In this document: positions 1 to 64,000 of the stretch, in pieces
Layout: each line of letters opens with the position of its first letter
Position numbering within the stretch: position 1 is the first letter of the stretch
Virus record (IMG/VR): IMGVR_UViG_3300042549_004948
Location: 64,001 to 128,000 of that record
Source: a virus
Length of the DNA stretch: 64,000 nucleotides
Direction: 5' to 3' (one strand)
Notes under the pieces: generated by a model
Databases searched by the model: none
What the model was told of the DNA's origin: nothing
Seen by the model: the letters and a program-made list of their open reading frames with translations, nothing else
Program-made: the position numbers and the translations under genes

Positions 1-26
1 TTTTCTAGCATGGGATTTTATGTGTA

Positions 27-332
27 TTAGTTTGTAGGTAGAACTCCAAGTTTAGAGCTTGCATCAGCTACAGCTCCTTCAAGAGCGTCTAATTTAAGAA
101 CAATTATATTTAGGGCACGCATCCAATCTTTATCATTGTTTTGGCTTGCAATTGCATAAGCGCTGGCAAGTTCATTACGAAAGTCTTCTAAATGATCTTC
201 AGCAGCTCTCCAAATGTCTATTTCTTCAGATACTTGCCCCATCTCAACTCCTGATGAACTCACCGTAACTTCTTCCTCAATTTCTTGTAAAAGTGGATTG
301 TTTGTTTTATATTTCTCAAAATTAAATGCCAT
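27..332 (-). CDS. hypothetical acidic protein, possibly virion-associated
   Basis: 101-aa ORF; Glu-rich, N-terminal FxFxKY...LLQE leader similar to that of the neighbouring gene. Confidence 0.7.
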   Translation of the reverse strand: MAFNFEKYKTNNPLLQEIEEEVTVSSSGVEMGQVSEEIDIWRAAEDHLEDFRNELASAYAIASQNNDKDWMRALNIIVLKLDALEGAVADASSKLGVLPTN

Positions 333-345
333 AGTTTGTTTTTTA

Positions 346-1377
346 TTACGCTCCTACATCTTCTGTATCTAAATCTGCTAAGTTGATGTCATCTTCTTGC
401 ATACTAAAATCAGTAGCAAAGAAGTCAACTATGTCTTGTGGATCAAATCCGTCATCAATTAGATATTTAATTGTATCTCTAGTTAGAGAGTTGGTAGCAA
501 GCATTTTTAATACAGACATATCTGAGAATCCTTTTAGTCTAGCTAAATCAACTGCTTTTTTAATTTTAGGCAATTGAGGTATAAGTATAGTGTCTATAAG
601 TCCCATCATACGATTCTGATCCTCACTCTCAAATCCTGAGGCAGCATCTCTTTGTGCCTGGATAAAAGAATCATCTTCCATACCCTCGTTCATTCCTAGT
701 GTATCTTTTACAACTCTAAGAATATTTTGAGGTGTTTCTCCTTGGCTCAAAAGATTTTCAATCGCTCCAAGAAGTCGATCATATTCGTTCATATCTATAT
801 CTTCTGCTTCTTCAACATTTGCTTCATCATCAGTAGGGGCTAAAACTCCCCAATTAGATTCTAAATCTTCTATTCTATTAAGATACGGCTTCATAGCTGC
901 AGCATATTCATTAAAATCTGCAAATATACCTTGGTTTAAAGCCATCATATCTTCATTCTCTCCATTAACATCAATTTGAATAGGAGTAGTATCATCACCA
1001 TCATAATTAGGAGTGGCATATATAGCTATCTTATCGAAAGGCATGTCTTTGTAAGACCAAACTAAAACACCGGGATAATCATAATAACATTTCCAATTTC
1101 CAACTGTATAGGCTTCTGTACCATCTACATCTTTCATCCATGAATTTTCCATATCACCATCCATTTCATTCATACTAACATCCATGTGACGATTAAGTTT
1201 ACCACCAAGACCGTCAATAGGATCTTCAGGACCTTCATAAGGTTCTTTCATAGCTTTTTGTTGACCTAGATTAGTCTCCTCTTCTTTAAGAGGATGGAGA
1301 TCTACGTATTTACCTAAGATACCATGAGATCCTAGGCTATGTTCTTTCAAATACTTTGCAATGTTAAAATCTTTCAT
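346..1377 (-). CDS. acidic hypothetical protein, possibly internal virion protein
   Basis: 343 aa; FNIAKYLKE leader, repeated M-N-E/L-K-E sites; ATATTTAT motif 22 nt upstream. Confidence 0.8.
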   Translation of the reverse strand: MKDFNIAKYLKEHSLGSHGILGKYVDLHPLKEEETNLGQQKAMKEPYEGPEDPIDGLGGKLNRHMDVSMNEMDGDMENSWMKDVDGTEAYTVGNWKCYYDYPGVLVWSYKDMPFDKIAIYATPNYDGDDTTPIQIDVNGENEDMMALNQGIFADFNEYAAAMKPYLNRIEDLESNWGVLAPTDDEANVEEAEDIDMNEYDRLLGAIENLLSQGETPQNILRVVKDTLGMNEGMEDDSFIQAQRDAASGFESEDQNRMMGLIDTILIPQLPKIKKAVDLARLKGFSDMSVLKMLATNSLTRDTIKYLIDDGFDPQDIVDFFATDFSMQEDDINLADLDTEDVGA

Positions 1378-1410
1378 TTATTTTAAATTTATCTAGTAAT
1401 AAATATCTAC

Positions 1411-1695
1411 TTATTTAATAAATAAGGATTTAAGGCTAGCCCACAAAACCACGAGAGGGGCGACGACGAAAGCCGAAACCACGCTAGACACAGCAAAGAT
1501 TATAAAGCCTACGATCATATAAACTATACTATACATAGTCATCTTTATACCTAGGTCTAGATTAATAGGCATTACAACAATACCTAGAACTGCGATAGCT
1601 ACAAGTATTCCAAATAGAGCAGTTAATACCTTACTAAACTTGACTACTAAAAAACTAACTATGATACAGGAAATTGAAAACATGATCCATGCCAT
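1411..1695 (-). CDS. small membrane protein
   Basis: 94 aa, almost wholly hydrophobic, about 3 TM segments. Confidence 0.65.
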   Translation of the reverse strand: MAWIMFSISCIIVSFLVVKFSKVLTALFGILVAIAVLGIVVMPINLDLGIKMTMYSIVYMIVGFIIFAVSSVVSAFVVAPLVVLWASLKSLFIK

Positions 1696-1748
1696 AAAAA
1701 TCGTTTTTTCGTGAAGGGGCCTAAAAATATTGTATTTACAAATTTATA

Positions 1749-2012
1749 TTAAAGATAGTTTTTTACCTTAGTATTCATAAACTCAGGAGTAAATTCACCA
1801 TCCGCAAACACGACTTCGTCAGAAGCAGTAATAACCCTAGATACACTAAGTCCTTCTAGGGCGGCAGTAGCGATAATAGTTTTTACATAGTGAAACGGAG
1901 ACTTGATATTATGCGCATTTTGAAGCGCCCCATTACTAAGCTTAATGAATAAATGATAACCTCCAGGAATCTTACTTAGTGGATTTAATTCGTACGTGTT
2001 TTTTGTTTTCAT
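1749..2012 (-). CDS. hypothetical protein
   Basis: 87-aa ORF with A-rich start context. Confidence 0.65.
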   Translation of the reverse strand: MKTKNTYELNPLSKIPGGYHLFIKLSNGALQNAHNIKSPFHYVKTIIATAALEGLSVSRVITASDEVVFADGEFTPEFMNTKVKNYL

Positions 2013-2023
2013 AACTTGTTTTT

Positions 2024-2524
2024 TTATTGATTAAAATCTTTAGGTACTACGGTTAATTTTTCTCCTAGCTCTTTAATAACGTCAATCGCATCTTTCGAGG
2101 AGATCTCGAATCCTTCACGCCTATCGTTTACTCTATAGCCACGGCTCGCCAGGTACTCGTGGACCGCTTTCTCTAACACATGGCTATTGATACATTGGTA
2201 TTTAAAAACCTCGAACCACGGCGTTATTACACCAGTTGCAGAATTGATCTCCTTGATCCTTTGATGAACCGAAGTGGTAGTCATTCCTATTTTACATATA
2301 CCTGGCATAGACTTATTCACTAAAACGTATACCCACTCTGGTTTTCTTACACTCATAGTAGGATCTAGGATACCTTCACCATAGTAGGTGACATCTTCCC
2401 AGCCCTCAAACCCTGTATCGGTAGACGGAGTCAAGGTGAAGGCAACAGCCTTTCTGGATAGATTATCTACTCCGTGTTCTAACTTAATGTAAAAGGGAGT
2501 TTCGTTTTCAGTTATCTTTTTCAT
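2024..2524 (-). CDS. T5orf172/MUG113 (GIY-YIG-like) domain protein
   Basis: WVYVL...KIGMT...RIKE...TGV..P...LEK.VH..L...RV...REGF pattern. Confidence 0.85.
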   Translation of the reverse strand: MKKITENETPFYIKLEHGVDNLSRKAVAFTLTPSTDTGFEGWEDVTYYGEGILDPTMSVRKPEWVYVLVNKSMPGICKIGMTTTSVHQRIKEINSATGVITPWFEVFKYQCINSHVLEKAVHEYLASRGYRVNDRREGFEISSKDAIDVIKELGEKLTVVPKDFNQ

Positions 2525-2635
2525 ATTTACGTAAATTTGTTTTGCGTATATGATGTAGGATTATTTTTCCTATACAAAAACCAATTAGGTAGTGGATTAT
2601 AAAGTTTAATATCATAATTTATGTATTTACTTTTT

Positions 2636-2893
2636 TTAGAAAATCCTACTTTCCCCGGACTTTTGGAGAGTGTTTTCCACTTCTTGCTTGAATTTCCCTG
2701 TATCGGAATCGATCAACAAATCATACCAACTATAGTATATACAAGAGGACATGTCTGATTTGAGATTCTTCATCAATTCAACAGACTCTATAAATTCCAT
2801 TATATAGCCGGCATCATTAATTTCTTTAATTTGATCAAGAGCTTCTTTAAATTGCTGTTTGTCTAACTGTTTAGATAAGCTTAGTATATCCAT
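2636..2893 (-). CDS. hypothetical protein
   Basis: 85-aa ORF. Confidence 0.6.
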   Translation of the reverse strand: MDILSLSKQLDKQQFKEALDQIKEINDAGYIMEFIESVELMKNLKSDMSSCIYYSWYDLLIDSDTGKFKQEVENTLQKSGESRIF

Positions 2894-2904
2894 AGTATTT
2901 GTTT

Positions 2905-3081
2905 TTAATAAGAATCGTAGGGATTTTCATCAACGATGTTTCTTCTCCACCATTTTTTAAGCCTGGTGTTTTTACATTTAGGAATGATTAGAAATTCTAT
3001 TACTATTCCAAATGTTATCAATACTCCACCTGAAAGGCACATCCAAAAGATAATGTCTATAAAAATTTTTATGGCTGTCAT
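2905..3081 (-). CDS. small membrane protein
   Basis: Likely start MTAIKIF at 3081 (removes overlap); one TM segment then WWRR. Confidence 0.55.
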   Translation of the reverse strand: MTAIKIFIDIIFWMCLSGGVLITFGIVIEFLIIPKCKNTRLKKWWRRNIVDENPYDSY

Positions 3082-3082
3082 A

Positions 3083-3355
3083 TTATTTACTTTTATTGTT
3101 TTTGTAATATCTTGCACTCCATAATCCACTTGGGTTTTTAAATACTCCACAACTACCTCTACCATTTACCATATATCCACTCCACCTAAGATTGAAGTTA
3201 GTAGCATAGAAGCCACGATCTGCTGAATTATAATTGTATTCATAATTTGGACCTTTAACTATTTGTAAGATCTTCTTGATCATGTCGGTATAAGTAAAGT
3301 CATTTCCGTTCTCTAACATATAATCTACAAGCTTTTCTTTTATAGTCTTCTTCAT
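3083..3355 (-). CDS. hypothetical protein
   Basis: Likely start MKKTIKE at 3355; the upstream extension lies in GC-rich intergenic DNA. Confidence 0.65.
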   Translation of the reverse strand: MKKTIKEKLVDYMLENGNDFTYTDMIKKILQIVKGPNYEYNYNSADRGFYATNFNLRWSGYMVNGRGSCGVFKNPSGLWSARYYKNNKSK

Positions 3356-3497
3356 TTTATTTATGTATTTACTTTTTATAGGAATTTGGAAATTTTCCCG
3401 GTGTGCACCACCAGTCAACGCGAGGCTCCCTGCTAGGGCCCCCCTATCTACCACAATTAGCCCTTTACCAGGATGCTAGTTGGCTGCTAATGACTAG

Positions 3498-3533
3498 GAG
3501 CAAGGCACCAGCATGATGCTAGTACCTCGACTC
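3498..3533 (-). terminator. hairpin downstream of DUF932 gene
   Basis: Minus strand GAGTCGAGGTACTAGCA-TCA-TGCTGGTGCCTTGCTC stem with G-U pairs; no U-tract. Confidence 0.4.
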
Positions 3534-3543
3534 TCTAACCAAT

Positions 3544-4356
3544 TTATTTTACGTAAGAGTCAGCCAATTCCCAAAGGTCTCCGTTTAGATTGAAGTCCTC
3601 TATAGGGTTTTTGATAGCCCTAGCTTGACGGTTGTTCAATTGGAAGCCGCCTTTGATTAGGTTCTCTTGTAAGATGTTATAGGTATTCCACAAGGTCTTT
3701 CCTTCATCAGCAGAACGCTTAGGGCTTAGGATGTCCATGATCTCGTATTGTTCGGGTTGTCTGTCTGTTCCCATTCTTAGGGCCAAGGCTTCTACAGCAA
3801 AACCAAATCTCTCCTTATCATTCATCTCAACCATATTCCACTGGCTGATCTTACCTACAATACTCTGGAGTCCTTCTACCTTACTATCTATAAGGTTCTT
3901 TACTTCTTGGAAGTTCATCTTAGTATGTCTTTCTCTAAAGCTTCCCATGTCTTGGGACTTAACGATCAGGCCATTCTCACACACTAGGCGGAACAGTCCC
4001 ATCTCAAATTGGATAGGTCTAGTGCCATCATGTGAGTTGATCAGTACAACCTCAGGCCTTGCTTCGATCCCACCCTCAGGGTTCTTGATATAGAGGTCCG
4101 GGTGTTGGAAGCGGGTGATGTGGATACCCCAATTCTTACGTAGGTCGACGTTTGACTTTGACTGCTTGACGCCAGTCAATAGATAGCCCATGTCTTGCAT
4201 GTGTTCGATAACCTCAAAGGTCGGGGTGAATTGATACTTGGGACTCTTAATGGTAGGAGCGGGTGAAGTTGCAAAGATAGCCGGAGCCAGAGTCTTTGCA
4301 GAGTCCATTGAAATTGAAGTGATAATGTTGTTCTTAAAATCTGTTGCTTTTGTCAT
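3544..4356 (-). CDS. DUF932 (DUF945/YubP-like) domain protein
   Basis: H..RF...PEVVLINSHDG....F.MGLFRLVCENGL signature. Confidence 0.9.
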   Translation of the reverse strand: MTKATDFKNNIITSISMDSAKTLAPAIFATSPAPTIKSPKYQFTPTFEVIEHMQDMGYLLTGVKQSKSNVDLRKNWGIHITRFQHPDLYIKNPEGGIEARPEVVLINSHDGTRPIQFEMGLFRLVCENGLIVKSQDMGSFRERHTKMNFQEVKNLIDSKVEGLQSIVGKISQWNMVEMNDKERFGFAVEALALRMGTDRQPEQYEIMDILSPKRSADEGKTLWNTYNILQENLIKGGFQLNNRQARAIKNPIEDFNLNGDLWELADSYVK

Positions 4357-4383
4357 AACCTTTATTGTTTTTGTTTGTATAAG

Positions 4384-4429
4384 TAAATATAAGACTTTTA
4401 ATTGATAGTAGAAAAATTATCTTTAGAGT
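4384..4429 (-). promoter_or_regulatory. bipartite promoter ACTnnAAAGAT-N27-TATATTTA
   Basis: Same two boxes with 27-28 nt spacer at six intergenic sites. Confidence 0.65.
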
Positions 4430-4617
4430 GTCATGAAGCACTTGATAAGATCTATCTGAAGGTTCTTGGCATCATTTAGCTCTTGTTGATATGCTTCCTT
4501 CGCTGTCCGATCTTCTTCTCTACTAAAGATCTCTATCAGCTGTTCTATCCTTTCTATCCTGTTCACAAGTGCGGCTGAGAGGATCGGGTAATTTTTGGCT
4601 GTAATTTCTAGTTTCAT
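4423..4617 (-). CDS. hypothetical protein
   Basis: 64-aa ORF, AAAAAGTTATG start context. Confidence 0.65.
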   Translation of the reverse strand: MKLEITAKNYPILSAALVNRIERIEQLIEIFSREEDRTAKEAYQQELNDAKNLQIDLIKCFMTL

Positions 4618-4655
4618 AACTTTTTATTTTTAATTTTAATTTTATTGATTAGTAA

Positions 4656-4889
4656 TTAGTAAGGCGTCCATGTAATAACCTCGCACTCAAGATCTTTGAG
4701 GAGCTGTCCGTATCCTATATGCCTCTTAACAAAAGACTTATCTATCCATACTGTATCGACGGTATAGTTTTCATCTCCAGCATAGCCTGAGAAATAACTG
4801 GCTGTCTGATTGAGATTTCTCTTTTTAAGGGCTCTTAGTAGCTGGCTGAGGTTCATCCTGTCGATAGTCGTGGTAGATACTGTAGTCAT
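4656..4889 (-). CDS. hypothetical early protein
   Basis: 77 aa, directly downstream of repeated promoter module A. Confidence 0.65.
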   Translation of the reverse strand: MTTVSTTTIDRMNLSQLLRALKKRNLNQTASYFSGYAGDENYTVDTVWIDKSFVKRHIGYGQLLKDLECEVITWTPY

Positions 4890-4897
4890 TCTGTTAT

Positions 4898-5050
4898 TGA
4901 TTTGTTATATAGTAAAATTAAGCCATTCCAGCGACATAAAAAAATCTTTTTAGTCTTTTCCCAAAAGTTTTTATTGGCAACCAATCAGTTATAAGTGGTT
5001 CAGAATCAATCAGTTAGCCAGATCCTAAGTAGTTGATTATCAATCAGTTA
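4898..5050 (-). repeat. repeated promoter module copy A (promoter plus three 25-bp dyad/IHF-like units)
   Basis: Homologous to 6028-6171, 15626-15767 and 19297-19440; units at 4967-4991, 4992-5016, 5026-5050. Confidence 0.85.
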
Positions 5051-5051
5051 T

Positions 5052-5082
5052 AAAAAGAAAGGCCCGGGCAAAAGCCCAGGCC
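5052..5082 (-). terminator. intrinsic terminator
   Basis: GGCCTGGGC-TTTT-GCCCGGGCC followed by TTTCTTTTT on minus strand. Confidence 0.85.
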
Positions 5083-5121
5083 GGAAATAAATAACAAATG
5101 TAACCAATCTGTCAATAGGTC

Positions 5122-5367
5122 TTATGCATCAAGGTTAGAAAGCTTGAACACGTTTGACAACCTACCACGAGTCATATCATAGGCCTCGTTAACGATACGA
5201 CCGTTGAAATACTTACCTGACAGGACGTCAGATACATGTGTAGTAGAAAAACCTGTTGTTTCGGCAACTTTAGTAATGTCACCAAGGCGAAGCTTACGAT
5301 TAACACGGCTTACCTTCTGAATGTAGCTAAGTTTGTTGTAGCTAGTAGGACGATTTGAATTTTGCAT
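5122..5367 (-). CDS. helix-turn-helix DNA-binding protein
   Basis: ITKVAETTGFSTTHVSDVLSG HTH pattern. Confidence 0.75.
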   Translation of the reverse strand: MQNSNRPTSYNKLSYIQKVSRVNRKLRLGDITKVAETTGFSTTHVSDVLSGKYFNGRIVNEAYDMTRGRLSNVFKLSNLDA

Positions 5368-5402
5368 AACTGCTTGTTTTTGTTTTATAATTGTTTATAT
5401 AT

Positions 5403-5449
5403 TAAATATAAGACTTATTTTTGATACTGATATGGTAGATCTTTCTAGT
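5403..5449 (-). promoter_or_regulatory. bipartite promoter ACTnnAAAGAT-N28-TATATTTA
   Basis: Motif pair upstream of HTH gene. Confidence 0.6.
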
Positions 5450-5462
5450 TAACCACTTTTTT

Positions 5463-5669
5463 TTAAAAGCTATTGTCACTAAAGAGATCGTCCTCACTCC
5501 AATCATCTATGATCGGCTGGTTCATTTCCGAATTAATCATATCCAATAACTGGACAGCATAGTCTTTATCTACCCAACCTGAGTCATCTACGCTTACAAT
5601 GTCACCGATGTAATAGAGACCGGCTTGTTTTTTTAGATCTTTCAATTTAACTGTGTATATCATAACCAT
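5463..5669 (-). CDS. hypothetical protein
   Basis: 68-aa ORF. Confidence 0.6.
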   Translation of the reverse strand: MVMIYTVKLKDLKKQAGLYYIGDIVSVDDSGWVDKDYAVQLLDMINSEMNQPIIDDWSEDDLFSDNSF

Positions 5670-5701
5670 TTATATATTTATGTAAATTTAACTTTTGTTT
5701 A

Positions 5702-5772
5702 AAACGACCGTGGGTTTATACCATATATCTATTTCTAGTAAATATATATTTTGGTAGAAACGACCGTGGGTT
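5702..5772. repeat. 15-bp perfect direct repeat AAACGACCGTGGGTT x2
   Basis: Copies at 5702-5716 and 5758-5772 with 41-nt AT-rich spacer. Confidence 0.85.
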
Positions 5773-5785
5773 CTGATTATAGTGT

Positions 5786-6022
5786 TTAAAGATAATCCTG
5801 AAGATCATAACTATGCACAGTAGGGTAAGTCTTAACCAATCTCTCACCATAGGCTTCTACTGTTTTCATATAAGATTCTCTACTCTTGACAGGGAAATCT
5901 ATGATCCCACCTTCTGGATGTCTAACCTCTACTCTCACACAGTCATATGATTCTATATATCCGGTTCTTTCTGATTCATAAAGGTCTTCGCAAGTCTGGT
6001 AGGTGAAATTGAATTCTGTCAT
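5786..6022 (-). CDS. hypothetical early protein
   Basis: 78 aa, downstream of promoter module B. Confidence 0.65.
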   Translation of the reverse strand: MTEFNFTYQTCEDLYESERTGYIESYDCVRVEVRHPEGGIIDFPVKSRESYMKTVEAYGERLVKTYPTVHSYDLQDYL

Positions 6023-6027
6023 ACTGA

Positions 6028-6171
6028 TTGATTTGTTATATAGTAAAAGTAAGACAATCCAGTGATATAAAAAAATTTGGAGCTAACTATTTTCAAAAGT
6101 TTTTAGTGGTAATCAATCACTTATGTATATTCTTATTTATAATTCCTAACTTATTGGGAATCAAGTACTTA
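6028..6171 (-). repeat. repeated promoter module copy B
   Basis: TAGTAAAAGTAAGACAATCCAGTGATATAAAAAAA core plus dyad units at about 6100-6123 and 6147-6171. Confidence 0.75.
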
Positions 6172-6522
6172 GGTGCCGCGGGCATGATATGGCACCTGGC
6201 CTATTATTATGTTTCTTTATATACTATTGACACAAACTAACACAAATAAACACATTCTAACACTTTATATTTTATACACCCATAGGTTTTTTCTAGTATA
6301 TCTTTATATTCCTATATCCATATACAGTTTTAGGTGGCCTGTGGGTTGTATGGGCTTGTATGGGTTGGTCTTTCTTTTATTATCCTTATATCTCTATTCT
6401 TATTAATAGATGTAGATGTAGGTGTATCTGTACCATTCCTATTACTGGTATTATTATCTATTTCTTATACTGGATTTATTATATTATGTATTTCTTGGGC
6501 TGCTCGTCCTTTCTTTTTAAAT

Positions 6523-6553
6523 AGGAAAAGGCCAGATCTTTCCAGCCTTTCTT
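6523..6553 (-). terminator. probable intrinsic terminator
   Basis: AAGAAAGGCTGGA-AAGA-TCTGGCCTTTTCCT hairpin downstream of ParB-like gene. Confidence 0.6.
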
Positions 6554-6595
6554 ATATTCTCTATTTTACTTTGGGTGATGATTATTTTGCCGGTA

Positions 6596-6985
6596 CTATT
6601 TACCACTCTTTGACACCCACGCCCTTATCGTCCGCTCTCCTCTGTTGTAAAGCGTTGCAATCCTCGAATAACCGTCTATCACTTTGTCCCTAAACACAAC
6701 TATCGGCGCGTACTCCTCTCCCTCTATAGGCGTTAGGTCAGACTCCCCTCCCTGTCCGTATCGCACTTCCCCACTCTCTACATAGTTCCTCAGATTTTCA
6801 TCAGCCTTCAATAGGTCAGATACTTTTACCGTCATCATTTCAAATTCTTCTCCGCTCTTAAGAACTGCCGAGATGAACAGGTCCGGATGATCTGAATCGC
6901 TCGGTGTCTTGCTCTTTATATACTCTACGGTTTCCTCTGCTGACATTGTTTCCTCTAATAATAATATATCTATTAGCTTTATCAT
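6596..6985 (-). CDS. ParB/Srx N-terminal-like domain protein
   Basis: PIVV...VIDGYSRI......G..TI.AWV motif; MIKLIDILLLEE leader. Confidence 0.75.
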   Translation of the reverse strand: MIKLIDILLLEETMSAEETVEYIKSKTPSDSDHPDLFISAVLKSGEEFEMMTVKVSDLLKADENLRNYVESGEVRYGQGGESDLTPIEGEEYAPIVVFRDKVIDGYSRIATLYNRGERTIRAWVSKSGK

Positions 6986-7033
6986 CTCTTGTTTGTTTTT
7001 ACTTTGGTATAAAGATCTTTATTAGTTTCACTA

Positions 7034-8074
7034 TTATTTATTTGGAAGTATAATTTCTATATCTCCAGTTCTGTCTACATATACCTCAGATCCTTTAGGA
7101 GCATTTTTCTTTACGTAGGCTTGATAGAGTTTAGATCTTCTATTATCAGAGTAATCTACTTCGCCTTCATCATCAGACCTTTTGGTTGGGCTTATGAATA
7201 TAGTATTTATGATCTTTCCTTCAGCTTGATCAGTAGCAAGTTCTTTTTTGGTTGCATCTAATACAGTTGACATTACTCTGTACATCTCTCCTTTATTAAC
7301 TTCTTTATTGAAGCTAATAGTAGTTTTGTCAGGTCCTATTTTAAATTCTACTCCAAAACTAATATCATAATCAAATTCATTAGATCCTGCTTGATATGGA
7401 TCATCATCTTTATGTATAGCTATAAGATATTTGGTTCCTGATTCTGATTGGAATTCGTATTCTGCTTTATATTCGGTAGAAGCTTTGATCTTTCTATACT
7501 CATAAGGTTGTGCTGTACCTTCTCCTACCTCTTGTATTTTATTTTTTTGCTTGAAATTCTTGTTGATAAACTTAATGAAGCTACTACTAGATTGTCTTAG
7601 ATCCTTTTTAAAATTAGGAAATAGAGTGTTTATGTAGTGATCATACACATTCTTTCTTTTCTTGTCTGACGGAGAAAATAATATGGAATATATATTTTCA
7701 TCTCCACCTTCTTTCTTCATAGTGTTCTTTGTAGCTTGTACCACTGTTGCTAACACTTTAATAAAGTCTTGAGCTCCAGTCTTTTCAGAGTATTTCTTTT
7801 CCTGTTCCTCATCATTATCATACTCCTCCTCATCAGGCTCAGTAGGATCGTACTTCTTGAAAGCAATATAGATTGATTTACCAGGATCATTTGGATGTTT
7901 TGTAACCATATTAGAGATTTCCATCGGATCTCCATTTTGATTGGTATAAACATACGTGTGCATGGTACCGTAGCCTAGGTCTTTTTTTGTAATGGCATCA
8001 AACTTATAAGCATCCTCAGGTCTTGGGACGTTTAGTTCACTTAATACTTCTTTAAGTATCTTGGATAATTTCAT
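7034..8074 (-). CDS. hypothetical protein with two tandem homologous domains
   Basis: IKVLATVVQATK...ILFSP..KKRKNVY repeated as YRVMSTVLDATK...IFISP..NRRSKLY; MKLSKILKEVLSE leader. Confidence 0.8.
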   Translation of the reverse strand: MKLSKILKEVLSELNVPRPEDAYKFDAITKKDLGYGTMHTYVYTNQNGDPMEISNMVTKHPNDPGKSIYIAFKKYDPTEPDEEEYDNDEEQEKKYSEKTGAQDFIKVLATVVQATKNTMKKEGGDENIYSILFSPSDKKRKNVYDHYINTLFPNFKKDLRQSSSSFIKFINKNFKQKNKIQEVGEGTAQPYEYRKIKASTEYKAEYEFQSESGTKYLIAIHKDDDPYQAGSNEFDYDISFGVEFKIGPDKTTISFNKEVNKGEMYRVMSTVLDATKKELATDQAEGKIINTIFISPTKRSDDEGEVDYSDNRRSKLYQAYVKKNAPKGSEVYVDRTGDIEIILPNK

Positions 8075-8099
8075 TTAGGTTACTTCTATATAAATATCT

Positions 8100-8258
8100 T
8101 CACGGCCATTCTGGTGTATGGTCTATTTGTATCTTCTTTGTTTGTTGATCTATATTTAGGATCTCTAATATCTGATTTAAACGTTTATCTATATCGTACA
8201 TCTTGTCTTCAATAGAATCAAGTTTACTATTAAGATCATCTATTTCTTCTGGGTTCAT
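8100..8258 (-). CDS. small coiled-coil protein (52 aa, not in ORF track)
   Basis: MNPEEIDDLNSKLDSIEDKMYDIDKRLNQILEILNI..., translated by hand; heptad pattern. Confidence 0.55.
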   Translation of the reverse strand: MNPEEIDDLNSKLDSIEDKMYDIDKRLNQILEILNIDQQTKKIQIDHTPEWP

Positions 8259-8292
8259 ACTATTACTTTAAAGGTTTTTGAGTAAATATCTC

Positions 8293-8619
8293 TTAATGCA
8301 TTGGTGTCTTTAGTCCGAATTGATCGCTGTCATCGAACTCTTGATTAGTTAAGTATTCTTGTTCATTGCCATAATTCTCACAATCGTTTATGTGGTTGCA
8401 CTGTGCATCCGTATATCCTGCGTTGTAATCTTTATTTCTTTGCTCTTTCTCCATTGCTTTGGCTTGTTTAAAAACATTTACATTATGGGAAAAATCTTTT
8501 TCACTAAAAGGATTTCCGATTAAATTATCTTCCAACCATTCTACTGCTGTTAAGTTTTTAGGTATCCCTATATTCATATCTGCATTACTCGTGTGTGTTA
8601 TCTTTATTTCTTGTTTCAT
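8293..8619 (-). CDS. hypothetical phage protein
   Basis: 108 aa, TAVEWL...QAKAMEKEQ motif common in Bacteroidota phage small proteins. Confidence 0.7.
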   Translation of the reverse strand: MKQEIKITHTSNADMNIGIPKNLTAVEWLEDNLIGNPFSEKDFSHNVNVFKQAKAMEKEQRNKDYNAGYTDAQCNHINDCENYGNEQEYLTNQEFDDSDQFGLKTPMH

Positions 8620-8625
8620 AGTTTA

Positions 8626-8859
8626 TTATTTTACCATATCAAAATTGACATTATTTTCAGACATCAATTCCCGTAACTTATCTCTGACCTCCTCATAAGC
8701 ATAGTACTTGTCTTGAGGCAAATCATCAGCAGCGTACTTAGTTTTTGCTCTTAGGTCTTGGTCAAGTTCCCAAAGAACACTCCAAAAGTTTAGTGCATTA
8801 TTCGCCAAATCGTATTCTTGCTGGTCATCGGGTAGGTTGAATTCTAATATTGCTTTCAT
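8626..8859 (-). CDS. hypothetical phage protein
   Basis: 77 aa, MKAILEFNLPDDQ N-terminus. Confidence 0.75.
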   Translation of the reverse strand: MKAILEFNLPDDQQEYDLANNALNFWSVLWELDQDLRAKTKYAADDLPQDKYYAYEEVRDKLRELMSENNVNFDMVK

Positions 8860-8862
8860 AGT

Positions 8863-9055
8863 TTATTTATTATTAATTACTATATCTGTTATCTTATCAC
8901 GACTTCCTTTAATCTGATTATCTATATTATCTACTTGGGCATTTAGATAACCAATTATAAATCCAGTCATCCAAAATTGTTTATCATTCTCATCACAACC
9001 ATGACATCCTTCCCCAAGCAGATTCTGCTAACTGTTCTAGTTCTTTTCTTGTCAT
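8863..9055 (-). pseudogene. frameshifted small gene (CxxC protein)
   Basis: 193 nt; removing one G from GGGG at 9012-9015 gives a 63-aa ORF MTRKELEQLAESAWEGCHGCDENDKQFW... Confidence 0.55.
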
Positions 9056-9058
9056 AGT

Positions 9059-9235
9059 TTATAGTTTTCCTATTTCTTGTTTTACTTCTGTCCAAAACTC
9101 GAATCCTCCATCTGAGCCCATAAATCTTAATACTTCATCAGCAGCTATTAATGCGGATTGTTTAGCCCATCCATCACCCATTCCTACATTGAGGTATGCT
9201 GTAAATAATTCCAATGCTTTTTCTTTTGGTGTCAT
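9059..9235 (-). CDS. small hypothetical protein (58 aa, not in ORF track)
   Basis: MTPKEKALELF...AKQSALIAADEVL...FWTEVKQEIGKL. Confidence 0.7.
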   Translation of the reverse strand: MTPKEKALELFTAYLNVGMGDGWAKQSALIAADEVLRFMGSDGGFEFWTEVKQEIGKL

Positions 9236-9251
9236 AACTTATTTAATTTAG

Positions 9252-9369
9252 TAGTCAGGGCCGGAATCGAACCGGGGGAAGTAACCTTACGACTCCATGA
9301 TTTTGCACCTTGATCGGTGTCCATTGGTCTCTAGGACTCGGGACCATCCCTCATTACACCCACCTGACT
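9252..9369 (-). tRNA. aberrant tRNA-like RNA (118 nt), anticodon undetermined
   Basis: Perfect acceptor AGTCAGG/CCTGACT+A, T-arm CCGG-TTCGATT-CCGG, D-stem GGTG/CACC with large insert, no canonical anticodon arm. Confidence 0.6.
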
Positions 9370-9375
9370 AAAGGA

Positions 9376-9492
9376 GTGGGCCTTTCCCCACGGTCAGAAG
9401 AACTTACAACTTACCTACGCACAGTGAGGTATTCTTCATGTTTGTTCACAGAGCCTGTTCAGAGTGCACCATTCCAGGTTGTCGTGCGTGTC
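9376..9492 (-). ncRNA. candidate structured RNA with two pseudoknots
   Basis: GC-rich intergenic segment; stems GAAGAA/TTCTTC, TACCT/AGGTA, GTGGG/CCCAC and long-range ACGCAC/GTGCGT, ACAAC/GTTGT. Confidence 0.4.
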
Positions 9493-9556
9493 ATTATAAA
9501 ATTAATCAATCTATTTGAATCTTAGGCTGTTGATCTCCGAAGTAGGGCCAAAATTC

Positions 9557-9772
9557 TTAGAACACTACAATGATTAGGCCAGGATTATAGTGCCACTCTA
9601 TACTTTTTAGTTCAAGTCTTTCTACTTCTTTTAAAACCAAGGCTTTCAATGTCTTGTCTCGGCCACAATCTAAAAGGACTTGCGCACCATCTTTTGATTC
9701 AAGTAACCATTTAGGTAGCTCTAACTCTATTTCTTTATATGGCAGATCTTTTAAATTAAATTTCTTTTGCAT
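9557..9772 (-). CDS. hypothetical protein
   Basis: 71-aa ORF. Confidence 0.55.
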   Translation of the reverse strand: MQKKFNLKDLPYKEIELELPKWLLESKDGAQVLLDCGRDKTLKALVLKEVERLELKSIEWHYNPGLIIVVF

Positions 9773-9786
9773 ACCTATTTGTATTT

Positions 9787-10128
9787 TTATAGATCTATCG
9801 CTACTGCTGGCAGTTGAGAGTTTAAATACCCACTTTCAAGTAATTTCCAAAGTCCACGTAAATCCTGAGCAACCAACTCTTTTTTATCGTTATAGGCGTC
9901 GTATTCTTTTTTTTGCTGCCAGTCAGTTTCGAATATATACCAATCAATCCAGTCCACTCCATTAGAATTATATTCGATTCCCATGGTTTCATTAAACAAG
10001 ACATAGAAGTGGCTCATGATATCGTATTTGCCCTCGGATAAGTTTAAGCCTATCTCGTGAAGTGCGTGCATGTCTTGCAAGGCTTGTTTATAGGTAAGCA
10101 TTATTTTTTCGAATGATTCCCATTTCAT
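9787..10128 (-). CDS. hypothetical phage protein
   Basis: 113 aa, GVDWIDWYIFETD motif. Confidence 0.7.
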   Translation of the reverse strand: MKWESFEKIMLTYKQALQDMHALHEIGLNLSEGKYDIMSHFYVLFNETMGIEYNSNGVDWIDWYIFETDWQQKKEYDAYNDKKELVAQDLRGLWKLLESGYLNSQLPAVAIDL

Positions 10129-10203
10129 AGTCTGTATATTGTATATTTGTATTTATATAGATTTTTAGGCCCTCTCGGATCGCCCCCTACCCCCCTGGCC
10201 TTT

Positions 10204-10833
10204 CTAAGGTCTTTCTCCTACAATTCTTTCTAATTCTTCTTCGAGCATGCTTGTACTATATCCGTTATGATATTTGGTATTTGGATCTAAGTCTTTGATT
10301 TGTTGGACTAAGTCCTCTCTTCTTCCTTGGTTATAGAATTGTTGTTCTATCGAGTTTGTTAAATTGTGCATTTGATCTGTACCAGCAACGCTGATCCTTA
10401 GATCGTAGTCATGCCACTTAGTTTTATAATCCCATATCAGGAAGTTTTTAGTTAACCTTCTTTTAAGATCGCTAAGTGTACGATTCCTTACTCGAACAAT
10501 GGAATTATCATCTCCAAATAGATGTAAAAACCTGAGAACCCACCTAGGACACCATTTTGGTTTTGCCTTGTAGTCCATGAATATAACTAAAGGCTCCATA
10601 GCTTTAAAGATTGGGCCTTCCTCTTTCCAAGGTACACTTCCTAAATAATGGTATTTCTCATAGAAGTTTTTAGGAAAGAACACAGATCTAAGATCTTCGA
10701 ACGTGATGTTCCTTGTATGGATCATGCCTTTGCTTCTGCCTTTCCAGAATAGTAGACTCTGTAAAAAATCTACAGCCTTTTCTTTCAATGGTCTTCTGTC
10801 CTTGAACGGACCGAACTTACTTTTATTTTTCAT
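10204..10833 (-). CDS. hypothetical protein
   Basis: 209-aa ORF. Confidence 0.75.
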   Translation of the reverse strand: MKNKSKFGPFKDRRPLKEKAVDFLQSLLFWKGRSKGMIHTRNITFEDLRSVFFPKNFYEKYHYLGSVPWKEEGPIFKAMEPLVIFMDYKAKPKWCPRWVLRFLHLFGDDNSIVRVRNRTLSDLKRRLTKNFLIWDYKTKWHDYDLRISVAGTDQMHNLTNSIEQQFYNQGRREDLVQQIKDLDPNTKYHNGYSTSMLEEELERIVGERP

Positions 10834-10851
10834 AACTTTTTGTTGTATATG

Positions 10852-10897
10852 TAAATATAATTAAATTCAGTCAATCGTGTATACTTATCTTTAGAGT
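10852..10897 (-). promoter_or_regulatory. bipartite promoter ACTnnAAAGAT-N27-TATATTTA
   Basis: Motif pair upstream of 10204-10833. Confidence 0.6.
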
Positions 10898-11001
10898 GAA
10901 TTTAATATGGCTAGATTAGCCTTTATCCTCTTTTGATGTTTCTTGTGGTTTTTTGTACTTTTAAGATTAGCGGGTTTTTGATGCTTTTTGCTTTTTGCCA
11001 T
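10891..11001 (-). CDS. 36-aa highly basic peptide (not in ORF track)
   Basis: MAKSKKHQKPANLKSTKNHKKHQKRIKANLAILNSL; ATATTTAT motif 11 nt upstream. Confidence 0.5.
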   Translation of the reverse strand: MAKSKKHQKPANLKSTKNHKKHQKRIKANLAILNSL

Positions 11002-11263
11002 GATTTTTACTATAAATATAAGTACGAACTTTATAATAAACCATTGTTCCAACCATTATTAAGTTCAAAGTATAATTCAATATCAATGGATAATCCCAAG
11101 GTCTGAATAGAATATAGGTGAGCATAAACACTTCACCAAAAAACCAAAGTAGTAGAAATGGCCAACCTAGATGACACGCTCCGTCCTTTATGGTTCTAAC
11201 GAGTTCTGGGAACCCACAGACCGCTAAAAATATCCCGCCTAAGTATCCTATCATTTCTATCAT
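10967..11263 (-). CDS. PQ-loop/SemiSWEET-like membrane protein
   Basis: IGYLGG.FLA.C.FPE..RT.K, 3 TM segments, PLILNY; PQ replaced by PE. Confidence 0.75.
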   Translation of the reverse strand: MIEMIGYLGGIFLAVCGFPELVRTIKDGACHLGWPFLLLWFFGEVFMLTYILFRPWDYPLILNYTLNLIMVGTMVYYKVRTYIYSKNHGKKQKASKTR

Positions 11264-11264
11264 G

Positions 11265-11507
11265 TCAGCTTATTTTTAGCTTTGCGTAGTTCTGATAGAT
11301 GTTAACATAATTCCTATCTTCTGGATTTCCTACTGTTTTAAAACTTAAGTATTCTTTATTTACTTCAAATTCTACTTCTTTATTCTTTAGTCTCCAAAGT
11401 CCTTTAGTCTTTAGTTGACCAGGGTGTAATGGCATCAGAAATTTATCGGATCCTTCTAAATATTCTATGAACCACTGATCTTCTTTCTTAATTAGTTTTC
11501 CTTTCAT
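11265..11507 (-). CDS. hypothetical protein
   Basis: 80-aa ORF. Confidence 0.65.
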   Translation of the reverse strand: MKGKLIKKEDQWFIEYLEGSDKFLMPLHPGQLKTKGLWRLKNKEVEFEVNKEYLSFKTVGNPEDRNYVNIYQNYAKLKIS

Positions 11508-11640
11508 AGTGAGTTTATGATTTCTTCTTAGATTTTTTGTCCGTACTCTCTAATTTTTTGAAGATCTTTTGCTAACTGGTGATCATAAACCATTTTAAAT
11601 ATCAAAGAACATAGTACTATTACAAACATAATTGCTCCTA

Positions 11641-11907
11641 TCATAACATTCTTTTTTTCTGTAAATTAATAAATTTTTCGTATTCTATCCAATGTCCAAC
11701 TTCTTCTATTCCTGTATCTTCCCAATCAGGAACATATAGAATTATAATTCCTTCCATATCCTTTCCTATTGATATAAAACCAAAGCCTTCGCATATACAC
11801 GGCATATGATATCCTGGTACAAGATCCTTTGCCACTTCTTCTATATCAAAGTCCCAAGGAAATTCAGGATCATTTATATCTGCCCATTGTTTTGAAAAAT
11901 CAGCCAT
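11641..11907 (-). CDS. hypothetical protein
   Basis: 88 aa, CICEGFG motif. Confidence 0.7.
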   Translation of the reverse strand: MADFSKQWADINDPEFPWDFDIEEVAKDLVPGYHMPCICEGFGFISIGKDMEGIIILYVPDWEDTGIEEVGHWIEYEKFINLQKKRML

Positions 11908-12177
11908 TTAATTAATTTTTTGAGAGGTATCCGACAAATATCTTTTTAATACTTGATAATTAGGTGCGTCTTCTGAGCATCCTAGTCCCATGTTACTTAA
12001 GATAAATTTAACATCTCCAACTGTACTAACTTTATTCCAATCTATCGAATACCATTTAGGTATGGGGTCTTCTGTTATTTGCATAACTTCAGCATTAAGA
12101 TATTCTACAGGAGGAGTAGGTGCTGGCATTGCAACTACAGGCGATTTTTTCTTTCTAGGTTTTTCACTTACTGCCAT
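11908..12177 (-). CDS. hypothetical protein
   Basis: 89-aa ORF. Confidence 0.65.
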   Translation of the reverse strand: MAVSEKPRKKKSPVVAMPAPTPPVEYLNAEVMQITEDPIPKWYSIDWNKVSTVGDVKFILSNMGLGCSEDAPNYQVLKRYLSDTSQKIN

Positions 12178-12178
12178 A

Positions 12179-12343
12179 TTATTTAATTTTGTTGTACATT
12201 TTAAATTTACACAATTTATTTAATTCGTCGATAATTAAGTTTATAGTGGTTTCCCACTCTTTGTATTCTTTCTTCTTTCTCCTATCTGGTTTCTCAGAAA
12301 ACAGATCTTCTACTCTTTCAACTAATGATGTAACATTTGACAT
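12179..12343 (-). CDS. small hypothetical protein (54 aa, not in ORF track)
   Basis: MSNVTSLVERVEDLFSEKPDRRKKKEY... fills the gap exactly. Confidence 0.55.
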   Translation of the reverse strand: MSNVTSLVERVEDLFSEKPDRRKKKEYKEWETTINLIIDELNKLCKFKMYNKIK

Positions 12344-12350
12344 TAGATTT

Positions 12351-13118
12351 CTATTTTACTGAATTAGTTTTTAATATTCCATCTTCAATAATAAGATAGT
12401 CTCCTGATGTTTCCATAGTATCTATAAAGTAGTATCTACCTCCTGTATGTTTATCTGATCCTATTATATCTATTTCTCTCATTCGAGTATGCCCGACAAT
12501 TTGAATGTAGTCTTTCTTTAATCCCTTGCCGTGTTTCTTATTTATAGACATTAATGATCCAGGTCTAATCCAAATTGGCGTTTGCTCTTGACTATCTCCA
12601 TGAGGATCAAAGCCATTAAATTCAAATGCTTTAGGTTTATATCTAAATAATTCATTCAAATCAACTACAACACTCTCCTTACTCCAATCATCAGAACCAA
12701 ATACTTGATCCATAAATCTTGGACTTACACCTGCATGAGTGAATAGATATTCACCAAATCCATAAGCCATTTGCAAATGATATCTATTCTCATCTACAAC
12801 CTGAGTAATTGAATGTCCTACACCTGATTGATATCCACTAGTGCCTGTGTAACCTATCTCAGGAAAATAATGATGATCGTGGTTACCTATAAGTAATACT
12901 ACTTCAGTTTTATGTTGATTATCTTTACCATCATTTGTAAATGAGGTTTCTTTATATTCTATGATTTCTTTAAAATTGTGTATCTGCTCCACTCCACTTA
13001 TTTCAAATGAGTCAAAATAATCGCCCATAAAAATAACCCTATCTGGATTTTCTTTATATACAGCGAGTTTCCAATCTGATCTCCCATGCAAATCTCCTAT
13101 AACAATAGTTTTTGACAT
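12351..13118 (-). CDS. calcineurin-like metallophosphoesterase
   Basis: GDLHG, GDYFD, GNHD, THAG, GHT motifs. Confidence 0.92.
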   Translation of the reverse strand: MSKTIVIGDLHGRSDWKLAVYKENPDRVIFMGDYFDSFEISGVEQIHNFKEIIEYKETSFTNDGKDNQHKTEVVLLIGNHDHHYFPEIGYTGTSGYQSGVGHSITQVVDENRYHLQMAYGFGEYLFTHAGVSPRFMDQVFGSDDWSKESVVVDLNELFRYKPKAFEFNGFDPHGDSQEQTPIWIRPGSLMSINKKHGKGLKKDYIQIVGHTRMREIDIIGSDKHTGGRYYFIDTMETSGDYLIIEDGILKTNSVK

Positions 13119-13155
13119 AATATAAATTTAAGACTATTTAATGAAATAAATTAGA

Positions 13156-13503
13156 CTATCTCCAAAGTACTTGAATTGCCACTATAATTACTCCTAATAT
13201 TAAAGACACTATGGTTTTAGGTGTTAACTGTTCTCCAAATAATAGCCAGCTCATTAAAGAGAATACTATGATCCCGAGGCCGAAACCTATCAATCTTTGT
13301 GGCCAGAGTTCACCATCGAATGCGGCTATTAAATTCTCTATTGATCTTAGAAAGATCCAACTAATCGGGATAGATAAAAGAAGTAAGGCCCATTGATGTT
13401 TTGTATTCCATCCATATCTTATGCCTACTTGTAATTGGGTGAAAGACAAGATCTGTCCTACGAGCCCATATAATATTCCGAAAACTAAATTCTGCATAAC
13501 CAT
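13156..13503 (-). CDS. small 4-TM DMT/SMR-like membrane protein
   Basis: Four hydrophobic segments, C-terminal LLFGEQLTPK as in the DMT superfamily. Confidence 0.65.
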   Translation of the reverse strand: MVMQNLVFGILYGLVGQILSFTQLQVGIRYGWNTKHQWALLLLSIPISWIFLRSIENLIAAFDGELWPQRLIGFGLGIIVFSLMSWLLFGEQLTPKTIVSLILGVIIVAIQVLWR

Positions 13504-13519
13504 TTTACTTTATTTTTTA

Positions 13520-13795
13520 TTATTCTTCTGGTTGTAACACTAGTCCTGATGACATGTTACCTCCGGTCTCTTCTAATGCTTCTTCATTTAGAAGTTCGTG
13601 GATCTCTTTCTTGATTTCTTTTATAGCATCAATATATTGCGTTAACTTCTCTTTTTTATCTGGAGATAAATTGGAGATTCTTTCTTTCATACTCATTTCG
13701 CCTTTAACTTGCACTACTTCGTCTGTAGATTCTGATTCTATTTCCATTAAGGCTTTGAGTTTCTTGCTATATTCTACTGGATTCAAATAATTCAT
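13520..13795 (-). CDS. acidic hypothetical protein
   Basis: 91 aa; ATATTTAT motif upstream; L-x-E sites. Confidence 0.7.
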   Translation of the reverse strand: MNYLNPVEYSKKLKALMEIESESTDEVVQVKGEMSMKERISNLSPDKKEKLTQYIDAIKEIKKEIHELLNEEALEETGGNMSSGLVLQPEE

Positions 13796-13797
13796 TT

Positions 13798-14010
13798 CTA
13801 TGCTTTATTATAAATATTTGACATCTGAACTAATTTCTTACCCAATTCAGGATCCTTGATGATATGAACTTCAAAGTCACTCTTAGATCCAGCGGCAATG
13901 ATTCCAGTATACCTCTCTGAAGTAGAGTGCTTTACACATGTCGTACCATACCCTAGTTGTACTCTTTTAGGATGAATTTCCTCATTACATACTTTACAAT
14001 ACTTTGTCAT
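13798..14010 (-). CDS. DksA/TraR-like zinc-finger protein
   Basis: CKVCNEEIHPKRVQLG..TCVKH. Confidence 0.6.
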   Translation of the reverse strand: MTKYCKVCNEEIHPKRVQLGYGTTCVKHSTSERYTGIIAAGSKSDFEVHIIKDPELGKKLVQMSNIYNKA

Positions 14011-14029
14011 AGTTTATTTGTTTTTATTA

Positions 14030-14488
14030 TTACCAACTTGAATGATACTCAAAACTTTCTGCATCTTTATCTCCTAGGCATTCTTCTAGAATGTCTATAG
14101 TTTCTATAATACTTCCATAATAATATGGATCATATTCTGTTGAGCCAAAGAAAAATCCTGACTCGCTTGAAAGTAATTTAGGACCTTTACTATTGTCTTC
14201 CATAACCTCTTGACATATTTCGAATAGATCTTTCAATTCTGACTTAGTAACTCGATAATAGCCACAATCGTCCACGCCGTTTTGAACATTATCCACGAAC
14301 CATTTGTGAATGTGGTTGGCCTTTCTCCAATATCCTACTTCCTCTATCACATACTTAATGCGGTTGCTCTTTATTGTAGGATGGGAATTTCCACCTCTAG
14401 TAATTGTAATGCCTTCTCTAAATTCTTCCTTAACCCAATCTCCCGAGGTAATATACACCTTCTTGTACAAATACATGTCAAGTCCCAT
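14030..14488 (-). CDS. conserved phage hypothetical protein
   Basis: MGLDMYL...YWRKANHIH.WF...GFFFGST.YD...SSW pattern. Confidence 0.8.
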   Translation of the reverse strand: MGLDMYLYKKVYITSGDWVKEEFREGITITRGGNSHPTIKSNRIKYVIEEVGYWRKANHIHKWFVDNVQNGVDDCGYYRVTKSELKDLFEICQEVMEDNSKGPKLLSSESGFFFGSTEYDPYYYGSIIETIDILEECLGDKDAESFEYHSSW

Positions 14489-14512
14489 AACTTTTATTTT
14501 AATTGTTTTTGA

Positions 14513-15400
14513 TTATGCTTCTACTTTAGAATATGTTTCGTAACGTTTTGCTGCAGAGTTCTTGGCACTTTGACTTCCGCCATTTTGCCAATCGTATACT
14601 TCTTGAATAAAGTCATTAAATTTCTTAGCCGATACTTCATAGACCGTAGTTTTTTCTATAGATTCGCCTTTGTCTTGCGTAACTTCGACGCTAACTTTAT
14701 ACTTATTTATTTTTAGAATTTTAAATGAAGTAGCCCATACGTAATTGTGGTTAAATCTACCTGTAGAAAGTTTGATGACGTGATTATATTGTTTGATTTT
14801 GTATTCGGGATCCTCAGGGGTCCAATTTCTTTCACAAATAGTCTTTTCGTCTAAAGTAAGCGCAAAACCTTCCTTCTTGTAACTATCTAGACCTTGTACT
14901 CTAAGATCCGATTCTACTTGATGTATACTTCTATTGATATCATGTATCTCATATTCTAACTCTTCTAGTTTAGCACTGATATTTTTAAAAGCTGGATACC
15001 AATTATTAATAAACTCATGAGAGATTATTCCTAACTTAGAAGCCACGGCTCCGAAGATTTCTACATCTATAAGAGTATTTTCGTCCTCTAGTCTAGCACT
15101 AGAACCATACCAATTCATTTTAACTGATATCGGATTTCTTGTTTTATAGTCTATGTCTAAAGATAGCGTGCATCCACCCCACGATGAATTTGGACTTTCA
15201 CTCCTTGATATTTCTATAGAGTGTTGCGATGCATTAATGTTAGGGACTTTTGAACTAACATTTTTTTTGAACCACTCTAGAATATTTAGTCTTAGCTCAT
15301 TATTCTTAGGAGAATAAGATTGTTCCTTATGTTCTAATGCTATCTTTTGCTTTTCTAGTAACTGCGCATTCAATGCGCTTAATATAATTTTGTTGCTCAT
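14513..15400 (-). CDS. hypothetical protein with coiled coil
   Basis: Likely start MSNKII at 15400 (AAAATAAAAGTTATG context). Confidence 0.75.
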   Translation of the reverse strand: MSNKIILSALNAQLLEKQKIALEHKEQSYSPKNNELRLNILEWFKKNVSSKVPNINASQHSIEISRSESPNSSWGGCTLSLDIDYKTRNPISVKMNWYGSSARLEDENTLIDVEIFGAVASKLGIISHEFINNWYPAFKNISAKLEELEYEIHDINRSIHQVESDLRVQGLDSYKKEGFALTLDEKTICERNWTPEDPEYKIKQYNHVIKLSTGRFNHNYVWATSFKILKINKYKVSVEVTQDKGESIEKTTVYEVSAKKFNDFIQEVYDWQNGGSQSAKNSAAKRYETYSKVEA

Positions 15401-15419
15401 AACTTTTATTTTATTTTGA

Positions 15420-15614
15420 TTATTGAAAAAAACAATTCTTTTGCTTCCACATACCGTTGCGATTTGTTTCGATAACATAGTCGCCATTGTAGGCTCTATT
15501 TTCACGAAGTACTAACCACACTTTTACTTTTTCTGTTTCGATTTTGAGTTCATCGCCGTCCCAGGCTTGTTCGATTGTCTCTAGGCTTTCTAACTGTCTT
15601 TTTGTGTATTCCAT
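15420..15614 (-). CDS. hypothetical early protein
   Basis: Likely start MEYTKR, directly downstream of promoter module C. Confidence 0.65.
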   Translation of the reverse strand: MEYTKRQLESLETIEQAWDGDELKIETEKVKVWLVLRENRAYNGDYVIETNRNGMWKQKNCFFQ

Positions 15615-15625
15615 AACCTTTATTT

Positions 15626-15767
15626 GATTGATATATGTAAATCTACAACAATCCAGTGACATAAAAAAATATTTTTAGTACTTTTTCAAAAGTTGTCGAT
15701 TGGAAATCAATCAGTTATAAGTGATTGATTATCAATAAGTTATAAGTAGTTGGAAATCAATAGGTTA
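15626..15767 (-). repeat. repeated promoter module copy C
   Basis: About 50 nt nearly identical to 19297-19350, plus three contiguous 25-bp dyad units at 15693-15767. Confidence 0.9.
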
Positions 15768-15771
15768 TGTA

Positions 15772-16086
15772 TTAATAACCATATTTGTTTATAAGCCTAT
15801 CAATTATCTCTTGATCTGACTTATCTATTGAGCCTCTACTATGTAGTTTTTTTATGTATTCAATATGCTTTTCTACTACAGGCTTATTTGAACTATTTCT
15901 AACTATTGCTAGTTTATATTCTTGAGTGAGGACTTCTTTTAATATCTGAACTTTCTTAATGTAGTCTGGAGTTATTAACTTGATTTCTTTGTCTTTAGCT
16001 TTCTTATCAAAATGTTCTTTATGTTCCATTGCTTTTACTAACATATCAGCCATTTTGTTTAAAGAAAGTTTGTTGATACTCATCAC
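15772..16086 (-). CDS. hypothetical protein
   Basis: 104-aa ORF. Confidence 0.65.
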   Translation of the reverse strand: MMSINKLSLNKMADMLVKAMEHKEHFDKKAKDKEIKLITPDYIKKVQILKEVLTQEYKLAIVRNSSNKPVVEKHIEYIKKLHSRGSIDKSDQEIIDRLINKYGY

Positions 16087-16373
16087 TCCTTGTTTTTAAT
16101 CATGTAAGTAAAGATAGTCTTTTGTAATGAATTTAAAACCTCTGTATTTTCTTTTATAAGATCTGCAAGTCTATCTCTTTCTTCTATCAACAGTTGCATC
16201 ATTTCTTCTTGCATTCTATCTACCTTTTGCTCTAATGCATCATTCTTTGCTACTAATCTTTGATATTGTATCCAAGCAAAATATCCTAGTAAAAAAGCTA
16301 GCAATCCTAATATTCCATATTCCATGGCATGAGACTCTAATATATCCATTTTTATGTCTTGTAGTAATACCAT
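16083..16373 (-). CDS. BhlA/UviB-like holin-like protein
   Basis: EYGILG + single TM + coiled-coil tail. Confidence 0.5.
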   Translation of the reverse strand: MVLLQDIKMDILESHAMEYGILGLLAFLLGYFAWIQYQRLVAKNDALEQKVDRMQEEMMQLLIEERDRLADLIKENTEVLNSLQKTIFTYMIKNKE

Positions 16374-16374
16374 C

Positions 16375-16587
16375 TTAGTTTACCGCTGAAAATCTTTTAT
16401 ATAATAATTCTTCCCATGATTCTGCATAAATTAATAGATTCTCATATTTAGAGTCTATTACTTTATACTCTAATAACTCAGTCATAATCTGAACCCAGGT
16501 TTCTCTTGAATTTACATATAAAAGAGGGTGAATGCCACTAGGTATTTTTATGTCGGCTACTTCGTCTAATACGTCATAGTATAACAT
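16375..16587 (-). CDS. hypothetical protein
   Basis: 70-aa ORF, ATATTTAT upstream. Confidence 0.6.
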   Translation of the reverse strand: MLYYDVLDEVADIKIPSGIHPLLYVNSRETWVQIMTELLEYKVIDSKYENLLIYAESWEELLYKRFSAVN

Positions 16588-16605
16588 GTTAATAAATATT
16601 TTAGT

Positions 16606-16995
16606 TTACTTAAAAGATTCTATATTGAAGACTTCTTTAAGACATTTTTTAGTGTCTTTTTTTGCCACTCTATGAGCTTCTATTTCCATTGGATTTTTAT
16701 CATCTGATAAATATAAAGCTAAGATCTGGTAATGCCGCATGTTCTGTTTATAGTGAGTATACTCATGTATGATGCTATTGGCTAATTCGTACAACGTTTG
16801 ATGCTGGTTTTTATCTATAAATATAATAGAGTCAATCTCATCATAGTATGCCATGCAACCTTCTGTATAATAGTCAGACTTTCTGAACTCTAGATACGGG
16901 AATTCTCTATTGAACTTTGATTTACCATAAGTTTTTAAGCACCATTCTAACATCTTAGTGGCGTGACCTCTTGTAATCTTTAATGGTTCATTCAT
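16606..16995 (-). CDS. zincin-like metallopeptidase
   Basis: IIHEYTHYKQ ... NPMEIEA (HExxH...E). Confidence 0.75.
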   Translation of the reverse strand: MNEPLKITRGHATKMLEWCLKTYGKSKFNREFPYLEFRKSDYYTEGCMAYYDEIDSIIFIDKNQHQTLYELANSIIHEYTHYKQNMRHYQILALYLSDDKNPMEIEAHRVAKKDTKKCLKEVFNIESFK

Positions 16996-16997
16996 AA

Positions 16998-17591
16998 CTA
17001 TAATCCTTCTTGTTCAAATACTTTTTCTATTCTTTTTGGCATTGTAGAGTAATCTTTCATGAAATACCTAGGCATCTTTTCTATGATCTTTATATTACTA
17101 TATGGACTATTTTTTGGAGTGCACCATTTTCTAGTGGCTAATAATCTACTATAAAAAAAGACATAGGCATTGGCTTTCTTTATATAGTTGTCTATATCTA
17201 TGTTCAGATCAAACTTCTTTATAATCTTAACCGCTCTCTTCTCATTGTCTAATTCTAGGCTTCTGCATACATCTAAATGTTTTTTAATATTAGGAACTTC
17301 TTCTCCACCCAACCAAGCATCTACCAAAGGCATAGATACACCTACAGATTGCCATAGATCTGTATTCTCTTTCCACTGGGTAAAGTGTCCAAATTCATGT
17401 GCTAATATCTCTAGTGAGTCAGGTCTGTTCATAGAACATACTAAAGTCGGTATTTCCTCATCAAAATATCCGGAACACTTTATATTTCCTGAAAGCTTAA
17501 CATACTTTGTATTTCGTAGATCACATTTAACTCCGTATTCTTTACATTCAGACTTAACATATTTTATGAAGTCTTTAGATTTTTTATTCAT
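16998..17591 (-). CDS. zincin-like metallopeptidase (ImmA/IrrE-like)
   Basis: ILAHEFGHFTQ ... LELDNE. Confidence 0.7.
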   Translation of the reverse strand: MNKKSKDFIKYVKSECKEYGVKCDLRNTKYVKLSGNIKCSGYFDEEIPTLVCSMNRPDSLEILAHEFGHFTQWKENTDLWQSVGVSMPLVDAWLGGEEVPNIKKHLDVCRSLELDNEKRAVKIIKKFDLNIDIDNYIKKANAYVFFYSRLLATRKWCTPKNSPYSNIKIIEKMPRYFMKDYSTMPKRIEKVFEQEGL

Positions 17592-17619
17592 AGTATACGG
17601 TTTATTGGTTAATGTATCT

Positions 17620-17943
17620 CTATGATAAATATGAAGACTTGATATCCTCTACATGTTTACAAGATCTTTTGTTGCCAGAGAATTTAAAAGAGTGGCAATT
17701 GCAAGACCAATTACCGTTATACAATTCTACTTCATACTTTCTTCCGCCTGACCCATCTATATCCCAAGTCACGTCAATTTTAAACACTTCGTTCTTTCCA
17801 CCAGGATACGGCCTTCTGAACCACTTGAGATCGTTTCTAGTAGTTCCACTTGGAAGATCTGTCCGGCCTCTATCGTCGATCACATACGGGCCCGACTTAT
17901 CTATCCAGAAAAAAGGTGCCTTGAAGCTGTGTATAATTACCAT
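17620..17943 (-). CDS. SWIM zinc-finger protein
   Basis: YEV....WSCNCHSF......SCKHV. Confidence 0.85.
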   Translation of the reverse strand: MVIIHSFKAPFFWIDKSGPYVIDDRGRTDLPSGTTRNDLKWFRRPYPGGKNEVFKIDVTWDIDGSGGRKYEVELYNGNWSCNCHSFKFSGNKRSCKHVEDIKSSYLS

Positions 17944-18164
17944 AGGTCTGCTAATATAAGGTTTTTTATTCTGTCTACAAAATTTACCTTCTTAGTAGGT
18001 CGAAAGACTTTTTGAAAGTCATATTGTAAATTCATAAAGTATGCCCTATTGTCATTACTATATTTTTCTATTCTACTACCTACTTTGTAGATCTCGAACC
18101 ACTCGTTAGTTTCGATTAGTTTTTCTGGTATATATGTACTTTTGATTTTAAGCTTTTTACTCAT
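17937..18164 (-). CDS. hypothetical protein
   Basis: 75-aa ORF. Confidence 0.6.
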   Translation of the reverse strand: MSKKLKIKSTYIPEKLIETNEWFEIYKVGSRIEKYSNDNRAYFMNLQYDFQKVFRPTKKVNFVDRIKNLILADLW

Positions 18165-18166
18165 AA

Positions 18167-18424
18167 TTAATTTATTTTCATGAATTCATTTAGATAGTGA
18201 ACTGTTGAAGAATTGTTTAAATGCCATTCTCTGAAGTACGAATCTCCTTCTTGATCATATAATATTTCTGAAGTATGTACTTCTGTATTAGATCCACCCT
18301 CGCTGTAAATAGTATAAGTCTTATAAGATACCTCGTCTCCAGAATTATTGATCATGATTTCCATACCGTGAGAATTACTAAGAGTCTTGTAAGCTTGTGG
18401 CTCGAACCATTGAATTGTTGTCAT
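18167..18424 (-). CDS. hypothetical protein
   Basis: 85-aa ORF. Confidence 0.7.
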   Translation of the reverse strand: MTTIQWFEPQAYKTLSNSHGMEIMINNSGDEVSYKTYTIYSEGGSNTEVHTSEILYDQEGDSYFREWHLNNSSTVHYLNEFMKIN

Positions 18425-18555
18425 AACTTTTATTTTTTATGTTGCAATAGCGGCTACTGCAAAAATTATTACTAATAAGATTAATAATACTACAGAATCT
18501 GAATCTTCTGACTCTGTTTGATCTTTTTTCCATTCTTTAAACGTCTTCATAACTT

Positions 18556-18921
18556 TTATTTTTTGTAACCAAATAATTTAGCATCGCTGTGTTCTGTTAG
18601 TATGTAGTCCACTTTAATGATCTTCTCTAAAGACTTTTCTGTTATTGTTCCTGTTAAACGATCTTCGATCATAACAGAGCCGACTCCATCATATATGTCT
18701 AAGTCTACGTCATTGTAATAAGCTTCCGCTTCTTCATAGGTATCAAAAACTAGAGTCTCTGAGCTACTATCGTTATCGAACCCATCTAACAATTGTGACT
18801 CTCGATCTCCGAACTCATCCACTTCATTGTAATAAGGACTAGAGGTTACAAAAAACATGTTTGGCGTTTTACCGTCGCCTACGATCTCTGTTGCTAATGC
18901 TTTTGCTTCTTGATTTGTCAT
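18556..18921 (-). CDS. acidic hypothetical protein
   Basis: 121-aa ORF. Confidence 0.7.
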   Translation of the reverse strand: MTNQEAKALATEIVGDGKTPNMFFVTSSPYYNEVDEFGDRESQLLDGFDNDSSSETLVFDTYEEAEAYYNDVDLDIYDGVGSVMIEDRLTGTITEKSLEKIIKVDYILTEHSDAKLFGYKK

Positions 18922-18947
18922 AACTTTTATTTTATATGAGGGGGTTT

Positions 18948-19286
18948 TTACAGATTTTGTGAAAGTAGATTATATGAGTGGGCCATATCTTCGTAGTTTG
19001 ACATATCGCTATCGCTTTCCATAGCGCCTTTATACCACTTACTCATGTACTCGTCCCATGTCATGCGACCCTCGTCGTAAGCGATCTCGTCCTGTGTCAT
19101 GTTGTACGGACGAGCAAAGATGAAATTCTCTTTATCGATAGCGAAGTTGACTTGACAGTCGGGGTACATTTCGCTGAAGGCTTTGTGGTTGGCCTCTGCG
19201 ATGGCATAATCGCCATTGACTTCGATTGTGCTGTCAATGATTGTCTCGTGGGTAAGGTAGTCGAAAACGAAGATCTTGATATTCAT
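18948..19286 (-). CDS. acidic hypothetical early protein
   Basis: 112 aa, raised GC, directly downstream of promoter module D. Confidence 0.7.
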   Translation of the reverse strand: MNIKIFVFDYLTHETIIDSTIEVNGDYAIAEANHKAFSEMYPDCQVNFAIDKENFIFARPYNMTQDEIAYDEGRMTWDEYMSKWYKGAMESDSDMSNYEDMAHSYNLLSQNL

Positions 19287-19296
19287 ACTGTTGTTT

Positions 19297-19440
19297 GATT
19301 GATATATGTAAATCTACAACAATCCAGTGACATAAAAAAATATTTTTTAGTGTTTTATGAAAATTGTTGATTGAAAATCAATCAGTTATGCAATCTATTG
19401 AAAATCAATTAGTTATAAATGGTTGAAAATCAATCACTTA
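19297..19440 (-). repeat. repeated promoter module copy D
   Basis: Dyad units at 19364-19388, 19391-19415, 19416-19440 plus shared promoter core. Confidence 0.9.
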
Positions 19441-20196
19441 TTTACGGATGTCAATAAATTCATCTCCGTCATCAGGTTCTTTATCATCTAAAGGATTGTG
19501 ATTTTTAAATAAAACATCTCCAGATCCTTCGAGACCTAAGTTTTTTAGATGATTATAATAAAAATCATCAAGTTGATAGAATTCTTGTACATCCTCTTTT
19601 ATTTCTGGAGTTTCTATAGGATTAGATTCTACTCTCTGTATCATCCTGTTAGCAAAAGGATCTTCTACAAATAAAAAATAGCAATTATAGCAAAGCCATT
19701 GTAAGTTCTCTATTCTCCAATCGCTTTTCTTTGAGTTCTTAAAATTAAGAAGTAGTGGAACTTTTAAATCGGTTAATCTTTTCTCAGCAAATTTACAAGC
19801 AGAGCACTGATATCCAAGTCTTCCATCTTTCATTAAAGCTTCTTTAAGCCTTACTATTTTTTTAGAATTGATAGGTTGATTCTCGACTAGCATTTCATCT
19901 AAATCTTTTTTCCAAATACCGCCTGCCCAGTTTTTAGGCATTCCTTTTCCAGACTGATTTTTGTGAAGTTCGAATAGACTTTTTCCTGACGCTTCGTCAA
20001 AAGTATTTTTAGAATACTTTTTGTATGTGATATCTGTAATACCTAACCATCTCGCAGCTTCTTTATTACTACGAGTATTAGCCATTGCCTCTCTTAATTG
20101 AGCTTCTGTTAATTGTAGTCCTCTATGCCACCAACTTTCAGGCCTTTTATCTTTGGCCATGTTATCTTTTGTAAAAAACGGAATCTTCTTAGTCAT
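19438..20196 (-). CDS. HTH + degenerate HNH-like zinc-binding protein
   Basis: EAARWLGIT HTH; CxxC...VPLLLNF.N....DWRIENLQWLCYNC. Confidence 0.75.
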   Translation of the reverse strand: MTKKIPFFTKDNMAKDKRPESWWHRGLQLTEAQLREAMANTRSNKEAARWLGITDITYKKYSKNTFDEASGKSLFELHKNQSGKGMPKNWAGGIWKKDLDEMLVENQPINSKKIVRLKEALMKDGRLGYQCSACKFAEKRLTDLKVPLLLNFKNSKKSDWRIENLQWLCYNCYFLFVEDPFANRMIQRVESNPIETPEIKEDVQEFYQLDDFYYNHLKNLGLEGSGDVLFKNHNPLDDKEPDDGDEFIDIRK

Positions 20197-20596
20197 TTAA
20201 CTTAGGATTTATTTGGCACAATAAATTCCACAAATCGTATGGACTATTTAAGAAGATCTCTTTATCATCATCAGTCATGATAGCATTTAATGTACCATCA
20301 GAATTCATTCTTTCATATAGATAAAATGAAATAACTTCCATACACTGTTTACCAAAATGCATATATAGTAGAGCGTCTATTACTGTAAAGAACTTTTCAT
20401 CATAATTAGCAAAGTCTAAATTCAAATCTGCGTACAATATATTTTGTCTAACAGTAAGTTCGTCTACATTGTTAATCAAACTAAAAAATAGCTCTCTCTT
20501 CTTATCTGAATTGGATTTCTTTTTTCTTCTTATTAGAGTTTTAGTTCCTAACATAGAGTCTACTCCCAACTGTATCTGCTTGAAATCTTTATCCAT
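20189..20596 (-). CDS. hypothetical protein
   Basis: 135-aa ORF. Confidence 0.75.
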   Translation of the reverse strand: MDKDFKQIQLGVDSMLGTKTLIRRKKKSNSDKKRELFFSLINNVDELTVRQNILYADLNLDFANYDEKFFTVIDALLYMHFGKQCMEVISFYLYERMNSDGTLNAIMTDDDKEIFLNSPYDLWNLLCQINPKLND

Positions 20597-20936
20597 TTGT
20601 TTTCTTTTTGTTTAATGATAATTTAGATTTTAATTTATCATGAATGGAATGGATTAGATTCTTTATGTGATTACACATTTCATAGTCTTCGTCATCTACA
20701 TACCAAACAAGGCAAGTCTCTAGTGCTTGTATCCAATTATTTTTATGGATCTCAATGTAATTGTTTGAATCATTGATCTCAAACAAAGCTGCATAAATCT
20801 TGCTTTGAACTAAAGCATCTTCAATAGCAGTCGGAAGATGTTTTTTTAAAAGATCTTTTAGTATCTCTGATTTTGATACCTCACTAGCTGTAAGTAATTC
20901 TGGACTATTGAATATTGCCCTTGCCGTCTTTCTCAT
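20589..20936 (-). CDS. hypothetical protein (UvrB/C-like coiled-coil tail)
   Basis: VDDEDYEMC..IKN motif. Confidence 0.7.
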   Translation of the reverse strand: MRKTARAIFNSPELLTASEVSKSEILKDLLKKHLPTAIEDALVQSKIYAALFEINDSNNYIEIHKNNWIQALETCLVWYVDDEDYEMCNHIKNLIHSIHDKLKSKLSLNKKKTNG

Positions 20937-20957
20937 AACCCTCTATTTTAAATTTTA

Positions 20958-21272
20958 TTATGCGCTTCCCTTAAGGATCTTCACGAGCATATTTGATATT
21001 GATGCAAGTGGAACAATAAATCCTATAACATTTTTGTATGGATTTCTATCGTCGTAGTCAACCATGATACCAGCATCTCCGAATCTTTTTTGTAGTGCTA
21101 CACTTATTTTAGTAGCTAATGCTTGTTTGTCTCTAGGATCTTCGAACTCTTGATCAAGAATGAACTGCATTTTAACTCCCTTCTTTGTAGGGTTTTCGTT
21201 TACATCGAATTGAAGTTGATACTTCTTTCCTTCTATTGTAATAGTATATAGTGGATTAATAGCTTGAGCCAT
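20958..21272 (-). CDS. hypothetical protein
   Basis: 104 aa, ATATTTAT upstream. Confidence 0.75.
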   Translation of the reverse strand: MAQAINPLYTITIEGKKYQLQFDVNENPTKKGVKMQFILDQEFEDPRDKQALATKISVALQKRFGDAGIMVDYDDRNPYKNVIGFIVPLASISNMLVKILKGSA

Positions 21273-21303
21273 GGTTTTTAATATAAATATTAGTAAAAGT
21301 ATG

Positions 21304-22590
21304 TTACTCTATAGTGAGTAGATTCATATCGAATGGTGGGTTTTGAACTACAACTTGATCCTGAGCTAGGCTGACTACATTCAGGACATTAATTCTTGCT
21401 GCACCTAGTTCATATATTCCTGGTTCAGAAGGCTCTATAATGTCGCCCAAGCGCGTCAGGTTAGATAGGAATAAATCTTTACCTGGATCTACTATAGAAC
21501 TAAAGTTCAGATCTATTTTTATATTATAATTCTGCGGTTCTCCTATTTGATAGACTTGATTATAGTCTGTTATACTAAAGAATTTTTTAGACACTTCCCA
21601 GTCTTCCTTAGAGAATTTTAGAAGCTCATTGGCAACATCATGCTCTGTAGAATATAGATCTACAACAAGCTTTTTATCTTCTTTTGTTTGAAGCCAGACT
21701 CTGGAAAAGAACGGTTCTATTTGCACTAGAAACATTGGACTAATCTTCATGTCGCTCTTTATAACAAGATCAATATCTAACTTGTTGAGCTTAACTTGTC
21801 CATGATTAAAGTTGCCCCACTTCTTAATGAACCTTCTGAGTTCAATACCATCTGCTATCTTCTGAAGTTCCACTCTCTTTTTAGCTTCCTGACTATTAGG
21901 ATCAAACCAATTCTTTCCTCTAGAACTTACACAAGTAAAATGGTAAACATTTGCTTCCCATGTTTGTAATAACTTAATGCCAGCATGTATGCATCTTTGA
22001 ACTAAATCAGAGTCTTCTCTAGATCTTCTGAACCTAGTGTCATAGCCTCCAATACTTTGCCATACTTTTTTATAAAATGTTATTGGAGCAAAGAAGTATT
22101 CTGCAGATCTATTTGATTTTATAGACTCTGAATACTTGTTCCATCTTTCCATATCAAATACAGTTGGATCTGTTCCAAAGTCTTGTGTTATAGTGTAATC
22201 TGAATATCCATGTAGTGGTGGTTCTACTCTAGTTGCTGATAAGATGCAATTCTCTTCTAAATAAGATAATACGTTAGTATCATAATGAGGTCCAATTACC
22301 ATGTCTGATTGTAGATAGCTTACGATATCGTGTTTAGCTAATTCAACTAGTAGATTATTATTTCTAGCATAACCTACACAAGGATTAAGTTTATGAGTTA
22401 TTATTTTAAGATCAAAGAAGTCTTTCTTAAGATTCTTTAAATACCCATAAACATCTTCATTGTCTGAATCTATAAAGACAAGTATCTCATGCTCCTTTTC
22501 ATCTAGGTTATCACGAAGAGACTTCATTAAGAGTTCTATATGATCTCTAGTATTTACAGATGTATTAATTATAAAGCTTATATTTTTCAT
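21304..22590 (-). CDS. glycosyltransferase family 2
   Basis: ISFII..., GYARNNN, QSD, IGGYD.RF....EDSD. Confidence 0.88.
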   Translation of the reverse strand: MKNISFIINTSVNTRDHIELLMKSLRDNLDEKEHEILVFIDSDNEDVYGYLKNLKKDFFDLKIITHKLNPCVGYARNNNLLVELAKHDIVSYLQSDMVIGPHYDTNVLSYLEENCILSATRVEPPLHGYSDYTITQDFGTDPTVFDMERWNKYSESIKSNRSAEYFFAPITFYKKVWQSIGGYDTRFRRSREDSDLVQRCIHAGIKLLQTWEANVYHFTCVSSRGKNWFDPNSQEAKKRVELQKIADGIELRRFIKKWGNFNHGQVKLNKLDIDLVIKSDMKISPMFLVQIEPFFSRVWLQTKEDKKLVVDLYSTEHDVANELLKFSKEDWEVSKKFFSITDYNQVYQIGEPQNYNIKIDLNFSSIVDPGKDLFLSNLTRLGDIIEPSEPGIYELGAARINVLNVVSLAQDQVVVQNPPFDMNLLTIE

Positions 22591-23359
22591 ATTCTAATTT
22601 TAATGCTTGTTCAAATCCTATTAATTTTAATTCCAAGTTTTCTAAGATTGTTGAATCACCGAAATATTCTTTTGTTGGCATAAATATATGAGGAGGAGCC
22701 ACTACTTCAACTTCATAATCTCCTAAACTGTTAATTGTATTAGCTATTCCTCTAAGAGTTTTTTTATATTCACCGTAACAACAATCTATTTCTTTGGGTG
22801 GATTAGGATTATTAATGTAGTACTTAACCAAAGTCCATAGGTCTTCCATATAGAAGAAGTCCATGATTTTGTTTTCATTAATTTGTATTGGTTGCTTATT
22901 AATATAATTTTGAAGACTTGCTCTTATGAATCTAGTTTCTAGTTCTCCGTCTCCAAACAAACCATATATCCTAATGTTATAAAAGTTGTCTTTATCAGAC
23001 ATGGATTTTGTTATGGCTTTTTTACTAAGTCCATAAGGTTCATTTGACATATAAATTTCAGCACCAGATCCGAAGGTTATAAATCTACCATACTTATCTC
23101 TATGATCAAGTAGATTAAGATACATTTTAATATTAGTATCCATAGCACCCCAGCCATCTTTTGCAAGTCTGCTGCCTCCCTTTACTGCACAATGAATTAT
23201 TAAATCAAAATTATTATTGTGTTTAAAAAAGTAATCTACTTGCTCCTTGTTACTAAAATCAACGGCAGAACTTTTAGGAGTAAACACATCATGATCTTTA
23301 AGTTTCTTTGTTAAGAACTTTCCGATCACTCCATTAGATCCTGTAATTAATATCTTCAT
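22565..23359 (-). CDS. NAD-dependent epimerase/dehydratase/reductase (extended SDR)
   Basis: ITGSNGVIG, YGLSK. Confidence 0.9.
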   Translation of the reverse strand: MKILITGSNGVIGKFLTKKLKDHDVFTPKSSAVDFSNKEQVDYFFKHNNNFDLIIHCAVKGGSRLAKDGWGAMDTNIKMYLNLLDHRDKYGRFITFGSGAEIYMSNEPYGLSKKAITKSMSDKDNFYNIRIYGLFGDGELETRFIRASLQNYINKQPIQINENKIMDFFYMEDLWTLVKYYINNPNPPKEIDCCYGEYKKTLRGIANTINSLGDYEVEVVAPPHIFMPTKEYFGDSTILENLELKLIGFEQALKLEYEKYKLYN

Positions 23360-23832
23360 CTCTTTAAATTAATGTAAGCTGCAGATTGTTTTGTTAAACT
23401 ATAGTTGATTGCATTCACTAATTCATCTTGATCAACAGGCTTAAACGTCTTGATATTATCAAAGTTTGACATGATTTTAACATCATCTTCTGACCAGTGG
23501 GAAAATCCTAAATATCCGTAGTCGCGATCTCTTCCTCCACCAATAACATTAACACAGATATTCTCATGATCTAAATAGTTACGAATCATTTCAAATGGTC
23601 TATATATAGCAAACGGAGTTATAGAATATACAAAAGGTATCTTATCTTCCATAGCAAGACCTATTCCCATTCCTAACATCGCCATCTCAGAAGATCCCAC
23701 GTTATAGAATCTATCTGGATATGTATCTCTAACTTGATCCCATAGACCATAACCAAGGTCTCCTGTTATAAGGTAGATGTCTTTATTATTTGCCATTTCA
23801 TTGAATAGCAATTGTGCAAAGTCTCTTCTCAT
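23356..23832 (-). CDS. transketolase pyrimidine-binding subunit (short)
   Basis: TGDLG, NVG.SE..M.G...GLA, RPFEMIR, GFSH. Confidence 0.88.
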   Translation of the reverse strand: MRRDFAQLLFNEMANNKDIYLITGDLGYGLWDQVRDTYPDRFYNVGSSEMAMLGMGIGLAMEDKIPFVYSITPFAIYRPFEMIRNYLDHENICVNVIGGGRDRDYGYLGFSHWSEDDVKIMSNFDNIKTFKPVDQDELVNAINYSLTKQSAAYINLKR

Positions 23833-24452
23833 TTAAGTATATTTAAAGCTTCATTATAGTTTTCTTCTGTCATTACATGGTAGTGAGCATTTAATCCTTT
23901 CAAGAATGGAAAATGTTCAACGGTTGTATGTACAATGTTTATAGTAGGAAGGAATGCTTTTAATCTTTGTTCTAGGTATATCGAATCAACTTCCATATAA
24001 GCAGCGTATCCATTTACATTAACATGCACTTCTATATTTGTTATATTCTGCTCTACTATAGTTTTCAAAGATTCCCATATACTTCCTTCAGCAGATTCAC
24101 CATCACTTATTAATACCCATACTTTTCTATTTGGTTTCGCTACTGCTCTTCCTAATGCAATACATATGCCCAAACCTAAACTACCAGTAGAACAATAGAT
24201 ATGATTCTCTTCATCACGGTGAGGATGGCCACCATGTTTAGCAAATAACATTTCAGCATCGACTCCTTTGTATTTTTCCAATACAACATATAGTGCTAAT
24301 GCAGCATGTCCTGATGATAGGATAAAAATATCGTCTTTATCCATCTTAGAATATATGTTATCAATAATCTGTAAACTGGAGAAGTAACTCCCTAAATGCC
24401 CTAACTTATTCTTGTAAGCTATTTCAACTAATCTTTTTTTAAGCTCTTTCAT
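23829..24452 (-). CDS. transketolase N-terminal ThDP-binding subunit
   Basis: GHLGS, LSSGH, GHP, TGSLG.G, SDGE..EG..WE...VN.N. Confidence 0.9.
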   Translation of the reverse strand: MKELKKRLVEIAYKNKLGHLGSYFSSLQIIDNIYSKMDKDDIFILSSGHAALALYVVLEKYKGVDAEMLFAKHGGHPHRDEENHIYCSTGSLGLGICIALGRAVAKPNRKVWVLISDGESAEGSIWESLKTIVEQNITNIEVHVNVNGYAAYMEVDSIYLEQRLKAFLPTINIVHTTVEHFPFLKGLNAHYHVMTEENYNEALNILK

Positions 24453-25153
24453 TATCTATGTTTAAATATCATATAGTGATTCCAATCTGTTAAGTTCTCA
24501 TCTGGTAGTAAACTCTCACTACTAATTCTTGGATAAGCAGGGGTCTTTAATTGTGATCCATAAAATCCTTCTAATTGAAATGCGTGTGTGTATAGGAAAT
24601 ATACGAAATTATCAAAGTCAAACAAACCTCTGTAGACATATTGATGAGCCATTCTCCAATTAGGATTACTAATAAAGAATACTGAATCTGGATTTGTTAA
24701 TCTGTGTATGGTGCTAACAATGATGTGAGGATTGAATACGTGCTCAATAAAGTCATTTGCTATTACTAAATCGTACTTAGGTAATAGTTCGTGCGTGTCA
24801 AAGCTACTAGAAAGATCCTTAACGAAAAAAGTTCCTTTAAACTTATTCTCATCAAAGTACTTCTTGGCAAATGGCTTATCTACTAAATGATAGTTTATGT
24901 TTGGATGTGTCTCTAATATCTTCTGAGACAATATTCCTGGACCACTACCGATCTCTAATATGTTTTTAATGTGCGGATTTTCTTGAATCACTGCACTAAC
25001 TAATTTAGCTTCATACTCATACCTTTCTTGCCAAGCAGATTCTTGAAGTCTACCTGCATCTTCCCATTCATTAGTATGCGCTGTATCAAAATGTTCTGTT
25101 GAGAATGTTTCCTCAAAGTTTGTATGTGTGACTCTAAATAATCCCATTACCAA
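24452..25153 (-). CDS. class I SAM-dependent methyltransferase
   Basis: ILEIGSGPG, D.IEHV.NP, SNPN. Confidence 0.88.
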   Translation of the reverse strand: MVMGLFRVTHTNFEETFSTEHFDTAHTNEWEDAGRLQESAWQERYEYEAKLVSAVIQENPHIKNILEIGSGPGILSQKILETHPNINYHLVDKPFAKKYFDENKFKGTFFVKDLSSSFDTHELLPKYDLVIANDFIEHVFNPHIIVSTIHRLTNPDSVFFISNPNWRMAHQYVYRGLFDFDNFVYFLYTHAFQLEGFYGSQLKTPAYPRISSESLLPDENLTDWNHYMIFKHR

Positions 25154-26115
25154 ATAAATTTATGCTTGTAATAATTTACTATGCCTTTTAATTCTTTATC
25201 AAATTCTGCTTGTGGTTCCCAACCTAAAGTTTTTAATTTAGAATCATCTAAAGCATATCTAACATCCTGACCTGCTCTATGATATGATAAATCTAAATAA
25301 TTTTCTAGACTTAAATGACTTTGTTCTTTAGAGTTGTAAGCTTCTATTAACTTTTTTATTGTATCATAATTAGATTGCTCAAAGCCTCCTGCTATATTGT
25401 ATATTTCATTCTCTACTTCAGATTCAATTATTTTTATAATCGCACTTGCAGTATCTGATGCATGTAACCAGTTTCTGATTGGAGTACCATTATTATGTAG
25501 AGGTATATTTTTTCCTAAATTTAAAAACTTACATGCTTTGGGAATTAATTTTTCTACATATTGTCCTATTCCATAATTGTTAGTAGGTCTTACTATAATA
25601 TATGGGAGGTTATATGTTCTAGCCCAAGCTAATATAAGCATGTCTGCAGCAGCTTTAGTTGCAGAATACGGATTAGAAGGTTTTAATAAATCTTTTTCTG
25701 TATGGGCGCCATCTTCTATATCTCCATAGACTTCATCTGTACTAAAGTGTAGAAAGATTGGTTTCTTTGAAGACTCTTGTCTGTAGTTCTTAATTAATTC
25801 TAATAAGTTGTGTACTCCGTTTATGTTTGAATGTACGAACTCGTTACTATTAGCAATAGAATTTCCTACATGAGTTTCTGCGGCTGTGTTAATTACATAG
25901 TCACATTCATACAAAAATTTTAAATCATTAATATCCTCTCTTTCAAAATAGAACTGATCCGGATAATTTTCTGTGAATTCAAAAAGGAGTTCTTGATTCG
26001 AAGCATATGTACACTTATCTATACCTCTCACATACCAGCCTTTTTCTAAACATGCTCTAGTTACATGAGAGCCAATAAAGCCTAAGCATCCTGTTACGTA
26101 AACTACTTTAGTCAT
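25147..26115 (-). CDS. rfbB: dTDP-glucose 4,6-dehydratase-like
   Basis: TGCLGFIG, AAETHV, STDEVYG, PSNPYSATK, NNYG..QY.EKLIP, R.G.D.RY. Confidence 0.85.
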   Translation of the reverse strand: MTKVVYVTGCLGFIGSHVTRACLEKGWYVRGIDKCTYASNQELLFEFTENYPDQFYFEREDINDLKFLYECDYVINTAAETHVGNSIANSNEFVHSNINGVHNLLELIKNYRQESSKKPIFLHFSTDEVYGDIEDGAHTEKDLLKPSNPYSATKAAADMLILAWARTYNLPYIIVRPTNNYGIGQYVEKLIPKACKFLNLGKNIPLHNNGTPIRNWLHASDTASAIIKIIESEVENEIYNIAGGFEQSNYDTIKKLIEAYNSKEQSHLSLENYLDLSYHRAGQDVRYALDDSKLKTLGWEPQAEFDKELKGIVNYYKHKFIW

Positions 26116-26116
26116 A

Positions 26117-27265
26117 TTAATCTATTTTATAATTTTTATATGTTTTTAAATAACTGTTTAGAATCTCTCTCTCTACTTTAGATTCTATATAAGGATTATA
26201 TCGAAAATCTGAATAGATTTGTTCTAATACTGCTTTCAATCTATACTGAATCATCTCCTCTTCTATAATATAAGGACTATTATCTATTTCATCAACTCTA
26301 TTTTGCCACATTAAAGGTAAATCTTCTAAAGTTATTTTATCTTCTACTCCGCTTAAATCTGCGGCTCTATAATTCTCTGCTTTAGGATTTAAATTGACCC
26401 ATCCTTCTTTTCGATCTTCATATCCATATCTAAGTTTAATCTTAGAATCAAAAAAGCCTTCTGGTATAATTAGAGACGGACAAATGTTATTATCTATTCT
26501 CTGATGCATATACCCATCAAAGTGTCTCATTTGTTCTTTAAATGGAATAATTACTATTTGTTCTGGAAGTGGTATGTTTAAACGCTGTCTTATATTAATA
26601 ATGCTAGGATAGACTCCTGAGATTCCATCTACTCTTGGTAGAGGTACTTCCGTCCACTCTCCTGTGAAGAACCAATTGTAATATAAATCCTTTGTTATAA
26701 TATTTAAACTATCAATAGAAGTGCCTTTATAACTTAATCCGTAATCTAAAATAGAATAATCTTTATTTAATTGTCTTGGAGTAGTTTCGTTTAGCTCTAT
26801 GTATCCAGATTTAGCCCATCTAATATTTTCAGGCCAATGACTCATAACAATAGTGGTGTACTTATCATGCTTTTGATTAACTATTTGTTCTAAACACTCT
26901 CTACTTGAATCTAAAAAGATATGATCGTGGTTACATAATAGTAAGATTAAGTCAGCATTTATTTCTTTATATAAGCTCTTCCACTCTTGCTGATAAACTG
27001 CTCTCTTATTATTATAAAGTAATTCTATACCGCTAAACTCTTTCTTTACAAAAGCTTTTAATTCTTCTCTATCTTGTTCGCTGTATAACTTAGTATCTAG
27101 TTCTACATTTATAATAGCTTTAGTCCAAGCATAAGCTACAGCAAGACTTGATAGACTATACTTAGTTATATCTAACTTACTATAAGGGGGTAATATACCT
27201 CTAGTAATTCCAGAGTATGGATTACCTGAAGTGTCAGTTAAGTATACGTTAAAGATTAGTACCAT
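26117..27265 (-). CDS. hypothetical protein, possibly GT-A fold
   Basis: 382 aa in sugar cluster; CNHDHIF, RHFDGY motifs. Confidence 0.7.
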   Translation of the reverse strand: MVLIFNVYLTDTSGNPYSGITRGILPPYSKLDITKYSLSSLAVAYAWTKAIINVELDTKLYSEQDREELKAFVKKEFSGIELLYNNKRAVYQQEWKSLYKEINADLILLLCNHDHIFLDSSRECLEQIVNQKHDKYTTIVMSHWPENIRWAKSGYIELNETTPRQLNKDYSILDYGLSYKGTSIDSLNIITKDLYYNWFFTGEWTEVPLPRVDGISGVYPSIINIRQRLNIPLPEQIVIIPFKEQMRHFDGYMHQRIDNNICPSLIIPEGFFDSKIKLRYGYEDRKEGWVNLNPKAENYRAADLSGVEDKITLEDLPLMWQNRVDEIDNSPYIIEEEMIQYRLKAVLEQIYSDFRYNPYIESKVEREILNSYLKTYKNYKID

Positions 27266-28931
27266 CTATAATATTTTTGTAGTAGTTATCGTAAAGCATA
27301 TCGTTATTTAAAGGCCATTCAAAGCACTTCTTATAATTAGCTTCTATGTAAGGAAGCATCTCTTGATACTTCTCTAAGCTTAAACTATTCATTATAGTGT
27401 CTAACTCCTCTTGAGTCTGAAAAGATAGAATACCTCTCTCGTCAAAGAACTCTCCTATATGAATACATCCATGATAGACAGGAATAGTTCCAGTTAAGAA
27501 GCAATCTATAATTTTTTCTGAGAAGTAATTATCATCACAAGAAACATTCTCGATAGCAATATTAAACATATAGTCTCTCAATGCATCAAGCTTACTAGGA
27601 ATCTCTCTAATACCTCTACCGTATAAATCTATTCTATCTTTAATTGTATTTACAAACTCTAATCTCTTTTTATGTCCAGGTAGAAAAGCTTTTGTAGATA
27701 TTACAGCAGATACTAACTTAGACTTTGGAAAAATATGATAAGCTCTATCTTCTGGGATCTCATACTGATCGAAATGATCTGACTTATAAGGAGTATGTCC
27801 GGCTGGATTAGGAAGTCTGTTGAACTGAGTTACTTCTGTTGGAGGTAAGAATTTAGCATTAGGTAAGATCTTTAATAACTCTCTATCAAATGTTAAGATA
27901 GTATGAAACTTATCTTGATGTTGAATAACTAAATTGTAAAGCTCTTTATGAAAGTACTCTCTTTGTTCAAATAATCTAGCTACAATAGGAACTTTTCTAT
28001 CTATTTTAATTCTACCTTCTAAGTAGTCTTTAATAGCTGGATCACAAAGCAATACTATATCAAACTCTCCGTCTACCTGCTCGTAGCAATAAGTAAACTT
28101 CTTTGGTACTGAATTATATTCCATGTAGTAGTCTTTATTAAAGACATTTATTTGAGGAAGCTTTCCGTTTCCTAATCCCTCTCTGTAGGTTTTCTTATTT
28201 CTAATCTCTACCTCATACTTAGAATTATCTGTAGCTTCTCTCTCTTTTGTTCTTTCTTGATTTTTTGGAGTAGCATTATATACGTGAGTTGTAAAATTTA
28301 CAACACCGATCTTATCTTTAGAACACATTTCTAAAGCAGGATACGCCCAAGCAAGATCACTCGCATGCCAATAATACTCTCCATCTATTCTAGACTTCAA
28401 ATCTTCTCTATCTATGTTCTTCCAAAGAGAATACCTATAAGTTCTTAAATGACTAGCTCTCCATTGATCTCTTCTATAGAATTTATGTCTATGGATAAAA
28501 TCATCATAAGGAGTGCCTTGAGGAAAAGATTGAGTACCATTACCGGTTCCATCCCAGCATACAAATTGCCCGTAAGTCATCCAGCATTTTGTCTTGTTAT
28601 AAAAGTCATTTAACTTCTCTAATACACTCTCATCAAAGAGCCAATCATCTCCGTCTAGGTGAACTATAATCTCATCGTCTTCTGGAAATAAATGTCTAAC
28701 CGGTTCGATGTAGTTATACGCAGCTCCTTTATTAATTTCGTTTCTGATGACTTTACATTGAGTATTATTTTTTAGTATTTCAGAAACTTTTTCAAAGGTA
28801 CCGTCTGTAGAACAGTCGTCTATGTAGAGCAGCCTCCAATTAGTATAAGTTTGATTAAGTACACTTGCTAAGTTATACTCAACATAGTCTAGATTATTAT
28901 ACGAAGGAGTTATTATTGTAAACTTATTCAT
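27249..28931 (-). CDS. GT2 + GT10 (fucosyltransferase-like) fusion
   Basis: N-term IITPSYN/IDDCSTD/LDGDDW; C-term Y.FNIAIEN....NYFSEKIIDCF..GTIPVY.G. Confidence 0.88.
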   Translation of the reverse strand: MNKFTIITPSYNNLDYVEYNLASVLNQTYTNWRLLYIDDCSTDGTFEKVSEILKNNTQCKVIRNEINKGAAYNYIEPVRHLFPEDDEIIVHLDGDDWLFDESVLEKLNDFYNKTKCWMTYGQFVCWDGTGNGTQSFPQGTPYDDFIHRHKFYRRDQWRASHLRTYRYSLWKNIDREDLKSRIDGEYYWHASDLAWAYPALEMCSKDKIGVVNFTTHVYNATPKNQERTKEREATDNSKYEVEIRNKKTYREGLGNGKLPQINVFNKDYYMEYNSVPKKFTYCYEQVDGEFDIVLLCDPAIKDYLEGRIKIDRKVPIVARLFEQREYFHKELYNLVIQHQDKFHTILTFDRELLKILPNAKFLPPTEVTQFNRLPNPAGHTPYKSDHFDQYEIPEDRAYHIFPKSKLVSAVISTKAFLPGHKKRLEFVNTIKDRIDLYGRGIREIPSKLDALRDYMFNIAIENVSCDDNYFSEKIIDCFLTGTIPVYHGCIHIGEFFDERGILSFQTQEELDTIMNSLSLEKYQEMLPYIEANYKKCFEWPLNNDMLYDNYYKNIIDGTNL

Positions 28932-29293
28932 TAGATTTCTATATTTTTTATTCCTTTATCGCGATCAACAACAATAGCAACTGCTGTCTCTTCTGTGCTG
29001 TTTGGTTTATAATCATTGATTAATACTCTTACTCCTCCTCCTATACCCATGATAAGCATATCATAAAAAATACCTGCTTGCTCTAATTGCTTCTCTGTAA
29101 ATTTTCTCATAGACTCTTTTCTACCAGTCGTAAGAATTATTTTATAGCCCTTCTTATCCCACTCAAGTATTTTTTCTGTAACACCAGGTAATGCTTTTGG
29201 ACTAAACTCATGAAAATTACTTCCTGGAGGAAAGTGTTCAATTAAAGTTCCGTCTATGTCACAGAATATTGTCTTAGGTCTAGGATCTATCAT
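28931..29293 (-). CDS. HAD-superfamily phosphatase (capsule-biosynthesis type)
   Basis: DIDGTL, LTTGR, YD.L.MG, IND. Confidence 0.85.
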   Translation of the reverse strand: MIDPRPKTIFCDIDGTLIEHFPPGSNFHEFSPKALPGVTEKILEWDKKGYKIILTTGRKESMRKFTEKQLEQAGIFYDMLIMGIGGGVRVLINDYKPNSTEETAVAIVVDRDKGIKNIEI

Positions 29294-30426
29294 ATAACTT
29301 TTATATTTGGGTTTATACTTTCTATTTGCTTTTTAATCTCTTCGTTGTAAACTCCCGTCTTTACTATTACAGTTCCGGATTCTACATCTCTTAATGCTTC
29401 TGGAGACTTAACTATTAGATCTGTTCCATATAAACGTTTATTTTGTTTATTAGGGTCATTATCTAAAATGTTTATAATTTTTTTAGCATCTAATCCAAAC
29501 TGTAATAAGGTTTGAGAAAAGATATGTGCTCCAAAAAGATAGACATCTCCTTCTATTTTATTTAGCTCTGAAACTAACTCTTCATGGTACTGTGTGTAAT
29601 TTAAAAATAAGGCTAAATTATGCATATAGAGTTGATCTTGCTGTCCTGAAGTTATATAGATTTCTTCTTTAGATTCTCTTACCTTTTTTGCACAAAAGAA
29701 GATACTATGGTCTTCTTTAAAGTAGCTTTCTTCTAATAACTCATATCCAAAATGACTTAATAAAAGCTCAACATAAGGCTGGCTTGCAAAGTAAGTATGT
29801 TCGAAGTTAAGGCAGTTAGTATAGTTATTACGAAGCATTGCTTCTAAATTAGGAACAGACATTATAAGTAAAGAATCCTTCTTCATAAAGTCTGATATGT
29901 GTTGCATAAACGTTAATGGATCATACACATGCTCTAATACATGAGAATGAATAACTGCATCGTATTTTTCTTCTGAAATAAATTTATCATCAAAAAAGCC
30001 TTTTATTACTTTGACAGGTAAGTTAGCAGGAACTCTAGGGTTAGGTTCTATTATAGTCCAATCTAAGTTTCTTTTTGCTAAAGACTTCTTTGCTAAATGT
30101 CCGTGTAGTCCTCCTATTTCTAGAACAGATTTAATAGAAGAAAACTTAGTAACAAATTCAGCGAAAGCTTCATGATGTTGATTCCAAATATCTCCTACAG
30201 TTCCTGATCCATGTTCTTCTGCATAAACGACCTCTAAAGGCAATAGCGGATTTAACTGTATCATTCCTGAAGAGATACTCATCTGCCAGCTCATATCTGC
30301 TACAATGTCTTTCTCTTTAGGTTGATCAGTACATCCCATAAACACAGGAAAGTTTTTGAAAGTATATAACTCTCTTAAATCTTTTTCTCCTGTTATTACG
30401 TCTCTGTCTCTACGAATATAGTTCAT
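29290..30426 (-). CDS. class I SAM methyltransferase (NDP-sugar C-methyltransferase-like architecture)
   Basis: VLEIGG..G, HSHVLEH, SVPN, FEH.YF, C-terminal FGA...LDN...KQ.K.L.GT. Confidence 0.82.
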   Translation of the reverse strand: MNYIRRDRDVITGEKDLRELYTFKNFPVFMGCTDQPKEKDIVADMSWQMSISSGMIQLNPLLPLEVVYAEEHGSGTVGDIWNQHHEAFAEFVTKFSSIKSVLEIGGLHGHLAKKSLAKRNLDWTIIEPNPRVPANLPVKVIKGFFDDKFISEEKYDAVIHSHVLEHVYDPLTFMQHISDFMKKDSLLIMSVPNLEAMLRNNYTNCLNFEHTYFASQPYVELLLSHFGYELLEESYFKEDHSIFFCAKKVRESKEEIYITSGQQDQLYMHNLALFLNYTQYHEELVSELNKIEGDVYLFGAHIFSQTLLQFGLDAKKIINILDNDPNKQNKRLYGTDLIVKSPEALRDVESGTVIVKTGVYNEEIKKQIESINPNIKVI

Positions 30427-31372
30427 TTAATTTATTTGTAATGTTCTGTTTTACTTTCTCATCTATACCTGGAAATTGAGATTTAATCTCATTAATAAAT
30501 TCAGGATTAGATAATACATAATGGCCGCAAATCTTAATCAACTCTTTTCTGTTTACTTCAGGATTAAAATCAGAATTTACCCATTTAACCCATCTTTTAG
30601 AATCGTAGCATATTTGCCAGAATCTATTAAATAAAGTAACGTCCTCTATCTCCTTAAGATATGTTAAAGTTTCTATTAATCCAAATTCAGGAGCAATATT
30701 TATAGCATCTAATCCTAAACTAAATTTCTCTTTAATAACTTCTGCAGGAATATAATCTCCGTTATGCTCCTTAGATAACATATCGTAGCTTCTAGCTACT
30801 TCAATCATCTCTTTTAAACGAGTAGAATCGTAATTGCCTGTCTGATCAATTCCTTTAAGGGAAGTTCCTGATTGAATAACCAAATACTTTATTTGCCAAT
30901 ACACTTCTTCAGGTAGAGCTGATCGTAGGCTTGCTACTAATAAGTCTAACTCGTCTGGGTCGAATGGTCTAATTGCTTCTTCTGTACCGACTTCAAATAT
31001 TAACGTAGGATTAATTTTATAAGCAAACTTAATCATCTCGATAGTCTTTTCTAAGCCGTCTGAGAAGTTAGGATATTTCTTCCAAGGATCGATATGAATT
31101 AACTGGAAGTGTTTAGCATCGTGAGCTAAAGATTCCAATCCATCGTCATCGTTGTTACCTTGACCTGGACCTCCGTGATCACGTTGAATAGGTAAAGTAG
31201 TAACATACTTACTAAACTCTTCTGTAGTCCAGTTGTTAACATAACCTCCGTCCCATTCTACTTGTCTACGAGAAGGAATAAAAGCTATTTGATTTCCTGT
31301 AGCATTACAGAAATCTACTATAGCATCTACTACATTCTTAGTCATAGGTCCGATAAAGTACTTTACATCCAT
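30410..31372 (-). CDS. GatZ/KbaZ-like (tagatose aldolase/epimerase-type) TIM-barrel protein
   Basis: SRRQV...GGY, RDHGGP, IHIDP, EVGTEE, KEHNGDY, NIAPEFG. Confidence 0.75.
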   Translation of the reverse strand: MDVKYFIGPMTKNVVDAIVDFCNATGNQIAFIPSRRQVEWDGGYVNNWTTEEFSKYVTTLPIQRDHGGPGQGNNDDDGLESLAHDAKHFQLIHIDPWKKYPNFSDGLEKTIEMIKFAYKINPTLIFEVGTEEAIRPFDPDELDLLVASLRSALPEEVYWQIKYLVIQSGTSLKGIDQTGNYDSTRLKEMIEVARSYDMLSKEHNGDYIPAEVIKEKFSLGLDAINIAPEFGLIETLTYLKEIEDVTLFNRFWQICYDSKRWVKWVNSDFNPEVNRKELIKICGHYVLSNPEFINEIKSQFPGIDEKVKQNITNKLNELYS

Positions 31373-31986
31373 TCTTTATAAATTTTATATTGTTCTTCAG
31401 CTTGTAAATCAGCAATCATTCTACCCTGCCCTTCAACAAAGGGTCTACCGTCGATCAATGTTCCTCTTACTTCTACATCTACAGGTGTCGCATTGAATAC
31501 CATTCCGTCTAAATTAGGCACTTTGTCCCATTCGGCTCTAAGAATAAATCTGCAAGGTATGCTTAATTGAATACAAGCATACTCTACCGCTTTACCAAAA
31601 CCGCCGTTACCTAAAATGTATAACTGCTCAGGTTTAGTTAATAAAGAAAGGTAGTTATAAACCCCCATCCAGTCGGTATTGTATGCTTTTAAAAAGCCGT
31701 CTTTGTTTACTACAGTATTTGCTGCACCGATTATCTTAGCAGCAAAATCAACTTCGTCAACGTGCTTTAATACTTCTGCTTTAAATGGCATACTAATAGC
31801 AAAGCCTTTAAATTTTAATATTTTAGCGGCTATTACCGAACTTAGAATATTATCTGAATAAAATGACTTGTATATAGCATTTATACCTTCTTGTTGAAAG
31901 CGAGTATTAAAAAAGATACAGCCATTGTTTCCTGGATTAGAGGAGAATGAACCGTATAATTTAGTATCTTTATTTACAATATTCAT
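31363..31986 (-). CDS. shikimate dehydrogenase-like oxidoreductase
   Basis: SMPFK, IGAANT, YNTD..G, ILGNGG.G.A, NATP, QA..Q. Confidence 0.8.
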   Translation of the reverse strand: MNIVNKDTKLYGSFSSNPGNNGCIFFNTRFQQEGINAIYKSFYSDNILSSVIAAKILKFKGFAISMPFKAEVLKHVDEVDFAAKIIGAANTVVNKDGFLKAYNTDWMGVYNYLSLLTKPEQLYILGNGGFGKAVEYACIQLSIPCRFILRAEWDKVPNLDGMVFNATPVDVEVRGTLIDGRPFVEGQGRMIADLQAEEQYKIYKEWM

Positions 31987-33877
31987 TTAAAATTTCAATT
32001 GCTTTAAACCATAGCATTTTTGCAAACTTCTCATCGTGTAAAGGAGACATATTCAAAAATATTATACCTGTTATTAATTTTACTTTCTCTAAATCAAAGC
32101 CATTCTCTATAAGCCAGCTTTCATAATACTCTCTAAATTCATATAGGTCTTCACTAACAAAATAATTGTAAGTAACTGCTGTAGAGCCTTCATGAAGAGT
32201 AACAGCGTTTTCCTGTTTCATCATATCATACGGTATAATAGTACCGCCATACAACTTAGCTAAGTCGTAATAAATGTCTCCGCCTTTTGTTGATCCGCCA
32301 AAGGACTCTCTCCAATCAATATAAGTAAATTTACTCATACGATTATCCCAAAGTATATTATCGAACTGTAAGTCTCCGTGGAATAGAGTATAAAGAGGAT
32401 TCTCGTAAAATTGTTTTGTATCAATCTTACTTGTAATACTATCTATTGAAGGATATTGTTTACCGTTAATAATAAACTTCTGATTAAAATAACTTGCTCC
32501 AAACCTATCTAAAAAAGCTGCTATTCTTTCTGTAGTTTTCTTACCGTAAAACTTATCAAATAGTTCTGTATCACCGTCATACTTTTCACTCTTAATAATA
32601 ATAGTCTTTAGCTTATCTAAAAACTTCTTATAGGTATAAAATGAATTGTAACGGTAGAGTGTATCTCCTGATTCCCAATCGTAGCCTATAAAGTTATCTG
32701 TCCATTTAAAGTTAGATGGAATTAAGCTCTGCAATGCTTCTGCTCGTTTTACTTTGTTAAGATTTATTTCTACACTAGGTGTAAATTTCATAAAGCTACT
32801 TCCTTTATAAGTAATCTCTCCTGTAGTCTTAGCTAAAGATAAAGGAGTGTCTCCGAAATACTCTTTAGCTCTTTCTAAGTCATCTAAGTTACCTGTATCT
32901 AACCATTTTAATTCTTTAGCTTTAAAGGTAGGATACACAGATGGAGTACTAAACGCAGAAACAATCTCGTTGTTCTCTCCTAACTCTTTCCAGAAGATGC
33001 CGTAATCCCAAATACTAGCCAAGCCAATGAAAGCATTATCATATCCATTTACGTCCTTATTGGCAAAATTTGTAATAGTACCTTCCTTATTTGCTTCTAA
33101 AGTAGCGTACTTTTCAGGATAGCTTGTAGGATGAACTCCTAACCAGTTTCCGTCTAAGTGAGGTACTTTACCTTCTATTAAACAATCTACCACCGTAAAG
33201 TAGAAAGGACGTTGGAGATGCTGTTTACATTGTAGAGCCGAGTAGCCAGGGCCTGAATTTTCTCCTTCGTATTTATCTATTTCGACAAATGTAAATTTAT
33301 GATCTGGATATGCTAGTTGACAGTATTGTTGTAACTCTACTCCTTTGTATCCTAGCGCTACTACGAAATCATACTCTTTAGGAAATTTTTCTATAATATG
33401 AGAGATAATAGCTTTATTGTTAATAGGAAGCATACCCTTATTAACGTTCTCTGTAAGACCTTTCAATCTAGTTCCTAAACCAGCAGCTAGTATTAATACA
33501 GCCGGAGTTTTATGCTCTGCTTCTACTTTACCATCCGCTCTATTAAACTCATCGTCAATTCTAAATACATCATCTACATGCGGTGTAGATACTTCCTGTA
33601 AAATAATATCTGTAATAGCTATCACTCTATGCTTCTTAGGAGGTGTCACGTTAAAGAACTCTCCACCTCTCATTATTTTTTTCTCTACAACTCCTTCATC
33701 GTTTTCTAACCATACTTCAGCTTCGCCTGAAATAATGTAATTTGTTTCTTTTTTAAACTCATGATACTGGAAGGAAGTTTTATAACCAGCATTGATATAA
33801 ATTCTCTTATAACAATAGGCATCGTTTAATTCAAGCCATTCTTCTTTACCCCAAGGTTTGTGAACTACTTTATACAT
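31970..33877 (-). CDS. cupin + nucleotidyltransferase + APH/choline-kinase-like fusion
   Basis: KPWGKE..QYH..K.ET cupin; LAAGLGTRL...K..LP; HGDLQFDNIL...IDWR...GD.YYDLAKL. Confidence 0.88.
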   Translation of the reverse strand: MYKVVHKPWGKEEWLELNDAYCYKRIYINAGYKTSFQYHEFKKETNYIISGEAEVWLENDEGVVEKKIMRGGEFFNVTPPKKHRVIAITDIILQEVSTPHVDDVFRIDDEFNRADGKVEAEHKTPAVLILAAGLGTRLKGLTENVNKGMLPINNKAIISHIIEKFPKEYDFVVALGYKGVELQQYCQLAYPDHKFTFVEIDKYEGENSGPGYSALQCKQHLQRPFYFTVVDCLIEGKVPHLDGNWLGVHPTSYPEKYATLEANKEGTITNFANKDVNGYDNAFIGLASIWDYGIFWKELGENNEIVSAFSTPSVYPTFKAKELKWLDTGNLDDLERAKEYFGDTPLSLAKTTGEITYKGSSFMKFTPSVEINLNKVKRAEALQSLIPSNFKWTDNFIGYDWESGDTLYRYNSFYTYKKFLDKLKTIIIKSEKYDGDTELFDKFYGKKTTERIAAFLDRFGASYFNQKFIINGKQYPSIDSITSKIDTKQFYENPLYTLFHGDLQFDNILWDNRMSKFTYIDWRESFGGSTKGGDIYYDLAKLYGGTIIPYDMMKQENAVTLHEGSTAVTYNYFVSEDLYEFREYYESWLIENGFDLEKVKLITGIIFLNMSPLHDEKFAKMLWFKAIEILNEYCK

Positions 33878-33889
33878 CTTAAAAATTTA

Positions 33890-34849
33890 TTAATTAAAGA
33901 ATCCTTTGCATGCACATTCTTCTTCGAAGAATTTAATAGTGTCTGCATTGAATAAATGCTTTTTATACACCTCTGTTATATTATCAAAGTCTTCTTTCGG
34001 TCTACCGTGTAGTCCTTCTGCAATATGCCATACTTTAATATGCTTATGATCGGGAGTAAATAACTTACCTTCTTTAACATACCAATTTCTAATATAAGAC
34101 TGTCCAGGATTATTCATTGCTATCTGAAAAATAATACCTGATTGGTCCACTCCTTTAGCTTTTACATTATAAACAACATCAGATAAAATATAAGGACCGT
34201 CTAATACTTTAGATGTAAATCCGCTATCTTGCATTGTAAATAATTGGTTTATAGCTCCTTGCTCTCCAAAGTCTGTAGGATGCGTAAAACATAACTCAAC
34301 AGACTTCTCTAAAGCTTTTAAATTATTAAAGCACATAACTCCTGTATTGATATTTACAACCTCTTTAACTTGAGTACCGTCTTCATACTCTAATACATAA
34401 GAAGGAGGAGTCCAGTATTTAGTTGTTTCAAACCTATTATAGTTCATCGAGAGTAACATATCAGTCTCGTCGTCTTCCAACATTTCTGTAAGTCTTGAAG
34501 TAGTAATGGTGTCAATATCTATAATAATTAACTTATCTGCTTTATAATACTGTGCTGCTGCTAGAGCTAAGATTAGTTTCTGTACAACAGCGCTATTAAC
34601 GAACTTGATATCACCAAAAAGCTTAAAGTACTCCTCTAAGTTATTATCATCAATAAAAATAGTCTCTACGTCTGGATGCCATTTTTTAAAGCTAGCTACT
34701 GCACATTTTGCATACTCATCGTATCTACTTTGATCGTTCCCGTAAAGTAACCCCAACTCTGTATACTCTTTTACCTCTTGTACTCGGTCCATAAACTTTT
34801 CCGTAGTAACATTGCTAAATACTGCTAAAGTCTTTTTTCTTTCTAACAT
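33890..34849 (-). CDS. putative GT-A glycosyltransferase (GT8-like)
   Basis: IIIDID, INTGV, EQGAIN. Confidence 0.65.
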   Translation of the reverse strand: MLERKKTLAVFSNVTTEKFMDRVQEVKEYTELGLLYGNDQSRYDEYAKCAVASFKKWHPDVETIFIDDNNLEEYFKLFGDIKFVNSAVVQKLILALAAAQYYKADKLIIIDIDTITTSRLTEMLEDDETDMLLSMNYNRFETTKYWTPPSYVLEYEDGTQVKEVVNINTGVMCFNNLKALEKSVELCFTHPTDFGEQGAINQLFTMQDSGFTSKVLDGPYILSDVVYNVKAKGVDQSGIIFQIAMNNPGQSYIRNWYVKEGKLFTPDHKHIKVWHIAEGLHGRPKEDFDNITEVYKKHLFNADTIKFFEEECACKGFFN

Positions 34850-34850
34850 A

Positions 34851-35960
34851 TTATTTATTGTTTATTTTATCTACAAAGTTTAAAGCGGAGTCTATAACTT
34901 GATGCATATCGTAGTACTTATACTCTGCTAGTCTACCTCCAAAAATAACATTTTTTTCTTTATCTGCCAACTGCTTATACTTTAAGTATTTAGTATTATT
35001 TTCTAAATCGTTTACAGGGTACATTGGCTCTGTTTCTTCTGGTTTATACTCTGTGGGATATTCCCAAGTTAGGTAAGTCTTATCTGATTCTGTATTTTCG
35101 AAATGTTTATGTTCTATTACTCTTGTATGAGATGATTCACTATCGGTATAGTTCATTACAGCTGTTCCTTGATAATTTCTATCATCAAGTATATGATGCT
35201 CAAATCTAGTAGTCTTATATTCTAAATCTCCGAACTTGTACTTATAAAAAGTATCTATAGGTCCTGTATAGATTACTGTATCGTATTCAAAATCAAACTC
35301 ACTAGTAAAGTAATCATAATCTAATCGCACGTCTACTCCTTCTAACAGCTTTTCAAATATTTGAGTATACCCTCCTATCGGAATGCCTTGATACTTATCG
35401 TTAAAGTAGTTATTATCATAGTTAAAGCGAACTGGAAGGCGTTTAATTATTTCTTTAGGAAGTTGGGTGCAAGGCTTTCTCCATTGTTTTTCTGTATAGC
35501 CTTTAATTAATTTTTCGTAAACATCTACTCCAACTAACTTGATAGCTTGTTCTTCTAAGTTAGTAGGCTCTCCTATATGTTTACTTTGTTGTCTTATACG
35601 CATTTCAGCTTGATTAGGATGTGTAACATTCCATAGCTTAGAGAAGGTCCACATATTAAAAGGAAGAGAGTAAATCTCTCCGTTATAGTTAGCAACTGGT
35701 CTATAAGTAAAATTATTAAACTTTACAAACTGGTTAATCCACTTCCATACCTTTTCGTTAGAGGTATGAAATATATGTGGACCATAAACATGAACGTTAA
35801 TTCCTTCTACATTTTTTGTATAGCAATTTCCGCCTATGTGATCTCTTTTCTCAATTACTAAGACTTTGTAGTCTTTTTTAGTTAATTCATGAGCACAAAT
35901 AGCTCCAAAGAAACCAGCTCCAACTATTAGATAATCATATTTGTTTTCTGATCCACTCAT
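34851..35960 (-). CDS. glf: UDP-galactopyranose mutase
   Basis: GAGFFG, HIGGNCY, YGPHIFHT, GYTEKQW, RLPVR, YQGIP, GRLAEYKYYDMHQ. Confidence 0.96.
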   Translation of the reverse strand: MSGSENKYDYLIVGAGFFGAICAHELTKKDYKVLVIEKRDHIGGNCYTKNVEGINVHVYGPHIFHTSNEKVWKWINQFVKFNNFTYRPVANYNGEIYSLPFNMWTFSKLWNVTHPNQAEMRIRQQSKHIGEPTNLEEQAIKLVGVDVYEKLIKGYTEKQWRKPCTQLPKEIIKRLPVRFNYDNNYFNDKYQGIPIGGYTQIFEKLLEGVDVRLDYDYFTSEFDFEYDTVIYTGPIDTFYKYKFGDLEYKTTRFEHHILDDRNYQGTAVMNYTDSESSHTRVIEHKHFENTESDKTYLTWEYPTEYKPEETEPMYPVNDLENNTKYLKYKQLADKEKNVIFGGRLAEYKYYDMHQVIDSALNFVDKINNK

Positions 35961-36957
35961 AAGTATGTATTAAACCTTCGTACAATGAGTAATTTGGTAC
36001 CCAATCTAATTTCTCTTCAATTAATTTATTATCAGAATTCCTACCTCTAACTCCTGTAGGCCCTGGAATATTCTTAATAGTTATTTTCTTACCGCTAATA
36101 TCTATTGCATATTGAGCTAATTCATTAATAGTAACCATCTCTTCACTTCCAATGTTAACTGGTCCTTCGAAGTCTGATCTTATTAACTTTAGTACACCTT
36201 TAACACACTCATCTACGTATAAAAAGCTTCTAGTCTGCAAACCATCACCCCATACTTCAATCTCACCTCCCTCTAAAGTTTCTGCAACTTTACGGCATAT
36301 AGCAGCAGGTGCTTTTTCTTTGCCTCCTTTATATGTACCTTCTGGTCCAAATATATTATGGAATCTAGCTATACGAACTTCTAAGCCGTAGTTTCTAGCA
36401 AATGCTAAGTACAACCTCTCACTAAATAATTTTTCCCATCCATACTCTGAATCTGGATTAGCTGGATAAGCTGAACTCTCTTCGCAGTTTGGATTCTCAG
36501 GATTTAACTGATTATGTTCAGGATACATACAAGCAGATGAGCTATAGAATACACGCTTTACTTTGTGTCTTACAGCTGCTTCAACAACATTTAAATTAAT
36601 TGTAGCAGAGTTATGCATTACATTAGCATCATTCTCACCTGTAAAAATATATCCTGCACCACCCATATCGGCTGCTAATTGATATACTTCATCCCATTGC
36701 ATATGCTGTATAAACGGACGAGGTGATTGAATAGAGTACTCTAAAGGATATTCTCCGTTATTCGATTCCAATAGCATAATATTATTTACTACTCTAGGAT
36801 CTCTTAAGTCGCCAATAACAAAGTCATCAGCTGCTGTTTTAGAAAACTCAGGATACTTTAAGTCTACACCGCGAACCCAAAATCCTTCCTCTTTTAATTT
36901 TCTTACTAAATGTGAGCCAATGAATCCACCAGCTCCTAATACTAATGCTGTTTTCAT
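35935..36957 (-). CDS. GDP-mannose 3,5-epimerase-like
   Basis: LAADMGGAG, SSACMYP, YGWEK, GGKEKAPAAICRK, GVRGRNSDN. Confidence 0.88.
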   Translation of the reverse strand: MKTALVLGAGGFIGSHLVRKLKEEGFWVRGVDLKYPEFSKTAADDFVIGDLRDPRVVNNIMLLESNNGEYPLEYSIQSPRPFIQHMQWDEVYQLAADMGGAGYIFTGENDANVMHNSATINLNVVEAAVRHKVKRVFYSSSACMYPEHNQLNPENPNCEESSAYPANPDSEYGWEKLFSERLYLAFARNYGLEVRIARFHNIFGPEGTYKGGKEKAPAAICRKVAETLEGGEIEVWGDGLQTRSFLYVDECVKGVLKLIRSDFEGPVNIGSEEMVTINELAQYAIDISGKKITIKNIPGPTGVRGRNSDNKLIEEKLDWVPNYSLYEGLIHTYEWIRKQI

Positions 36958-37941
36958 TTATATAAAATTTAATATTTTAAACATTTTTCTTTTCCAAGAA
37001 TCTAATGAATACTCCTTATTATAATAGTGTTTTGCATCTTCACTACATCTATGATAAAAGCTTTTATCTTCAACAAGTCTTTTAGCTAATTGTCTTGCTG
37101 ACTCTACATCGGCTATGTCCACAGCTAAGTCTTTTTGACACCGCATTTGAGTATCAACTTCTATATTTCCTATGCATGGTATACCTAAGTAAGAACAGTT
37201 TAAAACGAAAGTACCTGCTGCTACTGTTGGCATTAAGTGTACTGCATATTTAAAGGTACTTAATTGCTGAATCCATTCTGTCCACATTACTCTAGGTAAG
37301 GGTAGTATTAATTGATCTTCCAGGATTTTCTTAGCATGAGAAGTTTGTCCCCAAATAGGTACTTGAAATTCTTGAGCTACTACGTAGCTTTCAAACCCTC
37401 CATACCATCTTGCAAAGTTACCTCCTATGATAGCTTTATCTTCAGGCTTCCATTCTACATTTAGAATAGTATCTTCTATCATTAAGCTAGGAATAGTTTT
37501 AATAGGAGTATTAGGAACTAAACCCGCGTAATACTTTACATCACTATTATTGTGAGCAAATATCATATCAACTGATGTAAGCATATTATAGAAATGGATC
37601 TGGTCTGATATCTCTAGCTCAGTAAACATCCAATGAGGACCTTCCTGTACGTAATATACTTTTTTATTATTAGCTTTTAACTTAAGTAGCCAATCACTAG
37701 CAAGTAATTGAGAATGAGGATTAGGTATGTCACCTAACTTAACTCCTATAGTACTGTAATTAATTTGTCCTTTTGGAAAGATGATGAAAACATGATCATA
37801 TTCCTGAATCTCTGCATAATGGTAAAGATGTCTGTGATCTGCATCTAGTGCATACATCCAAGCAAACTCTGTCCTCATATTATAATGATCTACAGGAATC
37901 TTTCCTTCAAAACCCATCTCAGTTAAAAAAGCTATTTTCAT
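36958..37941 (-). CDS. putative GT-B glycosyltransferase
   Basis: C-terminal AAGTF..NC.YLGIPCIG GT-B-like segment; cluster context. Confidence 0.65.
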   Translation of the reverse strand: MKIAFLTEMGFEGKIPVDHYNMRTEFAWMYALDADHRHLYHYAEIQEYDHVFIIFPKGQINYSTIGVKLGDIPNPHSQLLASDWLLKLKANNKKVYYVQEGPHWMFTELEISDQIHFYNMLTSVDMIFAHNNSDVKYYAGLVPNTPIKTIPSLMIEDTILNVEWKPEDKAIIGGNFARWYGGFESYVVAQEFQVPIWGQTSHAKKILEDQLILPLPRVMWTEWIQQLSTFKYAVHLMPTVAAGTFVLNCSYLGIPCIGNIEVDTQMRCQKDLAVDIADVESARQLAKRLVEDKSFYHRCSEDAKHYYNKEYSLDSWKRKMFKILNFI

Positions 37942-39251
37942 AATCTGTTAATAAATCTATCTAGAATAATTTCTATATAATCAATTTTATCTTTATCAAT
38001 AACCGGAGATGTTCCTAAGAAGAATGTATCTGTTGTAACTTTTCTTGCAACCGGATACTTCGTAAGTACTTCTTGTGGATCCATAAGTCCTTCATAAGCG
38101 GGTTGAAGCATAATATTACCTGCGAAGTAAGGTCTAGTTTGTACTTTATTTGCTTCAAAGAATTGACAGATATCTGATCTTTTGAATGGTGCTCCATCTC
38201 TAACTGTTATTGGAAAAGCAAACCAATCAACATCAGCTCCTGGTTGTGCTTCATGTAAATGAAAATATTGTTTATACTTACTAAAGGCAGCAAATAGATT
38301 TTTGTAATTCTCTCTACGCTTTTGTCCTATTTCTTCAAGCTTCTCCATTTGAACTAATGCGATTGATGCTTGGAGCTCAATAGGTTTCAAATTATAACCT
38401 ATTTCTTCATAAACATATTTGTGATCAAACAAATCATTTGGCAGCGATGGTAGCCATGTATTGAAGCGACAACCGCAAGATCCTTTCTCTAATAGGTTTT
38501 GTTTGCCTATACAATAACAGCCTCTACCCCACTCTCTAAAGCTACGAATAATTCTTTCGGTATTCTCATCTTTACATGCAACAAAACCACCTTCACCCAT
38601 AGTCATATGATGTGCTGGATAGAATGAGCAACTTGCTAATTCGCCGAATGATCCTAAAGGTTTTCCTTCATAGTATGATCCTAAAGCATCACAACAATCT
38701 TCTAATAGGATTAGTTTATACTTCTCAACTATTTCCATCAATCTATTTATATTAGGAGGATTTCCTAATACGTGAGCAAATGTAATTATTTTAACATCTG
38801 GATTGTCTATACAAGCTTTTTCTACTTGGTCTAGATCTAAGTTTAATGTTTCTAATTCGATGTCTACAAACACAGGAGTAAATCCTACTTGTAAAATAGG
38901 ATTGATTGTTGTTGGAAAACCTGCGATAGGTGTAATTACTTTTGTGCCTTTAGGAAGATTTAAACCTCTCTTAGAAGTCAATGCTAACATCATAAGTAAG
39001 TTAGCGCTAGATCCTGAATTGGTCAACAGTCCATAATCTTTACCAAACTTCTTTGGGAATTTAGTTTCAAACTTATTTGCATCAGCACCTAATACAAGCC
39101 ACTCACTAAGTAAGCTTTTAACTGCTGCTACATATTCTTTAGAATCAAAGTAAGGTCCTGCATACTGTACCCAATCTTCACCAGCTTTCCAAGTTTTTTC
39201 TTTATGTTTTTCATTAATGAACTTCTCTACTAATTCTAATAGTTCTTTCAT
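37938..39251 (-). CDS. rfbH: CDP-4-keto-6-deoxy-glucose 3-dehydratase (RfbH/DdhC, E1)
   Basis: NSGSSANL, EDCCDALG, SFYPAHHMTMGEGG (His at PLP-Lys site), WGRGCYC, DHKY.Y..IGYNLK. Confidence 0.92.
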   Translation of the reverse strand: MKELLELVEKFINEKHKEKTWKAGEDWVQYAGPYFDSKEYVAAVKSLLSEWLVLGADANKFETKFPKKFGKDYGLLTNSGSSANLLMMLALTSKRGLNLPKGTKVITPIAGFPTTINPILQVGFTPVFVDIELETLNLDLDQVEKACIDNPDVKIITFAHVLGNPPNINRLMEIVEKYKLILLEDCCDALGSYYEGKPLGSFGELASCSFYPAHHMTMGEGGFVACKDENTERIIRSFREWGRGCYCIGKQNLLEKGSCGCRFNTWLPSLPNDLFDHKYVYEEIGYNLKPIELQASIALVQMEKLEEIGQKRRENYKNLFAAFSKYKQYFHLHEAQPGADVDWFAFPITVRDGAPFKRSDICQFFEANKVQTRPYFAGNIMLQPAYEGLMDPQEVLTKYPVARKVTTDTFFLGTSPVIDKDKIDYIEIILDRFINRL

Positions 39252-39275
39252 AACTATATTATTTGTGATCTTTAT

Positions 39276-39321
39276 TAAATATAAAAAATTTTTTGTTTCA
39301 TTTAAAATTAATCTTTATAGT
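39276..39321 (-). promoter_or_regulatory. bipartite promoter ACTnnAAAGAT-N27-TATATTTA
   Basis: Motif pair upstream of rfbH, heading an 18-kb run of abutting genes. Confidence 0.6.
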
Positions 39322-39932
39322 ATAGAGTATAATTCATTTTGGTACTCTTGCCTTTTTATAGTTTTATGATGAATGATGCAATATTCTTCATCGAAAGGAA
39401 AAAATGAATACTTTGTATGCCCGACTAAAACCTCATGAACCTTGTTAGCCCAATTGATCTTGGGTGAGTTCTGGAGAATTCTTGGTTGTAGGTCTGGAAA
39501 ATTTACCCAACCTTTCTCATTTACATTCCACTTCCACTGATTTATATGCTCTTTAGTTATTCCTTCTACGGTATTTATTCTTGCTAGTAAAAAAACTTCT
39601 ACAGTAGGATTCTCATTTAGTATCAAGTGTAGATTTTGTATGAACTCTTCTTTGAAGTATTCATCAGCATCAATTTGAAATATCCAATCTCCTAAGCAAT
39701 TCTTTTTAAGATTGTTTTTGAATTGACCAAAGTTTCCTTTCAAAGGATATTCAATAAGCTTGATTTGATTTTTAAATTTATCAATTACTTCATAGACTTC
39801 CTTGGTAGTATTTCCTAGATCAGCTTGAACTACGATCTCATCCTCAGGTCTTTTATTATTTGCTAATAGAGTCAATAATCTATTTAATTCCTCATGCTCA
39901 TAGCATACAGGAATAGCGTATGAAATTTTCAT
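39315..39932 (-). CDS. glycosyltransferase family 2
   Basis: ISYAIPVC, WIFQIDADE, KVHE. Confidence 0.9.
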   Translation of the reverse strand: MKISYAIPVCYEHEELNRLLTLLANNKRPEDEIVVQADLGNTTKEVYEVIDKFKNQIKLIEYPLKGNFGQFKNNLKKNCLGDWIFQIDADEYFKEEFIQNLHLILNENPTVEVFLLARINTVEGITKEHINQWKWNVNEKGWVNFPDLQPRILQNSPKINWANKVHEVLVGHTKYSFFPFDEEYCIIHHKTIKRQEYQNELYSIL

Positions 39933-39937
39933 AACAT

Positions 39938-40390
39938 TTAGTTTAGTTGCACATCAAAGAATCCAATATAGTCACATGCTTCAAAATAATCTTTACCAAA
40001 GTTTTGAAGTGTTTTAGAATCTGACTTGGATGTCTTTCCTTTAAACCTAGTGCTTTCTTTTTCCTCTTCTGTAAGTGAAACAGATTTGATAGCACTCCAC
40101 TGCCAATCATCTTTAGAAGATCCATTAGCAAACACCGTGCCTTTGCCTTCTAGATTAATGATATGAGGATACCAAACTCTTCCTTCTTCGTCTACGTGTT
40201 TAATGTCTTTATATAACTCTGGAAGTTCTTTCTCATACTCATTGAAGTCAAATTCACCTTGACGCATTAAGTCACTTGTTTGAAAACCACAATTAAAACA
40301 AACATATGAATTGTGAAATTCATTTATAGGTATTACGTAGCAAGATTCTTGAACCCCACATTTAGGGCATGTTATTAAATTATCAGTCAT
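39938..40390 (-). CDS. zinc-ribbon hypothetical protein
   Basis: Likely start MTDNL; CPKC...CFNCG. Confidence 0.75.
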   Translation of the reverse strand: MTDNLITCPKCGVQESCYVIPINEFHNSYVCFNCGFQTSDLMRQGEFDFNEYEKELPELYKDIKHVDEEGRVWYPHIINLEGKGTVFANGSSKDDWQWSAIKSVSLTEEEKESTRFKGKTSKSDSKTLQNFGKDYFEACDYIGFFDVQLN

Positions 40391-40760
40391 TGAGTTGTTG
40401 TTTTTTATTTTTACTTTCTGCACTACTATTTGTATAATATCCAAAACCGTCTGGGTAATTAGTATAATGCCAAGCTGCCATTTTATCATTCCAGACCATA
40501 GATGTATGAGTATTCGAGACTCCTAAAGATCCTGATGTATTTAAAGATCCTGATGTGTTCATAGATCCATTTAGTGGTATGTTGCTTATTGGATTAGGTG
40601 TATGATACCAATCATCCCAAGCCTCTTTATCTTCGTCATATGAATCTTCTACGCCACTTAGTGCATCTTTAATTCTATTCCATTGTTTAGGAGTTGCAGT
40701 TAAGCCTTCACAAGCTTCTGTAAAACCTTTTAGCCATAATACAAATTCTATACTATTCAT
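40383..40760 (-). CDS. hypothetical protein with short (NTSGSL) repeats
   Basis: FVLWLKGF N-terminus; 18-bp repeats at about 40524-40568. Confidence 0.7.
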   Translation of the reverse strand: MNSIEFVLWLKGFTEACEGLTATPKQWNRIKDALSGVEDSYDEDKEAWDDWYHTPNPISNIPLNGSMNTSGSLNTSGSLGVSNTHTSMVWNDKMAAWHYTNYPDGFGYYTNSSAESKNKKQQLND

Positions 40761-42082
40761 TACTTATTAAGTTTTGGAAGTTCTATCTTATTAAGTTTTG
40801 GAAGTTCTATCTTCTTAAGTTGCGGAAGTTTTAAAGGCTCTTGTTTAGGAATAACATCTAAATAAGTTCCTAATAACTTTTTCATTTCTGTAAAACTAAA
40901 GTTTGTTTTTGATAAATGAGATTGTCTTTTAGCTAACTCTTGATACTTTTCATATTTTTCGTAGACATCTTTTAAATAATGTACAGCTTGATTAATATCA
41001 GCGCTAAACCATTTAGACTCTGCTAAGATCATATTTGGTACTTGAGCTGATGGATGTACATTTGTTAGTTGTCCTTGTACTAAACATGTATATTCTTGAT
41101 TTAAAAAATCAGTATGTCCTGACCAACCTGATACTATGATCGGTTTTTTAGCCATAGTAAATTCAAGTAGCGGTCTACCAAAGCCTTCACCTTTAGTTAG
41201 ATTAAACATAGCTTTAACTTTTCCATGATTGTAAAGATCATTAATATCTTTATCATCTAATTCACCGTGTAATAAGTATATATTAGGAAGATTTCCTGAT
41301 ACTGTTGATTTTATAATGTCTAATTTTCTTAAGATTTCATCTCGATCCATAATACTTGAGCCTGCACCAGAAGTCTTTATAATAAGAGCTGGTTTATTCT
41401 TTTTATCTTTAAATGTTTCTAAGAATGTTTTGATCATAAGAGGGACATTTTTTCTATCCTCTCCCATATCTCCTTGTAACCAATGTCCTACAAACAAATA
41501 ACAGAACTCTTCTTTTATTTCATCAAGAGCAGATACCAATTCAGTGGCTTCTATGTCTTCATCTTCTATATGAAAATACCGATCTAAATCTAATCCTTCA
41601 AATAATACTTCAACAGGTTTTTCTAGTTTAACTAACTGAGTTTGTCCTGTTGCGGTATCTTTCTTTTCAAATTTAGATGATTCGAATACTGACTTTGCAT
41701 GTTTTGATGATACTAAAGTAAGATTCATTCTATTTACTCCTTCTATCCAAGTAGCATCGCATATAGTAGTTTCAATACCTGCAGTTATTCCAATATTATG
41801 TTTTCCTAGTGGTTGAAATTCATTAGGTACTGTTATTTGAATCCAAATATCCGGTTGTTTAGGAAGTTGTGCGCCCGCAAATATCATTGGGATCACCCAT
41901 CCCCAATCAGCTTTATTATCTTTAATATATCCCCAAGGAGTTGATCCCCAACGTTGGCTTATGACAATAAATTCATATTCTTCTTTTTTCAATTCATGTA
42001 GAGCTTTAAAAAAATCTCTAGCTCTAGCACCATAACCTGAGTATGTGTCAATAGGACACGATATTACGCACAACTGTTTCAT
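40760..42082 (-). CDS. GT-B (GT4) glycosyltransferase with repeated basic tail
   Basis: SGYG, RKN, KGEGFGRPLLE; tail LPQLKKIE-LPKLNKIE-LPKLNK. Confidence 0.9.
   Translation of the reverse strand: MKQLCVISCPIDTYSGYGARARDFFKALHELKKEEYEFIVISQRWGSTPWGYIKDNKADWGWVIPMIFAGAQLPKQPDIWIQITVPNEFQPLGKHNIGITAGIETTICDATWIEGVNRMNLTLVSSKHAKSVFESSKFEKKDTATGQTQLVKLEKPVEVLFEGLDLDRYFHIEDEDIEATELVSALDEIKEEFCYLFVGHWLQGDMGEDRKNVPLMIKTFLETFKDKKNKPALIIKTSGAGSSIMDRDEILRKLDIIKSTVSGNLPNIYLLHGELDDKDINDLYNHGKVKAMFNLTKGEGFGRPLLEFTMAKKPIIVSGWSGHTDFLNQEYTCLVQGQLTNVHPSAQVPNMILAESKWFSADINQAVHYLKDVYEKYEKYQELAKRQSHLSKTNFSFTEMKKLLGTYLDVIPKQEPLKLPQLKKIELPKLNKIELPKLNK
40763..40834. repeat. 24-bp tandem repeat (2 exact + 1 degenerate)
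   Basis: CTTATTAAGTTTTGGAAGTTCTAT at 40763 and 40787, variant at 40811. Confidence 0.9.
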
Positions 42083-42083
42083 A

Positions 42084-43526
42084 TTAGTAGATTAATTTAT
42101 GTAGAATCTTTTTTCTAGGTAGTTTTTCTGTTTTAATTAATTCAAAGTTATTTCTAGGTTTCCATGTAGCAAAAGTCTCTTCAAATGTGTCAATTACATT
42201 TTTACACATTATTCTAGCACTCATCATGGATTCATCTGAAGTTACCCATTCTCTAGCTTTCATCCCTCTTACATGTCTTTCTTCTGATCCTAGATTGTAA
42301 ACTTCTTCTATAGCTTTAGCTACGTCTCTAAAATCGCAACGATCATCAAAGATATAAGGAGTCGGAATGGATCCTACAATACTTAAGTTAGTAGGAAATA
42401 CTGGTACCGCCCATTCGCCATGTTGTTTATAAGTTCCGTAATGATTAGAACAGAAGTTATCGTTAAAATCAATCCACTTGCCATCCTCATCTACAAATCT
42501 CATTTGATCTTGCATTCCTCCAGTAACATTAGCTATGATCATCTTACCTGCCATCATTGCTTCAGTTAAAGAAAGTCCCCATCCTTCATTAGAAGATATT
42601 AATGCCGTTACATCTGATATATTATATAACCTATTAACCTCTTCTGTATTAAGTCTTGCTTCGGAGAAGTATACTTTTTGATATTCAGGATCACATAATA
42701 ATTCTGAAACTGCTTTTAAGTCTGTACCGTTCTCATCCATAACTTGAGTATGTAAAAGAAGCGCACACTTGCTTGCTTTTTCTTTTCCTATTTTATCACA
42801 GAATACAGCATACGCTGCCACCAAGTCAGAGGTACATTTACGTCTAATGTTTCTTGCATTATAAAATACAATAAACTCAGGATCAAAGTTTCCAAATAAT
42901 TGTTTTTTCTTTTCTTGAGTAAGCCTATTCTCTTCTACCATAAATTCATTGATAGGAAAGAAAGCTTTTTCATTAATACCATGCGGTACATACTTTAATA
43001 TCTTATTTTTTGCAGTATCTCCAAGTACCATTCTATTGATATTGAATGTCTGCTTAGATATGGACATTAATGCATCGCAAGATTCATAGTAGGATTTATT
43101 ATATAAGGGAGCCGGTAGATCATCCCAAATATTCAAATAGACAATAGGAACTTTTTTTCTAATTTCATTTTCCATTTGAAATAACCAAACCCAATAACGA
43201 GGATCTGTGAATATCATTATAGCATCAGGCTTCTCCATTTCTAATAGTTGCCTAACTAACTCTGGAGATCCATATCCATTTGTAGGGTATAAAAATATAG
43301 ACGCGTCAGAAATACCTGCTATAGCATTTGTATCTTGAGAAATATCTAATCTCTTTCCTTGTTCTGGGTGATTTATTGCGCCACCTACATTGACCCAATT
43401 AAATCTATGCGCAGTACCTAAAACTATTTCTCTAGCCATTGTAGAAATTCCAGATGTCATTCTAATGTCATCACATAGGAGTAGAATTTTTTTTCTTTCC
43501 TCTTTTTTGATATAACCATTTACCAT
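42084..43526 (-). CDS. GT-B (GT4) glycosyltransferase
   Basis: TSGI, VPHGI, RNIRRK, NEGWGLSLTEAM. Confidence 0.9.
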   Translation of the reverse strand: MVNGYIKKEERKKILLLCDDIRMTSGISTMAREIVLGTAHRFNWVNVGGAINHPEQGKRLDISQDTNAIAGISDASIFLYPTNGYGSPELVRQLLEMEKPDAIMIFTDPRYWVWLFQMENEIRKKVPIVYLNIWDDLPAPLYNKSYYESCDALMSISKQTFNINRMVLGDTAKNKILKYVPHGINEKAFFPINEFMVEENRLTQEKKKQLFGNFDPEFIVFYNARNIRRKCTSDLVAAYAVFCDKIGKEKASKCALLLHTQVMDENGTDLKAVSELLCDPEYQKVYFSEARLNTEEVNRLYNISDVTALISSNEGWGLSLTEAMMAGKMIIANVTGGMQDQMRFVDEDGKWIDFNDNFCSNHYGTYKQHGEWAVPVFPTNLSIVGSIPTPYIFDDRCDFRDVAKAIEEVYNLGSEERHVRGMKAREWVTSDESMMSARIMCKNVIDTFEETFATWKPRNNFELIKTEKLPRKKILHKLIY

Positions 43527-43535
43527 ATTTGTAAC

Positions 43536-43754
43536 TTATTTTATTGCTTCAATAATACTAGATCCAGTATAATGCGTGTTGTATTGTTCGTGAATAGTCT
43601 GTCTAAATTTTGAATCTGTCAAATACATAAACATAGCTCTTTCAACTATATCCTGTAAATTCATTTTACTTCTTATAGAAGTCATTTTAAAATCTTCGTA
43701 TAGTGTCTGCGGTATTTTTACCGAGGTTATTACTCTTTTTGTTTTATTAATCAT
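43536..43754 (-). CDS. ribbon-helix-helix-like small DNA-binding protein
   Basis: Likely start MINK; TSVKIP..LY..FK......MNLQDIVERAM. Confidence 0.65.
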   Translation of the reverse strand: MINKTKRVITSVKIPQTLYEDFKMTSIRSKMNLQDIVERAMFMYLTDSKFRQTIHEQYNTHYTGSSIIEAIK

Positions 43755-43809
43755 ATATTTTATAATAAATATATAGAAATACAAAATAAATATGTAAATA
43801 AAAAATATT

Positions 43810-44715
43810 TTATTTATTTTTATCACATAGTTCTGGCTTATTGGTATAAGGACAGAATTTGCAACTATTTAAATTTTTAGGGTATACTCTGTCTATTCTA
43901 TATTTTGCTTTATCTGTAAAACACTCTCTTATAAAACTAGACATATCTTTGACTGCATCTTCTACTTTCTTTTTACCATTAGCCGGTATAAACTCTTGAA
44001 CTCTATATGTAGGAAAGTCTGGGCTATTAAATACTTTTCTTTTTACTATAAAGAATTTGACATCTATTTTGTCTTCAGGAATATTCATTCCTTTAGAATA
44101 GAATCTTTTATATAGTAATATCTGATTCAGTTTAGTTTGATCCTTCTTTTCATAATCGGACCAGCCTTTAGTACTCGTTTTAATATCATAGATGGTATAC
44201 CTGTCTACAGCTTTCTCATAAATGATAAAGTCAATAGATCCATTCATTAGAATGTTTGGCATGTCATCTAAAATAGGAAGCAGAATTGGTATTTCTATCC
44301 CTACTAACTCAGATGTTTTTCTTGAGAAGTATTTAGCTCTATTCTTTTTAAACCAATCTAGAGTAGCTTGTCCGTCTGCTAAGAATTCTTTAAGCTCTTC
44401 TTTAGTGCTGAAGTGTTCATTTTTATTCTCAGCTATAGACTCTTTATAATTAGCCACTAGTCTTTCTTCTAGCATCTTATTAAGATCTAAATCATCAGCA
44501 GCTTTTCCTGATTTATCATACATTATTTGCAAATACGATTGTATAACTTCGTGCATACTAGTACCGTAAATTAAATATATAGACGGTTTAAAACTACTCT
44601 CTTTCTTTATATAAGTTAAGTACCATTGATGTTGGCATTGTTTATATATAGAATACTGAGAATAGCTTACTGCTTTTTGATAAGCATAATTGATGTCTAT
44701 TTTTGGTCTTGGCAT
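43810..44715 (-). CDS. PD-(D/E)XK nuclease (RecB/Cas4-like)
   Basis: SYSQ...C, GTSMHE, E.., GSID...DIKTS, Q..LY, CKFCP...C. Confidence 0.9.
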   Translation of the reverse strand: MPRPKIDINYAYQKAVSYSQYSIYKQCQHQWYLTYIKKESSFKPSIYLIYGTSMHEVIQSYLQIMYDKSGKAADDLDLNKMLEERLVANYKESIAENKNEHFSTKEELKEFLADGQATLDWFKKNRAKYFSRKTSELVGIEIPILLPILDDMPNILMNGSIDFIIYEKAVDRYTIYDIKTSTKGWSDYEKKDQTKLNQILLYKRFYSKGMNIPEDKIDVKFFIVKRKVFNSPDFPTYRVQEFIPANGKKKVEDAVKDMSSFIRECFTDKAKYRIDRVYPKNLNSCKFCPYTNKPELCDKNK

Positions 44716-44981
44716 TAGTTCTTTTTACCGTCTATGATTCTTTTCAATTTCTCTATATAATTAACTGCATCCATCAACTCTTCTTGGAGGTGCGTAAGCC
44801 AATCTGATAAAGATAGATCTTCTCTATCTAGATCTGTATTATACTTTTTCTTTCCTACCCTTGAGCGACTAATAAACTTGTCTAGAACTGAATCTACTAT
44901 TGAATCAGTTTTAAGAATTGTTCTACTGTTCTCAGGTTTATATTCGGTAATTGTTCCCCAGATTTCTTTATTCTTGCTCAT
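44715..44981 (-). CDS. all-alpha (MazG-like) nucleotide pyrophosphohydrolase-like protein
   Basis: G.KKY....R.DL....WL.HLQEELMDA.NY. Confidence 0.6.
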   Translation of the reverse strand: MSKNKEIWGTITEYKPENSRTILKTDSIVDSVLDKFISRSRVGKKKYNTDLDREDLSLSDWLTHLQEELMDAVNYIEKLKRIIDGKKN

Positions 44982-45207
44982 TCTTAGTTAATTCTTTAGG
45001 ATAAAACTCTTTGTTAACATGCCCACATTTTACACAAGCAAATGTAGCAATAGGCATTACGCCGTCTTGTGCATCACCAGTTAAAAATCTACTTACTTTA
45101 CGTAACATTAAAGCTTCTTGAAATGCGCTACTACCGCATTCTTCACATGTAACACCAGTAGTTTTATCTAGAGGTATTTTAACTTGTACAGGTTTTTGTT
45201 GTTGCAT
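44968..45207 (-). CDS. zinc-ribbon protein
   Basis: CEEC...CVKCGH. Confidence 0.75.
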   Translation of the reverse strand: MQQQKPVQVKIPLDKTTGVTCEECGSSAFQEALMLRKVSRFLTGDAQDGVMPIATFACVKCGHVNKEFYPKELTKNEQE

Positions 45208-45208
45208 T

Positions 45209-45466
45209 TTATTTATTTTTAGTGTTCCAATATAATTCTCTGACTTTAGATCCTAGCTCTTGATCATTAGGTGTATTATATACCAATTCCTCGCTGATTG
45301 TGATTAGTCTTCTACTTTTTTCTTGACTACACATATGAGATTGATAACATCCTTGGCCTGAGCCTTCTACGTATCCTATTCTCAAATCAATGTGATCATT
45401 AAATCTATATGGGGTATCTTTACCACATATTACGCATTTTTCTATGGGATTGTTGTCTGTATTCAT
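45209..45466 (-). CDS. hypothetical protein
   Basis: CVICG...HIDLR.GYVEG.GQ.C; C-terminal PND.ELG.KVR. Confidence 0.7.
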   Translation of the reverse strand: MNTDNNPIEKCVICGKDTPYRFNDHIDLRIGYVEGSGQGCYQSHMCSQEKSRRLITISEELVYNTPNDQELGSKVRELYWNTKNK

Positions 45467-45481
45467 AACTGTTTATTTTAG

Positions 45482-45565
45482 TACCTAAGATGGGATTCGA
45501 ACCCATACGGGCTTTCAGCCCATTTGATTTTAAGTCAAACGCGTATACCGTTCCGCCACTAAGGT
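45482..45565 (-). tRNA. trnL: tRNA-Leu(UAA)
   Basis: Anticodon arm TTTGA-CT TAA AA-TCAAA, long variable arm GGGC-TGAAA-GCCC, GGTTCGAATCC, A73; one U-U in acceptor; no encoded CCA. Confidence 0.92.
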
Positions 45566-45571
45566 ATAAAG

Positions 45572-45727
45572 CTATCAGAGAAGGATTCGAACCTTCACGC
45601 AGTGATTCGGTAAGAGACAAAATAGCCGGCTTGTGGTCAACCCATATCCATTTACCTATTTCAAACTCTGCGCCCGCGAGACGGGCGGGTGTGTCTGCCA
45701 TACTCTAGAGTGTTTCACCATCTGATA
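45572..45727 (-). tRNA. oversized tRNA-like RNA (156 nt), anticodon GUC (Asp-like)
   Basis: Acceptor TATCAGA/TCTGATA+G, T-arm GAAGG-TTCGAAT-CCTTC, anticodon stem CCCGC/GCGGG with loop CCGTCTC, D-loop insert, about 70-nt variable arm. Confidence 0.7.
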
Positions 45728-45737
45728 ATCTATTATC

Positions 45738-45784
45738 TAAATATAATACTAAATCTTCTAATTTATTAAATAGATCTTTTGAGT
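45738..45784 (-). promoter_or_regulatory. bipartite promoter for tRNA pair
   Basis: ACTCAAAAGAT-N28-TATATTTA ending 11 nt upstream of the 156-nt tRNA-like RNA. Confidence 0.6.
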
Positions 45785-45805
45785 ATATTAATTAATTTGT
45801 AAGAG

Positions 45806-45876
45806 ATGTTCCTTTAGGATTCGAACCTAAACTAAGTGGACCAAAACCACTTGTGCTACCGTTACACCAAGAAACA
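45806..45876 (-). tRNA. trnQ: tRNA-Gln(UUG)
   Basis: TGTTTCT/AGGAACA acceptor, TGGTGTAACGGTAGCAC D-arm, AGTGG-TT TTG GT-CCACT, GGTTCGAATCC. Confidence 0.93.
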
Positions 45877-45880
45877 GTGT

Positions 45881-45912
45881 AAAAAAATGGGCAGTTCAAT
45901 TAAGAACCGCCC
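45881..45912 (-). terminator. intrinsic terminator
   Basis: GGGCGGTTC-TTAATT-GAACTGCCC followed by ATTTTTTT. Confidence 0.75.
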
Positions 45913-46002
45913 TGTTAAAAGACTTAGCCTGGGGCAGAAAACGTAGGGATCTGTGCTAAATACTATTATCTATAATTATCTGTAAATTCAGATAATTTTT
46001 TG

Positions 46003-46445
46003 TGGACCTGGAGAGATTCGAACTCTCGTCTCCGATAGAGACAATAATACTAACGTATCACATGCTTAGTACTGCTTGCGCTGCACCGTACATCAGTTGT
46101 TTAATAGGTACAACTAATAAAACCTTGATAGCACGGCTTCGCCCCCTGTATACCGTGTCGTAGAATGCTTGAGGTACGCCTCAACGTAGCTAGGGAGCCA
46201 CTCATTCCCACAGTCCTTATTTAACGAGTTGATCGTGAATACTCGGAGTAGTTCTGTTCCTAGGTTACTCACCCGATGCGGACTAAGCTGCTACAGCTAG
46301 GTCGGCGCCTACGAAGTCCATAAGGTCTTCGAAGGTGAATGAAGATAATTCTTCAGCGTTTATTGTTTAGTATCTTCTAAGGCAGTATACTCAAATGCCT
46401 GCATGTAGTATTACCTCAACAACCGGATCAATTCCAGTCAGGCCC
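46003..46445 (-). ncRNA. ssrA: tmRNA
   Basis: GGGCCTG/CAGGTCC+A acceptor with G3-U70, T-arm GAGAG-TTCGAAT-CTCTC, AATAAAC-GCT resume context, tag ORF 46357-46283 ending LAVAA-stop. Confidence 0.95.
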
Positions 46446-46458
46446 ATAAGTTAAAGAA

Positions 46459-46695
46459 CTACACACTATATTCAGGAGTTGGTTGTTGCGCCCAATAAGC
46501 TTCTTCAAGCTCTAGAGTCCATCCGTCTTCTGCTTCTGAAAGTACTGCAAATCTATCATGCGAGAAAGATGTATATCCTTCTGGTACTTCTATTTCTTCT
46601 AGTAGATAATTACCGTTAGGAGTTAAAGCTGTAACTGTATACGTAGCTCCTTCTGTCAATAGACCTTCATGTCCTTTGATACACATAACTTGCAT
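46459..46695 (-). CDS. small SH3-like hypothetical protein
   Basis: Likely start MQVMCI; LTEG.TYTV...RF pattern. Confidence 0.65.
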   Translation of the reverse strand: MQVMCIKGHEGLLTEGATYTVTALTPNGNYLLEEIEVPEGYTSFSHDRFAVLSEAEDGWTLELEEAYWAQQPTPEYSV

Positions 46696-46775
46696 ATAAT
46701 AAGTATTTGATTTATTTGTAAAAAGGAGTTTCAACGGTATCCTTTCCGAGCGGTGCCCTCGACATCCCATGTAAA

Positions 46776-46928
46776 TTACTTAGCAGAAGCCGTATCTACA
46801 GCTTGAGCCGTAGTATCCACAGCTACAGTAGAATCTACAGTTGTAGAGTCAGTAGCAATTTGTTCAGCAGGGGCTCCACAAGCAGCAAACATAAGTGCGG
46901 CTGCGATAACGATCATTACTTTTTTCAT
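46776..46928 (-). CDS. 50-aa lipoprotein with D(S/T)x repeats (not in ORF track)
   Basis: MKKVMIVIAAALMFAA-C-GAPAEQIATDSTTVDSTVAVDTTAQAVDTASAK. Confidence 0.85.
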   Translation of the reverse strand: MKKVMIVIAAALMFAACGAPAEQIATDSTTVDSTVAVDTTAQAVDTASAK

Positions 46929-46952
46929 GTTCTATTTTGTTTTGTTATAAGG

Positions 46953-46999
46953 TAAATATAAGACAGATTTTTAAAACCATTATTATTTATCTTTATAGT
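46953..46999 (-). promoter_or_regulatory. bipartite promoter ACTnnAAAGAT-N28-TATATTTA
   Basis: Upstream of small lipoprotein / tmRNA block. Confidence 0.6.
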
Positions 47000-47001
47000 A
47001 C

Positions 47002-48240
47002 TTATAAATTTAACTTGCTTCCTATCATAAATGAATTAAGAATTGGCAATTCTTTATTTGTGCTGATTAATACTTTAAAGTTTACGTTTACTTTAAATTT
47101 TCTAGTTAATTTAAAATCAGTAGCAAATCCAGTTAAAAACATGAGGCTCCTATCTCTAAGTTCTGTTTTGTTAGTAAAAGAATAGCTATATGGAGAACTG
47201 ATCATAAATATATCCGGGATTATGATTTTTCTTTTAAACTGTATTGGACGCATAGCAAAACATATAATTGACGGGGCTAAGCTATATTGACCTGTATTTA
47301 ATAGTGTGCTGTTAAAACTAATATTATATCCAGTGATTAATTTATCGATAGGTTGCACATAGGTATATGCAGCAAACATCATATGATTTTTAAAATCTGT
47401 AAAGTATGTATTACTAAATGTGTGTACTGCTTCTAATTGACCTACGCTATTTGTTTCATTTTTACTATATCTAGCTCCAATTGCAATTTTACTAAGGTCC
47501 ATAAATATAGTTGATGATATACCCCAACTAGACATTCCAGTAAATGATGATTGAGAAATTCCTACATTCATAGTAGGTACTATATTTTTTTGTGGAGGTT
47601 GTTCTGCAAAAGATAAATCAGCAGATACTATAACAGGATTTATTGATTGAAGTTTTTCTTTTTTGCTATCTTTCTTTTCTTCTTTCTTTTCTTCTTGTTT
47701 TTGCTCTTCTTTTTTTTCTTCACTTTTAGATTCACTCTTACTTTCACTCTTACTTTCAGTTTTAGATTCAGAAGATGTACTTTTAGATTCAGAAGATGTT
47801 GAACTAGAAGATCCGCTAGAAGATGAACTTGTAGATGGAGAAGCAGAAGGACTAGAAACAGAGGCTGATGCGCTAGATGATGCTGAACTAGAAGCGGCGC
47901 TTGAGGCGGCTGAACTTGCAGCCGATGATGCAGCCGATGATGCAGCTTGAACTGCAGATTGTGTAACTACTTGAGCAGTTTGTTGATTAACAGGACATGG
48001 CTTAGAAAATATAGACTTTATCCATAAGTCTACTGAACCAGATCTAAAATCGTTTACTGTAAATATTTTGCTCTCACTTCTAATTACAATTAGAACTCCA
48101 ATATTTGTTAGTGGAAAAGATACTGTATAAATCTTATTATCACAAGGATCAACATAGACGTTTGTAATAGTTTGGCTTTTAGCATTACCGGCTAATAATA
48201 TTAAAACTAATATTGTTAAACTTGTAATCCATGTTTTCAC
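47002..48240 (-). CDS. exported protein with Ser/Glu/Lys low-complexity linker and probable C-terminal beta-barrel
   Basis: Signal peptide, two-Cys N-domain, (AASS)n/(ESKS)n linker, amphipathic strands ending IGSKLNL. Confidence 0.75.
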   Translation of the reverse strand: MKTWITSLTILVLILLAGNAKSQTITNVYVDPCDNKIYTVSFPLTNIGVLIVIRSESKIFTVNDFRSGSVDLWIKSIFSKPCPVNQQTAQVVTQSAVQAASSAASSAASSAASSAASSSASSSASASVSSPSASPSTSSSSSGSSSSTSSESKSTSSESKTESKSESKSESKSEEKKEEQKQEEKKEEKKDSKKEKLQSINPVIVSADLSFAEQPPQKNIVPTMNVGISQSSFTGMSSWGISSTIFMDLSKIAIGARYSKNETNSVGQLEAVHTFSNTYFTDFKNHMMFAAYTYVQPIDKLITGYNISFNSTLLNTGQYSLAPSIICFAMRPIQFKRKIIIPDIFMISSPYSYSFTNKTELRDRSLMFLTGFATDFKLTRKFKVNVNFKVLISTNKELPILNSFMIGSKLNL

Positions 48241-48244
48241 TTAA

Positions 48245-48973
48245 CTAGTTTTTGAATATTGCTTTTTTAATCATTCTATCTAATATATTTGCGCATGCTA
48301 TGTCTAAAGCTTTTTTAGTAGCAATAGAAATGGTAGATTGATTAAACTTAATAGGATCTATAGAATCATCTGAAAGTAATGTTAACTCTCTAGTAGTTTT
48401 TGCTTCGCCTAATCCTGATGCACCAAAGACTATCCCTGTTTCTGCATTAGTAAAACGTACTTGTAAACCAAGTCTAGTTACCATATTATCTTTAATCCCA
48501 TCTTTTAAATTAATAGTTTCGTCTTCTGATATAGAATAGTCATAAACTTCAATAGTTACGAAGTATTCAGCTAAGTTAATTTTACCTCTGCCATCTAATT
48601 TATTCTCACTAATACCAGCTTGAGAAGCCTGGAATTGTTTTACCATTCTATTTTTAATCTCAGTTTTATCTTCTGTAAATTTAAACCTATTTAAGTTTTC
48701 TAAATATTCCATAGAAATATTAGCAACTCCTAAACCAACTCTCTTTTCTTTAAGTTCAGGATACATTTCGTATATTTCGTCAGAAATACCGCATTTTAAT
48801 ATTTGAATTGGAATCTGAGGTCCTTCGTAATCAAGGTAGGCAGATATATCTTTCTTTTTTTCAAAATCTGCTTTAAACTCTTCTGTTTTTGTAGATCCTA
48901 TTACTTGACAGCGTGCTGTTTTATTTAGTAGAAATATGTTTAATAGACATAAAATCACTATAAAGTATTTCAT
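48245..48973 (-). CDS. CsgG/HfaB-like exported protein
   Basis: Signal peptide; GLGVANI..E.L....RF...E..., AEYFV...VYDY, RLGLQVRFTNAETG.V...SG.G.A, KKAL. Confidence 0.7.
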   Translation of the reverse strand: MKYFIVILCLLNIFLLNKTARCQVIGSTKTEEFKADFEKKKDISAYLDYEGPQIPIQILKCGISDEIYEMYPELKEKRVGLGVANISMEYLENLNRFKFTEDKTEIKNRMVKQFQASQAGISENKLDGRGKINLAEYFVTIEVYDYSISEDETINLKDGIKDNMVTRLGLQVRFTNAETGIVFGASGLGEAKTTRELTLLSDDSIDPIKFNQSTISIATKKALDIACANILDRMIKKAIFKN

Positions 48974-49002
48974 ATTACGTAGTTTTATCTACGTATAAAT
49001 AT

Positions 49003-49027
49003 AAAAAAAGGGAGTATTTAGCTCCCT
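49003..49027 (-). terminator. intrinsic terminator
   Basis: AGGGAGC-TAAAT-ACTCCCT then T-run, after lipoprotein gene. Confidence 0.7.
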
Positions 49028-49035
49028 AATATTTA

Positions 49036-50238
49036 TTAATGTCCCTTATTTGGGAATCTAGTCCATCCAACTGTCCAACCAGGTTTTGACAGTGTTTCCA
49101 TTTCGTTTTTAGTATAAGACACTTCTTTATTTCCTTGACTCAATGCTTTTGTTTTCATTTCTGATGCAATTATTACAGCAGATGTAGATCTAAAATTTTG
49201 TAATGGATCAAATGCTTGTACTTCGTTATTTTCAAACTTGCTGACTCCATCTTTATAAGCTTGAGCAGTTTCATTTGACTCTATACTAAAGCCGCCTTTC
49301 ATGTAACCTAGTATCTTGGAGTTAGTTATTGTGAATTGGGTGGCTCTCCTCCACCTCAATCCTAAGTTATGATTGGTTATTGAGTTAGCATCAAAAGGGC
49401 CTACCAGAATCATCCCAATTAGCTTTGGGTGAGTAAATGGCTGCGCGCTTGATCCTGTTCCATCATTATCGCATTCTACACCATTACCAGCATCTCCATT
49501 ATCTACAAATTGAGGATCGCGTTTTGATACTCCGTTTGTTACAGTTCCAGTATATCCAAAGTCAAAGTCGAAGTCATCGTCTGCTGTAGCATACGCATAT
49601 AAGTTCTTAGGTGATACTGTGCCTCCAAAAAATTCAAAGGCATCGTCGTTAGCGTAGATAGTTTGGACATTTTCGATTGTAGTACCTGATCCTACTGCAC
49701 CTAAAGTTAATCCATTGATTTCTGAGTTTGGTAGTGCAGCTATGCCTGCATATTCTATACGAATATACTTTAATATACCACTATTATCATTATCATTCAT
49801 ACCACCATAAGGTCTACCAATACCACCTTCAATAGTTGGTTCAGCCGATCTATTTGTTTTAGCGCGGCCTAGTATTACAATACCTCCCCAATCTCCAGGA
49901 GTTTTTTCTCCTTCAGGTTTTCCTGATGTAAACACGATAGGTTTTGATACGGTTCCTTCTGCAATTATTTGTGCGCCTCTTTCAATACATAGTGCACCTT
50001 TCTCAGCAATATCACTTATTATAGTAGTGCCAGGCTGAATGATTAATCTAGCACCATCAGTTACATACACGTATCCTTTGAGTGTCCATACTTTGTCTGA
50101 TGTTAAAGTAGTTGTAGTATTAATGTTACCACTCAATGTAGTTACAGAAGGTACGTTGATAGGTTGCGCGTCGCCGCCTAGTTCTTTAGTGCAACTGAAG
50201 ATACTGGTAGCAATTAGTAATAAGAAAAGCTTTTTCAT
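49036..50238 (-). CDS. beta-helix lipoprotein (TonB-receptor partner)
   Basis: Lipobox IFS-C; GDWGGIVILG, GG.NDNDNSGILKYIRIEYAG, DDAFEFFGG, DDDFDFDFG. Confidence 0.85.
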   Translation of the reverse strand: MKKLFLLLIATSIFSCTKELGGDAQPINVPSVTTLSGNINTTTTLTSDKVWTLKGYVYVTDGARLIIQPGTTIISDIAEKGALCIERGAQIIAEGTVSKPIVFTSGKPEGEKTPGDWGGIVILGRAKTNRSAEPTIEGGIGRPYGGMNDNDNSGILKYIRIEYAGIAALPNSEINGLTLGAVGSGTTIENVQTIYANDDAFEFFGGTVSPKNLYAYATADDDFDFDFGYTGTVTNGVSKRDPQFVDNGDAGNGVECDNDGTGSSAQPFTHPKLIGMILVGPFDANSITNHNLGLRWRRATQFTITNSKILGYMKGGFSIESNETAQAYKDGVSKFENNEVQAFDPLQNFRSTSAVIIASEMKTKALSQGNKEVSYTKNEMETLSKPGWTVGWTRFPNKGH

Positions 50239-52487
50239 AAGTTTACGTTTAGTGTTAATGAGACTGTTTGTTCATTGTTTATTTTTATTAAGTCGCCTCT
50301 ATTCTTTTGATAATATCTAGAAGGCTGAGCTAATACATCTGATATGGCTAATTTTATTTCAGCTTTCTTTATCTTTCTAAGATACACAATATCTACTACG
50401 TCTCTAGAATTTTCAAATATATCTGAATAACCTTGAAAACCTACTGCAGATATTCTATCTCCGACTCTATTGTATGTTACATTTAATGTGTTAGAGTTTT
50501 TGTGTAAATTTAATCCTCCATTGATAATATAATTAGACTGACCTTGTAGTTGTCTTTTAGATCCATTTACATTTACTTGTGATGTCATGATCGATGTATT
50601 AGCGTAGAAGTCCATCCAGCAAGTCATTTTCTTTCTTACTTCTATTTCTACACCATACAAATGTGCTTGATCTGGGTTCATATAAGTTAACAGTAAGTTT
50701 GAAGGAACAGATCCATCTGCTACGATTTGTTCGATAGGTTTTATGAATTGCTTACCAAATACTCCAATAGATATTGTTTCACCGGCTTTAGGATAGTATT
50801 CCCATTTTAGATCTATATTGTAAACATCAGACTTTTCTAATTTCGAGTTACCTAGTAGTTGTGCATTTCTAATAAAGTCATAGTAAGCAAAGTTAGCTAC
50901 TTCTCTAAATTCTGGTCTTGCTAAGGTTTTGCTTATAGAAAACCTCTTCTTAATTCTGTCTACTGTTTTTGATATATTTAATGAAGGTAAAAAGTCTAAA
51001 TACTTTCTGTCTACATTTACTTTTTGCCCACTAAAATCTGCTGTGTTAACTGTGAATACATTATACTCTGTTCTTAGGCCCGTGTTTAACTTCCAGTCTC
51101 CAAACTCTCTATCGTACATGATATAACCAGTCATCAAATCGAAATCAGCTTTATATCTGTCTGTGTTGTTTGTTATTTCGTTCATCAAGTCAGAAGCTTC
51201 GTATCTAAATACTCTTGCTTGAAACTGTCTAATCTTTTTTAAATAATTAGAACCTATCTTAATATTGTTAAATTGTTTGTTAACGCTTGCATTGAAACTA
51301 TTTTCATTCATTACACTCCAAAATCTGTAAGTATCTCTCCAAGCTATGGAATAGTTTTGATTTGTTCCTAATGATTTAGTAATAGGATTTACTCTATAAT
51401 CAGGTTGATCTCTCAACATTAAGTTATAACCTATATTAAAATCAACAGTCTTGATCTTAGTATCGAATTGAGAATTAAGAACAGTCTTTACTATTTTATT
51501 ACTCGATGTACTTCTAACGTCTTGAACGTTGTCGTAGTTCTCACCGAACCTGGTAAGATAGGATTGTTCTGTTTGATGATTGAATAAAGTTTTTAGACTA
51601 TATCTATACTTTCCTATGTAAGTAATATTCAAAAGAGAATTAACAGATTCTATTTGTGTGTAAGAAGTGTCTCTGTATTTGTACGCAAGCTCTGTAGAAG
51701 ATTGATAGTCTAATCTATCGATGTAATTTAAAGTGTGAGATCTCCTTCCTGTAGAACTCAATAAAGCATTCCATTTATTTTTATTAATTCCAAATGAAAG
51801 TGATCCATTATAATTAGGGCTAGATGTAAAACTTTTTGGTTCATAAGATTGAAGCATCTTTGTGTATGCTCTTCTATCTCCTAAACTACCGACTCTAAAG
51901 TTATACGTAGAAGGAAACGCGGAAGGGAATTTAGCTCCTTGTACTAACTTGAAGCCTTTCGAAGTTGAAACTAAACCCCAACCGGTTCCTAGAGAAATAT
52001 TTAAAAAACTATTAGATACATCTTTAGTTGTTATTTGAATTAATCCGCCAGAAAAATCTCCGGGTAGATTTGCTGCAGCAGACTTTGCTACAACTATATT
52101 GTCTATTAAGTTAGAAGGAACTATATCAAAAGAGAAAGCTCTTCTATCTGGTTCTGTTGATGGAAGCAGGGTTTTATTTAGTAAGGCTGAATTGTATCTA
52201 TCCGCTAGCCCTCTAACTAAAACGAATTTATCGTTTTGAATAGTAACTCCGTTAATTCTTTTTAAAGCATCACCTACAGTTCTATCAGGAGTCTTTTTTA
52301 TATACTCTATAGATATTCCGTCTGATACTACAGAACTATTTTTGATGGAGTTAATTACCGCTAAATTACTTTCTTTCTTGGCTACTGACTTTACTGTTAT
52401 CTCTCTTAAATTTTTATTGAAAACTGTATCTTGAGAGTATGCTAAAATAGGAAACAGCGAAACAAAAATAAAAAACGACTTAATCAT
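50235..52487 (-). CDS. TonB-dependent outer-membrane receptor
   Basis: Signal peptide, plug VRGLADRYN..LPSTEPDRRAFSFDIVP, barrel SKTLARPEFRE, DLKWEYYP, YGVEIE. Confidence 0.92.
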   Translation of the reverse strand: MIKSFFIFVSLFPILAYSQDTVFNKNLREITVKSVAKKESNLAVINSIKNSSVVSDGISIEYIKKTPDRTVGDALKRINGVTIQNDKFVLVRGLADRYNSALLNKTLLPSTEPDRRAFSFDIVPSNLIDNIVVAKSAAANLPGDFSGGLIQITTKDVSNSFLNISLGTGWGLVSTSKGFKLVQGAKFPSAFPSTYNFRVGSLGDRRAYTKMLQSYEPKSFTSSPNYNGSLSFGINKNKWNALLSSTGRRSHTLNYIDRLDYQSSTELAYKYRDTSYTQIESVNSLLNITYIGKYRYSLKTLFNHQTEQSYLTRFGENYDNVQDVRSTSSNKIVKTVLNSQFDTKIKTVDFNIGYNLMLRDQPDYRVNPITKSLGTNQNYSIAWRDTYRFWSVMNENSFNASVNKQFNNIKIGSNYLKKIRQFQARVFRYEASDLMNEITNNTDRYKADFDLMTGYIMYDREFGDWKLNTGLRTEYNVFTVNTADFSGQKVNVDRKYLDFLPSLNISKTVDRIKKRFSISKTLARPEFREVANFAYYDFIRNAQLLGNSKLEKSDVYNIDLKWEYYPKAGETISIGVFGKQFIKPIEQIVADGSVPSNLLLTYMNPDQAHLYGVEIEVRKKMTCWMDFYANTSIMTSQVNVNGSKRQLQGQSNYIINGGLNLHKNSNTLNVTYNRVGDRISAVGFQGYSDIFENSRDVVDIVYLRKIKKAEIKLAISDVLAQPSRYYQKNRGDLIKINNEQTVSLTLNVNL

Positions 52488-52595
52488 TATTAAGGATTGT
52501 TAGTACCTTTATAATTATTAAGCCGCTTTTTAGGTGGGCTATTTATTGTGTTATTAAATTATTAACTAATTTTAAAATTTTTATTAATTAACTTT

Positions 52596-52835
52596 TTACT
52601 CTCCACTTTTTTTATTTATAAATTTATCAACAGAAGCTATACCAAAGCAAGCGATTGTTAATATTTTAAATGAATCAAAAATAAACTCATTTATAAGTAG
52701 CGGTTTATTCATAGCTCCTGTTATGATGTCTGTAATAGCAAACATACACATCATTAAGAAAGCTGCGAATCCTATAACTGCTTTTTCATTGATAGAATTA
52801 CTATCATTGAAAAGATCGTGAAAAAATTTTTTCAT
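52596..52835 (-). CDS. small 2-TM membrane protein (holin-like)
   Basis: INEK..IGF..F, two hydrophobic segments, near endolysin. Confidence 0.6.
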   Translation of the reverse strand: MKKFFHDLFNDSNSINEKAVIGFAAFLMMCMFAITDIITGAMNKPLLINEFIFDSFKILTIACFGIASVDKFINKKSGE

Positions 52836-52875
52836 TTCAATAATTTTAATTTATTTAATATCGATAACTTTATTC

Positions 52876-53298
52876 TTACTCTTTTATTTTTCCGCATTTT
52901 AAACATTCCAAATCACCATCATTATCAAAATCTCCCCAAACGTGTTCACATTGTCTATGCGCGAAGTACTCATCAATTTTACCATCGCCATCGAAATCTA
53001 ATCCATCCATTACACCATCTCCATCTTCATCAATTTCAACGCACCCTCTTGCTTCGGCACTTACACCCACTTCTGCGGTTGCTGCAACAGATGTATCCGT
53101 TATCTCAACACCCACACTTGCGTGAGCCTCACCAGTAACCTCAACGGTTAATTCTACACCATCAACAGTAGTACTTACTGAAGATGAATCTTCAACACTC
53201 GCACCATCTTGTGGGTCTGCAGTGATTTGGCCACCACCAGTTTCAAATCCAATTTTTAGACCGTTATCTTCCTGTGCTTTTTTTACTTCTTCTGACAT
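52876..53298 (-). CDS. acidic protein with DxDxDG Ca-binding motifs and Cys/His tail
   Basis: DEDGDG, DFDGDG, DFDNDG; CEH...CLKC. Confidence 0.7.
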   Translation of the reverse strand: MSEEVKKAQEDNGLKIGFETGGGQITADPQDGASVEDSSSVSTTVDGVELTVEVTGEAHASVGVEITDTSVAATAEVGVSAEARGCVEIDEDGDGVMDGLDFDGDGKIDEYFAHRQCEHVWGDFDNDGDLECLKCGKIKE

Positions 53299-53313
53299 AT
53301 TTTTAATATTATA

Positions 53314-53622
53314 TTACCACAGCGGTTCTTTTTCTTTAAATTCGTCTCCTTCTTTTTTCTTAGGTTTAGCTGTAGCTTCTTTTACTGTTTCTTTTTCTTT
53401 AATAATAATAGTTTTCCCTCCAGCTGCTTGCTGCTGTTGTTGAGTATTGTTAATAATAATACTAGGTTGAGCTTGTACTGGTTGAGCGGTATCGTTTCCG
53501 CCACCAAACAATGTTGATCCTAACCAAGCCCCACCGGCTGTTACAACTGTAGCTAACGTACCTACAATAGTTTTTTTTAGCCCAGTCCAAGTTCCTTCTT
53601 GCTGATTTGTTTCTTCTGACAT
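53314..53622 (-). CDS. single-TM membrane protein with Gln/Lys-rich tail
   Basis: KKTIVGTLATVVTAGGAWLG TM segment; poly-Q; C-terminal PLW. Confidence 0.75.
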   Translation of the reverse strand: MSEETNQQEGTWTGLKKTIVGTLATVVTAGGAWLGSTLFGGGNDTAQPVQAQPSIIINNTQQQQQAAGGKTIIIKEKETVKEATAKPKKKEGDEFKEKEPLW

Positions 53623-53624
53623 AG

Positions 53625-54227
53625 TTAACTGTTTAAAAGGTTATAGTATTCTTTAAAATGTTTAATTCTATCTGGAAGTCCAATTGTACCTCCATTTACT
53701 CTTTTTGTTACTTTAGTAACTACTAAATCACTGGCTCCTTCATCTGCTATTTTATGTAAGCTATTTTTATAAAAGAACCACGCTGCAGAAGCTAAAGGAT
53801 ATTTTGTAGCTACTAAATCAGGATTTGCTACACAATCTTCTCCAATAGATTTTGAGAACGCAGTATAGTTATCTTTTCCTGTAAGTTGTATAAATCCTCT
53901 TCCTTTAAATTTAGATCCATCACCAGAAGTTTCAGAACCGTTACCCATTCTACTAGCGTATACTTTATTTGCTATTTTATCAGGCTGTCTTTGATATTGA
54001 TTAGCCACTGCTTCTGTAGGAAAATACTTCTTAAATATTCCCATCAAACCTTTACTAGAATAATTTAAATTTTCTTTCAAGAATTTAAATCCTCCTGATT
54101 CATGTCCGCACTGTGCTAAAAAGTGAGCGAGTCTAATTGGAGTATTTAATTCAAATTTAGCTATTGTGTCTGGTATTTGGGCTAGTACTTGATCTGGGAT
54201 ATGCCCTTTTAATTTTTGTATATTCAT
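53625..54227 (-). CDS. GH19 family endolysin (chitinase/lysozyme-like)
   Basis: AHFLAQCGHESGG, ENLNYS, RMGNG, KGRGFIQLTGK.NY, VTKRVNGG..GL.DR. Confidence 0.95.
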   Translation of the reverse strand: MNIQKLKGHIPDQVLAQIPDTIAKFELNTPIRLAHFLAQCGHESGGFKFLKENLNYSSKGLMGIFKKYFPTEAVANQYQRQPDKIANKVYASRMGNGSETSGDGSKFKGRGFIQLTGKDNYTAFSKSIGEDCVANPDLVATKYPLASAAWFFYKNSLHKIADEGASDLVVTKVTKRVNGGTIGLPDRIKHFKEYYNLLNS

Positions 54228-54233
54228 AAATTA

Positions 54234-54593
54234 TTACTTTTTGATTATTATATTTGTTTTATATTCAGTGCCTTGAATGTCTATAAGTATTAAATTATAG
54301 TCGCCATTTTTAAGATCAGAAAAATCTAACTTTTTTGTTACATTAGAACTTTCTGCAGTAAAACCTAATATTTTTAATTCTTTTCCAAGTAAATTTGTTA
54401 CCTGGAGTGAATACTTGGCGTTTGTAGTTAACGTCATGTCAACTACTATATTTGAGCCATTTGAAACAATTGGAGAAACTTTGTTAATAACAGATGCTTT
54501 GGGAATAGCACCTAATTCTATTTTTAGAGGCTCAATTTGTATTTTTGTGCATCCAACAAATATAAATATCAAGATGTATAGTAGCTTTTTCAT
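54234..54593 (-). CDS. lipoprotein consisting of a T9SS type-A CTD-like domain
   Basis: Lipobox VG-C; YSLQVTNLLGKEL...LDFSDLKNGDYNL.L...KTNIIIKK. Confidence 0.75.
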   Translation of the reverse strand: MKKLLYILIFIFVGCTKIQIEPLKIELGAIPKASVINKVSPIVSNGSNIVVDMTLTTNAKYSLQVTNLLGKELKILGFTAESSNVTKKLDFSDLKNGDYNLILIDIQGTEYKTNIIIKK

Positions 54594-54594
54594 A

Positions 54595-56364
54595 TTAATT
54601 AAAGTTATTGTATCCGGTTAATTTTATGGACTGAGTATTTAAATTGATTCCTAACTGATTGCCATTATTGTCTGAAGCATCCAGGTTCGAGGTTATTTGT
54701 ATTTTAGTATTCAGATCTAACCCGTTTTCGAGTGCCGAGAATTTTAGTTTAAATGGTAGTGATGCGCCTATTATAGAATTTTTAAGATCTTTGTCTATAG
54801 CTCCAAATTTTATTTTACCTTCTTTAGAATTAGCAAATACATACCATGAATTAGGTACTTCAGATTTAATATCCTCAAATTTTACTTTAGTATTATCATA
54901 GACAAATTCAAATTGTATTGCAGATACATTATTTCCTTTAGTGTCTAAATTTATAGGAATTTCTATATTGTTTGATGTGATAACTATATTTTTTAAATTA
55001 ACATCTATATAAGAAACATTTTTAATATCATTAAAACCATATGCAGCATTTGAAAGCCCAGATAATAACAAACTATTTTTTGCGGTTGTTATAGTTTGTC
55101 CATTTAATACAACTTGAGAAGAGTGAGACCTATTTATATCTCCTGGTACTATATATTTTAAATCAACTGTATCAGCCACACTTTTAGTTTTGAACTTAAC
55201 TTTAAAAGAGTTCATATCTGTAAGTGTTAGTTGCAAAGCTTCATCTACACCAACATTGTCAAAATAGTTTTTTGTGAATATAGGCAAATTAGTAATATTA
55301 GAATTAGCTTGGCTATTAAATATAGTGTCCGCTCCTACTGCTTGAGCAAAAAGTAAGGCTAAATCTCCTCCGTCAAACTTTTGATTTCTATTAACATCTG
55401 CTGCAAAAAAACTCATTCCTGATGTCATTGAAATTTTATTAAATGTTCCATCAAGGTTTTGTTTAATAAATTCATTTTGTGCTGCTGTGTAATCTGATAC
55501 TGTTACAGCTCTAGATAGTATGCTCCCTAAACTATCTGAAGGGATCCATGCGGATGCATAATAAGTTGTATTAGGCAAAATCTCACTAGATAAATTATAA
55601 GATCCATTAGTACCAACTGATCTACTTGCTCTTAGTATATTATTAGTAGAATCTGTAAAAGCTAGTGTAGGCTTTAAATTACCAAATAAATTTCCGTTGA
55701 CTTGAAAAGTTCCGCGAATTAGTGCATTTAAATTGGGATCTAGATTAATCCAAGCAGAATTAGGTTTGGGCATTGTAATTGTCATTTCTTGACCTGAGTT
55801 ACTCCATCCGTATGCAAAGTTATAATAAATAGAATCATAAGCAAAACCTGCTTGGATATTAACTACTTTAAAACGAAGATAACAAAGAACACCATTGTTC
55901 AGTTGTGTCATATTACCATTAGGAGTGGCAGTATTAATGTTAATACGATTAATAGCTTTAGTTTGTCCTTGTGCATATTGATACTGCGCATTTTGTGAAT
56001 TTTGCAAACCATTCTCGGTATTATTGTTTGCATTATTAAACCAATTATATCCTGGATAGTAATTATTAGAAAACGAAGTTTGAGTTCCAATAGGAATAGC
56101 TTCTGTTCCTGATTGTGGAAACACAATTCCTATCATACTGATAGCCGATATTTGATGTTGGAAGTCAAGATAAAAGTTTCTTATATTAGAGTTATTATTC
56201 TTTAATACAAGAGCGACTTCAACTGTATCATCTTTTTCAATGGCTCCGCCATTAATATCTGTAGTTATTAAGTTAGGCCAGATTTTAAGTTCTGGTGGTG
56301 TATTCTGGCTATAGGATGAAAAAGCAACTATAAAAGTAGCTAAAAGCAAAATTATTTTTTTCAT
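54595..56364 (-). CDS. exported cohesin/dockerin-like multidomain protein
   Basis: Signal peptide; N-terminal Ig-like domain; ADVNRNQKFDGGDLALL and GDINRS Ca loops; C-terminal IEIPI...VSAIQFEFVYD..KVKF...FKLKF cohesin-like domain. Confidence 0.7.
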   Translation of the reverse strand: MKKIILLLATFIVAFSSYSQNTPPELKIWPNLITTDINGGAIEKDDTVEVALVLKNNNSNIRNFYLDFQHQISAISMIGIVFPQSGTEAIPIGTQTSFSNNYYPGYNWFNNANNNTENGLQNSQNAQYQYAQGQTKAINRININTATPNGNMTQLNNGVLCYLRFKVVNIQAGFAYDSIYYNFAYGWSNSGQEMTITMPKPNSAWINLDPNLNALIRGTFQVNGNLFGNLKPTLAFTDSTNNILRASRSVGTNGSYNLSSEILPNTTYYASAWIPSDSLGSILSRAVTVSDYTAAQNEFIKQNLDGTFNKISMTSGMSFFAADVNRNQKFDGGDLALLFAQAVGADTIFNSQANSNITNLPIFTKNYFDNVGVDEALQLTLTDMNSFKVKFKTKSVADTVDLKYIVPGDINRSHSSQVVLNGQTITTAKNSLLLSGLSNAAYGFNDIKNVSYIDVNLKNIVITSNNIEIPINLDTKGNNVSAIQFEFVYDNTKVKFEDIKSEVPNSWYVFANSKEGKIKFGAIDKDLKNSIIGASLPFKLKFSALENGLDLNTKIQITSNLDASDNNGNQLGINLNTQSIKLTGYNNFN

Positions 56365-56368
56365 ATTT

Positions 56369-56998
56369 TTAATCTAGTAATTTAGTAATCAACGCAACAC
56401 AGGTTTTCTTAACTGCATTTCTCATGACCGTTGAATTAAATTGACCAGATTCAGAAATCAATAATGTTGAGGTGGAGATTTCTGAAGACTCATCTGTGAC
56501 AGTTTGTCTTTTGATGATCTTACCTTTATTGTCTAATAGTACTCCTTCCATTCTAATGATGACAGCGTTTTCATCTTTGTGGAATATAGACACATTGGTA
56601 TTAGTTTGTTTTTGATCCATATAAACTATATTTGCACTGATCAAAAACTCGGCGTCTTCTTTGTTTGTTAAATTATAACCTTTATCTTGAGCAACTTCTT
56701 CTATAATATTTTTAACTCCAAAAGCTAGATTTTTGTTACCTGTCATCGGACCTATTTTCACACTATTTACAACAGTATTAATGTAGATCGTTTTATATTG
56801 CGCAGAGAATGCGCTAGATTTACTAAAAGTTCCGTCAAATTTATGTATATACCAAGTATTAATTGACGTAGCTATATTTTTAAACCCAGAAAAATCTAAA
56901 ACTATTAAGCTAATTTGTAAAAATAGTCCTAGAAGGACAAAAGATATAATTAACTTTAGAAATAATTGTTCTAAAAGAATATATATATACTTATTCAC
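56369..56998 (-). CDS. membrane-anchored CsgG/TolB-N-fold-like protein
   Basis: Likely GTG start at 56998; N-terminal TM; LAFGVKNIIEE, C-terminal FNSTVMRNAVKKTC parallels FNQSTISIATKKAL of 48245-48973. Confidence 0.65.
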   Translation of the reverse strand: MNKYIYILLEQLFLKLIISFVLLGLFLQISLIVLDFSGFKNIATSINTWYIHKFDGTFSKSSAFSAQYKTIYINTVVNSVKIGPMTGNKNLAFGVKNIIEEVAQDKGYNLTNKEDAEFLISANIVYMDQKQTNTNVSIFHKDENAVIIRMEGVLLDNKGKIIKRQTVTDESSEISTSTLLISESGQFNSTVMRNAVKKTCVALITKLLD

Positions 56999-57053
56999 TC
57001 TATAATTGGTTATATAAATAAATATCAAAACCAATTATTAATTTATAAAGTAT

Positions 57054-57311
57054 CTATTTAAATTTAGCCAAAGTTGATTTAAGTTGATCTTTAGACATAA
57101 CTCCAGAACTTCTGAACAGGGTATTTCCTGCATGATCTACAACTACAATAGTTGGAACTGCGCTAATTTCATACTTTTGAGAAAAAGTAGTATCATAATC
57201 AACGTTAATATCGTTTATAGAAATACCTAAATCTCTTGAAACTTCTTGAACAATAGGCTTAAAAACTTTACACGGTCCACACCATGGAGCTGAGAAATAC
57301 AAAACTTGCAT
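57054..57311 (-). CDS. trxA: thioredoxin
   Basis: FSAPWCGPCK, AVPT. Confidence 0.93.
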   Translation of the reverse strand: MQVLYFSAPWCGPCKVFKPIVQEVSRDLGISINDINVDYDTTFSQKYEISAVPTIVVVDHAGNTLFRSSGVMSKDQLKSTLAKFK

Positions 57312-57312
57312 A

Positions 57313-57957
57313 TTACTTTATTTTAAATTTTAAATTCGTTAACTTTTCTACTTCTTCTATTGTTACTTTGTTATCTTCTATACCGTTAGGTTTAGATTGA
57401 TCATTTTGAAAGATATAAGCTAGCCAACTATTAGAACTCTTTATGTATAAAACTTTCCAACACTTTTCAGGAATAGATAGTCTTCCTACCTTCTTGGCCT
57501 CTCCTACTGATCCTGTCCATATTTTTATAGAGTCTTGAGCTTTTGCCCACTCTCTAGTTTTCATCTCTAGTATCTTCCAGTCTCCTCTATTCAATGATCC
57601 GTATTGTGGAGTCATATTTGAAAAGTAGAAAGACTCTTTCATAGCATCAGGCCCAGAACATTGATTATCGGCTGCTGGGGCCATGTGGCCGCGATCAAAG
57701 CCAGATCCAATATAATCTTTAGCTATGTTTGTTTCAGCCTCTAGAAGTGGATCAGGTACAAACTGGTCTTTTCTTGGTATTGGATTTGTACACGATACTT
57801 TTTGCTTGGTTAACCACCACTCCACAAGTACTGGATACTTTAAAGATTTAGAAAATACTGTAGTATACTCTTTATGATTTAACCTTACTGTATCTTGTGC
57901 CTTTAATGACACACTAAAAAAAAGAACTATTGCAATTGAGTATAATAATTTAAACAT
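57313..57957 (-). CDS. secreted DNA/RNA non-specific endonuclease (NucA/EndoG family)
   Basis: Signal peptide; DY.GSGFDRGHMAPAAD, SF..SNM.PQ...LNR..W..LE...R. Confidence 0.95.
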   Translation of the reverse strand: MFKLLYSIAIVLFFSVSLKAQDTVRLNHKEYTTVFSKSLKYPVLVEWWLTKQKVSCTNPIPRKDQFVPDPLLEAETNIAKDYIGSGFDRGHMAPAADNQCSGPDAMKESFYFSNMTPQYGSLNRGDWKILEMKTREWAKAQDSIKIWTGSVGEAKKVGRLSIPEKCWKVLYIKSSNSWLAYIFQNDQSKPNGIEDNKVTIEEVEKLTNLKFKIK

Positions 57958-58127
57958 TCTTTATTATAAATATCGATTGTTCTAATTGTTCTTTTAGGAT
58001 TAAAGGTATAGGAGTTTTTAGGTTTATTTTTCTTTTGCCACTCTTCGTATTTATCTTCTTGAAGCCAATGGTCTGTTTGCTTCTTCATTATTTTTAGAAG
58101 CTGGTCTCGTCTTTGTTCGTAACTCAT
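57927..58127 (-). CDS. hypothetical protein
   Basis: 66-aa ORF. Confidence 0.5.
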   Translation of the reverse strand: MSYEQRRDQLLKIMKKQTDHWLQEDKYEEWQKKNKPKNSYTFNPKRTIRTIDIYNKECLNYYTQLQ

Positions 58128-58191
58128 ATATCAAATATAAAAAAAACCTCTTATTTAGAGGTTATCTTTATTTATAGTGATTCACTATTTT

Positions 58192-59646
58192 TTAAACTAT
58201 GATTCCGTTAACTACTTTACCAGCTACATCGGTAAGTCTATATCTTCTTCCTAAGTGTTTATATGTAAGCGTTTCGTGATCTATTCCCATCAAGTGTAAT
58301 ATTGTTGCGTGGAAGTCATGAACATCTACAGGATCTTTTATAATATTGTATCCAAATTCATCTGTTTCTCCATAAACAATACCGGGCTTAATTCCTCCAC
58401 CTGCCATCCAGATGCTGAAACACTTTGGATGATGATCTCTGCCATAATTTATAGGATCAATTCTTCCTTGACAAAAGTTTGTTCTTCCAAATTCACCACC
58501 CCAGATTACGAGTGTTTCGTCAAGGAGTCCACGTTGCTTCAAGTCTTTTATAAGTGCTGCTGAAGCGCGGTCTACGTCTTCTGCCTGCATTTTCATATCG
58601 TTAACAAGATTGCCATGGGTATCCCATCCTTGGTGATAGAGTTGAACAAAACGAACGCCTGATTCAGTTAACTTTCTTGCTAGCAAACAATTCGCAGCAT
58701 ATGTTCCAGGAATTAAACAATCTGCTCCATACATTTTAATGACATGGTCAGGTTCTTTATTTAAGTCTGTTAATTCAGGAACTGCTGTTTGCATACGATA
58801 AGACATTTCGTATTGTTGAATTCTGGTATTTATCTCAGGATCTCCAAAATTTTGAAATGCTTCGGTGTTAAACTTTGCTAGTTGATCTAGCATATCTCTT
58901 CTATTTTGCTTATTGTGTCCTTCTGGATTTTTAAGATATAATACTGGATCTTCGCCGCTGCTAAACACAACTCCTTGGTGCATACTATCTAAAAAACCAT
59001 TGCTCCAAAGTTTTGAATATACACCCTGACCATTGCCGCGTCCACGGGAAAGCAAAACCGTATAAGCAGGAAGATTAGAATTTTCACTTCCAAGTCCATA
59101 ACTCATCCATGCACCCATACTAGGTCTATTGCCTTGTTGTGCACCTGTTTGGAAAAATGTTAGTGCAGGATCGTGGTTAATTGCTTCTGTATTCATACTT
59201 CTGATGATACAGATATCGTCTGCTATTGATCCTATATGTGGAAATAAACTTGATATAGAAGCACCTGATTGTCCGTACTGATTGAAACCAAATGCAGAGC
59301 CTACCAATGGGAACTTATCTTGGTTTGCAGTCATGCCAGTTAACCTTTGCCCATTTCGTATTGAGGCAGGTAGATCTTGACCATGCATTGTATTCAATAG
59401 AGGTTTGTGATCAAAGGTTTCAAGTTGAGACGGTGCTCCATTTTGAAACAAGTATATAACTCGTTTTGCTTTTGGTGCAAATTGTGCAATACCAAGTGGT
59501 AAAGATTTAACTTCTCCACTAGATCCAAACAATTGATCTTTGAATAGCATGGTTCCTAAAGCAGCGCTTCCGATACCTAGACCTGCCTTTGTTAGAAAAT
59601 GCCTTCTAGTAATGTTTAGTCTAAACTGTTTTTCTTGGTTTTCCAT
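58192..59646 (-). CDS. DUF1501 sulfatase-like protein with Tat signal
   Basis: TRRHFL; AKRVIYLF..GAPSQLETFD.KP, INHDPA, CLLARKL.E.GVRFVQLY..GWD.H, GEFGRT, GRDHHP, RLTDV.G. Confidence 0.93.
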   Translation of the reverse strand: MENQEKQFRLNITRRHFLTKAGLGIGSAALGTMLFKDQLFGSSGEVKSLPLGIAQFAPKAKRVIYLFQNGAPSQLETFDHKPLLNTMHGQDLPASIRNGQRLTGMTANQDKFPLVGSAFGFNQYGQSGASISSLFPHIGSIADDICIIRSMNTEAINHDPALTFFQTGAQQGNRPSMGAWMSYGLGSENSNLPAYTVLLSRGRGNGQGVYSKLWSNGFLDSMHQGVVFSSGEDPVLYLKNPEGHNKQNRRDMLDQLAKFNTEAFQNFGDPEINTRIQQYEMSYRMQTAVPELTDLNKEPDHVIKMYGADCLIPGTYAANCLLARKLTESGVRFVQLYHQGWDTHGNLVNDMKMQAEDVDRASAALIKDLKQRGLLDETLVIWGGEFGRTNFCQGRIDPINYGRDHHPKCFSIWMAGGGIKPGIVYGETDEFGYNIIKDPVDVHDFHATILHLMGIDHETLTYKHLGRRYRLTDVAGKVVNGIIV

Positions 59647-59658
59647 ACTAATAAATAT

Positions 59659-59710
59659 TTAATTAGATAGTGGAGCTTTGATTGCCGTGTGTGATTGATA
59701 GTTCTAACTT
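59659..59710 (-). pseudogene. thyA: remnant of canonical thymidylate synthase 3' end
   Basis: Reads KLE/(frameshift)/YQSHTAIKAPLSN-stop, matching the ThyA C-terminal Y..H..IKAP motif. Confidence 0.6.
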
Positions 59711-59761
59711 TATTATTCTTGTAATTCTAGGATCAGAATAATTTTGCATGCTTATATTTTA

Positions 59762-60112
59762 TTACAATTCATTTGCATATTTTTTACCGTCTTCTGTAAG
59801 AGAATAAAGTATATCTCCATTTTCTCCTACTGAAACTTTTGCTAATCCTTTATCTACTAATCCATCTAGTAGCTCTTGAGTGTGTTTTAATGATGCTTTT
59901 TCGTAACACTTTTTTACATCCTCATCTGTTATTAGATAAGTCTCTTTATTTCCTTTTAGATACTCTACATAGCTATCTAGTGCTAGATTATAAACACCGT
60001 TGCACCAGTCGTCTAAAAGCTCTGAATCCATGTTTCCTTCTCCTAATTTAGAAATTTCATAAGAGATATCCATCGCGTATTCTTCAGGTAAAGTATACTT
60101 TTTATTCTGCAT
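59762..60112 (-). CDS. winged-helix-like hypothetical protein
   Basis: Likely start MQNKKY; L..LVDKGL.......G...YSLTEDG. Confidence 0.7.
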   Translation of the reverse strand: MQNKKYTLPEEYAMDISYEISKLGEGNMDSELLDDWCNGVYNLALDSYVEYLKGNKETYLITDEDVKKCYEKASLKHTQELLDGLVDKGLAKVSVGENGDILYSLTEDGKKYANEL

Positions 60113-60410
60113 ATTCTGGGTGATTTTGTAACCAATCTGATATTGTAAGTCCATAACAAAGATCGAACCATGCCATTTCCGTCTGAGCTGATTTTAGATT
60201 AGTTCTAAGTTTAGTTTTTATGAACTTAGTACCCCACTCTTTCCATTCTTTATTCTGAGCTTCTGTCATGGTCCATTGTTGATACCAGTTGTCAGTTCTA
60301 CCTTCAACATCTTTGTATCTAATATCGTGGCCTGCAAACTCAAACATTTTATCAATAAGAGTTATTGCCATCTGTTCTTTTGTTTGACGTTTTTTTTCTG
60401 GTCTTGTCAT
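60102..60410 (-). CDS. hypothetical protein
   Basis: 102 aa, Trp-rich. Confidence 0.7.
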   Translation of the reverse strand: MTRPEKKRQTKEQMAITLIDKMFEFAGHDIRYKDVEGRTDNWYQQWTMTEAQNKEWKEWGTKFIKTKLRTNLKSAQTEMAWFDLCYGLTISDWLQNHPEYAE

Positions 60411-60417
60411 GTAACTT

Positions 60418-60687
60418 TTATTTTAGCATGTATAAAATATCTTCAAACTTTTTAGCTGCTATGGAATCTTCTTGTTTTAGATTTTCTAGAGTTACTTCGT
60501 ATCTTTCTAGGTCTATTCTTAAAATATTAATAGAGTCAAGTAACTCTGCTTTATAGATATCCCCGCCTCCTTCAAGTCCTATTTCAGAACAACTGTAATT
60601 TTTTATAATCATATTTTGATAACCTACTAGAATTACTAAAATTGCAACTATAGCAAAGTAAACTAGATATCGTAACTTATTTTTCAT
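60418..60687 (-). CDS. single-TM coiled-coil protein
   Basis: Likely start MKNKLR; TM then heptads. Confidence 0.65.
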   Translation of the reverse strand: MKNKLRYLVYFAIVAILVILVGYQNMIIKNYSCSEIGLEGGGDIYKAELLDSINILRIDLERYEVTLENLKQEDSIAAKKFEDILYMLK

Positions 60688-60688
60688 A

Positions 60689-60880
60689 TTAAAATATTTC
60701 ATCATGTAAATTTTCATCCCATCCGTCGCGACCAGCTTTATTGTGGATATCTTTATCCCAATTAAAGAAATCTTTTCCTTTCTGTTTTGAAGTTTGCCTT
60801 TTGATGTAATCAATACCACCTGATAAAAGCCAAGTAAGAGATGCTGAGATTGCGACGATAAATAAAACTAAGCCTAACAT
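60689..60880 (-). CDS. small membrane protein
   Basis: N-terminal TM segment, 63 aa. Confidence 0.6.
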   Translation of the reverse strand: MLGLVLFIVAISASLTWLLSGGIDYIKRQTSKQKGKDFFNWDKDIHNKAGRDGWDENLHDEIF

Positions 60881-60920
60881 ATTATATTTTTTAAATTGGT
60901 TACATCGCTAATGCCGCTAA

Positions 60921-61502
60921 TCAATCCCACCAGCCTCTTAAATCTGATCCGTCATAATCTTTATACTCCTTATATTTTTTCCCTTCTATTATCTGCCATA
61001 ATTCTTTCCACTCTTTTGCTTCTAGTTGATGTGCTTTACTGAAGATCATTTTGTTATGTAACTTCTGTTCTTCTGTCTCTTCATCGACTAACATATAATT
61101 TCCATTATCAGTCTTTTCAAAACCAAAATCTGATAGGTACAATTCTCCAAACTCTTTTTCAATCCTCTCTAGATAGCTGTCTTGTATCTTATTTTCCAAT
61201 AACTCTATAGCCCTTCTCATTTTAGCTAGCTTCTTGTTTAGACTCGTAGATTCTTCATTTCCACCTACTATCATTCCAGCTTCTTGAATCTCAAGAGATT
61301 TTTTTAACACTTCTAAAGTAAACCGATAATCCCACCAGCGGTGAGACCACAATTCACGGCGAAAACTCCAAACGTTCCTAATGAACCCAGGGAGTCCGTA
61401 TCGTACGGCATCATAAGCCTTATAAATAGGGCTTTCATGCCATCTTAATTTCCTCAAACTCTTGAAAAAAGAATCTTCTGCGATAATATTCATAACCTCC
61501 AT
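60921..61502 (-). CDS. hypothetical phage protein
   Basis: 193 aa, RWWDY...GWWD. Confidence 0.8.
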   Translation of the reverse strand: MEVMNIIAEDSFFKSLRKLRWHESPIYKAYDAVRYGLPGFIRNVWSFRRELWSHRWWDYRFTLEVLKKSLEIQEAGMIVGGNEESTSLNKKLAKMRRAIELLENKIQDSYLERIEKEFGELYLSDFGFEKTDNGNYMLVDEETEEQKLHNKMIFSKAHQLEAKEWKELWQIIEGKKYKEYKDYDGSDLRGWWD

Positions 61503-61554
61503 TTATAACAAATATATGAAAAAAATAAAAAAGAATAAAAACTATGTCTATAGT

Positions 61555-62073
61555 TTAATAAAAATTTTCAGATGCTAATACTTTAGACATTTTCATGCTA
61601 TTTGCAAATCTGCCATTTTTTAGCTGTACACAATGAGCATATAGATCCATCACGGTTCCATCAAAATCTTCCATCATATTTTCAAGATCTTCCTTAGGCA
61701 TGCCGAATTCCTTACAAAAGTCTTTTTTCATATTCTTTGTAGTCTCTGCTTCATCTTTTAGGAAGTCTTCATGAAGCTTTTTGTATCTGGCTCTAAATAA
61801 GCTAATCTTATCTAGCTTATCATCATAGTGCTTCATGTCTTTTATAGCATCTTCAAGAAGATAGTTCTCGTGTTCTGCTTGATAGTAGTAGTCTGAGGGT
61901 TCATAATCGCCATTAGCTATTTTATCATGTAAACTACTTTTATCTGGTAAGATCTGCCTTTGTTGATAGCGTCTCCACCAAATAAATTGATTGTAGTTTT
62001 TTTTCTGTAGCTTAGAGAGTTTTACCTCTAAGACTTCTCTTGACATTTTTGTTGGAAAAATCATAACCTTCAT
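61555..62073 (-). CDS. hypothetical protein
   Basis: 172 aa, F.WWRRY motif. Confidence 0.75.
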   Translation of the reverse strand: MKVMIFPTKMSREVLEVKLSKLQKKNYNQFIWWRRYQQRQILPDKSSLHDKIANGDYEPSDYYYQAEHENYLLEDAIKDMKHYDDKLDKISLFRARYKKLHEDFLKDEAETTKNMKKDFCKEFGMPKEDLENMMEDFDGTVMDLYAHCVQLKNGRFANSMKMSKVLASENFY

Positions 62074-62263
62074 TTATTTTTTTACAATAATCTTTAGCAA
62101 ATTTAATCTTCCATTCTCCTGTATGCCCGTCTTCATCTAGAGTGTACATAATAGCTTTTATTAGCTGCTGCTCTTCTTCCATTTTAAACCACTCTTTCAT
62201 CTCTGCTAGATCTGATATTTTGCCATCAGAAAGCAGGTTGTATATTTTGTCTACTACTGTCAT
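62012..62263 (-). CDS. hypothetical protein
   Basis: 83-aa ORF. Confidence 0.55.
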   Translation of the reverse strand: MTVVDKIYNLLSDGKISDLAEMKEWFKMEEEQQLIKAIMYTLDEDGHTGEWKIKFAKDYCKKINEGYDFSNKNVKRSLRGKTL

Positions 62264-62268
62264 AGATA

Positions 62269-62916
62269 TTAATTAAACATGTCGTAATGTCTTGGATAGA
62301 TATGTAAGTTTGTTATAAAGAAATGCATTTGACCTACAGGATATCCGGTTCTGTAAGATACGTGTTCCATAAGTTTAGCAAATGTGTATTGATCATTACA
62401 GAAGCCAAAGACAAGATCGATAGATCTAGCAAATATAGTTAATTCTAGCTTACCGTCTTTAATATAAAAATTAAGTACATCATTACACGGTGTATCATAT
62501 TTGTATCTGTCTAACTCATGCAAAATGTAGTGAACTATAATAGCTCGTCTAGTTTCTTTATTTAGCTTTAGATCATTGACAACGCGATTAAGTTGATCGT
62601 TGTAATTCCAAAAGTATCCATAATTAGAATTAACTTCTGTAGTACCTGGTACCATCATTTGATTCCAGATCTTGGCACGTTCACCTATTTCTTTTGCATC
62701 ACGATCTCCTTTACGATACCATTCCCATTCGTATTCTGCATAGTCTTGATTAAACTTACGCTTTGGTGAAGTAATTACTTTTTGTGTAGGATCTTGTATA
62801 GTGAATGATGAATTAAATATTGCTTTGGTACCTGCAAAGTCTTCACCTTTGTCAATGATGTAGTGAAACAGATTCTCGAATGCACTGGTTGGTGTAATGT
62901 ATTTTTTAGTCTCCAT
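62269..62916 (-). CDS. thymidylate-synthase-family enzyme, dCMP hydroxymethylase (T4 gp42)-like
   Basis: EVNSNYG, RR, catalytic PC, RSIDLVFGFCND (Asp at E. coli TS Asn177 position), LHIYPRH. Confidence 0.88.
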   Translation of the reverse strand: METKKYITPTSAFENLFHYIIDKGEDFAGTKAIFNSSFTIQDPTQKVITSPKRKFNQDYAEYEWEWYRKGDRDAKEIGERAKIWNQMMVPGTTEVNSNYGYFWNYNDQLNRVVNDLKLNKETRRAIIVHYILHELDRYKYDTPCNDVLNFYIKDGKLELTIFARSIDLVFGFCNDQYTFAKLMEHVSYRTGYPVGQMHFFITNLHIYPRHYDMFN

Positions 62917-63307
62917 ATTGTTCTACTTCTATAAACTGTTTAAGAAAGTTAACGCCTTCTAAATTACGATACTGATTCAAATATACAACTCTTTTTATTC
63001 CTGATTGCAAAATAACTTTGGAGCAGTCTAAACAAGGACTAAGTGTTAAGTACAAAGTGGAACCATCTACAGAGTTGCCTGTCTTGGCTGCTTTAATAAT
63101 TACATTTATTTCAGCATGGATAACATGAGGTAGAGTGACATTATCTCTCTCGCAACAATTGTCCATACCAGAAGGAGTCCCATTATATCCAAAACTTATC
63201 AAGTTGCCGTCTTTAACTAAAACTGCGCCTACCTTAGATCGAACGCAGTGTGACAGAGTAGATGTTTCTTTTGCTATGTTTATAAATACTTTGTCTAGTT
63301 TATTCAT
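62906..63307 (-). CDS. dCMP deaminase
   Basis: Likely start MNKLDK; S.C.R.KVGA, GYNGTP, HAE.N, SPC..C. Confidence 0.95.
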   Translation of the reverse strand: MNKLDKVFINIAKETSTLSHCVRSKVGAVLVKDGNLISFGYNGTPSGMDNCCERDNVTLPHVIHAEINVIIKAAKTGNSVDGSTLYLTLSPCLDCSKVILQSGIKRVVYLNQYRNLEGVNFLKQFIEVEQYGD

Positions 63308-63308
63308 A

Positions 63309-63737
63309 TTATAATCCAGTTGAACCGAACCCTCCTGAACCTCTTTCTGTATTTCTAGATTGTAATTCTTCAACTTCCTCTACATCAAAATAAGCAACAG
63401 GAATTAATACAAACTGAACTAATTTTTGTCCTGTGGCAATTATTTGAGGCATATCTGAAGTATTAATCATGTGTAAATGAACTTCTCCTTCATAATCTTC
63501 ATCAACAACACAAGCGCCAACAGAGAGACCTTGTTTTACTGCTACTCCTGATTTATTAAATGCAATCAATGCATAACCTCTAGGAACTTGAACTTTAATT
63601 CCTGATGGAATTAATACTGACTCTCCTGGTTTTAGTGACACTGTTTCAAAATCTTCTGGCACATAGAAGTCTATTCCTGCTGATGAAGATGTTCCTCTAT
63701 TTGGTGTTTTTACGTTTCGTAACTTTTGTAGTTTCAT
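63309..63737 (-). CDS. dut: trimeric dUTPase
   Basis: AGIDF, KSG, VDEDYEGE, KLVQ, RGSGGFGSTG. Confidence 0.95.
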   Translation of the reverse strand: MKLQKLRNVKTPNRGTSSSAGIDFYVPEDFETVSLKPGESVLIPSGIKVQVPRGYALIAFNKSGVAVKQGLSVGACVVDEDYEGEVHLHMINTSDMPQIIATGQKLVQFVLIPVAYFDVEEVEELQSRNTERGSGGFGSTGL

Positions 63738-63999
63738 TTTGTAAATCATTTTGGTAATCATTTAGTGAAGCCATATATGCAACACAATCTAGGAGATTGT
63801 CCTGTTTATGGTTATAAGCCTGTCTCGACAACTTAAGTGCAATCATACAGTTGTACATATCAACTGCAGTTAACTCTTTACGGCTTAATAACGATGCAAT
63901 CTTGGCAGCTTCTTGCATACCGTCTTGCATTGGCCCATATTGACGGGCCTTTTCTTCAGATCTCTTGTAGATGATCTCGTTTGCTTGTTCAAGTATATT
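63697..63999 (-). CDS. DUF6378-like protein (5' end beyond window)
   Basis: Open to window edge: ILEQANEII..R...RQYG...MIALKLSR....HK.DNL.D..AY. Confidence 0.7.
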   Translation of the reverse strand, partial: NILEQANEIIYKRSEEKARQYGPMQDGMQEAAKIASLLSRKELTAVDMYNCMIALKLSRQAYNHKQDNLLDCVAYMASLNDYQNDLQNETTKVTKRKNTK

Positions 64000-64000
64000 C

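Follow-up and report, generated by a model that had tools for sequence, protein, structure and literature searches.

The 64,000-nt window analysed here, from an IMG/VR virus record, encodes on its (-) strand a tRNA-shaped RNA of 156 nt (45572..45727, with RNA position 1 at 45727 and position 156, the discriminator G73, at 45572). That it is an RNA gene is far beyond chance, and its structure, the family to which it belongs, the distribution of this family and its co-existence with canonical tRNA-Asp are firmly established by our comparisons. We estimate at about 0.5 the probability that this phage gene is a copy of an RNA conserved in Bacteroidota and derived from a tRNA, one that would be matured like a tRNA and probably bound by AspRS, and would not serve as a routine Asp decoder. 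It belongs to a large RNA family found in Bacteroidota and in the phages of these bacteria. This family is absent from Rfam, and we did not find it in the literature: Rfam searches at the bacterial loci of the RNA found nothing, and no description of the family was found in the published full-text literature.

The source virus record is 162 kb long and 95% complete and contains a capsid gene of the T4 gp23 type; the carrier is a T4-like lake phage. The region of the 156-nt RNA lies just downstream of a tmRNA gene (46445-46000, (-) strand). A strong terminator-like hairpin (45912-45889, (-) strand) separates the latter from a tRNA-Gln(UUG) gene (45805..45876), which is found 77 nt upstream of the RNA on the same strand, and a tRNA-Leu(UAA) gene (45481..45565) follows on that strand only 6 nt downstream. 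With such a short spacer and no intervening terminator, it is plausible that the RNA and tRNA-Leu share one transcript. The initial annotation had also given the RNA its own promoter. Our searches do not bear this out, as a single weak sigma-70-like match was found upstream of the RNA when 3.1 were expected by chance, and the AT-rich upstream motif of close relatives turned out to belong to a small upstream ORF, of which it forms the 3' end with the stop codon. After G73, C74 is encoded in the DNA of this phage and the remainder of the CCA end is not. ARAGORN in its default mode does not call the RNA, and RF00005, the tRNA model of Rfam, gave no match on it in a 1.2-kb search with E up to 10. 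The blastn matches of the locus in the cultured-phage records of INPHARED were to the flanking tRNAs only.

In the various phages that harbour it, the RNA gene either belongs to a tRNA cluster or follows a small ORF, 5-24 nt after its stop codon, and in many of them the next ORF begins about 100 nt beyond the RNA. Given this spacing, the RNA must be excised from a longer transcript. The neighbouring ORFs of the phage copies code for conserved small proteins, for which we obtained no PHROG matches.

The RNA has all the elements of a cloverleaf, i.e. a 7-bp acceptor stem, a D arm, a 5-bp anticodon stem with a 7-nt loop, and a 5-bp T stem with a T loop, all on the (-) strand. In the acceptor stem, UAUCAGA (45721..45727) pairs with UCUGAUA, which together with G73 occupies 45572..45579. 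U8 and G9 follow the 5' strand of this stem. The D arm (45691..45718) is composed of a 3-bp stem, GUG/CAC, and a 22-nt loop with a G18G19-like GG, in which the perfect 10-nt palindrome ACUCUAGAGU (45702..45711) is inserted; the palindrome had already been noted, and the type of insert is phage-specific. A26 stands between the D stem and the anticodon stem. The anticodon-like arm (45673..45689) has the stem CCCGC/GCGGG and the loop CCGUCUC, with GUC at 45680-45682, C33 at 45683 and U37 at 45679. It is followed by a giant variable region of 76 nt (45597..45672), and then by the T arm, GAAGG-UUCGAAU-CCUUC (45580..45596). The variable region is closed by GCAG/CUGC, continues with a 3-bp helix (UGA/UCA), an A-rich internal loop (AAUA/GAA) and an inner helix, GGUAA(..)GGA/UCU(.)UUACC, and ends at its apex with a mini-hairpin, U-GGG-UUGA-CC(A)C-A, with a bulged A (45632..45644). 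Right after the mini-hairpin comes a perfect palindrome, AGCCGGCU (45624..45631), a candidate site of RNA-RNA self-pairing. The tRNA core is present (U8, A14, G18G19, T loop, A15/U48) and looks fully functional.

The evidence for this fold is comparative. The folding energy of the 156-nt RNA alone is not significant (z = -1.1), and the significance of the fold therefore comes from comparison with relatives. Using relatives of the neighbouring nuclease gene, we collected 80 IMG/VR loci, 24 of which harbour a homologue of the RNA at 68-89% identity. RNAalifold analysis of a MAFFT alignment of 20 distinct relatives yielded 38 pairs, and compensatory changes were seen in 25 of these. We then scanned IMG/VR with a motif comprising GTCTCGNGGG, 70-100 nt and a T loop, which gave at least 120 matches, and 80 loci were fetched. 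The covariance model that we built for the family, R1, to which the present RNA scores 159 bits, has a strong match (83-179 bits) in 76 of these 80 loci among the motif-scan matches listed; a covariance search in other phages was the check proposed in the initial annotation. Among the 76 distinct phage members, 97.3% of the pair cells hold standard pairs, vs 45-51% with slid partners, double-sided changes affect 27 of the 38 pairs, and none of 500 shuffles reached these values. This alignment was fitted to the R1 model and is thus biased in its favour; the independent MAFFT/RNAalifold result agrees with it.

Covariation extends to the acceptor, D, anticodon and T stems and to the helices of the variable region. 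The tRNA shape initially proposed, with GUC, G73, C33, U37 and three perfect stems, is therefore well founded, as is a structured arm closed by GCAG/CUGC with GGUAA/UUACC inside, conserved among homologues. The D stem changes from GUG/CAC to ACG/CGU and UUG/CAA among relatives. An alternative pairing of ACCAC with GUGGU at positions 7-11 showed no covariation, in contrast with the D stem, and was discarded. The fourth pair of the anticodon stem covaries as G-C, A-U, U-A or U-G, which secures the GUC register; the rival register CGCCC/GGGCG, with a CUC anticodon and U33, suits this copy only and breaks in relatives. One helix of the initial annotation had to be replaced: instead of GGGTTG/CAAGCC, covariation supports a mini-hairpin with a bulged A and the consensus N-GGG-UWGA-CC(A)C-N', closed by U-A in 34 members and by G-C in 31.

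The body of the RNA is of class II. Without its insert, the D arm is tRNA-Leu-like, and the insert-free arm ACG-AAAUUGGCAGA-CGU is almost identical to the D arm of tRNA-Leu of the same phages. Like class II tRNAs (tRNA-Leu, Ser and Tyr; RF00005), the RNA combines a 7/5 cloverleaf and a canonical T loop with a 3-bp D stem, an 11-nt loop of the AAAUUGGCAGA type that is nearly that of tRNA-Leu, and an extra arm between the anticodon and T stems. Unlike them, it has an arm of 46-141 nt with internal loops and branches instead of about 13-25 nt, U37, a variable position 33, and G73 together with U1-A72. The arms of allo-tRNAs are of ordinary class II length.

Conservation was counted over 137 phage and bacterial members. 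U1-A72, G73, U8, G9 and each of G34, U35 and C36 are present in 137/137 of them, U37 in 136/137 and C38 in 135/137, and the anticodon stem CCCNC/GNGGG is fixed across the family. G2-C71 is found in 133/137 and U3-A70 in 132/137; this copy has A2-U71. Conservation is lacking at position 33, where U is found in 91 members, C in 39, G in 6 and A in 1 of the 137, and at position 10, where all 61 bacterial copies have A or U. The canonical tRNA-Asp loop in phage and host genes is CUGUCAC, so that the loop of the family is that of tRNA-Asp with A37 changed to U. The RNA harbours the tRNA-Asp identity set, G34, U35, C36 and G73 as major elements and C38 in addition, the latter being an Asp determinant in E. 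coli. The published Asp identity elements are G34, U35, C36 and G73 as major determinants and G2-C71 as a minor one; the invariant positions 34-36 and G73 and the near-invariant C38 fit selection for recognition by AspRS (PMC9976931). The RNA also shares with bacterial tRNA-Asp(GUC) the loop C-U-G-U-C-N-C and, in most members, G2-C71. It differs from it by U37 rather than A37, by a body of class II instead of class I, and by U1-A72 throughout the family where tRNA-Asp has G1-C72, with A2-U71 in place of G2-C71 in this copy. Similarly, it has C33 and U37 where an elongator tRNA has U33 and a purine at 37. Canonical tRNA-Asp with a UGUCAC loop is encoded by one to three genes in each of the five carrier bacterial genomes tested (5/5), and tRNA-Asp(gtc) is found beside the RNA in six phage loci, several of which have near-complete tRNA sets.

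We considered whether the RNA might nevertheless be a working decoder, either a minor tRNA-Asp isoacceptor with an enlarged arm or a tRNA charged by SerRS on account of its long arm and G73 and inserting Ser at GAY codons in the manner of allo-tRNAs, which we deem possible but unlikely. The intact tRNA core and T loop, the 7-nt anticodon loop, the presence of U33 in two thirds of the members (91/137) and the location of the RNA within phage tRNA clusters are consistent with such a function. Furthermore, allo-tRNAs with long V-arms, G73 and often GUC have been proposed to be missense suppressors or regulatory RNAs, and they occur in bacteria and phages (PMC5389517). They resemble the RNA by their long variable arm, G73 (or U73) and non-serine anticodon, with GUC among the commonest, but they are defined by an 8/4 or 9/3 acceptor/T split, whereas the RNA is 7/5 with both stems covarying; Bacteroidota are not mentioned in the allo-tRNA paper (Mukai et al. 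2017, PMC5389517). Against decoding, U37 is present in 136/137 members and position 33 is C, G or A in 46/137, this copy included. A pyrimidine at position 37 is very rare in elongator tRNAs, and its near-invariance in combination with a free position 33 is unlike what selection for ordinary decoding would maintain. Canonical tRNA-Asp genes are present in every carrier tested, and both RF00005 (E up to 10) and default ARAGORN miss all the members tested, including one of 115 nt from a bacterium. As for the Ser variant, constitutive insertion of Ser at Asp codons would be harmful. Thus, the notion that the RNA is not an ordinary decoder is supported, albeit not proven, by the free position 33, U37 and the co-presence of canonical tRNA-Asp. 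This upholds the first half of the initial proposal of a non-decoding decoy. With U33 in most members and an intact core, the RNA may still decode weakly.

Recognition by AspRS, the other part of our preferred reading, is probable but has its own counterpoints. The G1-C72 pair, which bacterial tRNA-Asp conserves strictly, has given way to U1-A72. G10, a determinant of E. coli AspRS, is not found in any of the bacterial copies, which all have A or U at this position. In addition, AspRS is a class II enzyme that approaches the tRNA from the side of the variable loop, where the giant arm may block its binding. For yeast, a G10-U25 pair has been named as Asp determinant (PMC9976931).

The variable arm differs between phages and bacteria. 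Across the family it ranges from 46 to 141 nt, and there is no member with a 4-5-nt variable loop. The GACCAC sequence of the mini-hairpin is found in 75/76 phage members vs 36/60 bacterial members, and the distal arm is the least conserved part of the RNA among the latter. A perfect palindrome of 6-12 nt directly follows the mini-hairpin in 70 of 75 phage members, and about 24 different sequences occupy this place, such as GCCGGC, GCGCGC, GCAUGC, GCUAGC, GUGCAC, UGUACA, CUGCAG, GCUUGCAAGC, GCCGGCCGGC and GCUUCCGGAAGC. As a 6-nt palindrome is unable to fold on itself, and as a hairpin needs no self-complementary centre, this segment is probably a site of pairing between two copies of the RNA, judging from its sequence. 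In a single genome such palindromes are not significant, being slightly under-represented genome-wide; the signal comes from the conservation of their position across relatives, not from their abundance in one genome. In HIV-1, the dimerisation initiation site is a self-complementary stretch of 6 nt with purines on either side. Among the phage members, some read AAGCGCGCAA and one has GUGCAC, a sequence likeness in an unrelated context. The D loop exceeds 13 nt in 47/76 phage members, with a variable and often palindromic insert, whereas bacterial D loops have 11-15 nt and are too short for a hairpin.

These features would also suit an RNA in which the tRNA body is a mere scaffold for processing and stability, the arm binding a protein or RNA partner unrelated to aminoacylation. 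The functional parts of the arm would be its A-rich internal loop, the GGGUUGACCAC hairpin and, in phages, the dimerising palindrome. The motif at the base of the arm and the mini-hairpin are conserved and covary, and the 24 or so palindromes are all found at one fixed place. Moreover, the same phages harbour a second tRNA-like family with nearly constant acceptor, D and T arms and a hypervariable middle of 40-90 nt, which indicates that they use tRNA frames for other RNA modules. Nevertheless, a scaffold would need neither the invariant GUCU-C loop nor the fixed CCCNC/GNGGG stem, U1-A72 and G73. In bacteria, the part that should matter most for a scaffold, the distal arm, is the least conserved, GACCAC is missing from 24/60 members, and the arm length varies from 46 to 141 nt. 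We therefore find this explanation doubtful.

The initial annotation also evoked a non-canonical intron, i.e. a tRNA spliced to normal size, and ARAGORN with option -i indeed reads the sequence as tRNA-Lys(UUU) with a 79-nt intron. However, this model builds its anticodon stem with half of the D-loop insert, and many relatives have no such insert; the conserved, covarying helices also contradict the fold. To our knowledge 79 nt would be too short for a group I intron, and the archaeal splicing endonuclease is not known from bacteria. Since the arm has at least 46 nt in all members, its base covaries and the stem predicted by ARAGORN is lost in many relatives, we reject the intron, whose probability is negligible.

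To delineate the distribution of the RNA, one genome per prokaryotic species was scanned with the motif and the matches were filtered with R1. This identified about 40 species of Bacteroidota, with scores of 63-119 bits; the motif-scan matches in other phyla gave no R1 match. Among the carriers are members of Chitinophaga, Terrimonas, Dyadobacter, Spirosoma, Flectobacillus, Arcicella, Aquirufa, Algoriphagus, Cyclobacterium, Lunatibacter, Marinoscillum, Neolewinella and Saprospiraceae. When Bacteroidota were sampled evenly and searched with strict filters, 14 of 151 genomes contained the RNA. The bacterial copies, of 115-212 nt, stand alone, often as two or three tandem genes with different arms, and the nucleotide that follows G73 is always C. 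A promoter-like motif of the Bacteroidota type, TAnnTTTG, is found 35-50 nt upstream, and a hairpin-U terminator is present downstream.

This genomic setting bears on the second half of the decoy proposal, in which the RNA would be a decoy or a replacement directed against host nucleases that cut tRNAs with G34-U35 anticodons, tRNA-Asp for example. Phage tRNAs are known to change positions 33 and 37 to escape anticodon nucleases. The tRNA-Asp-like loop of the RNA is altered at precisely these two positions, and many lytic phages carry it. Nevertheless, the same RNA with U37 is a chromosomal gene of uninfected bacteria, with its promoter-like motif and terminator, and the altered loop is thus not a phage adaptation. 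An anti-defence role is weakened by the fact that this is a cellular RNA of Bacteroidota picked up by phages, and we rate it as highly improbable.

In 23 of 40 bacterial loci, a gene for an AsnC/Lrp-type regulator is found in divergent orientation 136-306 nt upstream of the RNA. The regulators are orthologous, with 45-99% identity across Chitinophagales and Cytophagales. They harbour the Pfam AsnC_trans_reg and HTH domains, and their best NCBIfam match is AsnC over the full length, with 161-172 bits for a cut-off of 227. AsnC/Lrp-type regulators usually control the gene placed divergently next to theirs, which makes it plausible that expression of the RNA is tied to an amino-acid signal.

Together with the acceptor end, this neighbourhood raises the possibility of an off-ribosome asparagine platform, in which AspRS would charge the RNA through GUC, GatCAB would amidate the product by virtue of U1-A72, and the AsnC regulator would control the system. 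The U1-A72 pair is typical of tRNA-Asn and tRNA-Gln. With tRNA-Asn of the indirect pathway (AspRS and GatCAB), the RNA shares U1-A72, G73, a GUN anticodon and the presence of GatCAB in the hosts; unlike tRNA-Asn, it has U37, a giant arm and, at position 36, C instead of U. In bacteria, U1-A72 promotes amidation by GatCAB and G1-C72 blocks it (PMC1635274, PMC9976931); the RNA conforms to this substrate rule, as U1-A72 is present and the G1-C72 antideterminant absent (rule in PMC1635274). GatB is encoded in 14/14 sampled carriers. Nevertheless, it is also found in 126/151 Bacteroidota, and its presence in carriers does not discriminate. The carriers have asnS (5/5), and AsnB-type genes occur in 4/5, with three full-length copies in two of them. 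The AsnC score of the adjacent regulator, the best NCBIfam match though it is, remains under the curated cut-off of 227 bits. In genomes with AsnA, the homologues of the regulator are not beside asnA, and no copy of the RNA is found there; AsnA is present in only 4/151 Bacteroidota, too rare to inform on the asparagine idea. Lastly, five phage records contained neither an Asn synthase nor a class IIb (AspRS-type) synthetase. The asparagine platform is thus very unlikely.

Returning to our preferred reading, the RNA would have been built on a class II, tRNA-Leu-like body in a 7/5 cloverleaf. Its anticodon loop would copy that of tRNA-Asp (C/U32, N33, G34-U35-C36, C38), with U37 in place of the usual purine, the acceptor end would have become fixed as U1-A72, G2-C71, U3-A70 and G73, and the arm would have grown to 46-141 nt. 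After transcription with neighbouring tRNAs or mRNAs, it would be excised by tRNA-processing enzymes and its CCA end completed. AspRS probably binds the RNA and perhaps charges it, through GUC, C38 and G73. The invariance of the Asp-type loop and of the acceptor end would then suggest a specific protein partner, and the conserved arm might be the handle for a partner. The RNA most likely acts off the ribosome or has a special role, as a carrier, a sensor or a competitor. The phage probably acquired it, together with tRNAs and tmRNA, from the host, and the phage copies would have added the D-loop hairpin and the self-complementary loop able to join two copies. Going further, the RNA might be charged by AspRS and be kept off the ribosome by U37, the free position 33 and the arm, thereby serving as a carrier or a charging sensor under AsnC/Lrp control, and phages might capture and dimerise it to take over the pathway; this more specific scenario is speculative and has a low probability. 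Extra tRNA genes for off-ribosome work beside normal isoacceptors are known in Staphylococcus, namely the non-proteinogenic tRNA-Gly, which differ from the RNA by their normal size and their known partners, the Fem transferases (PMC7826273).

If correct, our reading implies that a whole group of Bacteroidota, among the taxa found here Chitinophagales, Cytophagales and relatives of Saprospiraceae, as well as many of their large phages maintain an extra tRNA-shaped RNA that standard annotation tools overlook. It would represent a new and experimentally tractable case of tRNA mimicry in bacteria, and a case of phages capturing and remodelling host non-coding RNAs. Its association with a regulator that responds to amino acids would suggest that the RNA has a controlled function distinct from routine decoding. 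The covariance model would fill an annotation gap in the genomes of Bacteroidota and their phages.

Among known phage RNAs, the nearest precedent is rnaC of T4, a stable RNA that likewise lacks an explanation and is encoded in the tRNA cluster of a T4-type phage. Like the present RNA, rnaC (species 1 RNA) and rnaD (species 2 RNA) are stable small RNAs of such a cluster; rnaC includes a T arm as well as an acceptor-like stem, and the roles of both RNAs are unexplained (PMC3014915, PMC9697503). Unlike the RNA, rnaC has no anticodon arm of this kind. Homology between them was rejected: R1 scores 16 bits over the 3' 92 nt of rnaC, within the 11-35 bits of ordinary T4 tRNAs, and the order of the common GGAUAUGG(G)UUGA string and the remaining elements is not the same in the two RNAs. 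We also discarded a relationship with bacterial Y RNA/YrlA. No TROVE (Rsr) match was found in the phage or in four carrier genomes, with controls that responded, the ends of the RNA form an acceptor stem and not a Ro-binding stem, and there were no Rfam matches. Finally, one 152-nt freshwater metatranscriptome contig that is a relative of the RNA gives at most a weak hint of expression, as it may result from DNA carry-over. Other contigs assembled from RNA runs correspond to the tmRNA and tRNA-Gln of relatives.

The block formed by tRNA-Gln, the giant-armed RNA (the 156-nt tRNA-shaped RNA) and tRNA-Leu is preceded by a strong terminator-like hairpin on the minus strand (9 pairs and a U run, 45889-45912), which ends just 12 nt ahead of tRNA-Gln. 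Given this position of the hairpin, transcription of the three genes must result from read-through or start at a promoter that could not be recognised in the sequence.

In many phages, a small conserved ORF precedes the giant-armed RNA, which begins 5-24 nt past its stop codon (e.g. 3125-3343 in L010 and 2913-3425 in L085, and their relatives). These ORFs are of two types, coding for a 72-aa, two-helix membrane-like protein or for a 170-aa protein with LAYDQ at its C terminus, and neither product has a PHROG match. The neighbouring genes in bacteria were found at loci L247 (5591-6301), L273 (2664-3110) and L252 (6457-7170). In Chitinophagaceae, the giant-armed RNA is followed directly, ~100-125 nt downstream and in the same orientation, by a gene for a TrmB-type (Methyltransf_4) tRNA m7G46 methyltransferase. 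An RluD-like pseudouridine synthase is encoded directly upstream of the RNA in Algoriphagus, Cyclobacterium and Lunatibacter.

The window also harbours a phage-encoded tmRNA on the minus strand (46000-46445; Rfam RF00023, 56 bits) that was missed by ARAGORN. The tmRNAs of relatives were called by ARAGORN, with tags ending in ADYALAA or ADYAVAA, and are covered by RNA-library contigs.

A second tRNA-like family is represented by a single copy in the window (9252-9369, minus strand) and by further loci (L134, L148, L108, L147, L153, L090, L004, L034 and L043), with several distinct copies per phage. Its acceptor stem, AGUCAGG/CCUGACU with A73, is near-invariant; the D arm, GCG-GAAUGGUAGA-CGC, resembles that of tRNA-Leu, and the T arm is ACAGG-UUCGAAU-CCUGU. 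A hypervariable middle of 40-90 nt replaces the anticodon and variable arms. Other odd tRNA-like genes are found in related phages. Those of 98 nt (L036 4002-4099, L039 4012-4109) have a 4-bp GAAA-tetraloop hairpin in place of the anticodon arm and a hairpin insert in the D loop, and one of 111 nt (L030 1035-1145) combines a D-loop insert with the loop CAGACAA. The ARAGORN calls in several related phages (L036-L039) also include 'tRNA-???' genes, such as L036 3846-3919, in which the anticodon has four bases (aaat, aaaa).

Lastly, judging from translations only, the phage appears to carry Bacteroidota-style envelope genes on the minus strand at 47002-52487. Their predicted products are a 750-aa TonB-dependent receptor look-alike, proteins with a lipoprotein signal, and a 412-aa protein with long low-complexity runs of Ser, Ala or Lys-Glu.

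Follow-up and report, generated by a model that had tools for sequence, protein, structure and literature searches.

In the present study, we found that a gene near the end of the window (the whole 64,000-nucleotide stretch of viral DNA that was analyzed) encodes a thymidylate synthase (TS)-fold protein with the residue signature of a cytosine-specific hydroxymethylase. The evidence suggested that this protein is probably a dCMP hydroxymethylase like T4 gp42, that 5-hydroxymethylcytosine (5hmC) would occur in the phage DNA, and that the enzyme is probably the entry of a tailoring cassette operating without a DNA kinase. This reading starts from the observed fold, residue signature, conservation and synteny, as well as from the coexistence with a canonical ThyA in related phages.

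Residue Signature of the TS-Fold Protein

The gene is located at positions 62269..62916 on the minus strand, and its ORF, profile matches and alignments led to the prediction of a 215-aa TS-fold dCMP C5-hydroxymethylase (5hmdCMP synthase). The protein matched the Pfam Thymidylat_synt family (PF00303) with an E of 5e-24, and its best solved relative was the T4 dCMP hydroxymethylase 1b49 (E 7.7e-17, residues 54-213). HMMER and MAFFT both aligned RSIDLVFGFCND (residues 164-175) with RSNDVVFGFRND of T4 and RSCDVFLGLPFN of E. coli. Asp175 was thus found at the position of E. coli ThyA Asn177 and T4 Asp179, as the first-pass annotation had claimed. The two motifs that it had likened to gp42 were also recovered in the alignments: EVNSNYG (94-100) paired with T4 EINSNYG, and LHIYPRH (204-210) paired with T4 LHVYSRH.

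The catalytic cysteine, Cys144, was aligned with E. coli C146 and T4 C148. Three residues ahead of it stands Asp141, which matched T4 Asp145, and Asp167 in the RSID motif corresponds to the retained E. coli Asp169. The complete set of equivalents in E. coli numbering was D141=L143, C144=C146, N145=H147, D167=D169 and D175=N177; further key residues were E63, W84, Y99, R123, R124, R164, S165, H205 and Y207. In the alignment, the protein stopped opposite E. coli residue 217 (of 264) and T4 residue 226 (of 246), which bore out the earlier remark that the ThyA tail is absent.

Residue rules have been published for positions 143, 169 and 177 (PMC13326640). According to these rules, an acidic residue at the L143 position marks enzymes that hydrate the methylene intermediate instead of reducing it, which is a correlation and not a proven determinant, and D169N is diagnostic of 5-hydroxy-dCMP synthases of the RB69 gp48/DLP3 gp80 type (PMC13326640). 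In our comparison, T4 gp42 showed the same pattern as the 215-aa protein, and E. coli ThyA showed L/H/N. RB69 gp48, a 5-hydroxy-dCMP synthase, had N at 169 in the alignment with the 215-aa protein, and the M6-like dUMP hydroxymethylase combined D143 with N177. Judged by its sequence, the 215-aa protein therefore shows the pattern published for folate-dependent dCMP hydroxymethylases such as T4 gp42, and not the pattern of a dUMP or dCMP methylase or a 5-hydroxy-dCMP synthase.

Conservation and Phylogeny

D143, C146, D169 and D177 were present in all 120 homologues of at least 77% identity to the 215-aa TS and in 131 of the 137 representatives of 50%-identity clusters. The Asp at the 177 position is thus not a chance variant. 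In the phylogenetic tree, the 215-aa TS was placed within a clade of ~215-aa D/D/D enzymes (SH-aLRT 97), and this clade was nested in a superclade (SH-aLRT 99) with T4 gp42, RB69 gp48 and the dUMP hydroxymethylase. This superclade included neither E. coli ThyA nor the second TS of the relatives. The 215-aa TS was not sister to gp42 itself, and the branch path from it to the nearest rows beyond its own clade was 1.6-1.9 changes per column.

A canonical L143/H147/N177 ThyA was found 2-4 kb downstream of the Asp-type gene in 12 close relatives; therefore, the Asp-type enzyme is not the thymidylate synthase of those relatives. No second TS homologue and no ThyX were found in the 162-kb record (95% complete), which agreed with the earlier proposal that thyA has been lost in this phage. 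Collectively, the signature, the conservation, the tree with gp42 and ThyA, and the coexistence with a canonical ThyA in relatives supported the cytosine-specific, gp42-like enzyme that had been proposed from the sequence.

Operon Neighbours

The 3' end of a small dCMP deaminase gene of the cyanophage S-TIM5 type (133 aa; 62906..63307, minus strand) overlapped the TS start codon by 11 nt. The deaminase contained the HAE and PCxxC zinc motifs and matched 4p9c (E 1.2e-36) and T4 cd 1vq2 (E 5.6e-27). Its ORF was open upstream as far as a TTG at 63373; the ATG at 63307, 2 nt past the dUTPase stop, is most likely the start, rather than the upstream TTG. The trimeric-type dUTPase (150 aa; 63309..63761, minus strand) matched PF00692 (E 1.3e-24) and TIGR00576 (113.7 bits, above the cut-off), and its motif 3 (DEDYEGE) and motif 5 (RGSGGFGSTG) were intact. 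It was followed upstream by the DUF6378 gene (101 aa; 63697..64000, minus strand), which corresponds to L002:1697-2002 (window coordinate = L002 coordinate + 62000), starts 2 nt past the window end and matched DUF6378 with an E of 3.3e-13. The overlapping pair and the two upstream genes named in the first-pass annotation were thus recovered.

The DUF6378 gene was a near-constant member of the cassette described below. Sequence and profile searches of DUF6378 against the PDB gave no match, and the papers found on it give the name alone. A role as a MazG-like dCTPase was considered for it and found no support.

Conserved SGNH, HhH and PLP Genes beyond the Window Edge

The strongest context of the TS gene is a conserved trio of SGNH, HhH and PLP genes directly upstream, beyond the window edge. 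A PLP fold-type II enzyme (295 aa; L002:2039-2926, minus strand) is encoded directly upstream of the DUF6378 gene. Next come a lipoprotein that is present in some relatives only (227 aa; L002:2935-3618, minus strand), an HhH base-flipping-fold protein (347 aa; L002:3629-4672, minus strand) and an SGNH-hydrolase-domain protein (311 aa; L002:4674-5609, minus strand), the last two being assigned from predicted structures. The 295-aa protein matched phrog_7093 (E 1.4e-27), a homologue of it matched PF00291, and its invariant Lys57 was aligned with the PLP-binding lysine of cysteine synthase. The model of the 311-aa protein was an SGNH hydrolase in which GDSH, N186 and H297 were invariant.

The model of the HhH protein (pLDDT 94) was compared with known structures using an exhaustive structure aligner. 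The top neighbour was DUF2419/QNG1 (Z 8.9), followed by the 5-PmdU glycinyltransferase PUGT (Z 8.6, 210 residues aligned) and a series of HhH-GPD DNA glycosylases; at Z scores of this size, a match between helical proteins can stem from their arrangement alone. A Foldseek search of the model against the PDB returned no match at E <= 0.001. In the protein atlas, the nearest neighbours of the HhH protein were clusters with HMUDK_hel in 11-36% of their members. Pfam ADDT (PF18724) and HMUDK_hel (PF18723) had no match in the genome even at E <= 1, hhalign of the HhH protein against a PaMx11-type transferase homologue gave a probability of <1%, and profile comparison with the neighbouring kinase-like gene was equally negative. 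Among 50,697 phage records, none contained a homologue of the HhH protein. The fold-type II PLP enzyme is encoded beside this HhH gene, as one is beside the transferase in thymidine-type hypermodification clusters. Since QNG1 acts on a mononucleotide, the tailoring could act on nucleotides and not on DNA.

The SGNH, HhH and PLP genes were colinear in 83 related viral loci, and an Asp177-type TS adjoined the trio in every one of the 33 loci that were well flanked. All 66 full-length cassette-adjacent TS genes had D143/D169/D177, and they were drawn from different TS lineages. No P-loop motif was found in the cassette genes. Together with the TS, which is probably the entry step, DUF6378 and the genes for the SGNH-fold (esterase/acyltransferase-like), HhH base-flipping-fold and PLP fold-type II proteins make up a conserved five-gene cassette. 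This widespread, unstudied cassette probably decorates hydroxymethyl-cytosine further.

Comparison with Known Systems

T4 gp42 (EC 2.1.2.8; PDB 1b49/1b5d/1b5e/6a9b) has its fold in common with the 215-aa TS, and E60, W82, Y96, R123, R124, D145, C148, R168, S169, D171, D179, H216 and Y218 of gp42 are identical in the 215-aa protein. A dCMP deaminase accompanies both enzymes, and a separate true TS is found in T4 (td) and in the close relatives of the 215-aa TS alike. However, the 215-aa TS is 31 aa shorter than gp42, ends 20 residues sooner in the alignment, and has Asn after the catalytic Cys (position 147), whereas T4 has Thr. In contrast to T4, no homologue of a gp1-type kinase, a gp56-type dCTPase or an alpha/beta-glucosyltransferase was found in this phage. 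Neither the Pfam thymidylate-kinase profile nor phmmer searches with T4 gp1, RB69 p045 and the L011 kinase-like fusion as queries revealed a gp1- or Tmk-type dNMP kinase in the genome, and a MazG/PRA-PH-type dCTPase had no Pfam match there.

Previous studies have reported that thymidine hypermodification in M6, ViI, PaMx11, PhiW-14 and SP10 involves a dUMP hydroxymethylase, a 5-hmdU DNA kinase, an amino acid:DNA transferase and a PLP decarboxylase (PMC5889632, PMC8989533, PMC11472151). As in these phages, the neighbours of a TS-family hydroxymethylase in our cassette include a glycosylase-like HhH protein that is all-helical and a PLP enzyme of the tryptophan-synthase-beta type. Unlike in these phages, the cassette TS has Asp177 (cytosine type) instead of Asn177, the P-loop DNA kinase is missing and its place is taken by an SGNH-fold protein, ADDT and HMUDK_hel have no match at the sequence level, and DUF6378 is an extra constant member.

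The MetaGPA contigs from uncultured phages contain the same pair of an Asp177-type TS and a dCMP deaminase within 3 kb (PMC8670742, 10.1101/2024.12.05.627091). The characterized MetaGPA pairs either synthesize 5mdC, from which dTTP is obtained with the deaminase, or have a carbamoyltransferase and a PRA-PH pyrophosphatase as partners. In contrast, the TS of this phage has the hydroxymethyl signature, PRA-PH is absent, and the only carbamoyltransferase is encoded ~68 kb away. A role of this 561-aa TobZ-like protein in carbamoylating 5hmC was considered, but its gene is part of a glycan operon and was kept as a lead only, a carbamoyltransferase in a glycan context being the pattern of unmodified contigs in MetaGPA (PMC8670742).

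The closest cultured phages were the Bacteroides phage BF503P4 and its relatives. BF503P4 gp13 was 44% identical to the 215-aa TS, and it and its relatives belonged to the same ~215-226-aa clade, with D143/D169/D177 and a dUTPase near. In contrast to our phage, the BF503P4-type phages (53 kb) have a second, divergent Asp-type TS homologue and no homologue of the HhH protein. These relatives, together with T9SS-type and DUF1501 genes, point to a marine Bacteroidota bacterium as the likely host.

Proposed Pathway

We infer the substrate, the product, the incorporation into DNA and all tailoring steps as follows. Cys144 would attack dCMP at C6, Asp175 would read the N3/N4 face of cytosine, and one carbon would be taken from methylene-tetrahydrofolate. 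The exocyclic methylene intermediate would be hydrated rather than reduced, which we propose from the exchange of the water-excluding Leu143 for Asp141, an acidic residue, and from the lack of the closing C-terminal tail. The resulting 5hmdCMP would be phosphorylated, probably by a host kinase, and incorporated into DNA, where it would substitute for cytosine in part or completely. That no gp1/Tmk-type kinase to carry hmdCMP towards the triphosphate and no dCTPase to exclude dCTP was found in the genome counts against this pathway. The co-transcribed dUTPase would keep the DNA free of uracil. The deaminase would shape the pyrimidine pools by providing dUMP for the host ThyA, the phage thyA being lost, and may also act on part of the C5-modified pool.

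Most likely, the cassette would then act on the 5hmC of the DNA without the help of a DNA kinase and yield a hypermodified cytosine that has not been described and is probably amino-acid-derived. We found no named amino-acid-type cytosine hypermodification in the literature. A fuller scheme, which we put forward tentatively and which may well fail in one or more of its steps, is that the phages of this widespread marine group possess a chemically undescribed cytosine hypermodification: 5hmC would be made before replication by the gp42-like enzyme and, once in DNA, activated without a kinase (plausibly by O-acylation through the SGNH-fold protein), substituted by the HhH protein, and given an amino-acid-derived group supplied or trimmed by the PLP enzyme.

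Alternative Readings

The best-surviving alternative is that 5hmdCMP (or 5hmdCTP) is deaminated to a 5hmdU nucleotide and that hmU DNA is decorated by the HhH and PLP proteins, which we consider unlikely. The 11-nt overlap of the deaminase and TS genes and the lack of a thyA in the phage are consistent with this route, and the enzymes resembled by the trio are known on 5hmU only (PMC8989533). The route, raised in the first-pass annotation, is also chemically feasible: phage deaminases encoded next to an Asp177-type TS can act on 5hmdC nucleotides, so that 5hmdU appears in plasmid DNA (10.1101/2024.12.05.627091). However, it is weakened by cassettes that have no deaminase. A deaminase was nearby in 23 of the 33 well-flanked cassette loci and none was nearby in the other 10, and PF00383 was absent from two near-complete cassette genomes of 70.5 kb (98%) and 38 kb (100%), in which the sole TS is of the Asp type. 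Moreover, a direct dUMP hydroxymethylase would be a simpler way to hmU, whereas Asp177 was found in every cassette TS across several lineages. Asp177-type TS genes with a co-located dCMP deaminase are known to mark cytosine-modified contigs, and such pairs are enriched on contigs that survive modified-cytosine selection (PMC8670742; 10.1101/2024.12.05.627091).

We regard as somewhat less probable still a T4-style glycosylated hmC, in which sugars from a 22-kb cluster (window 21304-43526) would be added by one of its glycosyltransferases and the trio would have an unrelated role. The cluster contains four GT2 and two GT1/4 genes, a UDP-galactopyranose mutase, epimerases, an aminotransferase and methyltransferases; phage RL38JI employs a UDP-galactopyranose mutase for its DNA glycans, and in one close relative GT2 genes lie 5 kb from the TS. 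Nevertheless, the cluster is 19-41 kb from the TS, and its glycosyltransferases matched general polysaccharide families, with no DNA glycosyltransferase family identified among them. The 38-kb and 70.5-kb cassette genomes are too small for such a cluster, and the 70.5-kb genome, which was the one searched for GT2, contains a single GT2 gene. The linkage to the TS is kept by the trio and not by the sugar genes, and a link between the sugar cluster and DNA modification is unsupported. Among the modified cytosines that the first-pass annotation had grouped together, the hydroxymethyl form alone is favoured; the methyl form is disfavoured by the Asp at L143 and the 5-hydroxy form by the retained Asp169.

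It is very unlikely that a dCMP methyltransferase and the deaminase produce a dT nucleotide and replace the lost thyA by an Xp12-type route. The Asp at 177, the adjacent deaminase and the loss of thyA would suit this route, and a preprint describes it for methylases of the Xp12 type that have a deaminase as partner (10.1101/2024.12.05.627091), so that it is no longer the unusual route that had been suggested. However, the Xp12-type methylase pattern, compared here by rule only, combines Asp177 with a bulky hydrophobic residue at 143, whereas the 215-aa protein has Asp there, the correlate of a hydroxymethylase. In addition, the same gene occurs alongside a canonical ThyA in the 12 close relatives, and tailoring-type genes were linked in every well-flanked locus.

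We consider highly improbable a 5-hydroxy-dCMP synthase of the flavin-dependent RB69 gp48 type that would supply 5-hydroxycytosine for glycosylation. Asp177 and an acidic 143 are common to that class, and the phage also has a large sugar cluster, but the diagnostic D169N is missing from the 215-aa TS and from all 120 close homologues. An ordinary dUMP thymidylate synthase, as annotated automatically and named in the source databases, is scarcely credible despite the PF00303 match and the position after two dUMP-producing enzymes, given D, D and N in place of the ThyA residues Asn177, Leu143 and His147, the missing closing tail, scores of 27-71 bits against the cut-offs of 108-576 of the NCBIfam thymidylate-synthase equivalogs, and the separate canonical ThyA in relatives.

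Significance

Modified bases decide the survival of phage DNA against restriction enzymes and CRISPR. They also hinder the sequencing and cloning of phage DNA and are a source of enzymes for epigenetic sequencing. For the preferred reading, a gp42-like dCMP hydroxymethylase at the entry of a tailoring cassette, the gp42-like enzyme alone is ordinary; what counts is its strict linkage to esterase-fold, base-flipping-fold and PLP genes without a kinase. Seen on 83 or more viral contigs and in several TS lineages, this linkage leads us to predict that abundant marine phages without cultured members use a cytosine chemistry that is new. It also means that many marine phage genomes may be misdescribed by 'thymidylate synthase' labels and by the assumption that thymine is what aGPT-Pplase-like clusters modify. 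If the proposed scheme is true, it would parallel on cytosine the ViI/M6 thymidine pathways and would bring in a new chemistry of activation.

Gene organization of the locus

The source record, an IMG/VR virus of 162,469 bp rated 95% complete, of which the window covers bases 64001-128000, represents a marine, myovirus-like phage with genes for a T4-type baseplate, gp32, a UvsX-like protein, PhoH, class II RNR and a family A polymerase. Four minus-strand genes follow one another, 5' to 3': DUF6378 (63697 to 2 nt past the window end), dUTPase (63309-63761), dCMP deaminase (62906-63307) and a 215-aa thymidylate synthase (TS) homologue (62269-62916). The deaminase belongs to the small cyanophage S-TIM5 type (4p9c, E 1.2e-36) and most plausibly starts at the ATG 2 nt past the dUTPase stop; its final 11 nt overlap the TS start.

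Active-site signature and phylogeny of the TS homologue

The best solved relative of the TS homologue was T4 dCMP hydroxymethylase (1b49, E 7.7e-17), with which it shares aligned motifs (query/T4: RSIDLVFGFCND / RSNDVVFGFRND; EVNSNYG / EINSNYG; LHIYPRH / LHVYSRH). In an alignment of 264 sequences, including E. coli ThyA, T4 gp42 and RB69 gp48, the query residues D141, C144, N145, D167 and D175 corresponded to E. coli positions 143, 146, 147, 169 and 177. The nucleotide-binding residues E58, W80, Y94, R126, R127, R166, S167, H207 and Y209 (E. coli numbering) were retained, and the query stopped at the equivalent of residue 217 in the 264-residue E. coli enzyme. The sequence statements of the first-pass annotation all held: Asp at the Asn177 position, gp42-like motifs, the missing ThyA C-terminal tail, the overlap with the deaminase, and dUTPase and DUF6378 upstream.

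At positions 143/169/177 the query carries D/D/D, as does T4 gp42, whereas RB69 gp48 carries E/N/D, E. coli ThyA L/D/N and an M6-like dUMP hydroxymethylase D/D/N. The signature was invariant in all 120 homologues of at least 77% identity and present in 131 of the 137 representatives of 50%-identity clusters. A study of phage TS homologues (PMC13326640, 2026) summarises the residue rules, one of which was tested: N177 selects dUMP and D177 dCMP; methyl products correlate with bulky residues at position 143, hydroxymethyl products with acidic ones there; and D169N marks flavin-dependent 5-hydroxy-dCMP synthases, nine such variants having been tested. The annotated deoxyuridylate hydroxymethyltransferase of Agathobaculum phage AB434P2 (L008:181-843) is probably mislabelled, because it has Asp at the N177 position.

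In the maximum-likelihood tree, the query fell in a clade of ~215-aa enzymes (SH-aLRT 97) that includes its closest cultured relative, Bacteroides phage BF503P4 gp13 (44% identity). This clade was nested in a superclade (SH-aLRT 99) with T4 gp42, RB69 gp48 and the dUMP hydroxymethylase, and canonical ThyAs lay outside. BF503P4 itself encodes two TS homologues, L003:5148-5909 and L003:7983-8663, on either side of dUTPase; both have Asp at 143 and 177, and one of them has diverged strongly, with a branch length of 2.95. It had been proposed that the phage DNA contains hmC, mC or hydroxy-C, and we favour the hydroxymethyl form of this proposal.

Proteins encoded upstream of DUF6378

In L002, the DNA spanning the right edge of the window, four genes upstream of DUF6378 encode products of 311 aa, 347 aa, 227 aa (a lipoprotein) and 295 aa, none of which had a match in a Pfam search. 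The 311-aa protein combines an N-terminal alpha/beta domain with an SGNH-hydrolase domain; it matched sialate O-acetylesterases with a Foldseek probability of 1.0, and GDSH, Asn186 and His297 are invariant. The 295-aa protein is a fold-type II PLP enzyme (phrog_7093; a homologue matches PF00291), with invariant Lys57 aligned on the PLP-binding lysine of cysteine synthase. Its cultured-phage matches lie only within large genes that carry a DNA methyltransferase or ParB annotation (L093:2326-4764 of Erythrobacter phage ZS04, KY006853.1 and PP438422.1), suggesting that the PLP domain is fused to DNA-modifying proteins there.

The 347-aa protein gave an all-helical model (pLDDT 94). Exhaustive structural comparison matched it to the queuine-salvage enzyme DUF2419 (Z 8.9) and the PaMx11 5-phosphomethyl-dU glycinyltransferase PUGT (Z 8.6, 210 residues aligned), followed by a coherent run of HhH-GPD DNA glycosylases. 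In the closest protein-atlas clusters, 11-36% of members carried the 5-hmdU DNA kinase helical domain. Sequence comparisons connected the protein to neither ADDT nor HMUDK_hel nor a PUGT homologue, and no cultured phage record contained a homologue of it. The 227-aa predicted lipoprotein (L002:2935-3618, -), whose signal peptide ends in Cys, is encoded between the HhH (347-aa) and PLP genes only in the query phage and some close relatives.

Linkage of the cassette across viral loci

The locus set comprised 80 loci from an IMG/VR scan with the 347-aa family and three from protein look-ups. In every locus the SGNH, HhH and PLP genes (the trio) were colinear. In the 33 loci with sufficient flanking sequence, the trio was accompanied by TS in 33, DUF6378 in 31, deaminase in 23 and dUTPase in 19. 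All full-length trio-adjacent TS genes (66/66) carried D143/C146/D169/D177, although they represented different lineages of the enzyme: some are 215 aa long, one form has 323 aa, and one lies near T4 gp42. In two near-complete genomes with the cassette (trio, DUF6378 and TS), of 70.5 kb (98%) and 38 kb (100%), the sole TS was of the Asp type and no PF00383 deaminase was found.

Several neighbouring genes were also observed. A 61-kb contig with the trio encodes, directly upstream of its Asp177 TS, a 330-aa protein (L011:2965-3957) in which a uracil-DNA glycosylase domain is fused to a faint thymidylate-kinase-like region. In the query phage, GroEL (L002:6813-9369, -; E 6.3e-59) and Hsp20 (L002:9495-10151, -) are encoded just upstream of the cassette, and the family A polymerase gene is separated from them by a NUMOD-type homing endonuclease.

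The first-pass annotation had also suggested glycosylation by a tightly packed ~22-kb sugar cluster (21304-43526, -) encoding four GT2 and two GT1/4 enzymes, UDP-galactopyranose mutase, a DegT aminotransferase, two methyltransferases, three epimerase/dehydratases and a nucleotidyltransferase-cupin fusion. This part is unsupported: no tie between the cluster and DNA was found, and the cassette also occurs in genomes too small for such a cluster. The sugars made by the cluster may be destined for DNA, virion proteins or the host envelope. Another glycan operon, not near TS, encodes a 561-aa TobZ/NovN-like O-carbamoyltransferase (L009:1213-2898, +, which is 57451-59136 of the whole record, G000:C1; E 1.9e-51 to 9s2t), which is close in size to the 5hmC carbamoyltransferase already published.

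Conversion of hm-dCMP to hm-dUMP for hmU DNA is chemically possible, since deaminases that pair with Xp12-type methylases also act on 5hmdC nucleotides (10.1101/2024.12.05.627091). Against this route, the deaminase-free cassettes point to a cytosine derivative as the substrate of the tailoring enzymes, and MetaGPA recovered TS and deaminase pairs on contigs surviving selection for modified cytosine (PMC8670742; 10.1101/2024.12.05.627091).

A separate thymidylate synthase in close relatives

Neither a second TS homologue nor ThyX was found in the 162,469-bp record. In 12 close relatives, the counterpart of the query gene is followed 2-4 kb downstream by a second TS gene with the full canonical pattern L143/C146/H147/D169/N177, in agreement with the proposed loss of thyA. 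The thyA slot of the query phage (58192-60410, -) is filled by two small ORFs and an auxiliary gene whose 484-aa product belongs to DUF1501 (E 6.9e-156). The extra canonical gene indicates that the two genes have different roles and that the query is not the phage's thymidylate synthase, paralleling the coexistence of gp42 and td in T4. Replacement of thyA by a dCMP to 5m-dCMP to dTMP route is contradicted by the Asp at position 143 and by this coexistence; the route had been called unusual but is now documented, as Xp12-type methylases pair with deaminases that turn 5mdCTP into dTTP (10.1101/2024.12.05.627091).

Proposed pathway

By itself, the TS homologue is an enzyme of an already known kind. 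Searches of the genome for a DNA kinase, a dNMP kinase and a dCTPase found none, and the literature searched contained no description of a cassette that lacks a kinase and is linked to a hydroxymethylase of the cytosine type. We infer every chemical step of the following pathway. Before replication, the TS homologue would turn dCMP into 5hmdCMP, the dUTPase would clear dUTP and the host ThyA would draw dUMP from the deaminase. The 5hmdCMP would be phosphorylated and replace some or all of the cytosine. After replication, the hydroxymethyl group would be activated, perhaps by acylation, and the SGNH, HhH and PLP proteins would tailor 5hmC in the phage DNA.
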